Of a DNA stretch of 64,000 bases, positions 1 to 64,000 are shown piece after piece. Position 1 is the stretch's first letter, and every line of letters starts with the position of its first letter. This stretch comes from Promethearchaeota archaeon (GTDB taxonomy: Archaea > Asgardarchaeota > Hermodarchaeia > Hermodarchaeales > Hermodarchaeaceae), in the NCBI GenBank assembly GCA_048939625.1, contig JBHLPH010000005.1:46972-110971 (forward strand), in the 5' to 3' direction. The position numbers were made by a program, and so were the translations under genes. The notes beneath the pieces are model-generated. The model was not told the DNA's origin. It worked only from the letters and a program-made list of their open reading frames with translations, and did not search any database.

Positions 1-1
1 C

Positions 2-400
2 AAAAAGGTTCATTTCAAAGAAGCTGCCCATTCAATTCACCAAAGAGGAGTTCCTATCATCCTGATAACTCGAGGTTACAAGGGAGCCTACCTTTCGCAA
101 AAAGATAGTCTAAATAAAATTCCAATAATCCCCGTGGAGCGAGTAATCGACCATACCGGGAGTGGCGATGTCTTTGCCCTCAGTTTTGTTAGAGAATATG
201 AAAGTACCCAACGCCCTCTATGGTCTGCATATTTTGCAACAACAGCGGCATCCTTTAATCTAGAATCGCCAGGCCCAACGAATTTTCCTTCCTACAAGGA
301 AGTTTTGCATCGACTCCGAGCATTTCTTACCCTGCCTGAAAACCGTGAGCAAACGGAACTACTGTTGAACGAACCAGGACCTGGTCACTGTCCCCTCTAA
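2..400 (+). CDS. PfkB/ribokinase-family carbohydrate kinase, 5'-truncated by window edge
   Basis: Frame open from base 2 (KKVHFKEAAHSIHQRGVPIILITRGYKGA...); C-terminal PfkB signature DHTGSGDVF. Confidence 0.85.
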   Translation, partial: KKVHFKEAAHSIHQRGVPIILITRGYKGAYLSQKDSLNKIPIIPVERVIDHTGSGDVFALSFVREYESTQRPLWSAYFATTAASFNLESPGPTNFPSYKEVLHRLRAFLTLPENREQTELLLNEPGPGHCPL

Positions 401-451
401 GATTCAATCTAGCGTCAATCGTAGTAACAAATTCGTAGAGTGTCCGTAAAG

Positions 452-486
452 TTTATATCGGTATCCGATAGTATCGCTTTCCGATA
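452..486 (+). promoter_or_regulatory. TATA box overlapped by two tandem palindromic operators, probable PadR sites
   Basis: TTTATAT at 452-458; TATCGG-TAT-CCGATA at 456-470 and TATCGC-TTT-CCGATA at 472-486, just upstream of the padR-ABC operon. Confidence 0.7.
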
Positions 487-521
487 TTCCCTTCATCGAC
501 ACATATTTGGTTGTTTAGGAC

Positions 522-1148
522 ATGCACCCCAAACTACATGAACACCCATCGGAATCTTCAAGCACCGTCAAATCTCTCGGGAAAGGGTATATGCGTGCGA
601 TTATACTTGCATTATTAGCAGAGCAGCCACGATATGGCTATGAAATACTCTACACGCTCGCAGAATCTAGTGATGGGTGGCGACCATCTCCAGGCACAAT
701 CTATCCAATTCTCCATGACCTACATGAGCGTGGATGGATTATGAAAAAAGAGAGTGCGCAAGAAGGTCGACGCCGCATCATTTACCGCATCGGAGCAAAA
801 GGAAAGCGCCATCTTGAACATGACGCAATGGAGCACGCTCGCTTTGTAGCGATGATGCGCAATATTCTCATCAAACATGGTGGTCCACACTTTCCTGGAC
901 CCCCTGCGTTCAATGTGGATAAGGCATTACAACGATTACAAAATTTTAATTTGATTCTTGATGAGGCGCCATTGCTTCCTCAAGATATTGCATCGAACGA
1001 TCCAGAAAGCCTTGTATTATTAAAGCGTCGACTTCGGTTGTTAAAAAACCACCAGATAAACATTGGGAAAGCAATTCAAAATGTCCAGAAGGAAATTCAA
1101 AACCGCGAGGAGAATTCCTCGCATCATATATCAGAAGTGGAGAAGTGA
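522..1148 (+). CDS. PadR-family transcriptional regulator
   Basis: ILALLAEQPRYGYEI...PSPGTIYPILHDL...RRIIYRI winged-helix pattern; C-terminal coiled coil. Confidence 0.9.
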   Translation: MHPKLHEHPSESSSTVKSLGKGYMRAIILALLAEQPRYGYEILYTLAESSDGWRPSPGTIYPILHDLHERGWIMKKESAQEGRRRIIYRIGAKGKRHLEHDAMEHARFVAMMRNILIKHGGPHFPGPPAFNVDKALQRLQNFNLILDEAPLLPQDIASNDPESLVLLKRRLRLLKNHQINIGKAIQNVQKEIQNREENSSHHISEVEK

Positions 1149-2368
1149 CAACAATTAGTATTATCGAAGTGAAAGAACTAACGAAAGTCTTTGACGAGGA
1201 GCTAACGGCCGTCGATCATGTTTCATTCAGTGTAGAAGAGGGTGAAATCTTTGGTTTTCTCGGACCAAATGGTGCAGGAAAAACCACTACCCTTAACATG
1301 CTTGCCACGATCCTCCGACCAACAAGTGGAACAGCGGTTGTCAATGGATTTGATATTCACAAAGATCCAGACTCAGTTCGCCGGAGTATAGGCTTTGTTT
1401 TCCAAGATCCGACTTTAGATATCGAGTTGACTGGTCGAGAGAATCTCGATTTTCATGGTCGTCTATATGGGCTGACCAAAAAAGAACGACAGGACCGTAT
1501 TAAAGAAATTCTTGAGGTTGTCCAATTAACAGATCGGGCAGATGCGTTTGTAAAGACGTATAGCGGTGGAATGAAGCGGCGACTTGAGATAGCTCGAGGA
1601 TTATTGCATTACCCTAAGGTGTTATTTCTTGATGAACCAACTTTGGGATTAGACCCTCAAACACGTCGAGCAATTTGGGATTATATAATCAAACTCAACC
1701 AGGAAAATAACGTCACCATCATCCTAACCACCCATTATACTGAAGAAGCGGACCATTTGTGTAATCGAATTCAAATAATAGATTTTGGAAAAATCGTAGC
1801 AAACGATACTCCTGGAAACCTGAAGGAAACACTACAAGGCGATGTGGTGGGCCTCATCTTCAAAAAGGCTGAAGATGCCCAGTTGATGTTTCCTAAACTA
1901 AATAACCTTGATTGGGTGCAAAATGCGCTCCCAGTATCCAATAGTAGCAATAATGTGGGAATGAGCCAGTTTAGCCAATTAATGCGGCAGATGGTAGGAG
2001 GTACAGGAATGAATATGATGGGAGGCATAGGTGGCATGGGTGGAGGAGAAAAACCTCAGATGCATAAGGACCCAGAAAAGGTAGCTGAAATGAAGAAGAA
2101 GATGCAAAGTCACAGCGGCCCCTTGAAAAAGTTCCGTCAAATTAACTTGCTCGTTGATAATGCAAGCAAAAGGATTCCACAACTAGTAAAAATTGTGGAT
2201 CAAGCAGGAGTCGAACTTGAATCCGTGCAAATGCATAAACCGACATTAGACGATGTTTTTCTTTCAGTAACTGGTCGAAGTATCCGAGATGAATCGGGTA
2301 GTATGATGCAAATGTTTCGTCGATTTCGAACGCTACGCCAAGCTCGAGGAGGGCGAACTCCCCATTAA
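1145..2368 (+). CDS. ABC-2 (DrrA-like) exporter ATP-binding subunit
   Basis: Walker A GPNGAGKT, signature YSGGM, Walker B LFLDEPT, C-terminal PTLDDVF; overlaps the padR stop. Confidence 0.93.
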   Translation: MTTISIIEVKELTKVFDEELTAVDHVSFSVEEGEIFGFLGPNGAGKTTTLNMLATILRPTSGTAVVNGFDIHKDPDSVRRSIGFVFQDPTLDIELTGRENLDFHGRLYGLTKKERQDRIKEILEVVQLTDRADAFVKTYSGGMKRRLEIARGLLHYPKVLFLDEPTLGLDPQTRRAIWDYIIKLNQENNVTIILTTHYTEEADHLCNRIQIIDFGKIVANDTPGNLKETLQGDVVGLIFKKAEDAQLMFPKLNNLDWVQNALPVSNSSNNVGMSQFSQLMRQMVGGTGMNMMGGIGGMGGGEKPQMHKDPEKVAEMKKKMQSHSGPLKKFRQINLLVDNASKRIPQLVKIVDQAGVELESVQMHKPTLDDVFLSVTGRSIRDESGSMMQMFRRFRTLRQARGGRTPH

Positions 2369-2384
2369 CGAGGTGATATGTGAA

Positions 2385-3170
2385 ATGCAACCAATATCAG
2401 GACAAGCTATTTACGTAGTCTTACTTCGCGAACTTAAACGGTTCTGGCGAGCCAGAGCTCGAATTATAGCATCGATTGCTCAAAGCTTCTTTTTCCTCCT
2501 GATTCTAGGGTTTGGAATTGGAGGTTTGTTTGGAGGAGCAATGGGAGGTAGTTACCTTACTTATATCGCACCGGGAATTATTGCAATGTCATTACTGTTT
2601 GCTTCTGTCTTTTCAGGAGTTTCAGTGATCTTCGATCGACAATTTGGCTTCTTCAAGGAGATGCTGGTTGCCCCAGTGAGTCGAACAAGCATCATTACAG
2701 GAAAGATATTTGGTGGGGCAATCACCGCCGTCATCCAAGGCTTGCTAATCCTCGTAGTATCAGCAGTCTTAGGAGCCTTTCTTCTCGATTTACGGTTCGC
2801 CATTGGCATTTTAGCAGGAATCGGAGTTATGCTTCTCATTACTGCGGGATTTGTTGGGTTGGGTGTCGCCATAGGTTCAGCACTCACTGATTTCCATGCG
2901 TTCCAACTAATCAGCACCTTCATCATTTGGCCATTATTCATGCTCTCGGGAGTCTTCTTCCCCATTGACACTGCACCCATACCACTTCAAGTAGTCATGC
3001 TAGCCGATCCTCTATTCTATGGTGTAGAGCTCCTACGATTCTGTCTTGTAGGATATATAACGCCGATCCTTGGACCTTGGGGACCATTCATTGCGCTTGG
3101 TGTACTCGGAGGTTTCTCACTTTTGATGATAGCGATCGGAACCTACCTCTTCTCCCGAGCTGAAGCCTAA
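2385..3170 (+). CDS. ABC-2 (DrrB-like) permease
   Basis: Six hydrophobic segments, DRQFGFFKEMLVAP and LSGVFFP motifs; RBS GAGGTGA upstream of ATG 2385. Confidence 0.92.
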   Translation: MQPISGQAIYVVLLRELKRFWRARARIIASIAQSFFFLLILGFGIGGLFGGAMGGSYLTYIAPGIIAMSLLFASVFSGVSVIFDRQFGFFKEMLVAPVSRTSIITGKIFGGAITAVIQGLLILVVSAVLGAFLLDLRFAIGILAGIGVMLLITAGFVGLGVAIGSALTDFHAFQLISTFIIWPLFMLSGVFFPIDTAPIPLQVVMLADPLFYGVELLRFCLVGYITPILGPWGPFIALGVLGGFSLLMIAIGTYLFSRAEA

Positions 3171-3171
3171 A

Positions 3172-3705
3172 TTAGCCTTCGAATTCAGAAGCCAGCATAT
3201 CATAGAGAAGGAGATCGTGATATGCTCCTTCGAAAAATGAAGCCTGACGGCGTCGACCGCCAGGCTTGAAACCTATTTTTTTATAGACCTGCTGTGCCGG
3301 AGTGTTGAGATCATGAGTGAACAGCACGATTCGGTGAAGGTTTAGCTGGTTAAAGGCGTATCTGAGAAGGAGTTGTAAAGCTTCGGTACCCTGACCTTTT
3401 CCACGGTGTTTGTTTTCAAAGATTACTATAAATAACTCTGCTTTGCGGTTTATTTTGGCGACATTAAAAAGTCCGCACATACCAATGAGCTTATTTGTTT
3501 TGGTAAGGTCAATGGCGAAGAAGTATTTGCTATGGCTTTTTCGACCATCCCAAGTGCTGCGAATCCATTGTTTTAAGTCATCAGAGGAAAGTGGGTTAAC
3601 GTTGTCTAAGAATCGCCGAGCTTCGAGCGAATTGTACACTTGGGCGATGTTAGGAATGTCGTCTAGTTCCAGACTGCGAAGTCGAATGGTTTTACCGGTG
3701 AACAT
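3172..3705 (-). CDS. GNAT acetyltransferase, RimJ/RimL family
   Basis: HRGKGQGTEA acetyl-CoA motif, LNLHRI, N...YKKIGF. Confidence 0.9.
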   Translation of the reverse strand: MFTGKTIRLRSLELDDIPNIAQVYNSLEARRFLDNVNPLSSDDLKQWIRSTWDGRKSHSKYFFAIDLTKTNKLIGMCGLFNVAKINRKAELFIVIFENKHRGKGQGTEALQLLLRYAFNQLNLHRIVLFTHDLNTPAQQVYKKIGFKPGGRRRQASFFEGAYHDLLLYDMLASEFEG

Positions 3706-3708
3706 TGA

Positions 3709-4278
3709 CTATTGTTCCTCCTGTAGTGGATAATGCGGGGGATGGTGCTCACGGAATTCGTCTTCAAGGATATCCATGAGGAGAGTGTTTTTGAAGCGAC
3801 CATCTTGGAAAAGTGATTGGCGATGTGTTGCCGAGTGTTGGAATCCAACATTCTTGTACGCGTGGATGGCTCGGGGATTGTCTTCATTGACGATTAAGAA
3901 GGTGCTGTGTAAATTAAGGAAATTGAAGCCGTATCCCAAAAGGAGGTTAAGGGCTTCAGTGCCATAGCCTTTGCTCCAGTATTGCTTGTTCCAGATGGCG
4001 ATACCTAACTCAGCAGATCGGTTGATTCGTTCAATAGAAAAGAGGCTGCAGGTTCCGATTAACAAGTGGCTGTCTTTGAGTTCAATCCCGAAGACGTATT
4101 CGGTTCCCTTTTGGCGATTTTCCCATGTGTTACGAATCCATTGTTCCTCTTCTTCACGACTGATTGGGATGAGATGTCCTAGAAAACGTCGCAGCTCCAC
4201 GTCATTGAAGTGTTTGAGGATTTCTTCAGTATCAGACAGTTCTAATCCGCGTAATCGAATGCGCTTTCCTGTAATCAT
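3709..4278 (-). CDS. GNAT acetyltransferase, RimJ/RimL family (tandem paralog)
   Basis: YWSKGYGTEA, NPRAIHAYKNVGF; aligns with the neighbouring GNAT. Confidence 0.9.
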   Translation of the reverse strand: MITGKRIRLRGLELSDTEEILKHFNDVELRRFLGHLIPISREEEEQWIRNTWENRQKGTEYVFGIELKDSHLLIGTCSLFSIERINRSAELGIAIWNKQYWSKGYGTEALNLLLGYGFNFLNLHSTFLIVNEDNPRAIHAYKNVGFQHSATHRQSLFQDGRFKNTLLMDILEDEFREHHPPHYPLQEEQ

Positions 4279-4357
4279 GAGGACACGTCCAAGGTTTGAA
4301 TTGAGATTGGAGGGAACGTTGTTCAGAGTGCTATTTTTCTGTTTCTTACCAGGATGT

Positions 4358-4891
4358 TTAATGTGGAAAATTCCAGCCCATCATCTCACGAATTGCATGA
4401 CCTGTAAAGCTAGCCACTAGTATGAATGGCAACGCTAGCACGAGGAAGAGAATAAGACTCTGAGCATACAATAGCGAAAATGCCACAAGCACATCGGGAA
4501 GAATAGCCAACCAATCTGGGTAAACGCCCCACATCCATTGCCAGTGGGGAATTAACATAGATCCGTACGCAGGATTCTGATATAGGAGGAGTATTATGAT
4601 GAAGTAGTTGAGAATGAGGAAGAGGAATGGTCCCATGAATCCAGCCACGACGACATCCTTGGTTTCAAAGCTGACGAGGAAACCAATTAGGAAAGCCATA
4701 CCACCAAAAACAAACAAGTAAAAGAAGAAGTCAATTACAGCTGTGGGCGAAATAGAATTGATAATGTAAGTGAACTTAGTTCCAAAGATAAAGAAGTGGA
4801 GCCAATCGATCCCTAGGAAGCCTAGACACATGAGGAAAGCAATAAAGAAGGTGTGTCGCCAGCTGACTTTAGGTTTGATGTCCTGTGCCAT
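4358..4891 (-). CDS. Hypothetical multi-pass membrane protein (paralog of 5723-6256)
   Basis: About 4 TM segments; shares GIDWLH, FGTKFTYI, QNPAYGS and WQW.WGVYPDWL with the paralog. Confidence 0.8.
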   Translation of the reverse strand: MAQDIKPKVSWRHTFFIAFLMCLGFLGIDWLHFFIFGTKFTYIINSISPTAVIDFFFYLFVFGGMAFLIGFLVSFETKDVVVAGFMGPFLFLILNYFIIILLLYQNPAYGSMLIPHWQWMWGVYPDWLAILPDVLVAFSLLYAQSLILFLVLALPFILVASFTGHAIREMMGWNFPH

Positions 4892-5020
4892 GGATTCATG
4901 CCCCGTTTTTATGGTTAATAGAGATGTTTTCGACGGTTCCTAGGCTTCGTTTTGTTTGTATTAAAGTTGATGGTCTTGAACAACATTGCTAGCTGTTTTT
5001 TCAATGAAAATGCAGTAATA

Positions 5021-5539
5021 CTATAGGGGAACGAGGGTCGCACCGACATGAAAGATTAGACGATAAACCTCGACACGACCACTGCGAGTTTCAGCCAAGA
5101 AGGTTGTTTGAACAAGTGGTTCTAGTACAAGAACCCAGTTCCAATTCCCACTCGCCTCGGCTATTTGAAAGAGGTTTTGATCATTATCTGTCAGTGAATA
5201 CTGCCAATTAAAATTCCGATATTCACCTGGTGGAATGACGACTCGACCACCTTTGAAACCGAACCCATAGTAGAGTTGATCTCCATTCAGAAAGAAATGT
5301 GTATCAGTATGAACTATCTCGGTTGAAATGAAGAGCGCGGGATTGTAAATTCGCCCACTCACCTGCGCTCTCTGATATCTTCCAGTTGACTCATTTACAA
5401 AGACCTGAATTTCGGTTATCTCACATGCAAAACTCATGGAAGTATAAGTATCCGTTTGATAGATCATCGATAGCCCTAGTAAAACACTTGACCCGAGTAT
5501 TACGGAAAGGAACAGGAGGATGCGTGTTCGCCGAATCAT
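5021..5539 (-). CDS. Hypothetical membrane-anchored protein with beta-rich external domain
   Basis: Basic N-terminus, one hydrophobic helix, then beta-strand-rich sequence. Confidence 0.7.
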   Translation of the reverse strand: MIRRTRILLFLSVILGSSVLLGLSMIYQTDTYTSMSFACEITEIQVFVNESTGRYQRAQVSGRIYNPALFISTEIVHTDTHFFLNGDQLYYGFGFKGGRVVIPPGEYRNFNWQYSLTDNDQNLFQIAEASGNWNWVLVLEPLVQTTFLAETRSGRVEVYRLIFHVGATLVPL

Positions 5540-5722
5540 ATGAGTTCACACCCAGGTTTTTATCTTTTTCAATTTTCTTCTCCGTATTAACTCAGTGGTG
5601 GCGGCAATTATAATGTAGCGCTGGTTTTCTTAAATTATTTAACACTCAATTCCAATTCAGTTTATGTTTTGCTGAGCAAACTGAGAGGAGGAATGCGATT
5701 TCTCTGATTCTAACCTTTCTTG

Positions 5723-6256
5723 TCAGCGTGGTAACTTCCACCTCATCATCTCTCGAGCAGCATACCCTGTAAAGCTGGCTGCCAAGATAAAAGGGCTCGC
5801 CAGCAGAAGGAAGAAGAAAATACCATCGGAATAGAGTATTGTAAATACAGTCTGTACCTCTGGCAATATTTTCAACCAATCTGGATAAACACCCCAGTAC
5901 CATTGCCAGTGGTGAACCAATGAGGACCCATAAGCTGGATTCTGATGAAGTAAAGCTATGATGATGAAGTAATTCACTAGGAGAAAAAGAAAAGGACCGA
6001 TGAATCCTGCTACAACCACATCTTTAGCTTCAAAGGTGAATATGAAACCAACTAAGAAAGCTAATCCTGCAAAGATAAAAAGATAAAAGAATAAGTCAAA
6101 AAACGCAGTCGGGGAAGCAGGATTAAGGATATATGTAAATTTAGTTCCAAAAATCGCTAAATGCAACCAATCAATACCCAAGTACACCAAACAAATAACT
6201 ACAGATATTACCAGAGCGTTACGCCATCTAACCCTAGTTCTAATATCCTGTGCCAT
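5723..6256 (-). CDS. Hypothetical multi-pass membrane protein (paralog of 4358-4891)
   Basis: Start placed at MAQDI by analogy with the paralog. Confidence 0.8.
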   Translation of the reverse strand: MAQDIRTRVRWRNALVISVVICLVYLGIDWLHLAIFGTKFTYILNPASPTAFFDLFFYLFIFAGLAFLVGFIFTFEAKDVVVAGFIGPFLFLLVNYFIIIALLHQNPAYGSSLVHHWQWYWGVYPDWLKILPEVQTVFTILYSDGIFFFLLLASPFILAASFTGYAAREMMRWKLPR

Positions 6257-6504
6257 AAACGTCAATACCCATTTCACGAATTTATTGGTGTTGAACCCAA
6301 AATTAGGAATCCCGTATTAAAGGAATCGGCTATGCAACTCTAATCTAAAAGAAAGTTAAATACCCAAAAAAAAAGAGTAGACGATTAAAAATCCGTAATG
6401 GCTTTTGTTCGGTAATTTTCTTGATTTCTGTCCACGATAACAACATAGAGAGTATTTAAGGTTGAAGTCTGTAAAGATATCCTATTGGTAGAGGGTGTCT
6501 TGTT

Positions 6505-7908
6505 GTGGTTCGATTTAAGAAATCCCAACTCTATGCACTCTGGCTAGTTCTCATTTTAGCCCTTTTCTTTACAAATTGGGTTGGACTTCGAGATCGATAC
6601 CTCACAAATGCGTATCAAACGAATAATGTCATTCAGATTGCAATGGGCGAACTCGATATTTTAAAACCGGGACTAGAAATGGCATATATCACACCACAAA
6701 CAGTAAATGTGATTGGGGGACTCACATCCATTTCATGGCAAAATACTTCTTACCGGAATTTAAACTGGGAAACGAATCCATTTATCGCATTAACCGTTGG
6801 AGATTATGATAGCACTCGGAAGGGTGATGAAATGGCAGTTCTCTGTCAGAATGGGACCCTGTTCATGGTGTACCGTGGAGTTACTCAATGGGAGACTTCA
6901 AGGATTGGAATCCTGCCCGATGAAGCCCCCGTCTGGACGACCAATATTATGTTTTCTGGACAACTCATTAGTACCACTGATGAACACGAAATCGCCATCG
7001 TGGGGCAATACTTCAACTGGTCAACAACCTTAACTACCGGCCGCATTTTCGTAGCCAGCCGTTTAACAAATTTGACTTGGCAGCTAAGCCAAGTTCACGT
7101 AGAATCAACACCCTTACTATGTGGAACCGCAGGAGATGTGGACGATGCACATGTTGGTCAGGAACTACTTGCAGGTGGAGTAGACACTGGTGTTTTCTAC
7201 CTGAGTTACAATAATGGGTCCTGGGACGAAGAACGTCTCATCCAATGGGTTGATCCCATCCGATCAATCGCAGTTGGAGATTTCATGGTTCACCCTTCGG
7301 GAAATGAGATCGCCTTAATTCGAGATCAAGATATCTTCATTTATCGCGAGATAACTGGAGTTTGGACACCCACTACAATTTGGTCCGCACGAATCACGCG
7401 AATAAGCATGAATTCAGTTTGTATTGGAGATATCGACCCCTTCAGTCCAGGACAAGAAATTCTTGGTGTTGGTACCATCAGTGAAACTAGTCAGTCCGTT
7501 CTTGTGGTCTTGAAATATGGTTTACTTTGGGTTCCAAGTATTCTTTGGAATCTCGGGACACATCCAGTTAGTGTCACTGTTTCGAATTTTGATTTCAATC
7601 GGATGGGCACTGAAGTTGTTGTGGCGTATACGCCACAGACAGTTGTGCTTTCTGTACCGAGTACGACGGACCGAACGTTTCGTGCAGGTCAAACTGTGCT
7701 AGTGCCGGCCATATTGCTACTTCCAGGCACTCTGATTCTTTTTGCTCTAGCTGATTATATGGGTCGCGTTGGCGAAGCGCGTCGTCGAAGACGGTCACTG
7801 GAGATGATTGCGAAAGGATATGTTAAATGTCCCATCTGCAAACGTTTCATACCGAGGGACAAAGCTGATGCTCACAGACGATATCACCGAACTGAGCAGT
7901 TTCGGTGA
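6505..7908 (+). CDS. Membrane protein with FG-GAP/VCBS-like repeats and C-terminal C2H2-type zinc finger
   Basis: N-terminal signal/anchor; repeats (V/A/I)GD..x..G.E(I/L/M) such as VGDYDSTRKGDEM, AGDVDDAHVGQEL, IGDIDPFSPGQEI; TM near residues 398-415; CPIC-x11-H-x3-H. Confidence 0.75.
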   Translation: MVRFKKSQLYALWLVLILALFFTNWVGLRDRYLTNAYQTNNVIQIAMGELDILKPGLEMAYITPQTVNVIGGLTSISWQNTSYRNLNWETNPFIALTVGDYDSTRKGDEMAVLCQNGTLFMVYRGVTQWETSRIGILPDEAPVWTTNIMFSGQLISTTDEHEIAIVGQYFNWSTTLTTGRIFVASRLTNLTWQLSQVHVESTPLLCGTAGDVDDAHVGQELLAGGVDTGVFYLSYNNGSWDEERLIQWVDPIRSIAVGDFMVHPSGNEIALIRDQDIFIYREITGVWTPTTIWSARITRISMNSVCIGDIDPFSPGQEILGVGTISETSQSVLVVLKYGLLWVPSILWNLGTHPVSVTVSNFDFNRMGTEVVVAYTPQTVVLSVPSTTDRTFRAGQTVLVPAILLLPGTLILFALADYMGRVGEARRRRRSLEMIAKGYVKCPICKRFIPRDKADAHRRYHRTEQFR

Positions 7909-7914
7909 AATCAG

Positions 7915-9006
7915 CTAGCATTTAAGAATACGACCAGGGAGTTCGTGGAGAACCTGAGTTGCTTCATTGACGATATCATCGATAAGCGAAGCAACAGTAG
8001 GGAGATCTTTAATCCGTCCTGTGACTTCGCCTCCAAACATTAACGCGGTGTCTGTTTTTCGATCCAGTAAATCTACAAATCCGTCCTGTTCCAATTTGAG
8101 AATCGCTTTGTTTGATTCCACAGGATCACCAAGATAGAATCGTGGAACATCACCAAGAGTTTGTTCTACAAGCATTTCCGCTCGTTGATTCCGGAGAAAA
8201 CGCATCGGACCAAAAAGCCCTCGACCCACTAAGGTTTGTCGTTCCTCATGTGAAACAATAGCATCCTTCCAAATGCCTTCAAAGTCGGCTTCTTGTGTCG
8301 CGATAAACCGAGTACCCATTTGGACACCAACCGCACCCAAACAAAGAGCCGCTGCTAAGGATGCACCATCACTAAAGCCCCCTGCACCGACAACCAGTGA
8401 GTTGACCGCACGAGCCACCGCTGGGATGAGGACCATTGAGTGGACAGGGTCCCATGAAACATGGGCACCACCTTCATGACCCGATGCAACAATGACATCT
8501 GCCCCAGACCTTTCAGCCTTCTTGGCATGATATACTGACGGAACCACATGAATCCAAATTAACCCATGTTTCTTAACTTCTGTCCATGGAGCAGGATTGC
8601 CTGCAGATGTAATGAGTACCCTGAGTTGTCGTTCAATGTCAGAATCCGATTTTCGGGCTTCAATGACCTGCTCTACAAACATCTTCGAGGCAAGCACAAA
8701 TTCAGCAGCCACAGGCACGTTTACACCAAAGATCCCTCTGGTTGCTTTGGTTCCCTTCGCTACCGCCTCCATTGATTTCTGTAAGAGAACCATGGGGGGA
8801 TCATCACCAAACAAGCGTTTGGCATCAACTGGAGCTGCTTCAGGCAAAAGTGTGGCAGCCATACCAATGCTACTAATCACTCCGAGAGCCCCAGCATTCG
8901 CTACAGCGATTGCTAGATCCTCCGTTTTATACGGACCCATGCCTCCTTGTAGAATCGGAACTGAAATGCCCAATAAGTCACAGAGTTCGGTATGAAGGGA
9001 CGACAT
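7915..9006 (-). CDS. Nitronate monooxygenase / FabK-like FMN oxidoreductase
   Basis: PILQGGMG, GHEGGAH, AGGFSDG, GVQMGTRF motifs. Confidence 0.9.
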   Translation of the reverse strand: MSSLHTELCDLLGISVPILQGGMGPYKTEDLAIAVANAGALGVISSIGMAATLLPEAAPVDAKRLFGDDPPMVLLQKSMEAVAKGTKATRGIFGVNVPVAAEFVLASKMFVEQVIEARKSDSDIERQLRVLITSAGNPAPWTEVKKHGLIWIHVVPSVYHAKKAERSGADVIVASGHEGGAHVSWDPVHSMVLIPAVARAVNSLVVGAGGFSDGASLAAALCLGAVGVQMGTRFIATQEADFEGIWKDAIVSHEERQTLVGRGLFGPMRFLRNQRAEMLVEQTLGDVPRFYLGDPVESNKAILKLEQDGFVDLLDRKTDTALMFGGEVTGRIKDLPTVASLIDDIVNEATQVLHELPGRILKC

Positions 9007-9065
9007 GGTATAGCATGCCGTCTCGTAGTGATTTAAGTCTAGACCTAAAGACCATTTGAAGCTGC

Positions 9066-9461
9066 TTATTTCTGCGGAGCGTAGGCGATGACATCGATTT
9101 CAATTGCCACACCCTTGGGTAATGCAGCCACCCCAATCGTGGTTCGTGCTGGAGGATCGAGATCGAAGTAATTGCCATATGCTTCGTTTACTTCACCGAA
9201 ATCCGCCATGTTTGTAAGATAAATCGTTGTGCGAACGATATCGAAAATACTGACCCCTGCTTCGGTCAGAATGGCTTTGATATTCTCCATACACTGTCGA
9301 GTCTGAGCCGAAATATCTTCGGTGACAAACTCACCAGTTTCGGGATTCACAGGGACCTGCCCAGCAACAAAAAGGAAATCCCCTGCCCGAATAGCCTGGC
9401 TATATGGCCCCACAGGTGTTGGGGCTTTATTCGTAAAAACTCGTGATTTCTTCGGTGCCAT
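9066..9461 (-). CDS. ridA: RidA/YjgF-family enamine deaminase
   Basis: GPYSQA, AGQVP, PPARTT, LPKGVAIEID. Confidence 0.93.
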   Translation of the reverse strand: MAPKKSRVFTNKAPTPVGPYSQAIRAGDFLFVAGQVPVNPETGEFVTEDISAQTRQCMENIKAILTEAGVSIFDIVRTTIYLTNMADFGEVNEAYGNYFDLDPPARTTIGVAALPKGVAIEIDVIAYAPQK

Positions 9462-9657
9462 TTCTTCATCTCCAAAAAGGAAGCATACGAGTGGAAACGA
9501 ATCAATGCTTGTACTTATTATGCTTGTGATTTAGGCGACCCGCTCCCTTTCAAAAACCTTGACCGAGTGTAACAGTTAAAAAACAAATACCGACCTGTGG
9601 AACTAATCTCTTCCTATCACTAATGGAGTAGAGAATCGTAACGGATGGAAAAGAACC

Positions 9658-9834
9658 ATGCCGCCAAAAGTAGACGAAGCGAAATGCACTGGTTGTGGCA
9701 CCTGCGTCGATGTGTGCCCAAGCGAATGCTTCACCCTCGAAGCTAATAAATCCAAGGTCACCGATCCCGACGCCTGCGTTGAATGCGAGTCCTGTGTTGA
9801 AAACTGCCCCGAAGACGCTATTGTCCTTGAGTAA
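9658..9834 (+). CDS. 2x[4Fe-4S] ferredoxin, 58 aa (absent from ORF track)
   Basis: MPPKVDEAKCTGCGTCVDVCPSECFTLEANKSKVTDPDACVECESCVENCPEDAIVLE; two CxxCxxCxxxCP motifs. Confidence 0.95.
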   Translation: MPPKVDEAKCTGCGTCVDVCPSECFTLEANKSKVTDPDACVECESCVENCPEDAIVLE

Positions 9835-10723
9835 TTGTTCCTAAGATTGGAACTCACCGTGGATAGTTGCGTCTGGTTTACTGGACAACAGGTATCTGAA
9901 TACTACACTTTTAAGAAGAATAAGTCACGGCAACATCGAAGTTCTTTATATAACTAACACGGCAAATCTTACAGGTTATCTAGTGTTTGTTTTGCCTGCA
10001 ACAAGTGGACTAGCCTCCACTTGACTAGCTGCAACCATGTATGCTTGGTTTCGTGTTGAATATATTGGATTTGTGATTGCAGGTTTGATTTTGGCCTTTG
10101 TGCATTAGCCTATTCTTGGTGCCTTATTTGCTAAACGAGAGTTCTTCTTTCTCCTTTCATTTAATGAATACATGTGGGAGTTGTGTCATTAGTCTATAAT
10201 CTTAATCGACTGGTGGTCGTTTGGTCTTCGGTGGTTTGGTAGTTGGATTTGTGGCTTTCTGACTGTCTTACCGTGCATGTTTCCGAGATCCTAATGGGGA
10301 TTCGTACTAAGCAAAGCTGTGGTTGAATTCACAGGCACTCCATGAAATGAGTTCGGATTTCATGCAAGTTTACAGATGTCTGATAAATTCGCATTTGAAG
10401 GTTACCAAGGATAGGGGTCTTGACCGGTATCTGGCGGATGGTTTGTCATTATATCACCATTTGGGGGGTTGCAGGTGTTTTCAGCCAAGAATGGGATAAA
10501 AGGTGGTTAAAATCGGGTTTAGGTGGAGAGAAAAAGCGTAAACGTCATTAATAGGGGTTTGATTAGCCTACGGAGCCCTTTCAACAGTTATTGGAGATTT
10601 TAAATGGTTTTTAGTTGTGATCTCGATATTATAATTTCGTCGGTCTGAAAAAAGTGAGAGGGGATTTTGGCTTTTGGACAATAATGTCTTGAAGTTTTTC
10701 GCCATAAGTAACGTTTTTGGGCT

Positions 10724-12145
10724 ATGAAAATCGGTGTTATCTTCATGGCGGGAGTGATTGACCATCCATTGATTCAACTCGTTAATCAGATTGTCGCTAG
10801 AACACGTCCCGTTGATGAGCAAGCTAGAATTAAGCAGCGATTATTCGACATCGTACTGTATATCAAACGGGTCGAAGGACACGAACTGACCCGTGAAGAA
10901 AAGGATTTTATCACGCACCACAAACTGGGTATGTGGGATTTCGCACCTTCGAAAGAGTTAGCAGAGGGTCTACGAGATCGAATCCGGATTATCGATGAGT
11001 ATCAAATAGAATCAGCTTTTCGCATTCATGAAATGCTTGAATATGGATTTGAAATAACTTCTTCTCGTACCCTTACAACAAGCCAAGTGTCAATTCTACA
11101 AGAACTTGTGAAAGACCCAATGATGAACGTGTCCCAATTAAGCAGACGGTTAGGTAACTCGCGGAATTTCATTACAAAGTCACTCCGCGAAATGGAAGAG
11201 CACTTTGCACTTCGTCGGACCTATGTCGCAAACCGCGGAAAGCTCAAGTTCACTCTTTTCTCCTTATTCTTTCGTACAAAATCATTTAACGAATCAAAAG
11301 CTCTTGAATCTTGGGTCCATAAATCAACCCCTTTATTCCATACAACCTTAGTTTTTGATGTGACTTTCCGGAATGGTATACTTGGGTTTGCTATACCTTC
11401 CCAACAACGGGCTCATCGCCTTTTCGAACGCCGTGTACGACGGTTAGAACAGCAATATTTCGAGAGAACCCACTTGCACAAAGGTTTGGAACAATATTGG
11501 AATATCCGATTTGATAACTACGACTCCAATACAGGCCAATGGCTGATACCTTTTGAATTTGAGAATCTGTATGAATTTCAAGCTTCGAACCAAACAAAAA
11601 GCGTGGCACTAACATACTGTTCCTATGCGGATCTAAGAGAAGCGGCCTATTTCGACCACATTGACTTGCTTCTCACACGAGCAAAAATCAATGTGAAAAA
11701 CACCATTGCAGATATCCAATCTTATCTTTCCCAATATCATTATAACTTATCTCATAATGCAATTTCTCAACGACTAGCTCGGTTACGCGAGGAAGAGGTC
11801 ATATTTCCTCATCTATATTTTAGTGGCGCAGGAATTGAAGAATTCATCGCACTAAGCATAATCTGTAATTCAAAAACTCAGAAAGAGCTGCAATTACTGG
11901 CTTCCTATTTTCCACTCTCTTTCACCTATATAACACAACAAGGCATAACGATTTTTGTCAAACGACCTACTGGATGGCGAGAATTTTTCACCAAGTTCAT
12001 TCATGACCTTCCTTCAGTCTTTGACATCCAAGAATTAATGGTAGTCTACCAAGAGAGAAATTATGGAAGTGGACTTCGTGATCCAGTATATAATCGTTGG
12101 AATGAAAAGCGCCAGTATTGGGAGTTTCGAGAAACAGAAATTTAA
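10724..12145 (+). CDS. Large regulator with two Lrp-like HTH modules
   Basis: HTH1 ILQELVKDPMMNVSQLSRRLGNSRNFITKSL; HTH2 LSHNAISQRLARLREEEVI; start may be ATG 10745. Confidence 0.75.
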   Translation: MKIGVIFMAGVIDHPLIQLVNQIVARTRPVDEQARIKQRLFDIVLYIKRVEGHELTREEKDFITHHKLGMWDFAPSKELAEGLRDRIRIIDEYQIESAFRIHEMLEYGFEITSSRTLTTSQVSILQELVKDPMMNVSQLSRRLGNSRNFITKSLREMEEHFALRRTYVANRGKLKFTLFSLFFRTKSFNESKALESWVHKSTPLFHTTLVFDVTFRNGILGFAIPSQQRAHRLFERRVRRLEQQYFERTHLHKGLEQYWNIRFDNYDSNTGQWLIPFEFENLYEFQASNQTKSVALTYCSYADLREAAYFDHIDLLLTRAKINVKNTIADIQSYLSQYHYNLSHNAISQRLARLREEEVIFPHLYFSGAGIEEFIALSIICNSKTQKELQLLASYFPLSFTYITQQGITIFVKRPTGWREFFTKFIHDLPSVFDIQELMVVYQERNYGSGLRDPVYNRWNEKRQYWEFRETEI

Positions 12146-12206
12146 TGACACCCAGATGGGGCATTCGTTGGAGGTGAATGCCCTGGTGCATATCTGGGTG
12201 TGGTGC

Positions 12207-12479
12207 CTAATCGCGGCCAATTATTCTAAGCTCAACCCCCCGTGTTGGCTCAGATGGCACGATGGTTATGGAATCTGGTTTGGTAACACCAAAATCCCGT
12301 GCTAATGCGAGAACGAGGAGATTGCACACTGCGGCGAGATGTCGTGAAATTTCACGTTCAGAGAAACGATCTACGCAGAAGTGACGAACTTTACTCTCGG
12401 ATACCTGGAGTCCTTCTTCGGTGAAGGATAAAGTAGGTTCGGTTCTTTGAGGTTCATGGGCGGGAGTGTCGTTCGTCAT
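12207..12479 (-). CDS. Small hypothetical protein, 90 aa, divergent from the second double-HTH regulator
   Basis: ATG preceded by GTGAT RBS-like motif; plausible globular composition. Confidence 0.55.
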   Translation of the reverse strand: MTNDTPAHEPQRTEPTLSFTEEGLQVSESKVRHFCVDRFSEREISRHLAAVCNLLVLALARDFGVTKPDSITIVPSEPTRGVELRIIGRD

Positions 12480-12826
12480 CCAGTATCACAGTCTCATCAT
12501 GCATTAGGCTAGCTGGAGAAAGAGGAGGGATAACAGACCAATATAGAATCTTTCTCCATTACTGACCTCATACCCGATGCTTATAAGACGGAGAAAAGGG
12601 CAACCAACGTACCTTATTTTAGAAATCCCCAATGAAGCAGGCTAGAAACGATTGTGAGGCGCTACTAATCGGGTTTTTTTCGATTTGAAGCGAATTCTTA
12701 TCGGTTTAGTAGTTGAAAAAAAGAAGCCTTTAGCGAAAGATGTGACCGGGGCATCCGATTTGAACCATTTTTTCTTTTGAATCCCCACACTTATATTAAA
12801 ACGAAGAAAATGAGTGGCGAACTGGA

Positions 12827-14227
12827 ATGGATGACTACAAGAAAGCTCTCCTAGAATGGTGTCAACAGATTATTGAGGCAATTCACGATAAACCGGCTAA
12901 AGAAAATCTGGTAAATCTCCTAAACCAATTGATTATTTACCAATTTCGTGTTCGAAAACTACCTTTGCCAGATTTCAAACCACTTAAACCAAGCGAATTT
13001 GATGCTGAGTCTATTCCCATCTCTCTTGAAGTTGCTGCGGAAATAGATGCCCGTTTAGAACTCCTTGCTAGTTATCAATTAGGAGAGGCTCAAAGAGTTA
13101 TAGAACTCCTTATAGCAGGACTACAAGTTGAGCAGCCTCCTTTATTCAGCTCTAATCAAATAGACTTAATTTCAATGCTTTTTCAGGAACCAGAAATAGG
13201 AACTGTGAAGCTAGCAGAGAAACTTGGAGTAAGCCCACGGACGGTGAACAAACAGAAAACTGTGCTATTCTCCCAATTCGGAATACGGATTGCTGAAATG
13301 TTTGATCCCCATCAACTCGGTTTCACCCATATTGGGCTGAGGTTTCGAACACATTCACTTCAAGCTTCGCAGGAGCTCAAGGATCGCATATTTCAGGAAT
13401 CTACTTCATCAGGAGCACTTCCGTTTATCCAAGGAGTATCCTTTGATATTAACCAACAAGACGGTTTCCTCTCCCTCTATTGCCTAAACCAAGTGAACGC
13501 AAGAAAATCGTTGGATGTGCTTATCAAGGAATTCACAGAGTCATTCTTTGAGGAATATGAGGACTACACAATCCTTGGGTTTTACACAAATGTGAACCTT
13601 GACAGTTATGACTATGTTTCGAAATCTTGGCAAATTATATCGGATTTACGGACGGAAGGTACACGGAGATTCCTTGAAGAGCATGGTCCACAATTCACCC
13701 CCCCGAGAGGTTTTATCTATCAAACCAAGAGGTTTGAATTCAACCAAGCGGATTGGCTCCTCCTTCTCAGTATCTGTCAGGGATTTCTTAAAAGAAAGGA
13801 ACGGAAAGTCATGCTAGAAGGTTATGGATTTCCATTGGCTGAAAAAACAGTTTGGGCTCATGAAAATCGTCTTCGGAAAGCACAGATACTCTTCCCCTAT
13901 TTAGCGTTTAGCCCCATGTTGTTGACCGAAATCGTTTGCATCCCAATCAAATGCGAACGAATGACATTTGACTTTCTTCAACAATTCAGCACCCAATTTG
14001 CTACGAGTCGCCTTCTCCCAACCAAAGATGGAATGATTCTCTTTATTGGAGTCCCCACGTGGGCATCCAGTCTTACACATCAACTCACCCATACCCTTCT
14101 CGATATGCCTGGCCTGCAAGATGTCACAGTTCTCCGATTGAAACGTGATATTCCACAGATTCCTTCAATTCATACGTATCAGCTCTGGAACCCAGCAACC
14201 CAAAAATGGAAAATTTCAGATAGGTAG
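12827..14227 (+). CDS. Large regulator with two Lrp-like HTH modules (paralog of 10724-12145)
   Basis: HTH KLAEKLGVSPRTVNK; shares FRT.S, FD...+.G, D.YD.....W, FP.L.FS and terminal WN...Q.W motifs with the paralog. Confidence 0.75.
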   Translation: MDDYKKALLEWCQQIIEAIHDKPAKENLVNLLNQLIIYQFRVRKLPLPDFKPLKPSEFDAESIPISLEVAAEIDARLELLASYQLGEAQRVIELLIAGLQVEQPPLFSSNQIDLISMLFQEPEIGTVKLAEKLGVSPRTVNKQKTVLFSQFGIRIAEMFDPHQLGFTHIGLRFRTHSLQASQELKDRIFQESTSSGALPFIQGVSFDINQQDGFLSLYCLNQVNARKSLDVLIKEFTESFFEEYEDYTILGFYTNVNLDSYDYVSKSWQIISDLRTEGTRRFLEEHGPQFTPPRGFIYQTKRFEFNQADWLLLLSICQGFLKRKERKVMLEGYGFPLAEKTVWAHENRLRKAQILFPYLAFSPMLLTEIVCIPIKCERMTFDFLQQFSTQFATSRLLPTKDGMILFIGVPTWASSLTHQLTHTLLDMPGLQDVTVLRLKRDIPQIPSIHTYQLWNPATQKWKISDR

Positions 14228-14495
14228 GTTCTTTCAGCACACTCAGGTTCACAATCGGATTTTCCTAAAAAATGGTAATGTCGTAATCGGTGACTCATGA
14301 TTAGCAGCTTCTTTCATTTGGAGCAACGCAAAACATTACACTGCGACAGGGGTTCTTTAAATACCTCGAAGCGGTCCTCTTAGTGCTTGTAATCAAAAGC
14401 CTGCCCTATTACATAATTCAAGCAAAAAGAAAACGCTAGTTTCTCCGAGGTTCAACCATCTAGCTAGAATGATTGTATTCAATTTCGCTGGAATA

Positions 14496-14873
14496 TCAAA
14501 TTAATCCTATTAACCAATTCCACCCAAACCACACCATGAGAATATTGAAGACAACTCCCACAATGATCAGAAATCTGTCATAGTATCCACGATAGGACCG
14601 CAGCCCTGCGAGATTGACCATTAAGAGTATGATAGCAAAGATGATATTCAACCAGCCAATCACCGGATTGGGTAACACCAACGACAGGAAGAGCATGATT
14701 ATGGGAACCAACATGAGCAAAGTGGCAGCAAATCAGGTTCGCTGTGTCGCTTTCTCACCAGCCATTTCACCCGTTACAAAATCACCGCTAAAGATCCGCA
14801 GCACATCTCCTAATAAATAAATGAACATCAGGCTAATCCATAATGCTGCAAGAATAATACGTACATCTTCTAT
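14496..14873 (-). pseudogene. Disrupted DUF6326-like small membrane protein
   Basis: Frame reads (ATA)EDVRIILAALWISLMFIYLLGDVLRIFSGDF...TQRT*FAATLLMLVP...; ATA instead of ATG after GGTGA RBS, and in-frame TGA at 14735-14733. Confidence 0.7.
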
Positions 14874-14952
14874 ATTTCAATCACCATAGCTTTTGTAAGA
14901 ACAGTTTCTTCCTGTACAACTGCTCTCCTTTTAATATTCAGTGTGTTGAACC

Positions 14953-14980
14953 AAAAAAAGTGGTGCAAAAAAAGCACCAC
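14953..14980 (-). terminator. Hairpin plus U7 terminator
   Basis: Minus strand GTGGTGC-T7-GCACCAC-T7. Confidence 0.75.
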
Positions 14981-15230
14981 ACGATAGCGGGATGGGGCGT
15001 CCTAGAACGAGGACATAAAGGAGGAGAGGGGGAGAGGGGAATGAAAGACACAGGGAAGGAGACCCCATCCTATCGCCGTAGTAGTGTCGTTTTACCTCGT
15101 TCGGTGTGTTGTGTGTGGAGAACTGTGTTCCATGACGAGGTGGAGTTAGGGTTGGAAAGAGTGCTTTCTTCAAGTGAAAGCGCTTGTGTTGTGCTCTATT
15201 CCACCTCGGGGAACTCCCGTTATCCAACTG
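14953..15230 (-). ncRNA. Candidate structured small RNA (element E1, about 280 nt)
   Basis: Lies between a BRE/TATA (15248-15264) and a terminator; stems 15136-15144/15200-15208 and 14982-15003/15057-15075; about 50-nt pyrimidine loop; overlapping ORFs lack protein-like character. Confidence 0.6.
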
Positions 15231-15247
15231 GATATAGGTTATACTGA

Positions 15248-15264
15248 ATTTAAAACGTTTCCTT
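15248..15264 (-). promoter_or_regulatory. Archaeal BRE/TATA promoter for E1
   Basis: Minus strand AAGGAAACG-TTTTAAAT, downstream of a T6 run that follows the phosphatase stop. Confidence 0.6.
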
Positions 15265-15330
15265 TTACTGTTGGAGTTTTTTCCGTAAATCAGAGTAGAT
15301 TCGGAAAAAATGACTGAACAGCATGTTACC

Positions 15331-17100
15331 TCAGGAAGTGTTCCGAGCTCTTCTGCGGAAGACGAGAGCAAGTGAAATAGTTAAGGTAAAGCCAATGATG
15401 ATGGAGAGAAGAGGAAATCCAGGGATACCAGGTGGGGGAGGGGTCCAAGTCGAATCTTGAAATGTGACACGGAAGGTGATAGAAGCGGCATTACCATAGG
15501 GATCAAATGCTGTGACGTTCAGTCCAAACGTTACTCCAGTAGCGCCTGTTGTACTTTCGAGAAGGCCTAAGTTAGATATTTCAAAATTAGATGTATCATT
15601 GACCAGCCAGTCGGTAATTCCAGAACGGTCGGTGGCATTAAGCCGGAGAACGAGTCCGAGGCCATATTCGACGATTTGATCTTCGGGGATGTTTAACCAA
15701 GTTGGAGCGATTGTATCGCGTATTTGGAATTGAAAGGTGCTTGAGAGGATGAGCCCACTGGAGTCGTTAACGTGAACTTCGACTCCGTAGTCTCCAACCG
15801 CTAGTGAGGTTGTGTTTTGAATCAGTCCTGTGCTATCGATGGCGAAGTTGGTAGTATCATTGATCCACCACGTATCAACGGGATTAATGGAAAAGGTGCT
15901 GAGTTGGTAAGAGCACAAATCTCCAAATTCGATTTGTTGATCTGTAGGAAGGTCAGTCCATTCGAAAGGAAGATGGCCTGGAACTAGGTCAAAGGCTTCG
16001 AAGAGGTATTCACCAATGTCCGTTAGATGAGAGAAGGTGGGAAGAACAGTTGTGGTGTTGTGATAGACAAATACGGGTACTGGGGCGTCAGTATGATAGG
16101 TATCAGTGAATTGGTATTGCAACACGGGATTAGTCATGTTGACCCAGAGACCACCGCATTCATGATCAGCGGTGACAATCAGGAGGGTACGGTTATTTTG
16201 CTGGGTGTACTCATAGGCAACTTGAACAGCTTCGTCGAAGGCAATGGTTTCGCCGATAGTGTGATTGATGTGCCAATCATGACAGGCGTGGTCAATCCGA
16301 CCACCTTCGACCATGAGGAAGAATCCGGTTGAGCTCCGATCAAGGAATTGCAATGAAATGTTGGTCATTTCTTTCAGATGGGGTTCGATGAGAGGGTTGC
16401 GATCGTATTCGTAATTCATATAGTAATCAGTAAATAACCCGAGTAGGTAATCGGCACTTGCACTCGCAATCATGTCGTTTCGATTTTGCACAATCGTGTA
16501 CCCAAGGCTAGTCGCTGTTGCTAGTTGAGAAGAGTAGTATTCGAGTCCCCCACCAAGGAGTACCTCAATGTCCTTGGTAATTTGTTGTTGAGCGATTGTA
16601 TATTGATCATTGCGATTTGGGACATGTGACGAAAAGGGAGCTGGTGTTCCATGCGTAAGAGTAGTGGTTGTCACTAAACCTGTGGCTTTATCTAACGCTT
16701 CAGCGGCTTCTAGAATCGTGGTCAACTTTTCACCAGTCGGTAACATAGCAACCATATTGTTGTTCGTCCGATTCCCGGTTGCGAGAGCTGTTGCAGCGGC
16801 AGCAGAGTCAGTCACTGAACTATCCAAAGAATACGTTTCGATATCGCCAAGGTACGACAATTCTTCCATAGTTAAATTTCCGGATGTTCCCAACCATTTC
16901 TTGGTAGCATTAATTTGTCCCCAGCCCATGCCATCTCCAATCATCAAAATGACGTTCTCAAAAGGCGCATCAGGAGATGCAGGTGCAAGAAGAACATTTT
17001 GGCTAACCTGGGCCATTGGAGTGATCACAGTTATTGGAAAAGGAGATATCAGAAGCAGACTAAGCAGTATTGATAGAGAAACAATTGAAATTAATTTCAG
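15331..17100 (-). CDS. Cell-surface alkaline phosphatase with Ig-like repeats and PGF-type C-terminal anchor
   Basis: IGDGMG, VTDSAAAATA (catalytic Ser), VEGGRIDHACH, TADHECGG; two x(W)xxxPxDQ..E.G repeats; PPPPPGIPGFP-TM-RRRAR; signal peptide implies start at CTG 17100. Confidence 0.9.
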   Translation of the reverse strand: MKLISIVSLSILLSLLLISPFPITVITPMAQVSQNVLLAPASPDAPFENVILMIGDGMGWGQINATKKWLGTSGNLTMEELSYLGDIETYSLDSSVTDSAAAATALATGNRTNNNMVAMLPTGEKLTTILEAAEALDKATGLVTTTTLTHGTPAPFSSHVPNRNDQYTIAQQQITKDIEVLLGGGLEYYSSQLATATSLGYTIVQNRNDMIASASADYLLGLFTDYYMNYEYDRNPLIEPHLKEMTNISLQFLDRSSTGFFLMVEGGRIDHACHDWHINHTIGETIAFDEAVQVAYEYTQQNNRTLLIVTADHECGGLWVNMTNPVLQYQFTDTYHTDAPVPVFVYHNTTTVLPTFSHLTDIGEYLFEAFDLVPGHLPFEWTDLPTDQQIEFGDLCSYQLSTFSINPVDTWWINDTTNFAIDSTGLIQNTTSLAVGDYGVEVHVNDSSGLILSSTFQFQIRDTIAPTWLNIPEDQIVEYGLGLVLRLNATDRSGITDWLVNDTSNFEISNLGLLESTTGATGVTFGLNVTAFDPYGNAASITFRVTFQDSTWTPPPPGIPGFPLLSIIIGFTLTISLALVFRRRARNTS

Positions 17101-17247
17101 GATGATCCAACCTCTTAGCCGTAACCGAGTATATGCTCATTTTAAATTGTTCGATTAACACAGCAATTTTGTTGTTTAATGGTTTATTGAAAGACAAGGT
17201 TTTTTATACAACTTTCAATTGAGAGCAAAGTGGAGGGTTTCTTAGTA

Positions 17248-17979
17248 ATGACCTTTATTGAAGCTCCTTTACATTTCGGTCTGCTCTTGACAACGACAAT
17301 CATTTTATTGCTAATGACACTCATTGGGTTTCTGTGGGTTGTAAAAACTGAGAATGCGCGTGCGGGTCTTTGGTCGGGATTCCTAACGATTTTTTTCGCG
17401 TTCTTTACGTTTCTGATTCTCACAATCATGGTGTTTCAGGTGCCTGCTGTTGCGACAGTGAGTGAACTCTTGCCATATTCACTGGGCGCATGGACATGTG
17501 TGTCGCTCCATGCTTTCTTCCTATTGTACTATGTTCTAGGATTCAGGTGGCTGCAAAAACGAGTCTGGCTTGCCATCCTGCCTGTTATAGGTACCATGGG
17601 ATTTGTGACAATCCTGTGGATTTACGCCACACCAGCGAATATGATCCTTGTTTTTGATGGTGTCATGAATTGGCTGGCGATGCCATCGATTATTGTTGGC
17701 GTTGGTGGCGTCCTGGCAATCTTCTATATGTTTTTGGCACCGACCTTTGCGGTTTATCAGGTCACGAAATCGCAAGAAGGCATGGTGAAGATGGGAAACT
17801 GGATTAGCTGGATTGGCCTATTTCTTTGGTTCATCGCTGCACTTCTCATGGCTCTGGTCCTTTATGTTGCACCATACATGCTCTTTGTCATAGCCCTTGC
17901 GACTGTCGCTTACATTCTTGTGTTCATCGGTTGGCTCATGGCCACACGAGGAATCAGCTCACCGGCATCGACTGGATGA
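17248..17979 (+). CDS. Stand-alone 7TM membrane protein
   Basis: Seven hydrophobic segments; RBS GGAGG; TTTTTATA promoter upstream. Confidence 0.8.
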   Translation: MTFIEAPLHFGLLLTTTIILLLMTLIGFLWVVKTENARAGLWSGFLTIFFAFFTFLILTIMVFQVPAVATVSELLPYSLGAWTCVSLHAFFLLYYVLGFRWLQKRVWLAILPVIGTMGFVTILWIYATPANMILVFDGVMNWLAMPSIIVGVGGVLAIFYMFLAPTFAVYQVTKSQEGMVKMGNWISWIGLFLWFIAALLMALVLYVAPYMLFVIALATVAYILVFIGWLMATRGISSPASTG

Positions 17980-17981
17980 AT

Positions 17982-18029
17982 AATGCCTGAGATTCCCTTA
18001 AATGGAAATCAGGCATTTCCCTCTTTTTT
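17982..18029 (+). terminator. Hairpin plus T-run terminator
   Basis: AATGCCTGA...TCAGGCATT followed by CCCTCTTTTTT. Confidence 0.65.
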
Positions 18030-18089
18030 CTGAAACGCGAGCGTTTTTATAGCCAATGCCAAAGATGGAAGGCTGGAGGGTTTTTCTGA

Positions 18090-18815
18090 ATGCTCTATAT
18101 CACTGAAGCACCAATTAAATTCGGGATAGCGACAGCAGTTTGTATAATTGCAATAATTGGAGTAATATTGTCTATCTGGTTGGTGAGAAAGTCGCAGGGT
18201 TTCTATCGGACCATGCGGGCCTTTTTTGTGCTATCTCTGATTTGCTTGTCCCTTGGCTTCCTGTTTATCGCTTTGTCCTTTTACAATCTCCCAGCCGCGG
18301 CTACTGTTGAACAGATGTTACCGTATAATCAGCTTATCTATGCGTTCATTGGATTACATGCTTTTTTCCTGTGGTTGTATTTCTGGTGGCAATGGTTCAG
18401 TGAAAAGAAATTGCGTTTAATATTCCCCGTCATCTTAACAGGCGTTTTTCTTGTACTCCTTATGATCTTGCCGACGCCTCTCACGACAGGCATTGTGTCG
18501 GATGGCGTGAACAACTACTTGGTCATGCCCCTTCTACTATCCGCGTATGGGGCACTTCTCATCCTGTGGTATCTGCTACTGGTGCCTTTTATTGCGTTGT
18601 ATCGGTTAGCAAATGAACGGGAAGGGATGAACAAAACCTGGACATGGATCAGCCTCTTTTCCTTGATTCTTTGGTTTATAGCAGTGATGATGATGGCAAT
18701 GGTCGCCTTCATTCCCACAGGTATGCTCTATGGCCTTGGACTAAGCATTGTCGCATGGCTTCTGTTCTTCATCTCAGGCAGCCAGATTCATCTCCCGATG
18801 ACCCTTGAGCCTTAA
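18090..18815 (+). CDS. Stand-alone 7TM membrane protein (tandem paralog)
   Basis: Shares EAP..FG, PA.ATV...LPY, LHAFFL, DGV.N.L.MP, EGM.K...WIS and LWFIA with 17248-17979. Confidence 0.8.
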   Translation: MLYITEAPIKFGIATAVCIIAIIGVILSIWLVRKSQGFYRTMRAFFVLSLICLSLGFLFIALSFYNLPAAATVEQMLPYNQLIYAFIGLHAFFLWLYFWWQWFSEKKLRLIFPVILTGVFLVLLMILPTPLTTGIVSDGVNNYLVMPLLLSAYGALLILWYLLLVPFIALYRLANEREGMNKTWTWISLFSLILWFIAVMMMAMVAFIPTGMLYGLGLSIVAWLLFFISGSQIHLPMTLEP

Positions 18816-18820
18816 TCACT

Positions 18821-18861
18821 CCCGTAGCATTCCTGATGATGCTACGGGCCTCACCCTTTTT
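18821..18861 (+). terminator. Hairpin plus T-run terminator
   Basis: CCCGTAGCAT/ATGCTACGGG 10-bp stem, then CCCTTTTT. Confidence 0.7.
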
Positions 18862-18889
18862 CAAACAATACGTATTCATAAGATGAGAA

Positions 18890-19275
18890 GGCTAAAACTA
18901 AAAACAGAATAACACATTCGCCGAATGGACTTTATAGTCAAGCTGTTGGGTGGAGGTGCCCGAGAAAGACCGGGCACGTCCCTGTGTGGTCATTCCCCTA
19001 TATCCCCGAAGGGGAGCAACGTAGACATAGGACGGTCATCGGTGCCAGATGCCTCAGGAAAAAACATCTGAGGTTCGGACAACGGGAGGTGGGATTTGGG
19101 AGGTACAGGATTCGGGAGGGTTCCCTGGGTGGGATAGATTTTTCGAGGCGCCAGGACAACCAATGCGCATCCTTGGTGCTTCCCGCAGTCTTCGTTACTA
19201 AATAGTACTTTCTGAGTTGTGCGTTTGCGTAGTTCCCACAATCGAAACTACGCATTTGCGCAGTATTTCAATCAG
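18890..19275. ncRNA. Candidate structured RNA (element E2); strand uncertain, minus slightly favoured
   Basis: At least five consecutive hairpins, three GGGAGG repeats at 19084, 19098 and 19114, GC-rich relative to flanks, no convincing long ORF. Confidence 0.55.
19226..19254. repeat. 9-bp perfect inverted repeat (operator or RNA hairpin)
   Basis: TGCGTAGTT-N11-AACTACGCA upstream of the Lrp fusion gene. Confidence 0.7.
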
Positions 19276-19448
19276 AAATGATGTGAAACTGAATAAAAAC
19301 TTGGAGATTTCACGCGATTGCGGGCTTCCGAGTCCTCTTAAAAGGTTTACACTTTATTAGATAGATGCACTGACGAAGTTGTGGTTTTCGAGAGAAGGAC
19401 AAAGCATATCAGCTTCCGAACCACGTGGGTAATTGATATCCAGAACCA

Positions 19449-20567
19449 GTGGGTGGGTCTGTGACGTTTAAACCATCGGTATTAGAAGACCGGGGAGCAT
19501 GGCTGCTAATCAAACGGTTACTAGACGGGAGTATCGAAGAGTTACAGCCTATCTTGGATTCAACGACGCCATACGGATTCCGATACCCCGAAGCTGAAAA
19601 AGCACTGGAGGTCGAAGCAAAAGAGACTGTCGATCGCTTAGAGGGATTACGGCGTGCAGGGATTCTGAAGGGAGAACTTGCGGAATCAATCTTCACCTGT
19701 GGGAACTGCGAATCACCAGATCTTCATCCACAATATCAGTGCATGACCTGTGAAGGAAGCCGCTTAATTCAGCATCCTGTAATTGAACACTTTTCTTGTG
19801 GATTCATTGGTCCGCCGAGTGAATTTGAAACGAAGAAGGGTATGCGCTGCCCTTCCTGTGGAAAATCGTTGGAAGGAGAACAACAGGATTACAAATCCGA
19901 GTTGGCCTTTCGTTGCATGGATTGCAGCACGGTGAGTGCAAAACCAAGGTTGGTCTTTCGTTGTTTTCAATGTCAGAAGGTGAGTGAACTCCTTTCTACA
20001 TCTGAACGAGTTGTATATCTTTATCGTTTAAATATGGAGCATCGAGGTGAAATCATTCATTACCTTGGCTTCCATCCAGCCCCAGAGGCCGAGAAGCCAT
20101 CACGCCGAAAACATCGCGTAGATTTGGATGGGCTAGATCGGAGAATTTTAAATATTTTGCAGCGCAATGCGCGTAAATCATTTCGTAACATCGCCAAGCA
20201 GTTGAAAGTTAGTGATGCGACGATTCGTAGCCGAGTAGCCCGGTTAGAGCAAAACAACATCATTAAGGGATTTACAACGTTAGTTGATCCGGAACAAGCG
20301 GGAATGGAAGTACTGGCTCTGATTCAACTCGAAGTTGAATCACAGGCATTAACCAAATTGAACACAGACTTGCGAGGAGTGGAAGGGGTGAAGCTTGTAA
20401 TGGAAACGGGAGATCGCCCAAACGTAATTCTTATTGTGGCGTTCCAGACGAGGGACGCATTGAATCTATTCTTAGATCAATACATTCGAGGGAAATTAGG
20501 AATTCAGTTGCTCTCGGTGACCTTAGCCTTAGGGCTACGTAAACTTGATTGGATGATTCAGTTATGA
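19449..20567 (+). CDS. Multi-zinc-ribbon (TackOD1-like) domain fused to an Lrp/AsnC regulator
   Basis: CGNC, CMTC, IEHFSCG, CPSC, CMDC, CFQC; C-terminal LDGLDRRILNILQRNARKSFRNIAKQLKVSDATIRSRV HTH plus RAM-like domain. Confidence 0.85.
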   Translation: MGGSVTFKPSVLEDRGAWLLIKRLLDGSIEELQPILDSTTPYGFRYPEAEKALEVEAKETVDRLEGLRRAGILKGELAESIFTCGNCESPDLHPQYQCMTCEGSRLIQHPVIEHFSCGFIGPPSEFETKKGMRCPSCGKSLEGEQQDYKSELAFRCMDCSTVSAKPRLVFRCFQCQKVSELLSTSERVVYLYRLNMEHRGEIIHYLGFHPAPEAEKPSRRKHRVDLDGLDRRILNILQRNARKSFRNIAKQLKVSDATIRSRVARLEQNNIIKGFTTLVDPEQAGMEVLALIQLEVESQALTKLNTDLRGVEGVKLVMETGDRPNVILIVAFQTRDALNLFLDQYIRGKLGIQLLSVTLALGLRKLDWMIQL

Positions 20568-20677
20568 AATTGGGGAGCCCTTATGATTCTTCAGGTTTTC
20601 AAGCGATGGGCGATAACCTTTTTGAACTGATATGAGACCTTATCTTATCAGCGGAATAACCATCCGAGGCGGCTTAC

Positions 20678-21463
20678 GTGTCAGACCTTTATAAATTACT
20701 GGAAGAAGGCGAAATTCAGAAGGCATTAGAGCTAGTCAATGAGGACGAGGATGCTTGGGAAGATCTCATGGGATTGTTGGAAAACTCAGATGAATCTATA
20801 CAGCGAACTGCATTCGAGATTGTCTCTAAATCAGGGGATAATCCCATGATGCTTGAAGCGTTACCTATGCTCATTAGTGGACTGGACAGTGATGAGGATG
20901 ATATTTGTCGGTACGCTGCGGAAGCATTGTATTATTTGGGCTCTGATGCCGCGGAGGCCGCTGAATCTCTAACAGCATTATTACGGCGCGATGATGATGA
21001 AGTGCGACGCGCAGTCGCTCGTGTTTTCACTCAGATGGGCACTTCAGCACTTTATGCCAAGGAGCAGTTAATTGAAGCATTATCAGATAGTGATGAAGCG
21101 GTGCGTGGTGAAGCTGCCATGGCCCTTGGAAATTTAGGTAGCGATGCCTCAGAGGCGGTTCCCGCCCTCATCAAATTATTATCTGATGAAGAAGAATTCA
21201 TGCATGAGGAGAAAGGAATGGAAGTGCGTTTGGCAGCCCAAGGGGCTTTAGAACAGATTGGCCCGGATGCGGTTCCTGGACTCCTTGAAGCTATGCGTGC
21301 AGATCGCCCAGAGCAACGCTTGATTGCAGTGACGGCGTTGGGTTCAATTGGTACATTGCCAGAAGCGGCTGTGAAAGATATTGAAGACGCCCGTTTGGAT
21401 CCTGATGAGGGAGTACAAAAAGCTGCGAAGAGTGCCCTCAAACGGATTAAGGCTGAGAAGTAA
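20678..21463 (+). CDS. HEAT-repeat (PBS lyase-like) protein
   Basis: Repeats L.D.D..VR..AA.ALG.LG; strongly acidic. Confidence 0.9.
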   Translation: MSDLYKLLEEGEIQKALELVNEDEDAWEDLMGLLENSDESIQRTAFEIVSKSGDNPMMLEALPMLISGLDSDEDDICRYAAEALYYLGSDAAEAAESLTALLRRDDDEVRRAVARVFTQMGTSALYAKEQLIEALSDSDEAVRGEAAMALGNLGSDASEAVPALIKLLSDEEEFMHEEKGMEVRLAAQGALEQIGPDAVPGLLEAMRADRPEQRLIAVTALGSIGTLPEAAVKDIEDARLDPDEGVQKAAKSALKRIKAEK

Positions 21464-21474
21464 GTTATTCAGAT

Positions 21475-21951
21475 TCATTCCTGATTTTCATTAGAAGCAT
21501 TTGTGGTGTCAGAGTATGTTCGTCGGTCAATAAAGAAGAAGATAGCCAGGAATAGAAGTACTGCAACCATTACAGGGATTTTAATGATAAATGAGACTGG
21601 TGAGACTAAGTACCAGGAGAGAGCAAATCCTGTGGGTAAAGCTGTCCAGAAACGAATTCCATTTCGGCTTTCTCGGAGGGCTAACCGTTGTGTGGTCCAA
21701 TCCACAATAGCTGGGAGTGATATTGTGAAGGCAATGATGGTTGTACCGATGTCCCCCAGACTGTAAAAAATGGGAAAAAAGAAGAGCATAATGAAGGACA
21801 CCGGGAGACCTAAGAAAATACCGAGATAGAGCCCAGAACATCGGGCACAGACATAGTAGGTTTGTCCATCTAGGTGAATTTTGAATGCGTGTATTTGTTT
21901 ATGGTAAAAAAAGCTGAGGATGCCACCTAAAATCCGTTTTCCAAGGCCCAT
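21475..21951 (-). CDS. DUF2085-family membrane protein
   Basis: CARCSGLYLG, P..VDWTTQ, ES.N.IRF.T motifs; start at MGLGKR, just after the nadE stop. Confidence 0.8.
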   Translation of the reverse strand: MGLGKRILGGILSFFYHKQIHAFKIHLDGQTYYVCARCSGLYLGIFLGLPVSFIMLFFFPIFYSLGDIGTTIIAFTISLPAIVDWTTQRLALRESRNGIRFWTALPTGFALSWYLVSPVSFIIKIPVMVAVLLFLAIFFFIDRRTYSDTTNASNENQE

Positions 21952-21958
21952 ATGCTTT

Positions 21959-22732
21959 TCACTCAGTTTTGTTCGATTTTGTAGATAGTATACAAACAGG
22001 TGGGAGTGCACGTTTATGTGCGTTATTAGCAATTCGCTGCTGAAAGTGTTCGATTTGTGCCTTAGTTAGGCCTTGGGGAATTTTCCCGGAAACCAAGTCA
22101 TCTAATTGGGTGTAACTCGCTCCCAGTTCTCCCTCGTCTGTTTGACCTGGCCATAGTCCTGGGCTTGGTGTCTTAGTACAGATATGTTCTGGAATACCCA
22201 GGTGGGCACCGAGACCTTGAACTTCGTGTTTGAGTAAATCGCCTAAGGGTAGCAAATCTGTGCCTCCATCGCCATACTTCGTAAAGAAACCGAGTATTAG
22301 TTCTGTACGATTACCTGTTCCGACGACCAAGCGGTTTCGGTGGTTTGCTACATAATAGAGCGTGATCATGCGCAAACGGGCTTTAATATTCGCTAACGGA
22401 ATGGTGACGGGGGTTTCAGGAGTCAAACCTAAAGCTATGAGTAAGGAGTCATAAATAGGTGTCAAGTCATATGTGCGATGTTCGATGGCGAACTGCTCAG
22501 CGAGTGCTTGAGCATCTTGAGCCGCATCTTCAGGTGTATGGCTACATGGAAGGATGAGCCCCAATGTTGCATCCGTTACCTTACGGCATAAAACAGCTGC
22601 GACACTTGAGTCAATTCCACCTGAGATGGCTATAACAAATCCTGTACAGCCGCTTTTTTCTAGATACTCCTTTAACCAATGTGTGATTGTTGTCTCTATC
22701 TTCTGATAATCAGTTGCTACCATCTGGTTCAT
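21959..22732 (-). CDS. nadE: NH3-dependent NAD+ synthetase
   Basis: SGGIDSS, NIKARLRM, GTGNRTE, FTKYGDG, GQTDEGELG. Confidence 0.95.
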   Translation of the reverse strand: MNQMVATDYQKIETTITHWLKEYLEKSGCTGFVIAISGGIDSSVAAVLCRKVTDATLGLILPCSHTPEDAAQDAQALAEQFAIEHRTYDLTPIYDSLLIALGLTPETPVTIPLANIKARLRMITLYYVANHRNRLVVGTGNRTELILGFFTKYGDGGTDLLPLGDLLKHEVQGLGAHLGIPEHICTKTPSPGLWPGQTDEGELGASYTQLDDLVSGKIPQGLTKAQIEHFQQRIANNAHKRALPPVCILSTKSNKTE

Positions 22733-23628
22733 CCTTTCCTTTTACTTGGTTTCTTACCGGGTAGAATATCCATACTCAAATTCAGTGCAGGAACTGAGTG
22801 AGTAATCCAACCAACAGATATGACATCAACGCCAGTTTGTGCGTACTCCTGGATATTGTCTGCAGTAATGTTTCCTGAAACCTCTAAGAGGATTTGGGGA
22901 TGGGATTGTCGAAGATCCTTCACGGTACGTTTAATCTCTTGAGGCGCCATGTTATCTAATAAAATGATATTGGGATTTGATTTGGCTACGGCTAATGCCT
23001 CAGAGTGATTTGTAACTTCAATTTCAATTGGCGAGGTGAAACCTGTATTCTGACGAGCCTGTTCGACTGCTTTATTTGGGCTGAAGAAGAACGCAAGGTG
23101 ATTATCTTTGATCAAAATAGCATCATCGAGGCGCCATCGATGTGGATCGCCTCCGCCGATGATGACCGCGAGTTTATCAAATATTCGGAGGAGAGGGGCG
23201 GTTTTGCGTGTGGCAGCAACTCGTATCCTTGGATTAGCTTTACGTGCAAGTTTTACCAGATGGTTGGTCGCAGTGGAAATTCCGCTCATTCGTTGAAGTA
23301 GGTTCAACAGAGTTCTTTCAATCGTTAAGAGGGTTGTGGCAGCTCCCTGAGCGGTAAATAGAGTTGCATTAGCTGAAACTTTATCACCATCATTCTGTTT
23401 GATAGTGACTGCGCAGCCAAAGTCTTGAAGAATGATATTTGCAATATCGATGCCGGCGAGTACACCTGGTTGGCGAGTGAATACTCGGGCGTGGGCTTTT
23501 TGCGAGGCAGAGATAAGGGCAGAGGTGGTGATATCTCCAAACCCGATATCTTCATCGAGCATTTCATAAAATTTATGTAAAATGAGCTGATGAGGAATTG
23601 TTGGAAGAGACGAGGTGGTTGGAGGCAT
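22729..23628 (-). CDS. nadC: Quinolinate phosphoribosyltransferase
   Basis: EDIGFGDITT, ATRKT, HRWRLDD, IKDNH, LLDNM. Confidence 0.95.
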   Translation of the reverse strand: MPPTTSSLPTIPHQLILHKFYEMLDEDIGFGDITTSALISASQKAHARVFTRQPGVLAGIDIANIILQDFGCAVTIKQNDGDKVSANATLFTAQGAATTLLTIERTLLNLLQRMSGISTATNHLVKLARKANPRIRVAATRKTAPLLRIFDKLAVIIGGGDPHRWRLDDAILIKDNHLAFFFSPNKAVEQARQNTGFTSPIEIEVTNHSEALAVAKSNPNIILLDNMAPQEIKRTVKDLRQSHPQILLEVSGNITADNIQEYAQTGVDVISVGWITHSVPALNLSMDILPGKKPSKRKG

Positions 23629-23666
23629 TAGTGGTCACTCTTTGTATGCTAGTGAGATGACCGCTT

Positions 23667-24626
23667 CTAAAAGCCTTCTCGTCGATGAGGTTCTTGCCTT
23701 TGGGCTGCAGTGAGTTCAAGCATCCGGTTTATTGCGTTATGGGCTTTGTTTGCTATGGAGTTCGGAACGGTGATTTGAAATTGGTTGTTAAGAAGGCTAG
23801 CTTTGACCTTTTCGAGGGTGAGCTTTTTCATTGCTTTACAAATTGCATAGTCGAGAGCGGGGATGAACGTTTTTTCAGGCATTTCTCGACGCAAACGAGA
23901 AACCAAATCAACTTCCGTGCAGATTATGAAATTGGTAGCAGAACTAGCTCGGGCATATTGTAACATTTGTCCAGTCGATCCGATGAAGTCCGCTTGTTCT
24001 TGGATATTCCGTCCACACTCTGGATGGACCAGGATTTTAGCTTGTGGATAATCTTGCTTTAAGGCGAGGGTGCGTGGATCGAAGCTAAATGTCTCATGGA
24101 CATGGCAAAATCCATGATCTGGAATCGGGATTACATCATAGCCACATTCATGCCGGGCATACTCGGCCATATTCCCATCAGGACCAAATAGAACGGGAGT
24201 TGTGTCCAGGGCTTTGAGAATAGTACATAGGTTGGATGAGGTGCAAATCACATCGGATTCTGCTTTCGCTTCAGCGGTGGTATTAATATAAAGGACCACT
24301 GGGACACCAGGGTGTCGTTCTTTTGCCTCTCGAATTAATCTGGCAGGTAACTGAGCTGCCATCGGGCATCGCGCAGCAGGATCCGGAATCAGGACCCGCT
24401 TATTGGGATTTAGGATAGCAGCGGTTTCCGCCATGAACCGGACCCCGCAAAATAGAATAGTGTCCGCATTGATGTGTTGGGCGCGCTGGCAAAGACCAAA
24501 GCTGTCCCCGATGTAGTCAGCAATGTCTTGGATTTCTGGTGGCTGATAATTATGGGCTAAAATGACAGTGTGTTGATTTTTCGCCAACCGCTGGATTTCG
24601 CGCTGAAGCGGAGTTAATGAAGGCAT
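23667..24626 (-). CDS. nadA: Quinolinate synthase
   Basis: LAHNYQ, FCGVRFMAETA, CPMA, CHVH, HPEC, CKAM. Confidence 0.95.
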   Translation of the reverse strand: MPSLTPLQREIQRLAKNQHTVILAHNYQPPEIQDIADYIGDSFGLCQRAQHINADTILFCGVRFMAETAAILNPNKRVLIPDPAARCPMAAQLPARLIREAKERHPGVPVVLYINTTAEAKAESDVICTSSNLCTILKALDTTPVLFGPDGNMAEYARHECGYDVIPIPDHGFCHVHETFSFDPRTLALKQDYPQAKILVHPECGRNIQEQADFIGSTGQMLQYARASSATNFIICTEVDLVSRLRREMPEKTFIPALDYAICKAMKKLTLEKVKASLLNNQFQITVPNSIANKAHNAINRMLELTAAQRQEPHRREGF

Positions 24627-24780
24627 AGAGTGGTCGCCCCGTTTTCAGGATTCGGGATCGGAGACACTAGGTTTCCCGCTGCACGCTCTCCTATAAGCCT
24701 TTGTCTCCAGCTGTTGACGGAAGCTTTTTGTAGCAACACTTGAGAGAGGGTACATAATTCACATACGGAGGTAATTCTTT

Positions 24781-25353
24781 ATGTCAAAAAAGCCATCGAC
24801 AGAATCCAAACGTGGCCTTAATCTTGACCGCCTTTTTGCGGGTGCCACTACGGGTACATTCATCATCCAGCTGTTAACACTACTTGTATTGATTGCAGCT
24901 GCAGTAGGCTACTTCTTAGTCCTCACTGGAATCTGGGACCTGTTAAAGGACAATCAAGATATTGTTGTCTTTCTCATTCTAATCGGTGGCGCAATCGCTT
25001 TTGCTGTGTTCATGTTATTTTATGGCTTCTTTCTCCGATTTCATGGACGCATGAAACGCTTCGTTCTCGGGAAAGGCATCGGAGAAGTCACTACCGGGAG
25101 TCGTGATTGGCAGGTCGTGCTGACACTATTTGCCTTTTCTGTTGTGTTCTTCGCTCTAGCAGGAATTTACGCTATCTACCTTATCTGGAAGTATTTTCTT
25201 CCAATCCTTTACCTGGTGACAGGTTCGATTTACCCAAACATCATCCTTCTCTGTCTTGCAGTGCTGGTTATTACCGGTTTAATTCAGCTCGCATCGCGGA
25301 TGGTAAGCAGATATGCCCAGAATATCATTGAGCGAATAGCAGACGAAGAATAA
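24781..25353 (+). CDS. Hypothetical 4-TM membrane protein
   Basis: GGAGGT RBS; four hydrophobic helices in two similar halves. Confidence 0.75.
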   Translation: MSKKPSTESKRGLNLDRLFAGATTGTFIIQLLTLLVLIAAAVGYFLVLTGIWDLLKDNQDIVVFLILIGGAIAFAVFMLFYGFFLRFHGRMKRFVLGKGIGEVTTGSRDWQVVLTLFAFSVVFFALAGIYAIYLIWKYFLPILYLVTGSIYPNIILLCLAVLVITGLIQLASRMVSRYAQNIIERIADEE

Positions 25354-25431
25354 GCTCAGCGAGGGAGTCAAAGCAGTTTTAAGGTGTCTTGGAATAGTGA
25401 GTACAGACATTGTGGAAGAAGATGAAGTATC

Positions 25432-26004
25432 ATGGTATTGCGGATATTCTTCAAAGCTTGGCGCATTAGTATCAGAACCACACGCCGATTTATTGTATTC
25501 CTTGTGGCCTATGCAATTCTATTGACTTGGATAGCCTTTATCATCCGTCAATATTACTTATCCCTTGATCCCACGCTGCCGGTTATCATCGGATATACCT
25601 TAGTTGCAGGTGCTATTATGGGGATAATTTTCTCATGGTTACTGGCTCATGCACGCAAAGATGATATCGCCACATTGAAATGTGTGGGATGGTCGAACCA
25701 CGATATTCGTGAACTCGTATTAGGAGAAGTAGTTTTCATTACCGTGGCAGCCATGATTGCTATTGCAATCCTCGGAGTACTAGCCACCGGGATTTATGGG
25801 TCCTTTGCCATCATGTTTAGCCTTGATCCACTTGGAAATACTGTCATTTTTATCCCGGATACATTGCGCTATATTCTGATTAACCCATTCTTCATGTTAA
25901 CTTCATTTGCCGCAGTGATGTTTGTTCAGCTTCCAGGAATCCTAATTCTATTATGGAGGTCTCTTCGAATTAGCCCCATGCAGGCGCTAACTCGACCCGA
26001 ATAA
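25432..26004 (+). CDS. Minimal FtsX/MacB-like ABC permease
   Basis: RKDDIATLKCVGWS...IRELVLGE coupling motif; ISPMQAL terminus. Confidence 0.85.
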   Translation: MVLRIFFKAWRISIRTTRRFIVFLVAYAILLTWIAFIIRQYYLSLDPTLPVIIGYTLVAGAIMGIIFSWLLAHARKDDIATLKCVGWSNHDIRELVLGEVVFITVAAMIAIAILGVLATGIYGSFAIMFSLDPLGNTVIFIPDTLRYILINPFFMLTSFAAVMFVQLPGILILLWRSLRISPMQALTRPE

Positions 26005-26020
26005 CGGAGGATGAAATCAA

Positions 26021-26707
26021 ATGCCTGAAGAGATTATTGTAGCTCAAAAAGTTGAGAAGGAATATCGACGTGGCCGGGAAATCATCCACGCTTTACGTGA
26101 TGTTAACCTCACTATCCGGTCAGGTGAATTCATTGTTATCGAGGGGAAAAGCGGATGTGGAAAAACCACCCTTTTGAACGTCTTATCAGGTTTAGACCGA
26201 CCAACCGATGGCCGCATCATCTTTGACCAAATGGATCTCACCGTCGTGGATGAGAGGATTCTCCCAAAGATTCGCCAAGAAAAAATTGGATTCATCTTCC
26301 AGCTCTTCAACCTCATCTCCACGATGACTGTCTACGAAAATGTGGCAGCACCTCTCTGGCCTACTAGTCTGAAAGGACAAGAAATTGAGGATAGAGCCAT
26401 GGATGTGATCCGTGCTGTCGATATGGTTGAACGCAAAGATCACATTCCTCGCCAACTCTCTGGTGGCGAACAACAACGCACAGCCATCGCTCGAGCCTTA
26501 GTCAACAAGCCCAAAGTGGTCTTTGCCGACGAACCTACTGGTGATCTTGACACAAAAACCGGTGCTTCGATTATGCAACTGCTTCGTAAACTCAACAACC
26601 AAGAAAAAATCACATTCGTTGTTGTAACCCATGACCAAGAACTCGTCAAATATGCGGATCGCCATTTCACGATGTCGGACGGGCGTATCAGCGGAAGTCG
26701 TGGCTAG
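26021..26707 (+). CDS. LolD/MacB-like ABC ATP-binding protein
   Basis: GKSGCGKT, GFIFQLFNL, LSGGEQQR, ADEPTGDLD, VTHD. Confidence 0.93.
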   Translation: MPEEIIVAQKVEKEYRRGREIIHALRDVNLTIRSGEFIVIEGKSGCGKTTLLNVLSGLDRPTDGRIIFDQMDLTVVDERILPKIRQEKIGFIFQLFNLISTMTVYENVAAPLWPTSLKGQEIEDRAMDVIRAVDMVERKDHIPRQLSGGEQQRTAIARALVNKPKVVFADEPTGDLDTKTGASIMQLLRKLNNQEKITFVVVTHDQELVKYADRHFTMSDGRISGSRG

Positions 26708-27817
26708 TTAGTTCTCTGCCTCATCGAGTTCCTTTCGTCGTTGAGCAATCAGTGAATAAAGTTCTTCAAAGGTATCAGGAGGTTCACGGTGCTCGTCCTT
26801 TTTCATAAGCTGTATTGCATCAGAGGGACAATTAGCTACACACACACCACATCCAATGCAGCGATCTAAGTTGATATTCACTAGACCATCTACGAGTGTT
26901 GCAGCATCCATTTGACACCGCTCAACACAAGTTCCACAGCCGGTGCATAACTCGGAATCTGCTTTAGCATAGTAATTTGTTGTGAAATAGTCAACAGGAC
27001 GAGGAGCAGCCTTGATACTTTCCAATCCGAGACAACAACATCCACAACAACTACAGACGAATTCAATCTCTTTGCTATTACTGGGTTGAAGAACTAATCC
27101 CTCATCTTCATTTTCTTTCAAGATGGCTAGTAATTCTTCTTTAGAAACCTCGCGTCCCCAACCAAATTCTAAATACGCATCCGTGAACTTACCCACTCCA
27201 ATGCAAAGTTCTCGACGATCTGTTGCCTCACAGGGCTCCCCGGCAATGTCTTTCAGTTGCCGACATACACAATTAGTAACGATAAAGGGGCCGTTTGATT
27301 GCTCGATGAGTTGGCGGATATTATCATATTGCGCAATACTATCTTCGCGCTGAATACTTTGACCTATTGGAATTGTTCGCATCTGAGAAATCCCAGTACT
27401 TAGAATCTTTTGTAAAGTTGGTGAGTTGTAATATTTCTCCATGTCAGCTAGAAGCTCGGGTGTGAGTTTGTCCACCTGGTATTCAAAAATCCCAAGAATC
27501 CAAGGTACATTTCCGAAGTATTTTGTATCACCATCTCTGTGATAGCTGATGATGCCCTTTTTCGCCATTTGTTCCAAGATTTGTGCTAATTCCTGTTTTG
27601 TGATCTCTATATCCGCTAGGCGAACATAAATGTCATCAACTGTTTCCGAGGGATAGGGAGAGAAGCGAAGATTTGTAGCAATCTGTGCTTCTTTAGGAGT
27701 AAATAAGCGTTTTAATAAACGAATCTCGGTTCTGCCTTCTCGTTTAGGAAATCGGATTGGAAATGTGTCCATATGTTCCTGTAAGGCACGATACACATCA
27801 TCTTTTTCATCAACCAT
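26708..27817 (-). CDS. 4Fe-4S dicluster-binding protein with Cys-rich N-terminal domain
   Basis: CVCR, CSCCGCCC, CTGCGTCVERC, CIGCGVCVANCP. Confidence 0.88.
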   Translation of the reverse strand: MVDEKDDVYRALQEHMDTFPIRFPKREGRTEIRLLKRLFTPKEAQIATNLRFSPYPSETVDDIYVRLADIEITKQELAQILEQMAKKGIISYHRDGDTKYFGNVPWILGIFEYQVDKLTPELLADMEKYYNSPTLQKILSTGISQMRTIPIGQSIQREDSIAQYDNIRQLIEQSNGPFIVTNCVCRQLKDIAGEPCEATDRRELCIGVGKFTDAYLEFGWGREVSKEELLAILKENEDEGLVLQPSNSKEIEFVCSCCGCCCLGLESIKAAPRPVDYFTTNYYAKADSELCTGCGTCVERCQMDAATLVDGLVNINLDRCIGCGVCVANCPSDAIQLMKKDEHREPPDTFEELYSLIAQRRKELDEAEN

Positions 27818-27968
27818 ACGAAAACCTCACAACATTAGACAGCTACCTACTTAGTTGAGCTTAATCTATGTTTTCCTTTTCAACCCAGTGACCAACATCA
27901 ACTCCTTTGTCTTAAACCCAAAAAAAGGAAGGTCGGAGGGACGGAGCCCCATCCCTCACCCAGACAAG

Positions 27969-28181
27969 CTATCCTTTCACGTCTTCAAGCATGAAAGCGA
28001 TTTTGACGGTTGCACGGTATTCGACGATTTTTCCGTTCTTTATCACAGCGGTCATTCCAGTGACATCAGCACCAGTCAAACCACGGAGCGTTTTAGCAGC
28101 AGTATTCACAGCTTGATTAGCAGCGTCTTCCCAGCTTTTCGTCGAGTTACCAACTAGTTCAATGACTTTGATAACACCCAT
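27969..28181 (-). CDS. Dodecin-family flavin-binding protein
   Basis: MGVIKVIELVGNSTKSWEDAA...KTLRGL...IVEYRATVKIAF; followed by a GAGGGATGG/CCGTCCCTC hairpin and T7. Confidence 0.9.
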   Translation of the reverse strand: MGVIKVIELVGNSTKSWEDAANQAVNTAAKTLRGLTGADVTGMTAVIKNGKIVEYRATVKIAFMLEDVKG

Positions 28182-28375
28182 TGACAAAACCTCGCACCCT
28201 ATTTGCAGTGAAGTTAGCTTAAGGCTTTCTATCTTTTCCCGGAAAACCTGCGACCTTATCATAAATCCAAATAAAGAACCTGAGAGTGAAAGGAGCACAA
28301 AAACGCGATTAATGCAGAGAGGGCAGAGCCATACAACCAAAGTCTTTTTAACCAAATCGTCCAAACGGCAACTCC

Positions 28376-28391
28376 CTTTACAATTGTAAAG
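28376..28391. promoter_or_regulatory. Perfect 16-bp palindrome, candidate operator
   Basis: CTTTACAATTGTAAAG, about 25 nt downstream of TTTTTAA and upstream of the glutamate-synthase-family gene. Confidence 0.55.
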
Positions 28392-28426
28392 ACCCCACGA
28401 CAGAATCAAACATGAGGTTTATCGTG

Positions 28427-30010
28427 ATGGATGATAGTCGATTAAATGCACGATCCACCGACGGTACCGCTCTCCGGACACGCGACCCAAATCCGGTGAG
28501 TGGCATGTGCGGCATCTGCATCAGAGACTGCAAAGTCCTCTGTATGATTAGCAAATCCGCCTTCCGTGGCCACGAAGTGTTGTACCCAACAAATGAATAT
28601 TTTGGGCAAAGCACAGCGTCCGCGAACAAGGACTTTGGACTTGACTGGTCAAACTTTCAGCTGCTCGCTGCCCTCCAAGGTGCCGAAGGAATCGAAGCCG
28701 ATTCAGACATAGCACTCTTCCCCAACGCTGACGCCTCCACCTCCGTAGGTGGCATCCCCCTCAAGCTCCCGATGCTCATTGCTGGGCTCGGCTCTACCGC
28801 AGTGGCCAAGAACCACTGGGAAGGCATCTCCATGGGCTCTGCCATGGCAGGAACCATCCAAACGGTTGGTGAGAATGTAGTTGCCATGGATAGTAATAGT
28901 GTGATTACGAATGGTGAGATTCAGAAGGCACCAGACCTGAAGTTCCGTGTTGATTCGTACCGGAAGTTTTGGGATGGAAAGCATGGTGACATCGTGATTC
29001 AGACAAATGTTGAAGACCAGCGGCTTGGGGTTGATGTTTATGCGATTTCCAAGCTGGATGTGAATGTGATTGAACGGAAGTGGGGTCAGGGCGCCAAATC
29101 GATTGGCGGTGAGGTCCGTCTGAAGACCCTTGACCGTGCAAAATTGCTGAAGAGTCGTGGGTATGTGGTCCTTCCTGACCCTGAAGATCCTGTTGTTCAA
29201 GAGGCGTTCAAAGCGGGGACCTTCAAAACCTTTGAGCGTCATAGCCGTGTGGGTATGCCTGATTTGAGCTGCATTGAAGACCTGGAATGGCTCCGCGAAC
29301 AAGGAGCTAAGAAAGTGTTCTTGAAGACTGGTGCGTATCGCCCGGAGGCGACCGCGTTTGCTCTGAAAGTTGCCAGCGAAGGCAAGGTGGACATGCTCAC
29401 CCTTGATGGTGCGGGTGGCGGAACGGGTATGAGCCCCATGGCGCATATGAACGAATTGAGTACACCGACTGTGTATCTTGCAGCACAAGTATTGAAAGGG
29501 TGCCAGATTTTGAAGAAGAAGGGAAAGCATATCCCTGACATTTCAATTGCTGGTGGCTTTATTCACGAAGCGCAAATCGTGAAGGCGATTGCGATGAGCA
29601 ACTTCGGTGATGGCCCTCTCTTCAAAGCTGTTGCTGTTGCTCGGTCACCTCTGACTGCAGCAATGAAAGCCGATTACTTTGTGGAACTGGCGAAGAAAGG
29701 TCAATTGCCGAAGAGCTTCGTCGAAGACTATGGTGATGATCCCGAGCAGTTCTTCGTATCTTCTACGCACTTGATGCACGAATATGGTAATCGGTACAAA
29801 GAGATTCCAAAACCAGCGATTGGTGTTTATACCTATTTCGAACGCATTCGAGTTGGTGTCCAGCAGCTGATTGCTGGGATGCGGAAGTTCAAACTGAACC
29901 TAATTGACCGTAACGATTTGATGGCATTAACCCCACTAGCCTCTGAGGTCACCGGGATTCTAATGCCGCATCAAGTTGAGGCGGACGTCTTTGAACACAT
30001 GCTTGGCTGA
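28427..30010 (+). CDS. FMN-binding glutamate synthase family protein
   Basis: CGICIRDC...C, KWGQGAKSIGGE, LKTGAY, DGAGGGTGMSP, AGGF. Confidence 0.9.
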   Translation: MDDSRLNARSTDGTALRTRDPNPVSGMCGICIRDCKVLCMISKSAFRGHEVLYPTNEYFGQSTASANKDFGLDWSNFQLLAALQGAEGIEADSDIALFPNADASTSVGGIPLKLPMLIAGLGSTAVAKNHWEGISMGSAMAGTIQTVGENVVAMDSNSVITNGEIQKAPDLKFRVDSYRKFWDGKHGDIVIQTNVEDQRLGVDVYAISKLDVNVIERKWGQGAKSIGGEVRLKTLDRAKLLKSRGYVVLPDPEDPVVQEAFKAGTFKTFERHSRVGMPDLSCIEDLEWLREQGAKKVFLKTGAYRPEATAFALKVASEGKVDMLTLDGAGGGTGMSPMAHMNELSTPTVYLAAQVLKGCQILKKKGKHIPDISIAGGFIHEAQIVKAIAMSNFGDGPLFKAVAVARSPLTAAMKADYFVELAKKGQLPKSFVEDYGDDPEQFFVSSTHLMHEYGNRYKEIPKPAIGVYTYFERIRVGVQQLIAGMRKFKLNLIDRNDLMALTPLASEVTGILMPHQVEADVFEHMLG

Positions 30011-30073
30011 GAGTAGTTCTCAGCCCCCTCTCTCTTTTTTTCAAGGCTGATTATCAAGAAGACCTGGTTGGAG

Positions 30074-30763
30074 TCAATCCTCTGTAAGTAAGTCTTGGGA
30101 ATCCAAGGACGCTTGGCAATGAGGACATGTGCCTTTCACTTTGAGATATTCAAGAAAATGAACACGATGCGCCTTTCCTCCACAGTGAGGGCATTGGAGC
30201 GTAGCATCGTTTGAACCAATGGCAGTTTTACAGACGATGCAAAGATGTTGAGGACCTACACTTACAGTAGGGGCTTCATCGTGGGCATCGTCGATGAGTT
30301 CATGGGGATCTAAATCTTCATTGCAGTTGGGACAAACGCCTTTAACCTTGAGAAACTCTAGAAAGTGAATTCGATGGGCACGCCCATGGCAGTGGGGACA
30401 GCGGAGGGTTGAGTCTAAGGGGACGAGGGAGCTTTGGCAGACTATGCACACGGGTTGAGGTGCATTGCAATGTGGACAGATTGTTGCTTCTGCGAGAATG
30501 GTAGCCTCACACTCGGCACACATAGTTAATTGGATGGGAGCATATTGGATGTGTGTCTGGGTTCGATGAGCTTCCCGTTTTCGTTGAGCTTGTCGTCTAC
30601 TGGGAGATACAGTGTATTGCCGAGAGCGTCCGCGCCTACTTTCTTGGCTGATTTTATTGCAATCGCGGCTTATACCTATACAGATCCCGACGAAGATAAT
30701 AATAATAATGAGCCAGAAGATGAATTCAAAAAGCATGAATTCGAATTGCACGACATTGTCCAC
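30074..30763 (-). CDS. Membrane-anchored zinc-ribbon plus tandem RING-like zinc-finger protein
   Basis: N-terminal TM; CAEC...CPHC; two copies of CxxC-x12-CxxC-x4-HxxH-x10-CxxC. Confidence 0.8.
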   Translation of the reverse strand: MDNVVQFEFMLFEFIFWLIIIIIFVGICIGISRDCNKISQESRRGRSRQYTVSPSRRQAQRKREAHRTQTHIQYAPIQLTMCAECEATILAEATICPHCNAPQPVCIVCQSSLVPLDSTLRCPHCHGRAHRIHFLEFLKVKGVCPNCNEDLDPHELIDDAHDEAPTVSVGPQHLCIVCKTAIGSNDATLQCPHCGGKAHRVHFLEYLKVKGTCPHCQASLDSQDLLTED

Positions 30764-30875
30764 CTGTTTCTGTGTACCATTAGAAAATTCGGCTTTATCA
30801 GTTTAGACTTTTTATAGTGTGTCCATTAGAACTGGCAGTTTTTTTATGTTATGGAGGCTTTCGAAGCATACTTGG

Positions 30876-32138
30876 CTAGGGATAGATGCCCCGGGCTTCG
30901 ATAGCTTCAGCAATCCGCGTTAAGGCTACAATATAGGCAGCAGTGCGCATATGCACTTTTTCCTTTTGATGGACGTTGTAAACTTCATTAAATGCTTGGA
31001 CCATGCGTTGTTCGAGTTTGGCATTCACTTCATCCTCGGTCCATGATTCTCGGGTCAGGTTTTGGACCCATTCCATGTAGCTGACTGTGACTCCACCGGC
31101 ATTCGCAAGTATATCAGGCACTACGAATACACCATTCTTGTAAAGAATATTATCCGCTTCTGGAGTGGTCGGGCCGTTGGCTCCTTCTCCAATGATTTTA
31201 GCTTTTATCCGAGGAGCGTTTTCTGCCAAGATCTGGTTTTCGAGGGCGGCAGGAATGAGGATATCAACGTCGAGTTCAAGAAGCGCTTCGTTCGTGAGCT
31301 TCTTTGTGCCAGTGTATCCCACGACAGAGCCGGTCTTTTTCTTGTGTTCCATCACTTTTTCGGGATCTAATCCTTTCATATCAACGATACCACCGCGTGA
31401 ATCACTGACAGCAACGATTTTAGCTCCGTATTCGGCTATGAGAACGGCAGCATAATAGCCAACGTTTCCATACCCTTGAATTGCAACGGTAGCACCGTTA
31501 AGATCGAGATTGATGCGTTTTGCGGCTTCCCTGACAGTAATCACCGTACCTCGGCTTGTAGCTTCACGTCGACCAAGGCTTCCACCGATGGCAATCGGCT
31601 TTCCGGTAATGACCTCGGGTACAGCATATCCTTGCGCTTCTGAGTAGGTATCATAAATCCAGGCCATTTCACGTTCGCCCGTATAAACATCTGGGGCAGG
31701 GACATCCCGGTAGGGACCGATAATATCCATAATTTCGTGGGTAAACCGTCGAGTGAGACCTTCCAATTCATTAACACTCATTTCCTTCGGGTTACATACA
31801 ATTCCGCCCTTTGCTCCTCCATAGGGAACGCCAACAACAGCCGTTTTAATAGACATCCAGATGGCTAAAGCCTTTACTTCGTCCATGCATACATTTGGGT
31901 GATAGCGAATGCCACCTTTGAAAGGACCAAAAGCGTCCCAGTGCTGGACACGCATCCCTTCAAAGACTTTGATATGTCCATTATCCATTCGAACAGGTAG
32001 CGAAACGACAAGGGCACGTTTTGGGTGTTTAAGGAGCTCGAGGATATCGGGGTCGAGGTTCATTTTTTTAGCAACAATTTCAAGTTGTTGTTTAGCAATT
32101 TCATAGGGGTTGGGTTCACCACAACGTTTAGTTTCCAA
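30876..32138 (-). CDS. gdhA: Glutamate dehydrogenase
   Basis: GPFKGGIRY, GGAKGG, DVPAPD, GYGNVG, EGANGP, ANAGGV; probable TTG start after GAGGTG. Confidence 0.95.
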   Translation of the reverse strand: METKRCGEPNPYEIAKQQLEIVAKKMNLDPDILELLKHPKRALVVSLPVRMDNGHIKVFEGMRVQHWDAFGPFKGGIRYHPNVCMDEVKALAIWMSIKTAVVGVPYGGAKGGIVCNPKEMSVNELEGLTRRFTHEIMDIIGPYRDVPAPDVYTGEREMAWIYDTYSEAQGYAVPEVITGKPIAIGGSLGRREATSRGTVITVREAAKRINLDLNGATVAIQGYGNVGYYAAVLIAEYGAKIVAVSDSRGGIVDMKGLDPEKVMEHKKKTGSVVGYTGTKKLTNEALLELDVDILIPAALENQILAENAPRIKAKIIGEGANGPTTPEADNILYKNGVFVVPDILANAGGVTVSYMEWVQNLTRESWTEDEVNAKLEQRMVQAFNEVYNVHQKEKVHMRTAAYIVALTRIAEAIEARGIYP

Positions 32139-32216
32139 GGTGTGCCACCTCGGGTTGTTATGTGAAGCTGTCACTAAATAATAGGTTAAAAGTGCTTTCT
32201 TGTTCCGAGAGTCTAA

Positions 32217-32828
32217 TTAGTGGAATCGTGGTGAAGAAACAGACCTGAGCTCTGGGCGACGTTTTTGTCTGGGTCGCGATTCCTGCCGACGAAGCCGTAG
32301 CAGAGTTGCCAAAGTCAAGGCGATATCCTTAGGTGGAAATTTATAGAGATGGTAACGAATAATAAGAAACCTGCTTCGTGGATCGCTGGGATTACCAACA
32401 TTATGGGCTAAATGAAGAAGCTCTTCATCCGACATACTTTGAAGTAATTTAGCTATTTCTGGGGAATAGCGGGAGGGTAGAGGAGTATTCTGGTTGCTTA
32501 TCATGCTAAGTGTGGTCTGAGATGAATGCTCAAACATTCGATGCCCTAATTGTACTGTACCTGGAATAGATAATGGGTCGGGTGAAGGAGCGCTAGCGGT
32601 GCCACTAAGCATTGCAAATGCAACACGGAGCTCCTGTATCGTATAGCGTGCTATAATGGGTTTTGCTAGAATTTGTTGGATTCCGGGTTCTTTTGGATCT
32701 TTACTGAATCTTCGTAAGAGGCGAAGTTCTTCTGTTCCAAGACTTGATAATTTATCAGAAAGGATTCTAGCCCGAGATACCTTGACCCGTTTGGAAGTTA
32801 CATACGGGGGACGATTCCTATTAAACAT
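32217..32828 (-). CDS. Hypothetical protein with two helical domains (paralog of 32924-33553)
   Basis: R.R.LS.KL..L....L.LLRR and D.RSR..II...LY..P blocks shared with the neighbour. Confidence 0.7.
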   Translation of the reverse strand: MFNRNRPPYVTSKRVKVSRARILSDKLSSLGTEELRLLRRFSKDPKEPGIQQILAKPIIARYTIQELRVAFAMLSGTASAPSPDPLSIPGTVQLGHRMFEHSSQTTLSMISNQNTPLPSRYSPEIAKLLQSMSDEELLHLAHNVGNPSDPRSRFLIIRYHLYKFPPKDIALTLATLLRLRRQESRPRQKRRPELRSVSSPRFH

Positions 32829-32923
32829 CAATAGATCTCTCCACACTCAGGCGAGGATATGGAAATGGTTGGATAAAGCTGTTCCCGTTGCGGTTCAGAC
32901 AATAGCAAAAATGAATTTGCCAG

Positions 32924-33553
32924 TTATCCGGATTCATCTTCAAGTAATGTGCGTCTGAGTGCTGCGATGGTTGCTGAAACCGCTTCCCAAGGATACCGGT
33001 ACAGTTGGTTCTTGATAATGATAAGGCGAGAGCGTAAATCATGAAGGTCATTATAATGGTTTAGTAGCCATTGGAAATCATTCATTGGAATACTTGTGAG
33101 GATATCGCTGATTTCTTGGGTGGCTTTCACGGAAGGGAGTTGAGGAGCTTCATCGGTTGAAGCTAATAACCGTGGGGGGGGAAGGGAGTTCGTCTCTTGT
33201 TTGGGTTTCCATGGTTTGGCATTTTCAAACCCTAGTGGTTTCTCGCAAAGGGGTAGCTTATGAACGCCATCAAGGGCGGCAAGAGCAAGGCGTAATTCAT
33301 GGATGGAATACTCATCAAGAAGAGCCGAGGAGATGAGTTGTTTTGCTTCAGCATCATTGGGAGAGTCATAAATTCGCCGTAAGAGAACGAGATCGGATTC
33401 AGGGAGTACAGCGAGCTTGTTAGAGAGTTGTCGTGTTCGATTAACGGGTACCTCAATGATATCTTCAATGAATTTCGGTTCTTTTGAAGGACCCATCGAA
33501 ACTCGCCACACTCTGGCGCCTTGAGGAAGCTGGATATATTTAGGTCTTCGCAT
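32924..33553 (-). CDS. Hypothetical protein with two helical domains (paralog of 32217-32828)
   Basis: Same shared blocks; start placed at MRRPKY. Confidence 0.7.
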   Translation of the reverse strand: MRRPKYIQLPQGARVWRVSMGPSKEPKFIEDIIEVPVNRTRQLSNKLAVLPESDLVLLRRIYDSPNDAEAKQLISSALLDEYSIHELRLALAALDGVHKLPLCEKPLGFENAKPWKPKQETNSLPPPRLLASTDEAPQLPSVKATQEISDILTSIPMNDFQWLLNHYNDLHDLRSRLIIIKNQLYRYPWEAVSATIAALRRTLLEDESG

Positions 33554-33658
33554 TTTTGACGTGAAATCATTCGCTTCACTAGCGCCTGAATTATCTAGGT
33601 AGCTTCTTGAGGTTACACTACACACCAATATATGAAAGCAACTCGTTAGCAATGATGG

Positions 33659-34255
33659 GTGTACCTTATGGAACTACGAAAAATCAAACGTGAAATCCGG
33701 ATTTTGGGAGTGGACGATGCACGATTTACACGTGGCCAAGATTCATGGACCAGATTAGTGGGGGTTATCTTTCGAGGAGGAGACTACATTGAAGGCTGCC
33801 TTCAAATTCCCATTCGTGTTGATGGACAAGATGCTACTGCCCAGCTGATCAAAATGATCAAGGACTCCCCCCATTATGGACAAGTGCGATTAATTATGAC
33901 GCGTGACACAATATTTGGTGGAGTTAATGTTCTCCATTTGCACGAGTTATGTGAAAGAACGAATCTACCAGTAATCGCAGTCTCAGATTCTAAACCGGAT
34001 ATGCAGCAAGTGAAAAAAGCACTTCGTCAAATTGACCCTTCTGGTTGGGAGCATCGTTTTACCGTACTTCAAGCTTCAGGTCCTATTCGAGAAGTTGAAT
34101 CCCGACCCGGTCGGGGGCCAGTTTATATGCAGTGGAAGGGGCTCCCGTTTAAGCAGGCTGTGGAGGTTATTCAGAAAACCTCGACTCGAAGTCGGATACC
34201 AGAACCGATTCGCGTTGCACATCTTATTGCTTCAAGTTTTGTCCCGGACAAATAA
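33659..34255 (+). CDS. DUF99 / endonuclease dU family protein
   Basis: RILGVDDA, VDGQDAT, FGGVNV, IPEPIRVAHLIAS. Confidence 0.9.
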   Translation: MYLMELRKIKREIRILGVDDARFTRGQDSWTRLVGVIFRGGDYIEGCLQIPIRVDGQDATAQLIKMIKDSPHYGQVRLIMTRDTIFGGVNVLHLHELCERTNLPVIAVSDSKPDMQQVKKALRQIDPSGWEHRFTVLQASGPIREVESRPGRGPVYMQWKGLPFKQAVEVIQKTSTRSRIPEPIRVAHLIASSFVPDK

Positions 34256-34856
34256 ACAGATCTGGATTGTATTGTGTCTGAACTCCGAAATGCTGAAGAA
34301 ATTTTACGACCAATTCGATGGGAAGTCCGATAACTCCCGTGTAGCTCCCTTCAATAGATTCGACAAACATATTGCCTTTCCCTTGGATAGCATAGCCACC
34401 TGCTTTGCCGATTGGCTCCTTAGTAAACAGGTACTCTTGGAGCTCATTATTGGTAGCAGATTTGAAAGTCACCTTCGTCCACTTATGTCCGATTTTCGTT
34501 TCCTGAGATTCAACCTTGACCACGGCAGTTGCACTGATGACGCGATGTTTTTTGCCAACAAGCTCTTTGAGCATTTGGTATGCCTCAGTAGGGGTTATGG
34601 GTTTTCCTAAGACTTTATTTTGGTCGGTGATGACGAGTGTGTCACCGCCAATTACTATTCCAGTTTCAAGTGAAGCGACTACACTTAGGGCTTTTTGAAG
34701 AGCATTTCCACGGACTGCCCGGACAATTTGGCTATCTGTACCGCTTTGAAGGCGCTTCTCCTTTATTTGGGGAGTAAGGACCTCAAAGTCAAGACCAAGC
34801 TGAGTTAATAAAGAGGCACGGCGTGGTGAGTTAGAAGCTAGAAATAGGCGAGACAT
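34224..34856 (-). CDS. maf: Maf-family nucleoside triphosphate pyrophosphatase
   Basis: LASNSPRR, GGDT, LGKP, KAGGYAIQG, VIGLP. Confidence 0.93.
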   Translation of the reverse strand: MSRLFLASNSPRRASLLTQLGLDFEVLTPQIKEKRLQSGTDSQIVRAVRGNALQKALSVVASLETGIVIGGDTLVITDQNKVLGKPITPTEAYQMLKELVGKKHRVISATAVVKVESQETKIGHKWTKVTFKSATNNELQEYLFTKEPIGKAGGYAIQGKGNMFVESIEGSYTGVIGLPIELVVKFLQHFGVQTQYNPDLFICPGQNLKQ

Positions 34857-34869
34857 AAGTAGTGACCAA

Positions 34870-35349
34870 TTAGGACCCATTGTATAAGAGATTCGTGGAT
34901 TCTTTGTATGTAGCCATGGCACAGATGGTTTGGGCACGTTCGATTAATTTTGGTTCACGCAACTCTGAATTAATTATTGCTTCAAGTTCACCGATATCTT
35001 TTGCTCGAATTTTGAGTAGAAGGTCCCAGTCACCTGTAACCGTATGAGCTTCGAGAATCGCGGGGTGTGAGGCGATCTTGGCGATTAATTCACGATCGCT
35101 TTTCGGTTCAGAGGATTCAAGGGAGTTCCGATTAATCGATACAAATACAAAAGAAACGAGGGGTTTATCGAGTTTCTCCGGATTTAGAATGGCACGAAAT
35201 GAGGCTATATGTCCTGAGTTGGTGAGTTTCTTGATCCGGTTGTGAACTGTAGTTACGGGGATGTCAGTAGCGTTCGCTATAGCATTGGTGCGTTGACGGC
35301 AATCACGCTCAAGTTCCCGTAGGATCTTTTTGTCTTTATCGTCGAGCAT
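34870..35349 (-). CDS. Lrp/AsnC-family regulator
   Basis: LDDKDKKILREL...TVHNRIKKL, VTGDWDLLLKI. Confidence 0.92.
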   Translation of the reverse strand: MLDDKDKKILRELERDCRQRTNAIANATDIPVTTVHNRIKKLTNSGHIASFRAILNPEKLDKPLVSFVFVSINRNSLESSEPKSDRELIAKIASHPAILEAHTVTGDWDLLLKIRAKDIGELEAIINSELREPKLIERAQTICAMATYKESTNLLYNGS

Positions 35350-35591
35350 GGATGTGATTCCCCTTTCGTGCATGCTCCTTTTGGAGAAGGACTCCTCAAG
35401 TAGGTGTTTTCCAATGACTGCTTTTAAGTAGTCCGATGAGTTTGGACCTAGATTTTGGTAATAAAGGAATTCGAAACCACCTCTAAGGGCACAAAAATGC
35501 AATTAAACGAAGCATCTAATTTGGGAGAAGCTTTAAATTTATGAATCCGGAGTCCTGTTACTGAGGATAGTTCTCTCTAGGTGAAGCCGAA

Positions 35592-35804
35592 ATGTCAATT
35601 CAGTCCGACAATCTTGATCCACGCTATCTGCGAGGAGTAATTGATGCACTCGAACTGGTAGCCTCTTTTCTTGCATGGAAAGCAGAACACCCAAACAGTA
35701 AGCGCTCTGCCAAAGAGTTCCTTGAAACTGCTATAGAGCAATTGGAAAAGAAGACCCATCATAAATTGGATGAAGTATTGGGGATAGAGCTGGGAGACGA
35801 ATAA
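35592..35804 (+). CDS. Small hypothetical helical protein
   Basis: AGGTGA RBS and TTTAAA promoter upstream; 70 aa. Confidence 0.7.
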   Translation: MSIQSDNLDPRYLRGVIDALELVASFLAWKAEHPNSKRSAKEFLETAIEQLEKKTHHKLDEVLGIELGDE

Positions 35805-35846
35805 CCCCGCACAGATTCAATTATCGTAACGATTTCAAGTATGTGT

Positions 35847-36662
35847 TTAGTCATCAAGTTGAAGCTGGGTCTGTCGATTTCGTTTAGCGAGTTCTTGAAG
35901 AGTATTGATTGTCGCAAGTAATTGACTTTTAGCTTGGGTTTTTGTTGACGCTGTTGCCGTTACCGAAACTCGGAGAGGCAGCCGACTTTGATATGGTCGG
36001 GGGAGAGATTTCAGATACACATCTTGACTGCTCGCGAGAACCTTATCAAGGAGAGGGGCTAGTACTGATTCATCGAGAATAGGTACTTGTATTGTTCTTT
36101 GAACCACAACCTTTTTTGTGAGAAGGGCAATCCTGGGAGCCACTGCTTCCATAAAAATCGCGTAAAGCTCTTGAGGGACTCCTGGAAGACAGTAGATATG
36201 AGTCGTATTCTGCTGTATATGAATACCCGGAGCTGTTCCAACACTGTTTGGAAGTGGTTCTGCGCCATGGGGGAGATTTGCCATTTTTTTTCGGGCAGAA
36301 GAGATCGCACTGGACTCAACTAGTCCTTGGCGTTTTAAGGTGTTATATCGATCCGTGACCATTGCTAATGCTTGAGGATGAAGCTCAAGGGGGGCTTCTA
36401 AAGCCAAGGCAAGACCTTTTGCAGTGAGATCATCAAAGGTTGGTCCAAGACCACCTGTAGTAATTAGAAGGGTTGTTTGCCTTTCAAGGCAGGCTCGAAT
36501 GGCATTAACAATAACCTCAATGTTGTCCTCAATGACCTGCATCTGTTGGACGGGAAGGCTAAGTTCGAGAAGACGTTGCGCAAGCCACTGGGAATTAGTG
36601 TCCAGAGTATGCCCAGAGAGGATTTCATTTCCTATGATTAATAATTCAACACGAAGCATCAT
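35847..36662 (-). CDS. CinA-like molybdopterin-binding-domain protein
   Basis: IGNEILSG..LDTN, TGGLGPTFDD, GTAPG, LPGVPQE. Confidence 0.9.
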   Translation of the reverse strand: MMLRVELLIIGNEILSGHTLDTNSQWLAQRLLELSLPVQQMQVIEDNIEVIVNAIRACLERQTTLLITTGGLGPTFDDLTAKGLALALEAPLELHPQALAMVTDRYNTLKRQGLVESSAISSARKKMANLPHGAEPLPNSVGTAPGIHIQQNTTHIYCLPGVPQELYAIFMEAVAPRIALLTKKVVVQRTIQVPILDESVLAPLLDKVLASSQDVYLKSLPRPYQSRLPLRVSVTATASTKTQAKSQLLATINTLQELAKRNRQTQLQLDD

Positions 36663-38077
36663 GTATTTTCGCCAGAGGTTTGGCTGGACAACTGACTGAA
36701 TTCATGCAAGAAATGCGTGAACCCCTTTTGGAAATGGCGGAGCCCTTCTATTACCACATATTCGTCCCGACCATGAGCATGACCCCCATGCCCTAGTCCA
36801 CCGATGACAAATGGTTTCTTTAGCGGAGGATCAGCATACACATAAAGGGGAACGCTAGACGGAAACATCGGCCAAACCTCCACATTATCAATTCCGACTT
36901 CGTAATAAGAGCGCATAAGGGCTTTGACTATATGGGTGTTATCTGTAGTTTTTGCCCATTTCATAGTATAGCCAAGCTCAATTTCGACTAACTCTGCAAG
37001 TCCCAACTGCGCAATGTAATCTTTGACACTTTGTAAGACTTGATTTGGGTCCTCGTTTGGAGTTAAGCGAATATCTACATGAGCTGAAGCATCACGAGGT
37101 AGAATCGTTTTGAAGGATCCACCGACATATCCAGTTTGAATCCCAGAAATATTAACAGTCGGTTCAAAGAGAAATCGGCGTAGCAAATCCTGCATCGAAT
37201 CCGCTTCAATAGTTAAATTTCGAGCGTCTAGTTGGAGTGCGGCGATTCCTGGATCAAAGGATTTCGCTAGAAGCGAGATAAGTCGTTCATCATCTTTCGT
37301 TGGCGGCTGGACATCATCAAGTAGACCAGGAATTAATGGATGTCCATGAATGTCTACAAGTTGTGAGAGTGTCTTTGCTAGAATATGAGCGGGATTTCGC
37401 ATCCAACCAACTTCAGCTGAATGAAGATCGCGTGTTGAGGGCCCTTGACAGTGGAAGCGGAGAAACACGATTCCTTTGGTGCCTAGAAATAATCGAGCTA
37501 TCCCGCGACGGTCTGTCGCGAAAAAGGGGTAATAGACCGCATCGGCTTTGTTTAACTCACGTTTGTAATCTTTTACAAATTGGGGAAGACTCGGGCTGCC
37601 ACTTTCTTCTTCACTATCAACCACAATAATCAGATTGACAGGGGGTTGTTCCCCCATATCTTGGATAATGGAAAGGGTTTCAAGCAGTGTCATAAGCGTG
37701 GCTTTCTGTGTATAAGCTCCCCTTGCAATGAGACTGGGGCCAAATCGGGGATGGTCTTTGATTTCTGCTGCAAAAGGAGGGACAGACCACCAGGCCTCAT
37801 TCTCAGTGGTCATAACATCGACGGAGGTATGAATGAGCAGAGTAGGAGCTTTCTTTCCAGCTGAAAACCGACGGGCATATACAATGGGATTACTTGGTGT
37901 GCTAATGAGTTTTGTGTCGAAGTTTAATTCTTGAAGCTTTGAATAGACCAGATATGCAGTTCGATTGATGCCGGCTCCGGTACCACTGATACTGGGTTGC
38001 TGAAGAAAATTCTGTAATTGCTTTAGGGTTTTTTCAAAGTGGGCATCAATTTCTTCGAGGATGTTGCGTAGAATCAT
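36659..38077 (-). CDS. M20/M25/M40 metallohydrolase
   Basis: HTSVDV, PPF, ARGA, EEESGS, DLHS, HAHGRDE. Confidence 0.85.
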   Translation of the reverse strand: MILRNILEEIDAHFEKTLKQLQNFLQQPSISGTGAGINRTAYLVYSKLQELNFDTKLISTPSNPIVYARRFSAGKKAPTLLIHTSVDVMTTENEAWWSVPPFAAEIKDHPRFGPSLIARGAYTQKATLMTLLETLSIIQDMGEQPPVNLIIVVDSEEESGSPSLPQFVKDYKRELNKADAVYYPFFATDRRGIARLFLGTKGIVFLRFHCQGPSTRDLHSAEVGWMRNPAHILAKTLSQLVDIHGHPLIPGLLDDVQPPTKDDERLISLLAKSFDPGIAALQLDARNLTIEADSMQDLLRRFLFEPTVNISGIQTGYVGGSFKTILPRDASAHVDIRLTPNEDPNQVLQSVKDYIAQLGLAELVEIELGYTMKWAKTTDNTHIVKALMRSYYEVGIDNVEVWPMFPSSVPLYVYADPPLKKPFVIGGLGHGGHAHGRDEYVVIEGLRHFQKGFTHFLHEFSQLSSQTSGENT

Positions 38078-38162
38078 CGGTTGATTCACCGACCTTTGAC
38101 TTATTGAATACAGGGGCTGAATCAACTCGTGGTGTCTTCTTATTAAAAGCTCGTCGGTTACG

Positions 38163-40097
38163 CTATCCTATTTTTGTGGAGAAGCTACGTGCATGTAGCC
38201 AGCGGGTTTCCATTATGGTTCGAAGTAGTTCTACGTGATCTTCATGGCTTGAAGAGATTCCGATGACATTGGCAACGCCTTTTGAGGTATTCCCAAGGAT
38301 GATTTGTTCAGAATCATGAATGACACCCCAAATATCTCCGCGGGGGTCATGACGGATTTGGAAATTAGAGTGTTTGTCCGCGATGCGTTGGAGGCTTTGA
38401 ACTGCTTTTGAAGCAGGTGTGTCAGCTACAACGATTCGAACGCGAACCTCTCGAGGAATCATTCGGAGGAGTTTTATTTTGAGTCGGATTGAACGAGGAA
38501 GAATAATGAAAAGTTGACTTCTTGCCCGGGCGATTTGACTCGCCATTTGGGATTGGAAGTCTTTTTCTCCAGCCACAAATTGGTAAAGGTCGAAGGCTGT
38601 GGGTTCTGATTCTTTTGAACGACGCCAGAACTGATTCACACTTTGGGTGGCTAGAGACAGATTCCCTTCTGCTTCCTGTAATAAAGAAGTAATTTGGGCG
38701 TTGGTTGCTTGGATATATTCGTTCCGCCACTCTGTGAATGTCTTAGGGATATCATGAGTGATTTTCGTTAAATGGCGTTCACTTTGAACAACCATTTGGT
38801 CCAATAGTGGAGAAAATTCCTGGCTTCGGATTTGGTCGAGAATATCAGGAACTTCCGCTAACTGAGCATCTAATTCTCGTGCTTGCAAACTAACCTTTTT
38901 TACTGAATCTTCGAGTCCATCGGCAAATTGCTGTTGGAAGGTATAGGTAAGTTCTGCTAACCGATCTGCAAGGTTAGTAGAAGCTTTTTGATTGCGTTGA
39001 ATCACTTCGCTAAAGGCTATGTTCAAGGCATTTTGGACCCATGCAGCAAGTTGTTCACGGAGCTTCTCAAATTCTTGATGTGCCGCCTTAGCTACTTCTT
39101 CAAATCGTTCTTGGGCTTCTTGTAAGAGGTCTTGAATGGCTTCAGTTAACGAAACCTGGAAATTTGATTTCAGATGTTTGATCGCAGTCATAATATGGTC
39201 TTGAGCAAAATTCTCAATGACGCCTTTGAATGCTCCCAACCGATATTTCGTTTCCATAAGATCCCCAAGGGAAGCTTCGAGGATACTTATCTCCTGTTCG
39301 AAATCAGCAAGGTGCTCTTCAACGATAGATGGGGTAACGTTCCAGAGCTCAACAAGTGTTTCACGGAATTCATCAAGTTCATGAAGTCGAAAGGATTGTT
39401 CCCGCATATCGGAGAGGGATATATTGACGATATCAAAAACGTCGTTTTTCAGTTTATTTAGCACATTGATGAAAGCGTCGATAGATTCGAAGTCGTTGAG
39501 TTGATTCCGCGTTTCCATCATTCGTTCATCGACTTCAGCGAGAAGTTGCGTTTGTAGGTTTGTGGCAAAGCTTTCAAAGGAGGGGGCGGTTTGGATAGCG
39601 TGAACTTTTCCACGAAACCTTTCAAAGGCTGTGTCAAGTGATTTATCGATGTTAGTTCGTAGGGTTTCAAGCTGATAGGGTAGAGTGTCCACCTCTTTCT
39701 TGACTTTTACATCGAGGCCTGGGATACCTGATTCAAGGCGGTTAGGAAAATCCGTTTGAAGCTGTCGAAGGAGAGCGCGGACCCGGGTGAGTGCCATTAG
39801 AACTGCTTCGATGGGAGCCACTGCCTCATAAGTTTCATCTGGATTTCTTCGGACTAATCCACAGGTCTGCAATTCTGAAAGGTACTGATCTGCTTTCTTT
39901 ACCGATAAGCCATGCTGCTCTTCAATCTCGGCTTTAAGATAAGGACTCGGCTCAGCGGCTAATTCATAATATAAACTGACCGCAGCTGGAGAAATATGTA
40001 AAAGATCAGCTAGGGACGACTGTTTGTTTGGTTTAGACTCACGCTGTCCATTTGCCTCCATGGAATAACCCCGCAATGGTGTGAAGGAAGCCCTCAC
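38163..40097 (-). CDS. TrmB-like regulator with very long central helical/coiled-coil insert
   Basis: N-terminal HTH (YLSELQTCGLV...YEAVAP), about 400-aa heptad-rich region, C-terminal PLD-fold-like sensor (RSQLFIILP, VRVRIV, HDSEQIILG). Confidence 0.7.
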   Translation of the reverse strand: MRASFTPLRGYSMEANGQRESKPNKQSSLADLLHISPAAVSLYYELAAEPSPYLKAEIEEQHGLSVKKADQYLSELQTCGLVRRNPDETYEAVAPIEAVLMALTRVRALLRQLQTDFPNRLESGIPGLDVKVKKEVDTLPYQLETLRTNIDKSLDTAFERFRGKVHAIQTAPSFESFATNLQTQLLAEVDERMMETRNQLNDFESIDAFINVLNKLKNDVFDIVNISLSDMREQSFRLHELDEFRETLVELWNVTPSIVEEHLADFEQEISILEASLGDLMETKYRLGAFKGVIENFAQDHIMTAIKHLKSNFQVSLTEAIQDLLQEAQERFEEVAKAAHQEFEKLREQLAAWVQNALNIAFSEVIQRNQKASTNLADRLAELTYTFQQQFADGLEDSVKKVSLQARELDAQLAEVPDILDQIRSQEFSPLLDQMVVQSERHLTKITHDIPKTFTEWRNEYIQATNAQITSLLQEAEGNLSLATQSVNQFWRRSKESEPTAFDLYQFVAGEKDFQSQMASQIARARSQLFIILPRSIRLKIKLLRMIPREVRVRIVVADTPASKAVQSLQRIADKHSNFQIRHDPRGDIWGVIHDSEQIILGNTSKGVANVIGISSSHEDHVELLRTIMETRWLHARSFSTKIG

Positions 40098-40296
40098 TGG
40101 TCTTCATCTCTGAGTAACTCCTAATTATTCCTTCCCCTCTTTGGTTTCCCTTATAAACGGAGCCTAAGTTTCTTCGTAGTGCGTTCAAAAGGGAAAAAAA
40201 TAGGCAAGTTGAATTACCATTAGACATTTTAACACATCAATCTTGTTACCGAAGGAGCTTGTGTAACACTATAAATTACAAGTTTGAGTGAGAACG

Positions 40297-41370
40297 ATGT
40301 CATCCGAATCAAAGTTTTCAAACTATCTTCTCAAAAAGTCGGATCTTCCCACTTTTGTAAATAAGTTGTCAAAGATTCTCACTATTTATGGTCCAGTGGC
40401 AACTCGTTCTCAATTCAAGTTTGATTGCATTACTGATGGCGACCAACTCCGACTCGATTATGACACGACGATTTTACCACCCAAGAAGTATTTCTATCCA
40501 CCCAAACAGGAAACCCTTAAATTTACACGTCGCCCCAAGCTCGAGATTCATGATACCCTTCAAGATTCACCAGACCAAGATGAATGGAATGGGAAAAAGT
40601 TCTTGGTTTTTGGTGTACACTCCTGTGATTTAGCCGCTATCAGTTTTCATGACGCAATTCTGACTCAAATTTTTACAGATCCATATCGAACAAAACGCCG
40701 ACAGGAGGGCATTATTTTTGGCCTGAGTTGTATAAAACCATGTCAAGATTCATTTTGCGTCTCTGCCGGATCTCTCACTTCAACAGATTGTGCTGATATA
40801 ATGATTACACCATTCAGGCAATGGTATCACTTTGCAATCCAAACTGAATTGGGTCTAAAGCTCATTGAATATGCCAAAGAGCTCTTCTCAAAGTCCCAAC
40901 CTGCCCAAGAAAAAGAGCTCACCAAAGTCCTAAAAGACCGTGAATCACACTTTCCGAATCCTATCAGTAATTTCGAGAAAATGCCCGACCAACTCGATGC
41001 CACATATGAAGGCGAGATGTGGACACGATATGGACGCCGGTGTTTTGGTTGTGGGTCCTGCACAATGGTCTGTCCCACCTGTTTTTGTTTCGACGTCCAT
41101 GATGAGGTTGATCTCAACCTCAAGGATGGGGCCCGGATTCGAACCTGGGATTCCTGCCAGCTAGTCGATTTTGCCTTGGTTGCAGGGGGGCATAATTTCC
41201 GACCAACTTTACCATCAAGGGTGCGATTTCGAATCTATCATAAGTTCCGAACGGAACCAGACCAGATTAACCAAATTGGATGCGTTGGTTGTGGAAGATG
41301 CACTCGCACCTGTCCAGCTGATATTGATATGGTTGAATTATTATCTGATATTCAAAAAGGAGGAAACTAG
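40297..41370 (+). CDS. hydB: Group 3b-type [NiFe] hydrogenase beta (Fe-S) subunit
   Basis: PPKKYFYPP, GVHSCD, CFGCGSCTMVCPTCFC, WDSC, CVGCGRCTRTCP. Confidence 0.9.
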   Translation: MSSESKFSNYLLKKSDLPTFVNKLSKILTIYGPVATRSQFKFDCITDGDQLRLDYDTTILPPKKYFYPPKQETLKFTRRPKLEIHDTLQDSPDQDEWNGKKFLVFGVHSCDLAAISFHDAILTQIFTDPYRTKRRQEGIIFGLSCIKPCQDSFCVSAGSLTSTDCADIMITPFRQWYHFAIQTELGLKLIEYAKELFSKSQPAQEKELTKVLKDRESHFPNPISNFEKMPDQLDATYEGEMWTRYGRRCFGCGSCTMVCPTCFCFDVHDEVDLNLKDGARIRTWDSCQLVDFALVAGGHNFRPTLPSRVRFRIYHKFRTEPDQINQIGCVGCGRCTRTCPADIDMVELLSDIQKGGN

Positions 41371-42228
41371 ATGCAAATTCCAAAACCCGCTAAATCAGCA
41401 GAAAATCCCTATCAATATAACTTGGCCGAGTTAATACAAACTGAAGATCAAACCCCAGATACCAAGTTGTATACCTTCAGGTACCTTAACACAAAACAAC
41501 AAGAGGAATTTTCGTTCACCGCAGGTCAGTATATGCTACTATCGATCTTTGGGTTTGGTGAAGCCCCCTTTGGTGTCTGTTCATCTCCAAACAAAACTAA
41601 CGATATTCAGTTAACAATCAGGAACGTAGGTCACCTGACAAATGCCTTAGATAAACTACCTGTTGGTTCACATGTGGGATTACGCGGACCATACGGTAAT
41701 GGTTGGCCTATGGATGAGTTATTGGGCAAAGATGTCGTCCTTATCACGGGTGGAATGGGTCTTGTTCCATTGCGCCCTGTCATTTTAGAGATCCTTGAAA
41801 ACCGAGACAATTTTGGAAAGTTACAGATACTTTATGGTGCCCGCTGTCCTGAAGAGCTATTGTATAAAGATGAACTCTACCTTTGGGAAAATCGACGAGA
41901 TGTCGAATATGTTGCCACGGTTGATCGGGATGACGAACACTGCTGGGCGGGAAATATTGGAGTTGTAACCACACTCTTTGATAGGTTGACAATTTCTGCC
42001 AAGAACGCAATCGCCTGTATATGTGGTCCACCAATCATGTACCGATTTGTGATTCGAGATCTGCATAATTTGCACTTCTCAGATGAACAAATCTACCTCT
42101 CGTTAGAACGTCGAATGAAATGTGGGGTCGGTCACTGTAGCCATTGCATCGTCGGAACTAAATTTGTGTGCCAAGATGGTCCAGTCTTTCGATATGACGA
42201 GGCAAAGACACTACGAGGTGCCGTCTAA
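41371..42228 (+). CDS. hydG: Group 3b-type hydrogenase gamma (FAD/NAD(P)-binding) subunit
   Basis: GQY, GEAPF, RGPYGNG, GGMGLVP, CGPPIM, MKCGVGHCSHC, CQDGPVF. Confidence 0.9.
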   Translation: MQIPKPAKSAENPYQYNLAELIQTEDQTPDTKLYTFRYLNTKQQEEFSFTAGQYMLLSIFGFGEAPFGVCSSPNKTNDIQLTIRNVGHLTNALDKLPVGSHVGLRGPYGNGWPMDELLGKDVVLITGGMGLVPLRPVILEILENRDNFGKLQILYGARCPEELLYKDELYLWENRRDVEYVATVDRDDEHCWAGNIGVVTTLFDRLTISAKNAIACICGPPIMYRFVIRDLHNLHFSDEQIYLSLERRMKCGVGHCSHCIVGTKFVCQDGPVFRYDEAKTLRGAV

Positions 42229-42244
42229 AGAAGGTGAAACCAGA

Positions 42245-43039
42245 GTGACAGAAAATACCGAGAAACCAGTAGTGGCGTTTTTTGGACTGACCTGCTGTGC
42301 AGGATGCCAGCTAGAAATTCTCAACCAAGAAGATCGATTACTCGATATTCTCGGCGCCATTAACTTAGTTCAGTTTCGGATGGGTAGCTCTGCCACACAT
42401 CCAGGTCCTTATGATGTCTGCTTTATCGAAGGATCCGTGACCAATGAGGATGAACTAACCAAACTCAAGGAACTCCGCGAAAAGTCCAATGTGCTTGTAG
42501 CTATGGGTGCATGTGCGACAACAGGTGGCGTAAATGCCATGCGAAATGGTCGCAATATTGAGGAGTTAAAACAGAACGTCTATACAGATGCATCGCATGT
42601 AAAAACTCTACCCAATATTTTGCCCTTGAGAGAATATGTGAAAATCGATTACGAGCTGCAAGGCTGTCCAATAAATGGAGTCGAGTTTCTTGAAATGCTC
42701 AGCGCATTACTGACTGGTGGAAATCCACGGCAAAAGAATTATTCCGTTTGTGTTGAGTGTCGATTAAAAGAAAATGAATGTCTGATGAAGCAGGGGAAAC
42801 TCTGTCTTGGTCCAATAACACGTGCAGGGTGTGGTGCCCTTTGTCCAAGTGTCAATTTTCCCTGTGAAGGATGTTGGGGTCCTGTACCGCAGGCCAACGT
42901 GGACTCAGAAATCGACATGTTTTCCGCAAAGGGAGCTAGCTTCGATACAGTGGTTCGGAAATTCCGAATGTTTAATGCGGCTTCTGAGGATTTTGTCAAA
43001 GAATTGCGAAAGAGGTTGAATATTGAATGGCTAAAGTAA
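42245..43039 (+). CDS. hydD: Group 3b-type hydrogenase delta (small) subunit
   Basis: TCCAGC, EGSV, GACATTGG, GCP, VCVEC, CLGPITRAGCGALCP, CEGC; GTG start after AGGTGA. Confidence 0.9.
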   Translation: MTENTEKPVVAFFGLTCCAGCQLEILNQEDRLLDILGAINLVQFRMGSSATHPGPYDVCFIEGSVTNEDELTKLKELREKSNVLVAMGACATTGGVNAMRNGRNIEELKQNVYTDASHVKTLPNILPLREYVKIDYELQGCPINGVEFLEMLSALLTGGNPRQKNYSVCVECRLKENECLMKQGKLCLGPITRAGCGALCPSVNFPCEGCWGPVPQANVDSEIDMFSAKGASFDTVVRKFRMFNAASEDFVKELRKRLNIEWLK

Positions 43040-44304
43040 CATTTGAACTCAAGCACGTTGCTCGTGTCGAAGGACATGGCAATCTCTTTGTTGAGACTCA
43101 AAAGGGAAAAGCACCACGAATCGAAATGCAAATCACAGAAGGAACCCGCCTCTTTGAATCCTTTCTACGTGGCCACACCTATGATGAAGTCTCACATATC
43201 ATGTCCAGGATCTGTGGTATATGCAGTCAATCCCACGCGGTTGCCGCCCTTCGAGGCGTTGAAGCCGCCATGCAAATCGAACCTTCCAAAGAAACCATAG
43301 CCCTTCGAAAACTCATGTTGATTGGAGATATGCTTGAAAGCCATGCACTACATATCAACTTCCTAGCTCTTCCTGACTACTTGGGAGCGCGAAACGTAGT
43401 AGAACTCCTTCCCAAATACCAGAATGAAGTTAGTCGCGCTTTGCAACTAAAGAAACTCGGGAACGATTTAATGGCATTAGTTGGTGGACGACATACACAC
43501 GCCCTCTGTGCCGTTATTGGCGGATTCACCCAAGTCCCTACCAAGAACCAGCTAGACAGTATGCATCAACGATTACGCGCAGCGATTCCTGAAGCAAAAG
43601 CACAAATCGAATTGCTAGCATCATTTACGGAGCCACAGCTTATACACCAGAGCCAGTATCTGGCGCTAAAACACCCCAACGAATTTCCTCTTCATGATGG
43701 AACCCTTACAACGGATACAGGATTGGCAGTTCCTGAGGTTGATTACGCATCCCTTATCACCGAGCACAACGTTCCCTATGCACATGCAAAATTCAGTGAA
43801 ATCCAAGGTAAACCGTACTTTGTTGGATCCTTACCTCGATTAAACATTGCAGCCAATCAGCTTCTCGATGAAGCTAAAGCAATGATACATCAAATCGGAT
43901 TCAAAGTTCCTAGCTATGATACTTTCCATAATAATCTCGCACAAGCCATCGAATATCTACACTATATTGAATATGCAAGCGAGATTATTGACTCACTTTC
44001 TGATCGTCCATTGAAAGCAGAAACTGTCGATTATAAAGTTAGAACCGGTTCAAGTGCTGCAGCAGTTGAAGCACCACGGGGCCTATTGATTCATGAGTAT
44101 TCCATCGATGAGAAAGGAAAAGTAATCGGTGCGAATGTCATCACCCCAACCGCGATGAATTATACTAATATCGAATCTGATGTCAAGGCTTTGTTACCTC
44201 AGCTAAAAGGGAAATCCTCCAAAGAGTCGGAATTGCAATTGAATATGCTCATTCGAGCCTATGACCCCTGTATATCGTGTTCCGTTCATTACATCCAAAT
44301 TTAA
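43027..44304 (+). CDS. hydA: Group 3b-type [NiFe] hydrogenase alpha (large) subunit
   Basis: RVEGHG, L1 RICGIC, EAPRG, L2 DPCISCSVH plus 4-aa extension. Confidence 0.93.
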   Translation: MAKVTFELKHVARVEGHGNLFVETQKGKAPRIEMQITEGTRLFESFLRGHTYDEVSHIMSRICGICSQSHAVAALRGVEAAMQIEPSKETIALRKLMLIGDMLESHALHINFLALPDYLGARNVVELLPKYQNEVSRALQLKKLGNDLMALVGGRHTHALCAVIGGFTQVPTKNQLDSMHQRLRAAIPEAKAQIELLASFTEPQLIHQSQYLALKHPNEFPLHDGTLTTDTGLAVPEVDYASLITEHNVPYAHAKFSEIQGKPYFVGSLPRLNIAANQLLDEAKAMIHQIGFKVPSYDTFHNNLAQAIEYLHYIEYASEIIDSLSDRPLKAETVDYKVRTGSSAAAVEAPRGLLIHEYSIDEKGKVIGANVITPTAMNYTNIESDVKALLPQLKGKSSKESELQLNMLIRAYDPCISCSVHYIQI

Positions 44305-44330
44305 TAATCTCTAGCTAGCACTTCTTACAG

Positions 44331-45704
44331 CTAGCCCTTTTTCTGTTTCATTCGCTCATACCGGAGTGCAAGTATTTGCGCCGCCATGGTAAAAGGTTCA
44401 CGAATAGGCGCAACAGGTGGCGCATAACAGGTTTCGAGATTAGCGACATCGCGAATAGTCATCTTCGCTGATATCGCGGTACTCAAAACGTTAGCCCGTT
44501 GATGGGCACAGGGACCGATGATTTGCCCAGCAAGTAAACGTCCTGTTTCCTTATTAGCCAATAGCTTGACAGTAACCTCTTCTTCACTTGGATAATATTC
44601 AGCTGTTCGACTTCCCTTGAATTTTCCAGCAAGAAAGGGAAGCCCTACTTTTTCTGCAACTATTCGAGTTGGTCCAACCGCAGCAATTTCTAAACCAAAG
44701 AGATGGGTGGTTCGGGCAAGTACAACACCCTCTAATTCTGCCTTTCCCCCAGCGGCATTAATTCCTGCGACTTCCCCTTGACGTAAAGCGATGCTTCCCA
44801 ATCCTGACACCACAGTTTGTCCAGTAACTAAATCGAGATGTTCAGCACAATCACCCGCGGCATAGATCTCAGGAAAGTTTGTTTGCATCGCCTTGTTTAC
44901 AAGAATTCCACCTCTTCCTCCAAGTTGGATACCTGCTTCTTGAGCCAATTTGGTGTTTGCTCGAACGCCAGTTGCAACCACGATAATATCAGCAGGGATT
45001 TTCGCTTCAGTATTTGTTTCACGATCTGTGACAAGCACATGGCTCTTGGTGACTTTCTTCGCAGCTGTACCTAGTTTGACTGTTATCCCTTCTGCTTCCA
45101 TCCTTTCTTTGACCAAAGCACCCATTTCGTCATCAATCATAGCAGGCAAAACTTGGGGAAGGAACTCGATAACAGTAATTTTTAGTCCCAAAGTGTGTAA
45201 TGCTTCCGCTGTTTCAAGCCCAACGAGACCAGCACCAATTATCGCAGCCGTTTGTCCTGACTTGGCCACCGATTGAAGTTTCTTAGCGTCATTAAAGGTG
45301 TGAAGACGGTACACATGATGTGCATCTAGCCCATCAATAGGAGGCGTACTGACGTGAGCTCCAGTGGCCAACACCAAGGTATCAAATGATAATGAGTCAC
45401 TGGATCCATCAGGGTTTGTTAGGGTTATGCTTTTCTTTTTCGGATCCAACTTTGATGCCTTGGTATTTAGTCGTAAATCAGCTCGAACCAAATTTCCAGT
45501 GTAGAAAGCTTCCGGATGGATGATAACATTCTCTGTGTGAGGAATCGCTCGATTAACAGTATAGGGAAGACCACAACGACTGTATTCAGGAAACGATTCA
45601 TCTTGGAGAATCGTGATTGTAGCATCTCGGCTAGTCTTTCGTGCCATTAGGGTGGCAGCCGCTCCAGCTGTACCACATCCAATTACAATGATTTGTCGGG
45701 TCAT
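44331..45704 (-). CDS. CoA-disulfide reductase / NADH oxidase family flavoprotein
   Basis: GCGTAG, YSRCGLPY redox Cys, GAGLVG, AAGDC, CYAPP. Confidence 0.9.
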   Translation of the reverse strand: MTRQIIVIGCGTAGAAATLMARKTSRDATITILQDESFPEYSRCGLPYTVNRAIPHTENVIIHPEAFYTGNLVRADLRLNTKASKLDPKKKSITLTNPDGSSDSLSFDTLVLATGAHVSTPPIDGLDAHHVYRLHTFNDAKKLQSVAKSGQTAAIIGAGLVGLETAEALHTLGLKITVIEFLPQVLPAMIDDEMGALVKERMEAEGITVKLGTAAKKVTKSHVLVTDRETNTEAKIPADIIVVATGVRANTKLAQEAGIQLGGRGGILVNKAMQTNFPEIYAAGDCAEHLDLVTGQTVVSGLGSIALRQGEVAGINAAGGKAELEGVVLARTTHLFGLEIAAVGPTRIVAEKVGLPFLAGKFKGSRTAEYYPSEEEVTVKLLANKETGRLLAGQIIGPCAHQRANVLSTAISAKMTIRDVANLETCYAPPVAPIREPFTMAAQILALRYERMKQKKG

Positions 45705-45835
45705 AGGTGTTCATTTCCAAAGAATTGTATAACCTAACCATGGGGAAGACCTTAGCCAAAAAGATTATACTTTGCCCCTTCGATGTGTCAATTACGCGGC
45801 AAGTGTATCATCCAGCATGCGGGTCGGGTGGTAGC

Positions 45836-47443
45836 GTGGCGATTACAAAGGTTGCGGCATTCATTCAGGGTCCCTCCGAAGCTATGAAAGATGGTTTCTC
45901 ATCAACACCCGAAGCAGATTTGGTCACAGCACTAATGTTCTTAAACAAGCAAATTCGAGATCCAACCACCTTTTCCTATTTTTCCCAAGTCTATTTACCC
46001 TTCTTTTTAGTCCATGCATTGCCTGGTCGCAGTTTGATTATTAGCGGTGTAGGCGAACCAACTATTTCAGTACGCCATTCATCGATACCCTCACTTGTTC
46101 AGATGCGAGCTGACCTCCGAAATGTAGAAAGAATTGAACTTGTCCCCAAGCTTTTAGGGGAATTTATTCAGACCTTTGAGACCCCAGCAACCGAGTTAAT
46201 TGTGATCCGAAATGCCATGATGCCTACGATGATTGATCCGCTTCGTGTCCTAGTGGATGAAGGAATTCCTCCACCTGGAGATGAAGTCTGTTTACCATCG
46301 CGCCTATCATCGAAGGAAATTCATGATGTAGGGATTCTTTTCAGAAATGAAAGGGCACGCCTCGATGCGAATCTCTCCCAACTTAGCCAAGCAGAAAGAC
46401 TGGTTGACGAGTTTGTTGAGGAGAACATTCGTCTTCTTGATGCCCGTCGGGACCGAATGTCCCATGGAGCCTCTCTTCGATGGGAAGCCCGGCAAGTTGA
46501 AAGTGAACCAAAACCTTCTTTTTTTGGTGACGAACCAACCGCCGAGTTGGATAAAGAAAAAGAACGGATTTCTAGTGAACTTGCGGAAGTAGTTAGTCGG
46601 TTGGCAAATACTCTGGGATTGTCTACAGAGCAATGTCGCCGTCTTGTAAGTTCGATCAAAGCAAAACCAACAGAAGTGGAATGGCATATCGCAAATGTAA
46701 AAACCCGATTAGTTGAGCTAGAAAATACTGCCAGTGTTTTTCAGCTTTCAATTCAGCAAGCTCTGACAGAATTGGATGAAAAAACCGAAGAATTACGAGA
46801 GGCTCGAACTCGATATCAATGGGATCAGGAACAGTCACGACTTGAACCTGACCAGTCATCAATTCCGCCTCCTTTTCCAAGTGGTACCTTGGTATATTCG
46901 GAATCTATGCCACCCGATGTGGCAGAGTCCGCACAGTTATCCGAGTTGAATATGATTCGTGAAGCGATAATCAAGTTACATGCTGCAGTCAAGGATTCCA
47001 TACAGAATTTAAAAAATCGTGTTGAAAAGGAACACCGACGATTTGAAGCCATCAGCGCGCCAGCTGACACGCTGCAAGGGTACTTACCACTCATGCAGGT
47101 CGTAGTACCGATTTTTGTAGTTAAGATAGGACAAGGTGACGGTCAATATGGGGTGATTCCTCCCCTGAAGGTGGAAAGGGTAATGGGAGCTCAATCCAAG
47201 GTGCGCCTTTTTAACGAAGTCTTCGGAGAACAACTAATTCAGTTGATGCGAACAGAAATTCGATCTAACCGCGCCTTCCAACGTCAATTGGACGAGATTG
47301 CTATGCGAGCGAATTGGGTCAAACGACCTTTCAGTTCTGAACATCTCCAACGTGGGACACGGCAACTGGCTAATTATGCTTTGATGACGTATGAGATGCG
47401 AGAGCAACTTGCCTCCTTTTGGTCAAAAATACTGATGATGTGA
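45836..47443 (+). CDS. Hypothetical coiled-coil protein with globular N- and C-termini
   Basis: Long ORF; VYLPFFLV and VVVPIFVV flank heptad-rich helices; start uncertain (GTG 45836 or upstream). Confidence 0.75.
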   Translation: MAITKVAAFIQGPSEAMKDGFSSTPEADLVTALMFLNKQIRDPTTFSYFSQVYLPFFLVHALPGRSLIISGVGEPTISVRHSSIPSLVQMRADLRNVERIELVPKLLGEFIQTFETPATELIVIRNAMMPTMIDPLRVLVDEGIPPPGDEVCLPSRLSSKEIHDVGILFRNERARLDANLSQLSQAERLVDEFVEENIRLLDARRDRMSHGASLRWEARQVESEPKPSFFGDEPTAELDKEKERISSELAEVVSRLANTLGLSTEQCRRLVSSIKAKPTEVEWHIANVKTRLVELENTASVFQLSIQQALTELDEKTEELREARTRYQWDQEQSRLEPDQSSIPPPFPSGTLVYSESMPPDVAESAQLSELNMIREAIIKLHAAVKDSIQNLKNRVEKEHRRFEAISAPADTLQGYLPLMQVVVPIFVVKIGQGDGQYGVIPPLKVERVMGAQSKVRLFNEVFGEQLIQLMRTEIRSNRAFQRQLDEIAMRANWVKRPFSSEHLQRGTRQLANYALMTYEMREQLASFWSKILMM

Positions 47444-47448
47444 AGAAG

Positions 47449-48480
47449 CTAGTTTTGTGTCCAACTGTCAAGACTTTGCTGCCTCTGTCCCTGCTTAGCT
47501 TTGAGCAGACGATCTACGACATTGGAGACCCGGGTTTCAGAAAAACCACGTTCATGGCAGAGGAAGGTGATTAAACCTTCCTTATCGATTGATTTCGTCG
47601 TAATATCGTAATCGTCGGTAATGGGGTGATCGAGGAAGATGCGTCGAATTTTATGATAGTTTGGTGGGAGTTGTTCGAGGATCTTGCTTGGTAGATTGTC
47701 AAGGCTGTTATTTTCCTTAATAAGTTTCAGGGCAGTCTTTGGACCGACTTGGGGAACACCTTCATTGAAATCCGTACCGATGAGAAGAGCCATATCTACG
47801 AGTTGTTCTCGATTTATCCTGTTATCAGCAAGGACTTTGTGCAAGTCGATGAGTTCGGGTTCAAGAGGTACACTAGTCCCTTTGCTAGGAAGTCGTTTTC
47901 GTCCTGTTAATGTCAGATAACGGAGGAGGCGAGGAGTTCCAAAGAGAAGGGTATCATAATCTCGACTAGCAGTAGCCCAAGCATCACCTCGTTGTACCAT
48001 GTAAGCAGCTTGGGCTTCTCCTTCGCCTGGGGCTTGCACATAAGGGATACCTAAGTAGGTGAGAACTTTTTGGGCTTCTTCAGCCATTGGGCGAGTAAGA
48101 CGCCCAGTTCCTACTGCCTTAGACCAAGCTGTCTTCATATCACCCTTTGCTACGGCTTCCTTATACTCCCGTTCGGCTCGCTTCCGTTGTTCCCGTCGCT
48201 TGGTTATCTCATCAGATTTCAAATCTGGGGGTTTTCCATCAAAAACGAAGATGAGCTTCATATCATATTCAGTAATCAGCCGTGTCGTTCGATATAAGAG
48301 GCCAACAAGATGAGAAGTAACTCGTCCTTCCCGATCTTTAAGTGGAATTCCATCGGGAGTTCGAATTAAAGCAAGAAATTGATGAAGCTGGTTGGCTGCA
48401 TCGACGGCAAATGATCGACCTCGTAACTCTTCCAGTGTTAATATTTCAGGGGTTATGAGAGGCGCTAATTTTACACCCAA
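47449..48480 (-). CDS. fen: Flap endonuclease 1
   Basis: MGV start, FVFDG, EGEAQAA, SRDYD, GTDFN, GPKTA, PIP box QQSLDSW. Confidence 0.96.
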   Translation of the reverse strand: MGVKLAPLITPEILTLEELRGRSFAVDAANQLHQFLALIRTPDGIPLKDREGRVTSHLVGLLYRTTRLITEYDMKLIFVFDGKPPDLKSDEITKRREQRKRAEREYKEAVAKGDMKTAWSKAVGTGRLTRPMAEEAQKVLTYLGIPYVQAPGEGEAQAAYMVQRGDAWATASRDYDTLLFGTPRLLRYLTLTGRKRLPSKGTSVPLEPELIDLHKVLADNRINREQLVDMALLIGTDFNEGVPQVGPKTALKLIKENNSLDNLPSKILEQLPPNYHKIRRIFLDHPITDDYDITTKSIDKEGLITFLCHERGFSETRVSNVVDRLLKAKQGQRQQSLDSWTQN

Positions 48481-48671
48481 CAGATATGGCCTCCAAGGTT
48501 AAACAACATTCCTTTACAGCTTCACTCCATAACCCATACACCATAAAGGTTACGCCAACCGTCCCGGTTTCATTTTTTTGCATTTAATACCCTGTATAGA
48601 AGATTAATCTCAGCTTTACTAAAAGATAAAAAAAGGAGAGGAACGACCAGTAAGCCAGTGGCTTTGGTCGT

Positions 48672-49025
48672 TTATGCTTTCTCTGATGGAGCAATGGCTC
48701 CACCAATCAGGACTAAGAGTCCTGGAACTCCATATGCGAGGAACAATCCAAAGATACCTGTGACAATGAGCCCCGTCTTGTGAGCGCTGGGGTCGTGTCG
48801 CCATCGGAACCAAAGGATGAAAAATATAATCGTGAAGATTGAAAAGACCACGAAGATGATTATCAAGGCTCCGAAACTTATAAGCCAAAGCAAGAAGTCA
48901 CCCATGAAGAAGGGAAGAAATAGGACCGCTAAGGCTGCAATTGCTATAATCCCAATAAGCCAGAGGATTAATGCTAGCCAGGCACCTATGGATACGAGGG
49001 TTCTTGCTGTTCCTTCATCTGACAT
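48672..49025 (-). CDS. Small 3-TM membrane protein (paralog pair)
   Basis: MSDEGTA...IGAWL...WR.D...HK.GLIVTGI.GLFLA..PGLLVLIG. Confidence 0.85.
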   Translation of the reverse strand: MSDEGTARTLVSIGAWLALILWLIGIIAIAALAVLFLPFFMGDFLLWLISFGALIIIFVVFSIFTIIFFILWFRWRHDPSAHKTGLIVTGIFGLFLAYGVPGLLVLIGGAIAPSEKA

Positions 49026-49250
49026 ACTCATATACCTCCGATAACTTCTAAGAAACTCCATAGGATAGAGTTATGTCGGTTTTGATAAACCAGCCTTAAA
49101 GGCTTTTGCATTATAAGAAGAGAATAAATGACTTGAGACAGAAATTCACCCTAATGTGCAGAATTGTCTTAATTGATTCAATAGCTCTTATCAGAGTTTA
49201 GTTATAAAAAAATGAGAAAGCGACCTTAAGCCGTAGCGAAAGGTCGTTTC

Positions 49251-49589
49251 CTATGATGGATAGATTACGGCACCAATTAGGACGAGTAAGCCAGGTAGAC
49301 CACCTGCGAGGAATAGGCCCAGGATACCGGTAACGATTAGGCCCATCTTGTGACCAGGGATGTCCTTGCGCCAAAGCCACCAAAGGATTGTCCAGATAAG
49401 TCCAAAGATACCAAAGACTAGATAGATTCCAGCACTCATAAGGATGAGGATCCCAAACAGGGGATCCGCCATGAATGGAAGGAGTGAGTATACATACCAG
49501 ATACCAAGAGCTAAGAAGATGATGAAGAAGATTAGCTGGAGATAGGCGCCAATGTTGACTAACATTTGTGCTGTTCCTTCGTCTGCCAT
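49251..49589 (-). CDS. Small 3-TM membrane protein (paralog pair)
   Basis: MADEGTA...; aligns end to end with 48672-49025. Confidence 0.85.
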   Translation of the reverse strand: MADEGTAQMLVNIGAYLQLIFFIIFLALGIWYVYSLLPFMADPLFGILILMSAGIYLVFGIFGLIWTILWWLWRKDIPGHKMGLIVTGILGLFLAGGLPGLLVLIGAVIYPS

Positions 49590-49806
49590 AACTCATATGC
49601 CTCCTAAAGTTTCTAATAAGATGGCTCCCATTAGGAGCTAACCGCAACTCTCTAAGCCGACTTAAAGGCTTTTGGCAAGAAAGAAAAAAGTAAATCGACA
49701 ATTAGTTGAGTTTTTGCATTAATTTCACATTTGCCTTATTTCAGTAGAAAAGATAGGGAATAAATTCTGAAAATCAAAGAAACTCATCATATTCCAACTT
49801 GCGAGA

Positions 49807-50559
49807 CTAAAACGAAAAATCTCCTTCTTCGAAGTGGCGAATATAGCTTTCAAGTTCTCGGGAGTTTCTCCGTCTTATTGCAGTTTCTTTTAGAACTTGA
49901 ATCATTTGGGTTTTAAGAGCAGTCTTAAGCACAGAAATTTCTTGAATCCGCCGATTTGCCGCATAGCGATTCATGGTCACAGCACAAAGGTCTAATTTCT
50001 CGTTCGTAAAAAGGGGCGTGGTGTCGAGTATGGATGCACAGGCTGTAGCGATGTCTTCAATATAGGGAGAAACATGGCTCTCTTCGAAATCCACACCAAC
50101 GAGTGAGTGTGGGGTAACTAGAAAATTGCGGATTCGAGCATCGCCTTTCCCTACTACTTGATCATTTCCACGGATAAAGGCGTCATGGTATTGAGCAAGC
50201 CAGGAACCTAAAAGGTGCCCATAAATTGGATCTGGAAAAAGGGTTATCAAATCACAGAGATTAGGAGCGTTAATATATTCCAACAAGAGGACGTCTGCTG
50301 TTGACCCAATGATTTTGGGAACTGGGACATGGTGTTTAGCAGCTTCATTGAGCATCGAAGTTTCGAGGGCAATTCCGGGGAGACGGTAGTATTTAGCAAT
50401 GAGTTTTTCAGATATGTTTTGTGTGGTGGGTGAACCACTAACGAGGTACACTTCGTTCCGTCGACTTGGGAGTTTTTCGAAGCTATGTATCGTATAGTCT
50501 TCACCGAGGATGGCTTTGATCGAGTTGACGACTATTCGTGATAGCCGAGTTGAAGACAT
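49807..50559 (-). CDS. Protein-kinase-fold phosphotransferase (APH/RIO/Kdo-like)
   Basis: IAKYY, E..ML, VPVPK, LLLEYI, KGDARIRNF catalytic loop, VDFE. Confidence 0.8.
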   Translation of the reverse strand: MSSTRLSRIVVNSIKAILGEDYTIHSFEKLPSRRNEVYLVSGSPTTQNISEKLIAKYYRLPGIALETSMLNEAAKHHVPVPKIIGSTADVLLLEYINAPNLCDLITLFPDPIYGHLLGSWLAQYHDAFIRGNDQVVGKGDARIRNFLVTPHSLVGVDFEESHVSPYIEDIATACASILDTTPLFTNEKLDLCAVTMNRYAANRRIQEISVLKTALKTQMIQVLKETAIRRRNSRELESYIRHFEEGDFSF

Positions 50560-50724
50560 GATGTATTACCTCGATGAACTTTGCTTTGTTGCTGAAAGGA
50601 AATTCGGTGTTTAATTCATTATGGTTTTAGGAGATAGTAGTTATTTGAACTATCGGTTACAATAATAGACATAGTCTAATTTGTCTCTGTAATATCTTGG
50701 AGACAATTCGAGTAATGAGTGTGA

Positions 50725-51105
50725 GTGCGTTCCATGTCTAGTAAAGAAGAAAGGCTTCTTAAAGCGCTTGAACCCAAGGCCAAAGTTTGGTTTGAGTTGA
50801 ACGGTGAATTGATTCTGGGTCGTGGCGGTGCTGTGCTGCTACGAGGAATACAGGAGAAGGGTTCTATAAGTCAAGCGTTGAAAATGGTGCCTGAGGATGC
50901 TTTGGGAGAAATAAAATCGCCATCATATCGTTTTGCGTGGGGGTATCTTCAAAAGGTTGAGGAACGGCTTGGCGCACCGATTGTAGAGAAGCGGCGTGGA
51001 CATCGCGAGGGTAAGGGAGGAACTGCACTGACGGAACTAGGAGTGCGTCTTTTAGAATTGTTCGAGGAATATGAACAAAAGCTGAAGCAAATATTGACTT
51101 CTTAG
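50725..51105 (+). CDS. ModE-type winged-helix regulator (DNA-binding domain only)
   Basis: GRGGAVLLRGIQEKGSISQA...SYRFAW...GGTALT. Confidence 0.88.
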   Translation: MRSMSSKEERLLKALEPKAKVWFELNGELILGRGGAVLLRGIQEKGSISQALKMVPEDALGEIKSPSYRFAWGYLQKVEERLGAPIVEKRRGHREGKGGTALTELGVRLLELFEEYEQKLKQILTS

Positions 51106-51207
51106 GGTATGTCGGAAGTTTTTTGTGGTGGCAATTCGAGAACAATACCAAGGAAACCTTCCTTTAGATGAGCGGGATTTCCTTTCCAGTGATATGGAGG
51201 TTGAGAA

Positions 51208-51771
51208 GTGAGCCCTGTTCCAGATGAAGAAAAACGCTTTGATGCAGTATATAAGCTCGTTACGCTTGGAGAAGCCGCAGTTGGAAAAACAAGTTTGGTT
51301 AATAAATACGTGACTGGAAAGTTTGAACGCGATTATCATCGAACCCTTGGCATTGATATCAGCACCTATGATGCGAAGATCGATCCGCATTTGTTCAAAC
51401 TCCTGATTTGGGACTTAGCAGGACAGGATATCTTTCGAGATCTCCGAACCCGGTATTGCCAGGGAGCATCTGGTGGCATTTTGGTTTTTGATTTAACCCG
51501 TCCGCAGACCTTAGAATCGATTCCTCGATGGGTTGAAGCCTTTCGTGAAGCTGTGGGTCCAGAGCCGTTGCTAATTTTACTTGGAAATAAAGCAGACTTA
51601 GATACGGAGCGGAAAATTACACGTGGTCAAGGAGAGAGCATTGCCAAGAAGCTAGGATTATTTCAATATCATGAGACATCTGCGAAAACAGGGCACCTGG
51701 TGAGCACCTCCTTCAATACCTTAGCAACAATGATTTACCAGTCACATACTCAGAAAAGAGGTGCCCCTTAA
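51208..51771 (+). CDS. Rab-like small GTPase
   Basis: G1 GEAAVGKT, G2 TLGID, G3 WDLAGQ, G4 GNKAD, G5 ETSAK; no C-terminal Cys. Confidence 0.93.
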   Translation: MSPVPDEEKRFDAVYKLVTLGEAAVGKTSLVNKYVTGKFERDYHRTLGIDISTYDAKIDPHLFKLLIWDLAGQDIFRDLRTRYCQGASGGILVFDLTRPQTLESIPRWVEAFREAVGPEPLLILLGNKADLDTERKITRGQGESIAKKLGLFQYHETSAKTGHLVSTSFNTLATMIYQSHTQKRGAP

Positions 51772-51979
51772 CTTCCATATTCACGAATCATGCTAAATCC
51801 AGTTTCACTGAGTTTTTCTTTGCGGGGTAACCAGAAATCCATATTCGGGGATAGACAGAACCGAAAGTTTATGACTGGGCTTTCAAGAGGGTTCATAGAC
51901 TAAATGTGAATTAATCACATACGTATGAAGCTATTGTGTTCACTGAACCTGGATTAGATGCTTTGAGAGGTAAATCTAA

Positions 51980-54079
51980 ATGAAGTATTTCAGAAGCCAA
52001 CAGCTGAAACTGATTTCAGCCTTCTTCTTGTTTCTCGTTCTTGGATTATCCCTAATGGGGCCTCTTACTTGGGGCATCACCTCGAGTAAAGGGAAACCGG
52101 CCTCAACATCAGTGTCATCTCAACCTATGGCTTCACGTCTTGGTCTTGATGGTCCGGCTCCACCCGAGGCATCCTATTCTTCGAAACAAGTGACCGGTAC
52201 TCGGAGCTTAATAGTGATATTAGTGGAATTTACTGATAAGTCGCACACATTTTCTTCAACACAAGTTCGATCGAATGCGATTTCAGGTTTGAACGACTAT
52301 ATCGATGAAGTGTCATACGGAAATCTTCAAGTTTCAGGTGACGCGACTGCGTGGCTACTTTTGCCAAATAATCGAGAATATTATGTAGATGGTACATCTT
52401 TTCCAAGTGATCCGAGACATGAGTTAGTATCTGATTCGATTGCCTTGGCTGACCCAGTTGTTGATTTTAGCAATTATGATGGTGTAACAATCATTCATGC
52501 TGGGCAAGGCCAAGAACTGAGTCATGACTGGAAAGACTATTGGTCCAGTGAATGGTGGAACCTTAACATACTCACCGATGATGGTGTCTATATTCGCCGT
52601 GCTTCAGTCAGCCCTGAGGAAAGCACTATCGGGGATCCGTCCTTTGTGGGAGTACTTGCCCATGAATTTGGTCATGACTTAGGCCTACCTGATCTCTATG
52701 ATACATCATATTCAGGTAATATTTACGTTGGTCATTGGGGATTGATGGCGAGCGGCTCATGGAATGGACCTATGAACTTAGGTGACCAACCATCACATAT
52801 GATGGGATGGTGTAAATCCCAGCTCGGTTGGGTCAATGCAAGTACAACCGTTGAAGTACTCACTGATTATACAGGAGTCATAGATCCACTTGAATTTAGT
52901 ACCTCTGGGACGCATCTGGTTCGAATCAATGTCACGTCAGAGCAATACTATCTCATCGAGGTTCGCCGAAAAATTGGCTATGATGCTTCGCTACCTTGGC
53001 CCGGTGCAGGCGGCGAGGGTGTAGTTGTGACCTATATCGATGAGTCTCTAGACACCGGAGAAGGAATTGTCAAAGTAATAGATTCCCACCCTGGAACGTT
53101 ACAGGTTGATGATGGCGCTTTCGATATCGGGTTAGGCGAGGTCAATACTTACGTCTCCTCGACAGGGCAGTTTTCAATGGTCGTGGAGAATACTGTAGGA
53201 CAATCATACAATATCTCAGTTCTTCGAGCCTTCATGGAATTCATAAATCCCACACCTGGTGCTGCAATTCTTTCACCGAATATGACTGTAGTGTGGACAG
53301 GCAGCGCAGCTGGCCCTGGGATTGACCACTACGAATTATACATTGATGGCGTGTTAGAATACTCGGGATCAGTGACGAGCCACAATATTACTGGACTTTC
53401 TTCTGGTGCTCATAACGCAACCTTAGTCATGGTATTATCTGGATCCGGTCGTAGATTATCTATCACTTCGGACTTTGTTGTCGATTTGGAAGATCCTATT
53501 ATTGGTGGAGTGAGTCATAGTCCTGACGTTCCTGGATTTGGTGACTCAGTGATTGTCCGGTGTGATATTACTGATGATACGTGGATTGTCAATGCAACGA
53601 TATTCTTTCAGCGTCAAGGTGATACTCGGTGGTACCATATTGACATGGCTTTAGTCAGTGGAACTGAATGGCAAGGTGCAATGGGAACTTTTCTTCCAGG
53701 CGTTAGCGTAGTCTATTATATTTCGGTGACTGATGCAGGAGGACGCCAAGTGATTGATGATAATGAGGGTGCTTACTATTCCTTTGCCGTGACGGGATTT
53801 GGACTTATTATTTGGGTTATCATAGCAGCAGCGGTAATTCTTGCTATTGTATTTCTTATCTGCTGGCTCATACAGCGACGAAAAGGACAAGGTCAAGAAA
53901 CCTTATGGACTCCACCTGAATCACCACAAGAAAACCAAATGAGCCCAACTTATCCTTTATCGACTAAGGACCGCAGCCCTCCAGCAGAACCTGTTCAATC
54001 AGGTTTTTGTTGGCATTGCGGAGCCCCATTACCACCAAATGCCACCTACTGTAGTCATTGTGGGCGTTCTACAACCTAG
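51980..54079 (+). CDS. M6 (immune inhibitor A-like) membrane-anchored metalloprotease with C-terminal zinc ribbon
   Basis: Signal peptide, AHEFGHDLGLPDLY, LMASGSWNG, YYLIEVR, Ig-like domains, TM, CWHC...CSHC. Confidence 0.9.
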   Translation: MKYFRSQQLKLISAFFLFLVLGLSLMGPLTWGITSSKGKPASTSVSSQPMASRLGLDGPAPPEASYSSKQVTGTRSLIVILVEFTDKSHTFSSTQVRSNAISGLNDYIDEVSYGNLQVSGDATAWLLLPNNREYYVDGTSFPSDPRHELVSDSIALADPVVDFSNYDGVTIIHAGQGQELSHDWKDYWSSEWWNLNILTDDGVYIRRASVSPEESTIGDPSFVGVLAHEFGHDLGLPDLYDTSYSGNIYVGHWGLMASGSWNGPMNLGDQPSHMMGWCKSQLGWVNASTTVEVLTDYTGVIDPLEFSTSGTHLVRINVTSEQYYLIEVRRKIGYDASLPWPGAGGEGVVVTYIDESLDTGEGIVKVIDSHPGTLQVDDGAFDIGLGEVNTYVSSTGQFSMVVENTVGQSYNISVLRAFMEFINPTPGAAILSPNMTVVWTGSAAGPGIDHYELYIDGVLEYSGSVTSHNITGLSSGAHNATLVMVLSGSGRRLSITSDFVVDLEDPIIGGVSHSPDVPGFGDSVIVRCDITDDTWIVNATIFFQRQGDTRWYHIDMALVSGTEWQGAMGTFLPGVSVVYYISVTDAGGRQVIDDNEGAYYSFAVTGFGLIIWVIIAAAVILAIVFLICWLIQRRKGQGQETLWTPPESPQENQMSPTYPLSTKDRSPPAEPVQSGFCWHCGAPLPPNATYCSHCGRSTT

Positions 54080-54120
54080 TAGAAAATGGAGTAGACTTGA
54101 GCATTATTTTTCAACGAATA

Positions 54121-55440
54121 TCATTCAGTCGAAATCAATGGGATTATTGATGGCGCAAACAGTTCCAAGTCTTCTCTAGTTTCGATCATAGGAGCCAGAA
54201 GACCGAGTTTTCCTGCGGTGGAACTAACATCTGTTTGAACTTGAGTGAGCTTAATGGCAGTAATCGCGTCCCCACCACATTCATAGATGGTTAGGTTCCC
54301 ATTTTGTTTACGGACTTGCCGTAGAAAATCAGTAAAAGAGTTACCGAATTCATCAAATCGATTGATATTGCAGGGACACCCATTGACGATTAAAAGTTGT
54401 GCACCGCGAACGATGTCAGCAAAGGTTCGAGCTGTTGATGGGCCAATTCCTTGGATAACATCTTGGATATTTGTATTCAAGTCGATATTCTGACTTATGA
54501 GTTGATCATCTTTGGTGAGGAGTAGATCCTGCGCCAAATGAAGCCGTTCTGGAATGTAACGGGCTTTGAATTGGTCAAGTTCACTTTGACCGATATCTTT
54601 GAAAAATTGATCTTCGTTGGCCCCTAATGAGATACTTGGATTTTGAGCTTTTAGGAAAATAAGGCTTAGGAGCGAACCGGCAAGGAATTCAGTGTTATCC
54701 CTCCGTTGGTAGAGGGATAATACATCGATATAGTCCTTGATTTTTGCACCAAACAAAGCTATGACGACACGTTTTGCCTGGCATATTAGCTCATGAATTT
54801 TGGCGTATTTTCGCATTTCATCGACAAAATGCTTTGAGGGGAATACGGGAATTTGACGTTCCTTGAGAAAAGCGGGGAGAGCAAACATGGAGGTGTCTTT
54901 CCCTTTTCCACCCCTATGAGCAGATGCAAACGCATCTTGGACATATCCGATTTTGTGTCCTGATTTCTGTAGTTTTTCTATTAGTTGAATTGGTGGAATC
55001 TCACTGAGTTTGGAAGGAACACGAAGTTCCCATGGAGCGAACCGAAGATTGTTACTCAGGACATTTCGTCCTTTGGTTAGAAGACTATATTGAGAAAGGC
55101 CCCAACAGGTTTCATCAAAGATATACTCCCAGTCATCATAAGCACCTGGATGATTATCTTTGAGGAGGCGATTCATCACATTGCTATGCTCCAGCGTGGG
55201 ATAGAAATCAGATTTTCCTATACGTGACTGATGAGCACCTTCTGTAATTGCAAAAGCACCAAGTTGCCGAAGCTCGATGCTTGTGTCTAATGACTCGCGG
55301 ATACGCCGATCATTCATGATTGTCCCGGCATTAGGCATGACAGAATTGATGTCGGATCGTTTGAGTAGGATAGGCCCTCTTTTCACGAATTCATAACCTG
55401 ACTTGTGGGCTTCATCTAGTTGTGAAATAAACTGGTCCAT
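54121..55440 (-). CDS. Divergent phosphoglycerate kinase-family protein
   Basis: RSDIN, DRRI, AHQSR, NLRF, DAFASAHR, GAKIKD, GGD; C-terminal motifs degenerate. Confidence 0.75.
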   Translation of the reverse strand: MDQFISQLDEAHKSGYEFVKRGPILLKRSDINSVMPNAGTIMNDRRIRESLDTSIELRQLGAFAITEGAHQSRIGKSDFYPTLEHSNVMNRLLKDNHPGAYDDWEYIFDETCWGLSQYSLLTKGRNVLSNNLRFAPWELRVPSKLSEIPPIQLIEKLQKSGHKIGYVQDAFASAHRGGKGKDTSMFALPAFLKERQIPVFPSKHFVDEMRKYAKIHELICQAKRVVIALFGAKIKDYIDVLSLYQRRDNTEFLAGSLLSLIFLKAQNPSISLGANEDQFFKDIGQSELDQFKARYIPERLHLAQDLLLTKDDQLISQNIDLNTNIQDVIQGIGPSTARTFADIVRGAQLLIVNGCPCNINRFDEFGNSFTDFLRQVRKQNGNLTIYECGGDAITAIKLTQVQTDVSSTAGKLGLLAPMIETREDLELFAPSIIPLISTE

Positions 55441-56594
55441 TATGATTTCACCAATTGTTTGATGTTGGAACCCAGCAAGTATTGAGCTCGAGATGAGAGT
55501 CCTTTAATAGTTTCCTCTGATGGTGAAACGTCAACCGAGGTTTTTTCTAGAAGCGTTGAGGATAGGCTACCTTGGAAGCGGCGAAGAAGTATAATGCCAA
55601 TAAGAATTGCAAGAATGCCAATGATGGGCAAGTAGGAAAGTGGGAAAAGGATTATTCCATTGATGAGGATAAGTAGCGAGTCACCAAATACGAGTGTGGC
55701 AATGATGAGTGGTATGACGGTGGAAAGTGAGTTATTAACAGGAAAGGCGACTGAAACCCGGCGTCGCGAATACGCACATTGGAGAAGAAAATATGCAATT
55801 ATGGAGCTGATAAGGTAAAGCCAGAACGAGGGACGACTAATTAAGACAATGAGGGAAAGGATGTCAAGAACACTAAAATAGCCCAGAACTTGGATGACCT
55901 CAATTGTCATTGCTTTCAGATAGATTGTTGCGATTCCGTAGAGGATTCCTGAACCTAAAGCAAAGAATAACTCTTTTTCACGTGGAGTACGGGTTTCCCG
56001 GGACCCAATTAGTACAAAGAAGATAACAAGAATGACGCATACTACGGTGGATAAGGAGTACCAAAACACATTGTATGTATCAATTATGCGTTCTTGGGCA
56101 AAAAGACTCAGTGTAAAGACCCCTATTAGAAGCGCTGCAATTCCTATCCATTCAACACGTCGTATTAGCTCCCCTAGAAAAAGAACCCCAACAATAATGA
56201 CGATAAGAATGTTGATGTTGGTTAAAGGTTTGAGAAAGATTACATCCCCCAGCGAGAAAGCTTGCCATCGCATGAGTGCGCCGGACACAGCAAGTATGGC
56301 CCCGAATAGCCAGATGGGAGTAGTAAAAATGGCGAAGATAAGATGGATGTGTCGTTGGTAGAATGCTCGTGGTGTCAACTCTGGGAGTCTATCAAGCCCA
56401 AACCGTTGGATTGAATGACCAATGCCTGATAAGATACCACTCACTAAGGTTAGAATCGCCGCAATTGAGATTGTTGTGAGAAACACAGCAGTTGCACCCA
56501 AATGCCTGGCTAGGTCCTCTACAAACAATCGTCTCAAAAGGTTTGCTAATATGAATGGTTTCGTGACTCCTTTTTGTCTTTGATTTTTTGACAT
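55440..56594 (-). CDS. DMT/EamA-like membrane transporter
   Basis: About 10 TM segments; LFLGE..RR.EWIG pattern; stop overlaps the start of the PGK-like gene. Confidence 0.8.
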   Translation of the reverse strand: MSKNQRQKGVTKPFILANLLRRLFVEDLARHLGATAVFLTTISIAAILTLVSGILSGIGHSIQRFGLDRLPELTPRAFYQRHIHLIFAIFTTPIWLFGAILAVSGALMRWQAFSLGDVIFLKPLTNINILIVIIVGVLFLGELIRRVEWIGIAALLIGVFTLSLFAQERIIDTYNVFWYSLSTVVCVILVIFFVLIGSRETRTPREKELFFALGSGILYGIATIYLKAMTIEVIQVLGYFSVLDILSLIVLISRPSFWLYLISSIIAYFLLQCAYSRRRVSVAFPVNNSLSTVIPLIIATLVFGDSLLILINGIILFPLSYLPIIGILAILIGIILLRRFQGSLSSTLLEKTSVDVSPSEETIKGLSSRAQYLLGSNIKQLVKS

Positions 56595-56657
56595 TGACGA
56601 AAGGCTTAAAGGAACGGGCTAAAGACTGTGACGTTGAATACTCGTTTGGTGAAGCAA

Positions 56658-56858
56658 ATCATGCTGTTCAACCGACGGCGTCGTGGACTATTAATTGGGA
56701 TTATATTTCTCATCGTACTCATTCTACTTTTCATTTATCCGCCACTCATTATCGGGACTCCATTGGGAGCCTTGTTCACGATCGAGCTTGCCGTTGTTTT
56801 AGTCTTATTTGGTGGCATGATGTTCCTGCTTTGCCTTCTCTTATACCTTGGAAATTAG
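56658..56858 (+). CDS. Small 2-TM membrane protein
   Basis: GGTGA RBS, MLFNRRRR then two hydrophobic helices. Confidence 0.65.
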   Translation: MMLFNRRRRGLLIGIIFLIVLILLFIYPPLIIGTPLGALFTIELAVVLVLFGGMMFLLCLLLYLGN

Positions 56859-56948
56859 CCTTGAAACGGTTTCAAGTGAAGTAAAGGCATATAAGGCGAT
56901 GAAACTTAGGAAGATAACACTAGCTAGGCTAGTGACTAAGTAACGTGG

Positions 56949-57383
56949 ATGAGACGCCTGATGACAAAGAAACCAACAAAAGGCGAATTCGGCGATTTAG
57001 TTGTTGTTGCAACCCTTCAAGAAATTGAACAAGGTGCTCGTCGAATCATCGGGACGAAAATGAAAATCATCGATAAGGAAAACGGCATCCGCATATTCTC
57101 CGATGATACAACCACCTGCCCCATGCAGGTCAAAGCAATTCCGCTTCAACCCGGTGTTTATCGTTTAGATGTTGGGAGTGTCTGCACAGTGAAAAATTGC
57201 GATTATTTTGGACAATGTGCTAGATTAGATGCTCGCGCTGCTAAGTCCTTAGGAGTTGCCATGGCCGAGATACTTGATGAACCTGAGCGGATCCATGAAG
57301 GTCGATTTTGGAGACCTGAACGCATAAAGGATGATGAAAAATTACAGAAGATTATAGATCGTATTATTAACGAGGGAATGTGA
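56949..57383 (+). CDS. Hypothetical protein with four Cys (possible metal binding)
   Basis: C...CTVKNCDYFGQC. Confidence 0.75.
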   Translation: MRRLMTKKPTKGEFGDLVVVATLQEIEQGARRIIGTKMKIIDKENGIRIFSDDTTTCPMQVKAIPLQPGVYRLDVGSVCTVKNCDYFGQCARLDARAAKSLGVAMAEILDEPERIHEGRFWRPERIKDDEKLQKIIDRIINEGM

Positions 57384-57413
57384 CACCTGAAACTATAGAG
57401 TATTTGGGAGCGA

Positions 57414-57785
57414 ATGCATGATATGGGGAATCAAGGTGGGGTTCCCTTCGGTGATAGAAAAGAGAAACCGTGGGGATATGAACGCCCAGTCGGGGCATTC
57501 CGTGGTTTAAATCTTAAGGAACTCTTTTTCTTCAAGGGCAAATCTAGCTCATTGCATTATCACACCAAAAAGGATGAAATCTTCTATATCATTTCGGGGC
57601 GAATCCGCCTTGTTTACGGTGACAAGAATGAAGTATTGGAAGCAGGCCAAACAGTGCATATTCCTCCGGGAATCCATCATCAATTCCATCCCCTTGAAGA
57701 CACACTCATCCTTGAAGTGAGTACTCAAATGTGGGGCGATATCATCAGAATAGAAGATGCCTATAACCGATCAAGCGAGATATAA
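57414..57785 (+). CDS. Cupin-domain protein (mannose-6-phosphate isomerase type II C-terminal-like)
   Basis: KPWG, SLHYH..KDE, IPPGIHH, LEVST, D..R.ED.Y.R. Confidence 0.88.
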   Translation: MHDMGNQGGVPFGDRKEKPWGYERPVGAFRGLNLKELFFFKGKSSSLHYHTKKDEIFYIISGRIRLVYGDKNEVLEAGQTVHIPPGIHHQFHPLEDTLILEVSTQMWGDIIRIEDAYNRSSEI

Positions 57786-57800
57786 CTGGTCTTGGGCGGA

Positions 57801-58718
57801 TTATTCGGTCTCTAACAAACCAAATAAGCGTTCTTTCCTCTCCACGGGCTTGTAGAATTCGAAGATCCCCTTCTCCCAATCCGATCCTTCGCCTAAAGAT
57901 GCAACCAACAAACCATTATTCAAAGCCACATACCGGACGGGAAATCGTTGGCTGATATCACTAAAGAATGGATTATGAATTATGGAAGTGTACGTCCCTA
58001 GGTTTGAAAAGACACGGCGAATGGTTTGGGCGGACAAGCGTTGCAGGGCGGTTTCGTATTTCTGATAATTTTCAACTACCGGACCTTCTTTCGCATCAAA
58101 TCGATAGGAAAGACGAAACACATGCTCATATTCGACTCCAAGGTTCAATTTGATTGTAGTGGACTCGTTGGGAACCACAATCCAACCATTTTGGAGATTG
58201 AGAAATGACACGGGATTATTGAGATATCGATACTTTGAGGGATCAGGGTTTCCAAAGAGGGTTTCGCATGTAATATCAATGACTTCTTTGGAGAAATCCA
58301 AGAGTTGCATGACCTCTTCTAGAGTACGAATTTGCTTGCCCTTCTGTTCGGCTTGCATACGCATTAGCTCATTCTGGGCAAATCGATCAAATTCCTTTGC
58401 TCGACTCATGAAGGTGCGTTTCTTTAACACCCCATAATCGGGTTTGTAAGGTACGATTTCAATTGAAGCCTCTAGGTCCGGAAGTTGCATCGAATACTGA
58501 AATCCTTCCGGATCATAAGCATGATCAAACCGCAGAAGTAATCGATGATTCCCAGTAAGTATCGTTACGTCAAGATCATCAGTTCGATTCACGAAGTCAA
58601 AGAGATTCACCAGAAAAGGGTTTTGAGGAAAAGTAATGCGGGTCTGCCACTTAGGTTGCCATCGCTTCGCCCAGGCAACAACGTCTGCTTGTTTGCTTGG
58701 CGGTTGTTTGTCCCGCAT
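57801..58718 (-). CDS. Hypothetical protein
   Basis: 305-aa ORF with AGGT RBS; no recognised motif. Confidence 0.75.
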   Translation of the reverse strand: MRDKQPPSKQADVVAWAKRWQPKWQTRITFPQNPFLVNLFDFVNRTDDLDVTILTGNHRLLLRFDHAYDPEGFQYSMQLPDLEASIEIVPYKPDYGVLKKRTFMSRAKEFDRFAQNELMRMQAEQKGKQIRTLEEVMQLLDFSKEVIDITCETLFGNPDPSKYRYLNNPVSFLNLQNGWIVVPNESTTIKLNLGVEYEHVFRLSYRFDAKEGPVVENYQKYETALQRLSAQTIRRVFSNLGTYTSIIHNPFFSDISQRFPVRYVALNNGLLVASLGEGSDWEKGIFEFYKPVERKERLFGLLETE

Positions 58719-58859
58719 AATTACTACCTGCCATGCTAGTCTATTACTAGAGGAAAGGTGCCGCTATACTGACCCTTTGAAAGATAGCAAAAAAACCTTT
58801 GGGCGAAACCCTGTCTTAACCAAAAATCTTTATGGAGTATTCGGTTAATCAAGCCGGGA

Positions 58860-59990
58860 TTGAATGCTATGAGTTCCCTCGAACCACTTAGACGAATCAT
58901 CTCGCTAACTCGTAAGGAAATTCAAACCATCATCAAAGACCGCACCGCCATGCTCTTAGTCTTTCTTTTGCCTGTGTTGACTATTGGCACTCTTGCGTTG
59001 GCGATTCAACAGAATGATATTCAGGCGGAGACGGTGCCGATGGTGTTTGGAGTGGTGGATTTGGATACGACGGATACATATCCGGGGTTGGATTTATCGG
59101 AGAATTTTACGGCGACCCTTGCGAATCTTGATGGGGTGACGGTGGTTGAGTATGATAATTCGTCGGATGCATATAATGCGTTGTTTCTCAATGAGGTGGA
59201 TGCATATGTTGTGATTCCAGATGGGTTTGAGCATGCGCTTTCGATGAATTTACCAACATTTGTTGATGTGCATACAAGTAACACCCAGTTGCGAGGTCAG
59301 GGGGAAGCTATTATTTCGGTAACAGCAGCTTCGTTGTTATTTCGGGAGAAATTAGGATGGATCCGAAGTGATATTCTCACCGTTCCTCAAGTGGAATTTG
59401 TGCCCGAAGGTGATGTCTTAGCAATACAGGTAGGCGCGTTCTTGGTTGTTTTTTGTATCTTTATGGCTATCGCATTGATTTCTTGTCAATCGATTGTTGG
59501 TGATATTCCACTTCGACGGATGCTGCTTACTCCAACGAGTAAAGTGGAAGTGGTTCTTGGGAAGATTACTGCATATACGATCATTGGAATGATTCAGGGA
59601 TTGTTGCTTCTAATCTTATGGATTGTCGGATTCCAGCTGAATCTCCGAACTGATTTGTTAACCTTGGGAATTGTCGTGAGTTTGATGGCGCTAGCTGGAG
59701 CGGTGTCTGGTGTGGTTATCTCTTCATTCTCTACTTCAAGGCTTCAAGCAAATCAAGGATTTCTCTTCTTGCTGTTAGGCATGATGATTTTAAGCGGAAT
59801 GTTCATTGACGTAGGAATCATTTCGGAATTTCTTCCTATGAACCTAGGCATGCGGTTAATTCAAGAAACAGCCTTCAAAGGGCTTCCCTTGATTGCAGGG
59901 TGGGAGGATCTTGTCCGCATTCTCATATTTATCATTGGGGGTACCCTGATCGCTATTCTCGTCTTATGGAGGAAGCGAACCCTTGCTTAA
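58860..59990 (+). CDS. ABC-2 permease with extracellular domain
   Basis: KEIQTIIKD, VVDLD, VIPDGF, LRRMLLTP, LSGMF; 1+5 TM layout. Confidence 0.9.
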   Translation: MNAMSSLEPLRRIISLTRKEIQTIIKDRTAMLLVFLLPVLTIGTLALAIQQNDIQAETVPMVFGVVDLDTTDTYPGLDLSENFTATLANLDGVTVVEYDNSSDAYNALFLNEVDAYVVIPDGFEHALSMNLPTFVDVHTSNTQLRGQGEAIISVTAASLLFREKLGWIRSDILTVPQVEFVPEGDVLAIQVGAFLVVFCIFMAIALISCQSIVGDIPLRRMLLTPTSKVEVVLGKITAYTIIGMIQGLLLLILWIVGFQLNLRTDLLTLGIVVSLMALAGAVSGVVISSFSTSRLQANQGFLFLLLGMMILSGMFIDVGIISEFLPMNLGMRLIQETAFKGLPLIAGWEDLVRILIFIIGGTLIAILVLWRKRTLA

Positions 59991-59999
59991 ATCTGAGGG

Positions 60000-61661
60000 G
60001 TGTTAATCGCAATGGAACAGTTAAATGACATACCAGTTTTCGTGGAAAAGAATTATTTTGCAGGTTCTCGATTTGATGATGCGTTAGATTGGATTGAGGA
60101 GCGTAATGACCGAGAAATCCACGCTCAAGTTAAGGGTCAAGTTAGACTTAGTAACAAGGAGGTTATTGTTGAAGGGCGAGTTCTAAACATTGTTCGTCGA
60201 GGCCGACGACAACGAATTGCTATCCTTGTGAGTTCTGTTCAGGAGGGACCAGAGGAGTTAGTTGGATCGGTGATAACAGTTGGTTCAGAAAGAACGGAAC
60301 GCGAAGAAATCGTAGCTAAACAATTAGTCCTTATGAATTGGCTTCGTCGTAATATCCATGATGACTTCTACTATGATGGCGAAGAGATTGATCATGCTGT
60401 GAAACGCATTCAGGATTTGCTTGATTACACTGAGGTGGATGCAAAAATCTGGGGAATTGGAAAGGATGAGGCCGAGGTCTTTATCGAGGGGACGGTGACC
60501 AATGCCCGAATGGAACGACTCCGCGTTGGACTACTTGAATTACGTACTAGACCTCCTTCAAGTGCGTCGGAAAGATCAGCGCAAGTCTATACCATCGGAG
60601 GGCGGGAAACCGCGCCAGAAATCTTTCGGGAACTAATCAGTATTGTTCCTGATGTGCTAGCACAGAAAATGTTGTTTACTCCAGCATATGCCCGAACCCG
60701 TGGGAAAGTAGAAAATGTCATTGTAGCAGAGAACCTAACGGTTACGGTTGACAACAACTTCGATATCATTCGTGATGTCACGTTTAAGCTCCCCAGTGGA
60801 AAAATCATGGGGATAATTGGTGAATCAGGATCAGGAAAATCAACCACTATCCGTGCGCTCATTGGTGATATTATCCCCACGCGAGGTCAAGTCGTAATTG
60901 GCGGAATAGTGTCAACGCAACGCAAACAGGTTAAACCTATCTTTGGCTTTGTCCCTCAGGATCTGGGATACATGTATCAGAATTTTACACCACTAGAAAA
61001 TATTGTGGAATTTGGTAAGCAGTATGGAATTCCTGAACAAGAGCTAGTTCGGAGGGGAAAGGTTCTCCTACGGGAAATGGGGATTTTTGAAAAGGGGAAT
61101 CAAAGTGTCCGAACCTTATCGGGAGGAGAAAAGCGCCGTGCGTCTATTTCGATTTCAATGGTTCATCGACCACAACTGTTAATCCTCGATGAACCTACCT
61201 CAGGTTTGGATCCGGATATGCGTAGTGAGTTATGGGAATATCTTGATTATCTAAACCAAGAATATGGCACCAGCATGATTGTGGTTACGCATTATCCAGG
61301 AGAGGCGGAATATTGTGACACAGTGGCTGTATTCATGAAAGAACGTAGCTTGGTCGCTTATGGCAGCCCTGCTGAACTCAAAGCGTCACTTCCTGGGAAA
61401 GGCTATGCAGTAGGTATCATTCTTCAACAGCCACGACCTGGAATTGCAGCCTTACTCAAAGATGTGAAGGATATTATTCACGTTTTAGAGCGAGGGGAAC
61501 TCATCAAAGTATTTTCTGAGATTCCCTTAATCGAAATGTCTGAACGCGTTGTTCGAGCGCTACAAGCCCAAAACGTCCAAATCAAGAGTGTGAAACCAAA
61601 AATGGGCGTTGATATGACAGATTACTTCATTCTCATAACTGGACGCCAAATGGAGGTGTAA
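60000..61661 (+). CDS. ABC-2 ATP-binding protein with duplicated N-terminal accessory domain
   Basis: GESGSGKS, LSGGEKRR, LDEPTSGLD, VTHY; two similar 92-aa blocks precede the ATPase. Confidence 0.9.
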   Translation: MLIAMEQLNDIPVFVEKNYFAGSRFDDALDWIEERNDREIHAQVKGQVRLSNKEVIVEGRVLNIVRRGRRQRIAILVSSVQEGPEELVGSVITVGSERTEREEIVAKQLVLMNWLRRNIHDDFYYDGEEIDHAVKRIQDLLDYTEVDAKIWGIGKDEAEVFIEGTVTNARMERLRVGLLELRTRPPSSASERSAQVYTIGGRETAPEIFRELISIVPDVLAQKMLFTPAYARTRGKVENVIVAENLTVTVDNNFDIIRDVTFKLPSGKIMGIIGESGSGKSTTIRALIGDIIPTRGQVVIGGIVSTQRKQVKPIFGFVPQDLGYMYQNFTPLENIVEFGKQYGIPEQELVRRGKVLLREMGIFEKGNQSVRTLSGGEKRRASISISMVHRPQLLILDEPTSGLDPDMRSELWEYLDYLNQEYGTSMIVVTHYPGEAEYCDTVAVFMKERSLVAYGSPAELKASLPGKGYAVGIILQQPRPGIAALLKDVKDIIHVLERGELIKVFSEIPLIEMSERVVRALQAQNVQIKSVKPKMGVDMTDYFILITGRQMEV

Positions 61662-61667
61662 GCTAGC

Positions 61668-64000
61668 GTGCAACGTGTGAAGCATCAGAATCATCGTACC
61701 ATTCGAGCCATTTCAACTACTCTTACCATTTCAATGTTCTTAATGACCATTCTGTTCTCAGCATACCAGTTGTCCCTTTCTAGCTTTCAAGCCCATTCTG
61801 ATGCTTTACCAATTGAATCCAAACTTTCCGAACCCCTGCTTAAGCTTCTATATTCCTCTGAAGACTCCAACTTATCGATAGATGCAATCGCTCACTTGGC
61901 AGAGGAAGCTGATTGGAAAACCACACAGCGAGCGATTTTACAAACGGCATCTAGATCAAGAATCAAAGCTTATCACAAATTAATCCACGCAATATCATTT
62001 CAAACGACTGTCGGCGAATTGGAAAACATCGCTGGATTACCCTACATCCAAAAAATCTGGACAGATATCCAAGTCCAATTGGATCTTCCTCAAACCACGC
62101 TCTCAACAACCATCAGAGCGCCTAATGGATATATTCACCCCAAAGACACAATTAGTGCCACCAGCCTTTATGACCTAGGGTTGAATGGGTCGGATACCGT
62201 CGTTGCGATTTTAGATACCGGAATTGACACCACACACCCTGATCTTGACGATATGGACGATAATGAAACTACTAATGACCCCAAAGTTTTAGCACAAGTC
62301 GCATTCACGGAAGGTGATCCCTTTCCATTCGATTTGAATGGTCATGGCACGTATTGTGCGGGGCTTGTCGCTGGAACAGGATTTGCATCAGGTGGAAATT
62401 ATACGGGTATTGCACCTGGAAGCCATCTTATGAGTGCTAAAGTCCTTCTTGGTGATGGAACAGGGTATTCTTCGTGGATTATTCGTGGAATTGAGTGGAG
62501 CATCACAAATGGGGCAGACATTATTTTATTACCCTTCTCAACTTTTGGTTTACCAGGAGATCCCTTATCAGAGGCTGTGAGAATAGCAACTGCACAAGGT
62601 GTCCTCGTGGTCTGTGCAGCAGGAGACCAAGGACCAAATCATCTGACAATTATGTCACCTGGAGAATCATTGTCCGCCCTCACAGTTGGTGCTTATGATC
62701 CCGTGACAGGAGTGGTCCCAGATTTTAGTAGTCGGGGACCCACCTTCGATTTTCGAACTAAACCGGATGTTATTGCACCAGGTGTTGACATTATTTCCTC
62801 GTCATTGTATAATATTCTTCCAACTGAGATTGGTAACATTTCAATTGACCTCGCTCCTGAGGACTTGGATTTCCTTGGAGGAGGAAGCTTTGGGGTTCAA
62901 ATCAATGAGAATTACACTCTGGCAAGTACAACAGCTGCCTCTGCTTCAATTGCTGCTGGAGCAGCTTGTCTATTACTTGAAGGAAGCCGATTCGCCACAC
63001 CTGAAGCACTTGGCATTAGTATTAGGAAAGGAGCTCGAGCGCTAGGACTAGGCCCAAATATCGAAGGAACTGGGCTCCTGAACACCTCCAAAGCCCATGA
63101 TGAGTTAACAGTATTACACAATCCCTTTCCTGCTGAGTTTCGTACTCGTAGTGTTGGAATAGGGCTTCCCTATTATGGGATGCTTATCAGCGAAGCACCG
63201 GGAGAAAATGTGACTCTTCTTTTAAGTGGATATTCAACAGCCATAGGGGCACTCGTACTGAGTACAATTACGAATATGTCACTGTTCCATATGCTTTTCG
63301 GATTATTCCATCTTGCTGTAAATGACACTGATCCCATCCCCTTCACTTTTCTGGATGTCGAACAGGAATTTCACTGGACAGGTCTTCCCTACGGAAATTA
63401 TGTCCGTGCTACGGGAATCCTCTCATATAACGACTTACTTATTATTCCTCGTGTTGAAACCTGGCAGGTTACTTCTAGCCCTTCAGCCAATGCATTTCGT
63501 ATTACCTTCTTTCTACTCAACATCGGAACTGAAAAAATCACTGATATTCGAGTATATAGTCAATGGAATATTGATCTCTTCAGTGGTGCAAATAACACCT
63601 CCATTCAAAATGGTTTCTACAATACGACCTCTCATTTATTCCATGTTTATGGTGATGTTTTACCCGAAAATGAAAGCACACGAATCGACCAGTATATTGG
63701 CATCAATGCATCAACGCCATTTACGAATTACCAAGTCGGTTCATTTGACGAAGTCGCCGATAATATTCAAAACGAAACCCTCTCAGGAACAACGACCCAT
63801 TCTGGTGATGAGGGTATAGGCTTTGGTTCCCAATGGCGTCTTGGCAACCTTTCCGAAGGTGCCCCAGCAGTGAATGTTTCAATGACCCTTGGCTTTGGCC
63901 GAAATTTCACTGCTTTAGCCCATGGAATTCAGTACACAGAGAATTCAACGGTTTCAACGCCTTTAACGGATCTTTGCATGATTCGTCCTACGATTCCAAG
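61668..64000 (+). CDS. Large secreted S8 subtilase-family protein, 3'-truncated (absent from ORF track), apparently lacking the catalytic Ser
   Basis: GTG after GGAGGTG; frame open to the window end; signal peptide, propeptide, VAILDTGID, NGHGTYCAG, FSSRGP, KPDVIAPG, ASTTAASASIAAGAA. Confidence 0.9.
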   Translation, partial: MQRVKHQNHRTIRAISTTLTISMFLMTILFSAYQLSLSSFQAHSDALPIESKLSEPLLKLLYSSEDSNLSIDAIAHLAEEADWKTTQRAILQTASRSRIKAYHKLIHAISFQTTVGELENIAGLPYIQKIWTDIQVQLDLPQTTLSTTIRAPNGYIHPKDTISATSLYDLGLNGSDTVVAILDTGIDTTHPDLDDMDDNETTNDPKVLAQVAFTEGDPFPFDLNGHGTYCAGLVAGTGFASGGNYTGIAPGSHLMSAKVLLGDGTGYSSWIIRGIEWSITNGADIILLPFSTFGLPGDPLSEAVRIATAQGVLVVCAAGDQGPNHLTIMSPGESLSALTVGAYDPVTGVVPDFSSRGPTFDFRTKPDVIAPGVDIISSSLYNILPTEIGNISIDLAPEDLDFLGGGSFGVQINENYTLASTTAASASIAAGAACLLLEGSRFATPEALGISIRKGARALGLGPNIEGTGLLNTSKAHDELTVLHNPFPAEFRTRSVGIGLPYYGMLISEAPGENVTLLLSGYSTAIGALVLSTITNMSLFHMLFGLFHLAVNDTDPIPFTFLDVEQEFHWTGLPYGNYVRATGILSYNDLLIIPRVETWQVTSSPSANAFRITFFLLNIGTEKITDIRVYSQWNIDLFSGANNTSIQNGFYNTTSHLFHVYGDVLPENESTRIDQYIGINASTPFTNYQVGSFDEVADNIQNETLSGTTTHSGDEGIGFGSQWRLGNLSEGAPAVNVSMTLGFGRNFTALAHGIQYTENSTVSTPLTDLCMIRPTIP

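Follow-up and report, generated by a model that had tools for sequence, protein, structure and literature searches.

Several bacterial small RNAs (sRNAs) are known together with a sponge or decoy RNA, namely GcvB with SroC, ChiX with the chbBC trap, and RyhB and RybB with 3'ETS-leuZ. In these pairs, a conserved single-stranded seed of the sRNA meets an extended complementary site on a second RNA, in a conserved pairing that is confined to one sRNA. Among archaea, trans-acting sRNAs that mask ribosome-binding sites are known from Methanosarcina and Haloferax. Asgard archaea are the closest prokaryotic relatives of eukaryotes; to our knowledge, almost nothing is known about their regulatory RNAs. 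Here we describe two elements, E1 and E2, found in a window of 64,000 nucleotides (contig JBHLPH010000005.1) from a genome of the class Hermodarchaeia. Like the bacterial pairs, they would combine a conserved, single-stranded seed with an extended complementary site, in a pairing that is conserved and specific to one sRNA. They differ in being archaeal (Asgard), in the much longer predicted duplex (24-28 bp with bulges) and in that the partner would be a stand-alone structured RNA of 370 nt encoded beside the sRNA, with no Hfq-type chaperone implied.

Results

The E1 small RNA gene

E1 and E2 are both genuine conserved, structured, non-coding elements. Neither had a match in Rfam 15 beyond chance level (E values of 0.9-7, far below the gathering score), and the whole 64-kb window was without a match at the gathering threshold. 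Judged by its conservation, covarying structure and broken reading frames, E1 is a genuine stand-alone sRNA gene of ~275 nt on the minus strand (14952-15226). Its sequence was 72-89% identical over ~360 nt among 11 genomes of the same genus, the core was 88-90% identical in a sister genus, and indels disrupted every reading frame across it. From the 5' end, E1 consists of a hairpin CGGGAGUUCCCCG (15207-15219), a conserved segment S1 (15189-15207), a variable hairpin domain (15103-15188) and the segment GAACGAGGUAAAAC (15089-15102), followed by the P1 stem, the loop and the terminator. This structure was 92% paired with 10 pairs changed on both sides, which was equalled by none of 500 shuffles.

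The P1 stem is formed on the minus strand by a 5' arm (GGCG-AUA-GGAUGGGGU, 15062-15077) and a 3' arm (CGCCCCAUCCCGC, 14986-14998). It was 100% paired in 16 sequences, and four pairs were changed on both sides (GGGG/CCCC to AGAG/CUCU in the sister genus). Read on the minus strand, all eight of its non-Watson-Crick cells were G.U; the plus strand would have A.C in their place. The stem encloses a pyrimidine-rich loop of ~55 nt (UCCUUCCCUGUGUCUUUCAUUCCCCUCUCCCCCUCUCCUCCUUUAUGUCCUCGUUC, 15005-15060), which was identical in all 16 sequences from the two genera and metagenomes. The 3' end of the loop, CCUCGUUC, pairs with the upstream GAACGAGG in a predicted pseudoknot, where a C-G pair was replaced by U-A in one genome (G007). 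A terminator scan of the minus strand located a GUGGUGC-U7-GCACCAC hairpin followed by U7 (14952-14979). Five pairs of this hairpin were changed on both sides, and its wobble cells numbered nine G.U against one A.C in the minus orientation. The assignment of E1 to the minus strand follows from the P1 wobble cells, which are valid only there, together with the hairpin-U7 terminator and the conserved promoter motif on that strand. The putative promoter (15246-15266, minus strand) comprises a BRE-like GGAAACG (15256-15262) and a TATA box TTTTAAAT (15248-15255), with the conserved RNA starting ~25 nt downstream. Every same-genus copy has it, as do the sister genus (GGAAACC-TTTTAAAA) and the metagenome copy M045. 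The stretch from the TATA box to TGGATAACGGGAG was variable, as expected upstream of a transcription start. Upstream of the promoter lies a palindromic T6...A6 hairpin (15281-15312), conserved with or without the neighboring phosphatase gene, which is probably a two-way terminator insulating E1.

Several known RNA classes were considered for E1. In eukaryotic Y RNAs, a bulged stem, in which the two ends of the RNA pair, closes a large pyrimidine-rich loop, and the 3' end carries a U tract. The likeness to E1 is one of shape only, and a Y RNA/Ro60 RNP was rejected: neither the Y_RNA nor the YrlA model of Rfam matched, and no gene for a Ro60/TROVE protein was found in the genome. A bulge-helix-bulge splicing substrate, with two 3-nt bulges on opposite strands flanking a 4-bp helix, was also rejected: E1 has a single 3-nt bulge (AUA/ACA), which lies on the 5' strand, and the helix beyond it runs without interruption for 8 bp and was 100% paired. 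Neither the SRP RNA model (RF01857) nor the RNase P RNA model (RF00373) matched at the E1/E2 locus. RNase P RNA was located on contig C62, SRP RNA was not found in this 88%-complete genome, and in 12 of 14 other genomes of the genus SRP RNA lay on contigs other than those of E1 and E2.

A covariance model built from E1 retrieved paralogs, and each of the 19 Hermodarchaeia genomes searched has 2-5 copies of the family. The outer stem of the paralogs covaries, and each has a TATA box of its own. This pyrimidine-loop sRNA family has no description in Rfam. Its members have in common with E1 a TATA box ~25 nt upstream, a U-rich 3' end, a closing stem GGCG...CGCC whose 5' strand has a 3-nt bulge, then a second helix, and an invariant loop with CAUUCCC(C)UCUCCCC and (U/A)UGUCCU. 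E1 differs in a 5' extension of 130 nt in this genus, in its second helix (GGAUGGGG/CCCCAUCC instead of GGCAC/GUGCC) and in a distinct loop segment, CCCUGUGUCUUUCAU, where the family has CCCCUAGAAAACCAU; only E1 has an E2 partner. By sequence and predicted fold, E1 is a divergent, 5'-extended member of a class-wide multi-copy sRNA family. The first-pass annotation of the window had overlooked this membership.

The E2 element

E2 is a single-copy structured non-coding element of ~370 nt (18945-19315, probably minus strand) with conserved sequence and covarying stems, and no second copy was found in the genome. Identity was 71-83% over ~490 nt within the genus, the core was 86-91% identical in the sister genus, and both partners had changed in 13 of 43 predicted pairs. 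On the minus strand, a long-range stem with several such changes joins 19145-19195 (5' strand) to 19029-19058 (3' strand). Between them lie the invariant CCGUUGUCCGAACCUC (19070-19085) and three tandem CCUCCC repeats of 14-16 nt (19084-19135); three relatives (G004, G005, G017) have four repeats. The tandem repeats are anti-Shine-Dalgarno-like. A conserved hairpin with a variable loop (GUGCCCG/CGGGCAC, 18956-18977) forms the 3' terminus and is followed on the minus strand by a run of T4-T6 in several relatives. GCGCA-type palindromes are found at 19227-19324 (GCGTAGTT...AACTACGC at 19227-19253, TTTGCGCAG at 19255-19263 and CACGCGATTGCGGG at 19311-19324). They were kept as palindromes in both genera (in the sister genus, e.g. 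GCGCAGCTGCGC) and, at or near the predicted transcription start of E2, look like operators to which a protein may bind.

By promoter logic, E2 is probably read from the minus strand. The putative promoter (19335-19350, minus strand) has GUAAACC followed by TTTTAAGA, with the TATA box at 19337-19345; its layout, AAA(C/G)C-TTTTAA, is the same as that of E1 and was kept in both genera. In the sister genus, no plus-strand gene start was found within ~500 nt on the other side of this promoter, and the order along the minus strand is E2, a T-run, the E1 promoter and E1. In the genus studied here, the TATA box on the E2 side could also serve the TackOD1-AsnC gene. A minus-strand transcript would cross a T5-T8 run in an E2 hairpin loop (19059-19064), which could end transcription before the segment complementary to E1 is reached.

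If E2 were instead transcribed from the plus strand, its 3' part might be an inverted partial duplication of an E1-type gene, an explanation that we consider rather unlikely. E1(-) and E2(+) would then both carry UCCCUGUGU..UCAUYCCCCU..UCCCC and bind a common protein or purine-rich target, without pairing to each other. The plus strand of E2 does read GGCAC-GUCC-(CUGUGUGGUCAUUCCCCUAUAUCCCC...)-GGAC-G...GUGCC, which resembles the family arrangement GGCAC-UUCC-(loop)-GGA-GGUGCC, and a plus-strand hairpin followed by T6 is present inside E2 in G004 and G005. Beyond the 28-nt motif, however, E2 does not follow the family architecture, and no covariation of the GGUGCC partner with GGCAC was detected. 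The plus-strand side has no conserved promoter either, and in the sister genus a plus transcript from the shared TATA box would hit a T6 run after ~25 nt. Wobble cells point both ways: the helices GCGTAGTT/AACTACGC and GCCTC/GAGGT have more G.U than A.C in the plus orientation, whereas the helices Ha and Hb of the hairpin E2a have plus-strand A.C cells that are G.U on the minus strand, and the 3'-terminal hairpin has three A.C cells (G.U on the minus strand) and no G.U in the plus orientation; such counts depend on the strand used for structure prediction and do not settle the strand.

Complementarity between E1 and E2

The first-pass annotation had claimed that E1 and E2 are mutually complementary, and this was borne out. 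On the minus strand, E1 reads TCCCTGTGT-CTT-TCATTCCCCT-C-TCCCC at 15056-15028 and E2 reads GGGGA-TAT-AGGGGAATGA-CC-ACACAGGGA at 19007-18979, and the two segments can form 9+10+5 bp. The E1 segment, here called motif A, is the part of the loop in which the paralogs differ. Its complement in E2, the docking segment (GGGGAUAUAGGGGAAUGACCACACAGGGA), is the 3' arm of the E2a hairpin. The 5' arm of that hairpin (CGUCCUAUGUCUACGUU, 19018-19034, minus strand) resembles the second motif of the E1 loop; this likeness, noticed earlier between CCTATGTCTACGTT and TTTATGTCCTCGTT, is real.

A comparison with dinucleotide shuffles placed the match above chance: the local alignment of E1(+) with E2(-) scored 27, against 17.9 ± 2.2 for the shuffles, two of 1000 of which reached 27. 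As an isolated duplex, a 30-nt E1 segment and E2(-) gave -42.4 kcal/mol (z -6.9; none of 100 shuffles). When 20,881 seeded windows taken from both strands of the 2.3-Mb genome were compared, E2 was the best non-self site for the E1 segment, by a small margin of 1.7 kcal/mol (-42.4 versus -40.7 and -40.4 for the next sites). The decisive support is the conservation of the complementarity. Of 14 genomes from the two genera, 12 had the pairing at the same place (z -4.9 to -8.8 versus shuffles); G006 showed it weakly (z -3.1), and G005 had lost it. The E1 loop paired with E2 at -46.2 kcal/mol, compared with -27.7 to -33.5 kcal/mol for the loops of three paralogs. The complementarity between E1 and E2 is thus above chance, E1-specific and conserved.

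Minus/minus pairing was more stable than plus/plus pairing in 10 of the 14 genomes, because an A/G difference in E2 stays paired to a U of E1 as G.U: in most genomes the docking arm has G where the window has A, which gives G.U on minus/minus and A.C on plus/plus. Few parts of E2 are as well conserved as AGGGG(G/A)AUGA. The E1 segment was invariant in 16 sequences and the changes in E2 were mostly neutral to pairing (A to G opposite U, or changes in bulges), with pairs to E1 lost in G001, G006 and G005. Since the E1 loop never varies, intermolecular compensatory changes are impossible. The invariant loop was also kept in G011, which has no E2, and in G005, in which the E2 site is lost, so E2 cannot explain the constraint on E1.

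The retention of E1 without E2 in G011 would also suit an improbable alternative, in which each RNA carries a self-complementary module whose pyrimidine and purine strands pair only in cis and the cross-match is a by-product of this common modular design, without contact, the purine arm of E2 resembling the S1 segment of E1 itself. RNAalifold did pair S1 (GAGGUGGAAUAGAGCACA) with motif A in cis, and the docking segment of E2 with the upstream CAGACUCC (as CAGACUCC with GGGGGAUG), so that both segments have possible partners in cis. However, S1 and motif A form only a weak duplex in cis, at about -24 kcal/mol (z -1 to -2.5), which other pairings surpass in the sister genus. A local partner of S1, with wobble variation, is better supported. 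The stability of the trans duplex is almost double, and this duplex survived full-length cofolding, which favoured the heterodimer by -16.5 kcal/mol in this genome and by -9.3 kcal/mol in the sister genus. Moreover, E2 drifts in sequence (spacer changes, A-to-G changes and register shifts) and yet keeps 24-28 bp to the invariant E1 segment in both genera. We consider that the E1 and E2 RNAs probably bind one another.

The segments might also act as DNA, the inverted 28-bp repeats being recombination or protein-binding sites at a hotspot of gene insertion (7TM and phosphatase genes) or the ends of a mobile element. The length of the cargo that separates E1 from E2 does vary, from about 0.2 kb to 5.7 kb among genomes. 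Against this, each repeat is part of a longer structured element that is conserved and shows RNA-type covariation, the flanks of the locus are syntenic, and the repeats were kept in the sister genus without cargo; we regard this explanation as very improbable. Terminal inverted repeats of a transposon were rejected, with no transposase or recombinase, no other copy in the genome and syntenic flanks.

E1 and E2 had been thought to bracket the phosphatase and 7TM genes as one circuit, which was not supported: the sister genus has no gene between E2 and E1, which lie side by side, and the phosphatase was present in only 5 of 11 same-genus loci. A 31-codon open reading frame had been proposed as well. 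It exists in this genome but is not conserved, the frames diverging after eight codons (MTTQGRAR), and this sole agreeing peptide stretch overlies the RNA motif. An antisense-controlled micropeptide or type I toxin-like frame was not supported, as the frame in the sister genus encodes an unrelated 5-21 aa.

Discussion

From the sequence we infer the transcription of E1 and E2, the strand of E2 and the pairing of the two RNAs in the cell. Of the RNA-RNA circuit first proposed, the micropeptide and the bracketing of genes found no support, and a trans pair of an sRNA with a decoy or target is the leading reading of the conserved, E1-specific complementarity. In such a pair, two separate non-coding RNA genes would be transcribed, most likely both from the minus strand, from similar BRE/TATA promoters. 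The covarying closing stem of E1 would present the invariant C/U-rich loop of ~55 nt, and its distinguishing part (15028-15056) would pair over 24-28 bp with the 3' hairpin arm of E2 (18979-19007), which would open that hairpin. E2 would then either titrate E1 as a decoy or, as a target RNA, be remodelled by it, and we give an even chance to E2 being such a dedicated partner of E1. Far more speculatively, and in our view highly improbably, E1 and E2 could be obligate partners in one two-RNA particle, in which the CCUCCC-repeat RNA docks the invariant-loop sRNA through the 24-28-bp helix. If true, this would be the first archaeal case of a logic like that of paired snRNAs (U4/U6) or of competing-endogenous-RNA control.

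The loop of E1 also invites comparison with the archaeal sRNAs that mask ribosome-binding sites. Like them, E1 has a C/U-rich loop with CCUCC and CAU, the complements of the Shine-Dalgarno sequence and the start codon. Unlike them, E1 has no identified mRNA target, and its full loop pairs unspecifically with any GA-rich sequence.

The locus offers two RNA genes that are under strong constraint and had not been annotated, and a concrete pairing that lends itself to mutational tests. E1 adds a divergent member to an sRNA family found throughout the class, and the invariant C/U-rich loop of that family points to a conserved partner, which may be a protein or ribosome-binding sites. If E1 and E2 do pair, they would exemplify, in archaea, the control of one non-coding RNA by another.

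Genomic setting and non-coding nature of E1 and E2

The window lies on contig C58 of an assembly that is 88% complete and comprises 2.3 Mb with a GC content of 44.6%. E1, a putative small RNA gene of ~275 nt on the minus strand (14952-15226), is located in an intergenic stretch at 14930-15330, to the left of which two HTH proteins of ~470 aa each are encoded. The structured element E2 (~370 nt, 18945-19315) occupies a second intergenic stretch at 18820-19440. Between them are the genes of an alkaline phosphatase (15331-17028, minus strand) and of two paralogous 7TM proteins belonging to no Pfam family (17230-17979 and 18090-18815, both plus strand), and E2 is followed by the gene of a TackOD1-AsnC/Lrp regulator (19449-20567, plus strand) with that of a HEAT-repeat protein to its right. 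The first-pass annotation had regarded E1 and E2 as a circuit bracketing the phosphatase and 7TM genes next to this regulator. All same-genus loci had one or two 7TM relatives in the interval from E1 to E2, and the sister-genus locus had none; there, E2 ends ~100 nt before the E1 promoter with no gene in between. Because the phosphatase was found in 5 of the 11 same-genus loci and nothing lies between the elements in the sister genus, the pair does not frame these genes as a unit. The proximity of the regulator holds within the genus of the window and not beyond it. A conserved ~70-nt stretch (19376-19448, containing GTTGTGGTTTTCGAGAGAAGGACAAAGCATATCAGC) that precedes the annotated GTG start codon of the regulator gene was out of frame with it and is therefore possibly a structured leader.

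E1 showed 72-89% identity over ~360 nt among 11 same-genus genomes, with a core of 88-90% identity in the sister genus; the corresponding values for E2 were 71-83% over ~490 nt and 86-91%. Coding was excluded for both, since indels break the reading frames, and the ORFs overlying either element had no Pfam match. A 31-codon ORF in E2, previously suggested to encode a micropeptide, was rejected because its conservation stopped after eight codons that coincide with an RNA motif. Rfam searches over E1 and E2 (gathering and E-value thresholds) yielded no family match, and neither did a tRNA scan. RNase P RNA was located elsewhere in the same genome, and in relatives the SRP RNA sits on contigs other than those of E1 and E2, so that neither identity applies. 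The SRP RNA model RF01857 had no match in the 88%-complete genome and was present in 12 of the 14 other same-genus genomes; this absence is probably an assembly gap. A literature search found no paper on non-coding RNAs of Hermodarchaeota. Judged from these comparisons, E1 and E2 are real, previously undescribed non-coding RNA genes.

E1 belongs to a multi-copy small RNA family

A stretch of 55 nt (15005-15060) was identical in all 16 E1 sequences from two genera and metagenomes. The stem around this invariant loop varied with compensation: the sister genus has GGAUAGAG/CUCUAUCC in place of GGAUGGGG/CCCCAUCC, and one metagenome copy has ACG/CGU in place of GCG/CGC. In the proposed E1 structure 92% of the cells were paired and 10 pairs had changed in both partners, a result that no shuffle out of 500 matched; slid controls were only 44-52% paired. 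The 3' end of the loop (CCUCGUUC) and the upstream GAACGAGG form a pseudoknot, in which a C-G pair is replaced by U-A in one genome (G007). The strand followed from wobble asymmetry: all eight non-Watson-Crick cells of P1, the stem closing the pyrimidine-rich loop, are G.U when read on the minus strand and would turn into A.C on the plus strand; the terminator hairpin likewise favored the minus strand, with 9 G.U versus 1 A.C. On this strand, a BRE-like GGAAACG and the TATA box TTTTAAAT (15248-15262) are separated by ~25 variable nt from the conserved 5' end UGGAUAACGGGAG, and the 3' end is formed by a hairpin with U7 (14952-14979). A bulge-helix-bulge motif was absent from E1, and an analogy to Y RNA was dismissed as no TROVE protein was found.

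Searching with an E1-based covariance model produced weak matches over the full length elsewhere, and BLAST with one of them revealed 2-5 copies in each of the 19 class genomes, including three further copies in the genome of the window (C31:17593-17765(-), C31:47105-47186(-) and C75:5041-5087(+)). These paralogs are RNAs of ~130 nt, each with its own TTTAAATA box, a covarying outer stem, a bulged stem (GGCG-AAA-GAU..GGCAC / GUGCC..AUC-CGCC) and an almost invariant C/U-rich loop (CCCCUAGAAAACCAUUCCCUCUCCCCUCCAAUUGUGUCCUUU). They have the same architecture as E1 and, like it, carry CAUUCCC(C)UCUCCCC and UGUCCU in the loop; E1 is a divergent member of this multi-copy small RNA family. The loops differ in their 5' part, which in E1 is the part complementary to E2.

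When all genome and metagenome contigs were scanned by pattern for divergent E1 homologues able to show covariation, every copy found was of the Hermodarchaeia type and had the same loop; the class is represented by only 19 genomes. One metagenome contig from a more GC-rich lineage (Ga0153916_10315681) carried an E1 with the identical loop and without the 5' extension; an adjacent E2 was not found within the available 700 nt. In addition, a sister-genus genome carries, outside the E1/E2 locus, a partial and diverged copy of the loop's 3' part (CUUCCACACUCCUCCUUUUUGUCCUCGUUCU; L024:1246-1308, contig G018:C88).

Complementarity between E1 and E2 is conserved

The two complementary segments reported at first pass, one in E1 and one in E2, with the paired blocks UCAUUCCCCU/AGGGGAAUGA and CCCUGUGU/ACACAGGG, were confirmed in position and sequence. 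Global alignment of E1 and E2 was uninformative, and a whole-length RNAduplex energy of -122 kcal/mol was meaningless, so local segments were used. Local alignment of E1(+) with E2(-), in which similarity is equivalent to complementarity between same-strand transcripts, scored 27 against 17.9 ± 2.2 for dinucleotide shuffles, of which 2 of 1000 reached this score. A 30-nt E1 segment paired with E2(-) at -42.4 kcal/mol (z -6.9). Out of 20,881 seeded windows from either strand of the genome, the E2 site was the best non-self site by a margin of only 1.7 kcal/mol, and the runners-up for 24- and 30-nt E1 segments were located in coding regions. When the whole genome was searched with the complete 63-nt loop, GA-rich poly-Glu coding repeats (such as those on contig C53) dominated the hits; pairing energy alone is unspecific, because the C/U-rich loop as a whole pairs with any sequence rich in GA. 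By itself, the match in this genome would be notable and not overwhelming, and it becomes convincing through the relatives.

Across genomes the E1 segment was unchanged and the E2 segment changed. Most genomes have AGGGGGAUGA in E2 where the window has AGGGGAAUGA, and the extra G still pairs with a U of E1. The E2 spacer is CC, UC or CU in the genus of the window, and the sister genus has CCAAG and an almost continuous helix (28 of 30 positions); in G004 the pairing occurs in a shifted register. The duplex was kept at the same place in 12 of 14 genomes, at -38 to -50 kcal/mol (z -4.9 to -8.8); it was weaker in G006 and lost in G005. Minus/minus pairing was better than plus/plus pairing in 10 of 14 genomes. 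E2 paired with the E1 loop at -46.2 kcal/mol versus -27.7 to -33.5 kcal/mol with the paralog loops, and full-length cofolding favored the heterodimer by -16.5 kcal/mol in the genome of the window and by -9.3 kcal/mol in the sister genus. This pattern indicates that the complementarity is selected and specific to E1.

Structure and strand of E2

RNAalifold on 13 sequences predicted conserved local hairpins in E2 and a long-range stem of 19029-19058 with 19145-19195, in which several pairs had changed on both sides. This stem encloses the invariant CCGUUGUCCGAACCUC, followed by tandem CCUCCC repeats. The repeats (19084-19135, units of 14-16 nt, GGGAGGnGGGATTT on the plus and CCUCCC on the minus strand) number three in the window; G004, G005 and G017 have four. 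On the minus strand one of the copies has the sequence CACCUCC, which resembles the 3' end of 16S rRNA.

The strand of E2 could not be fixed by overall wobble counts, since these follow the strand used for the prediction. The arguments that favor the minus strand are of an indirect kind. The A.C cells on the plus strand of the E2 3' hairpin and of the stem closing the E2a hairpin correspond to G.U on the minus strand. The AAA(C/G)C-TTTTAA arrangement of the E1 promoter recurs at a conserved TATA box (19337-19345), which in the sister genus has no plus-strand gene within ~500 nt; the minus-strand order there is small ORF, E2, T-run, E1 promoter and E1. What counts against the minus strand is that on it a hairpin loop upstream of the docking site contains a run of T5-T8 (19059-19064). 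We consider it rather probable that E2 is read from the minus strand. The right-hand 100 nt of E2 contain GCGCA-type palindromes (19227-19263 and 19311-19324) adjoining its TATA box, which remain palindromic in both genera (as GCGCAGCTGCGC in the sister one) and are candidate operator sites for a regulator.

Possible mechanism

Cis partners exist for both the E1 and the E2 segment. Within E1, the conserved segment S1 (15189-15207) could pair with motif A, the E1-specific loop segment at 15028-15056, at about -24 kcal/mol (z -1 to -2.5), which is too weak for the main explanation. Pairing in trans, in which motif A would bind the docking segment of E2 (18979-19007) and E2 would be a decoy or a target dedicated to E1, is the most likely mechanism, and we hold it with about even confidence. 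This reading is weakened by the cis partners, by the unspecific pairing of the loop with GA-rich sequence, by the invariance of the E1 segment, which leaves no compensatory changes to score, and by genomes that keep E1 and lack its E2 site. E1 was kept with an unchanged loop in G011, in which E2 and the regulator are absent from the contiguous syntenic locus, and the loop is also unchanged in G005 although the E2 site is lost; the constraint on the loop must therefore have a source other than E2. From the RNA-RNA pair originally proposed, the conserved RNA genes and their selected, E1-specific complementarity stand, and the micropeptide and the framing of the phosphatase and 7TM genes do not. 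Small RNAs with a partner RNA are known from bacteria, and the proposed pair would be of that kind; what is new are the RNA families of E1 and E2 and their setting in an Asgard archaeon.
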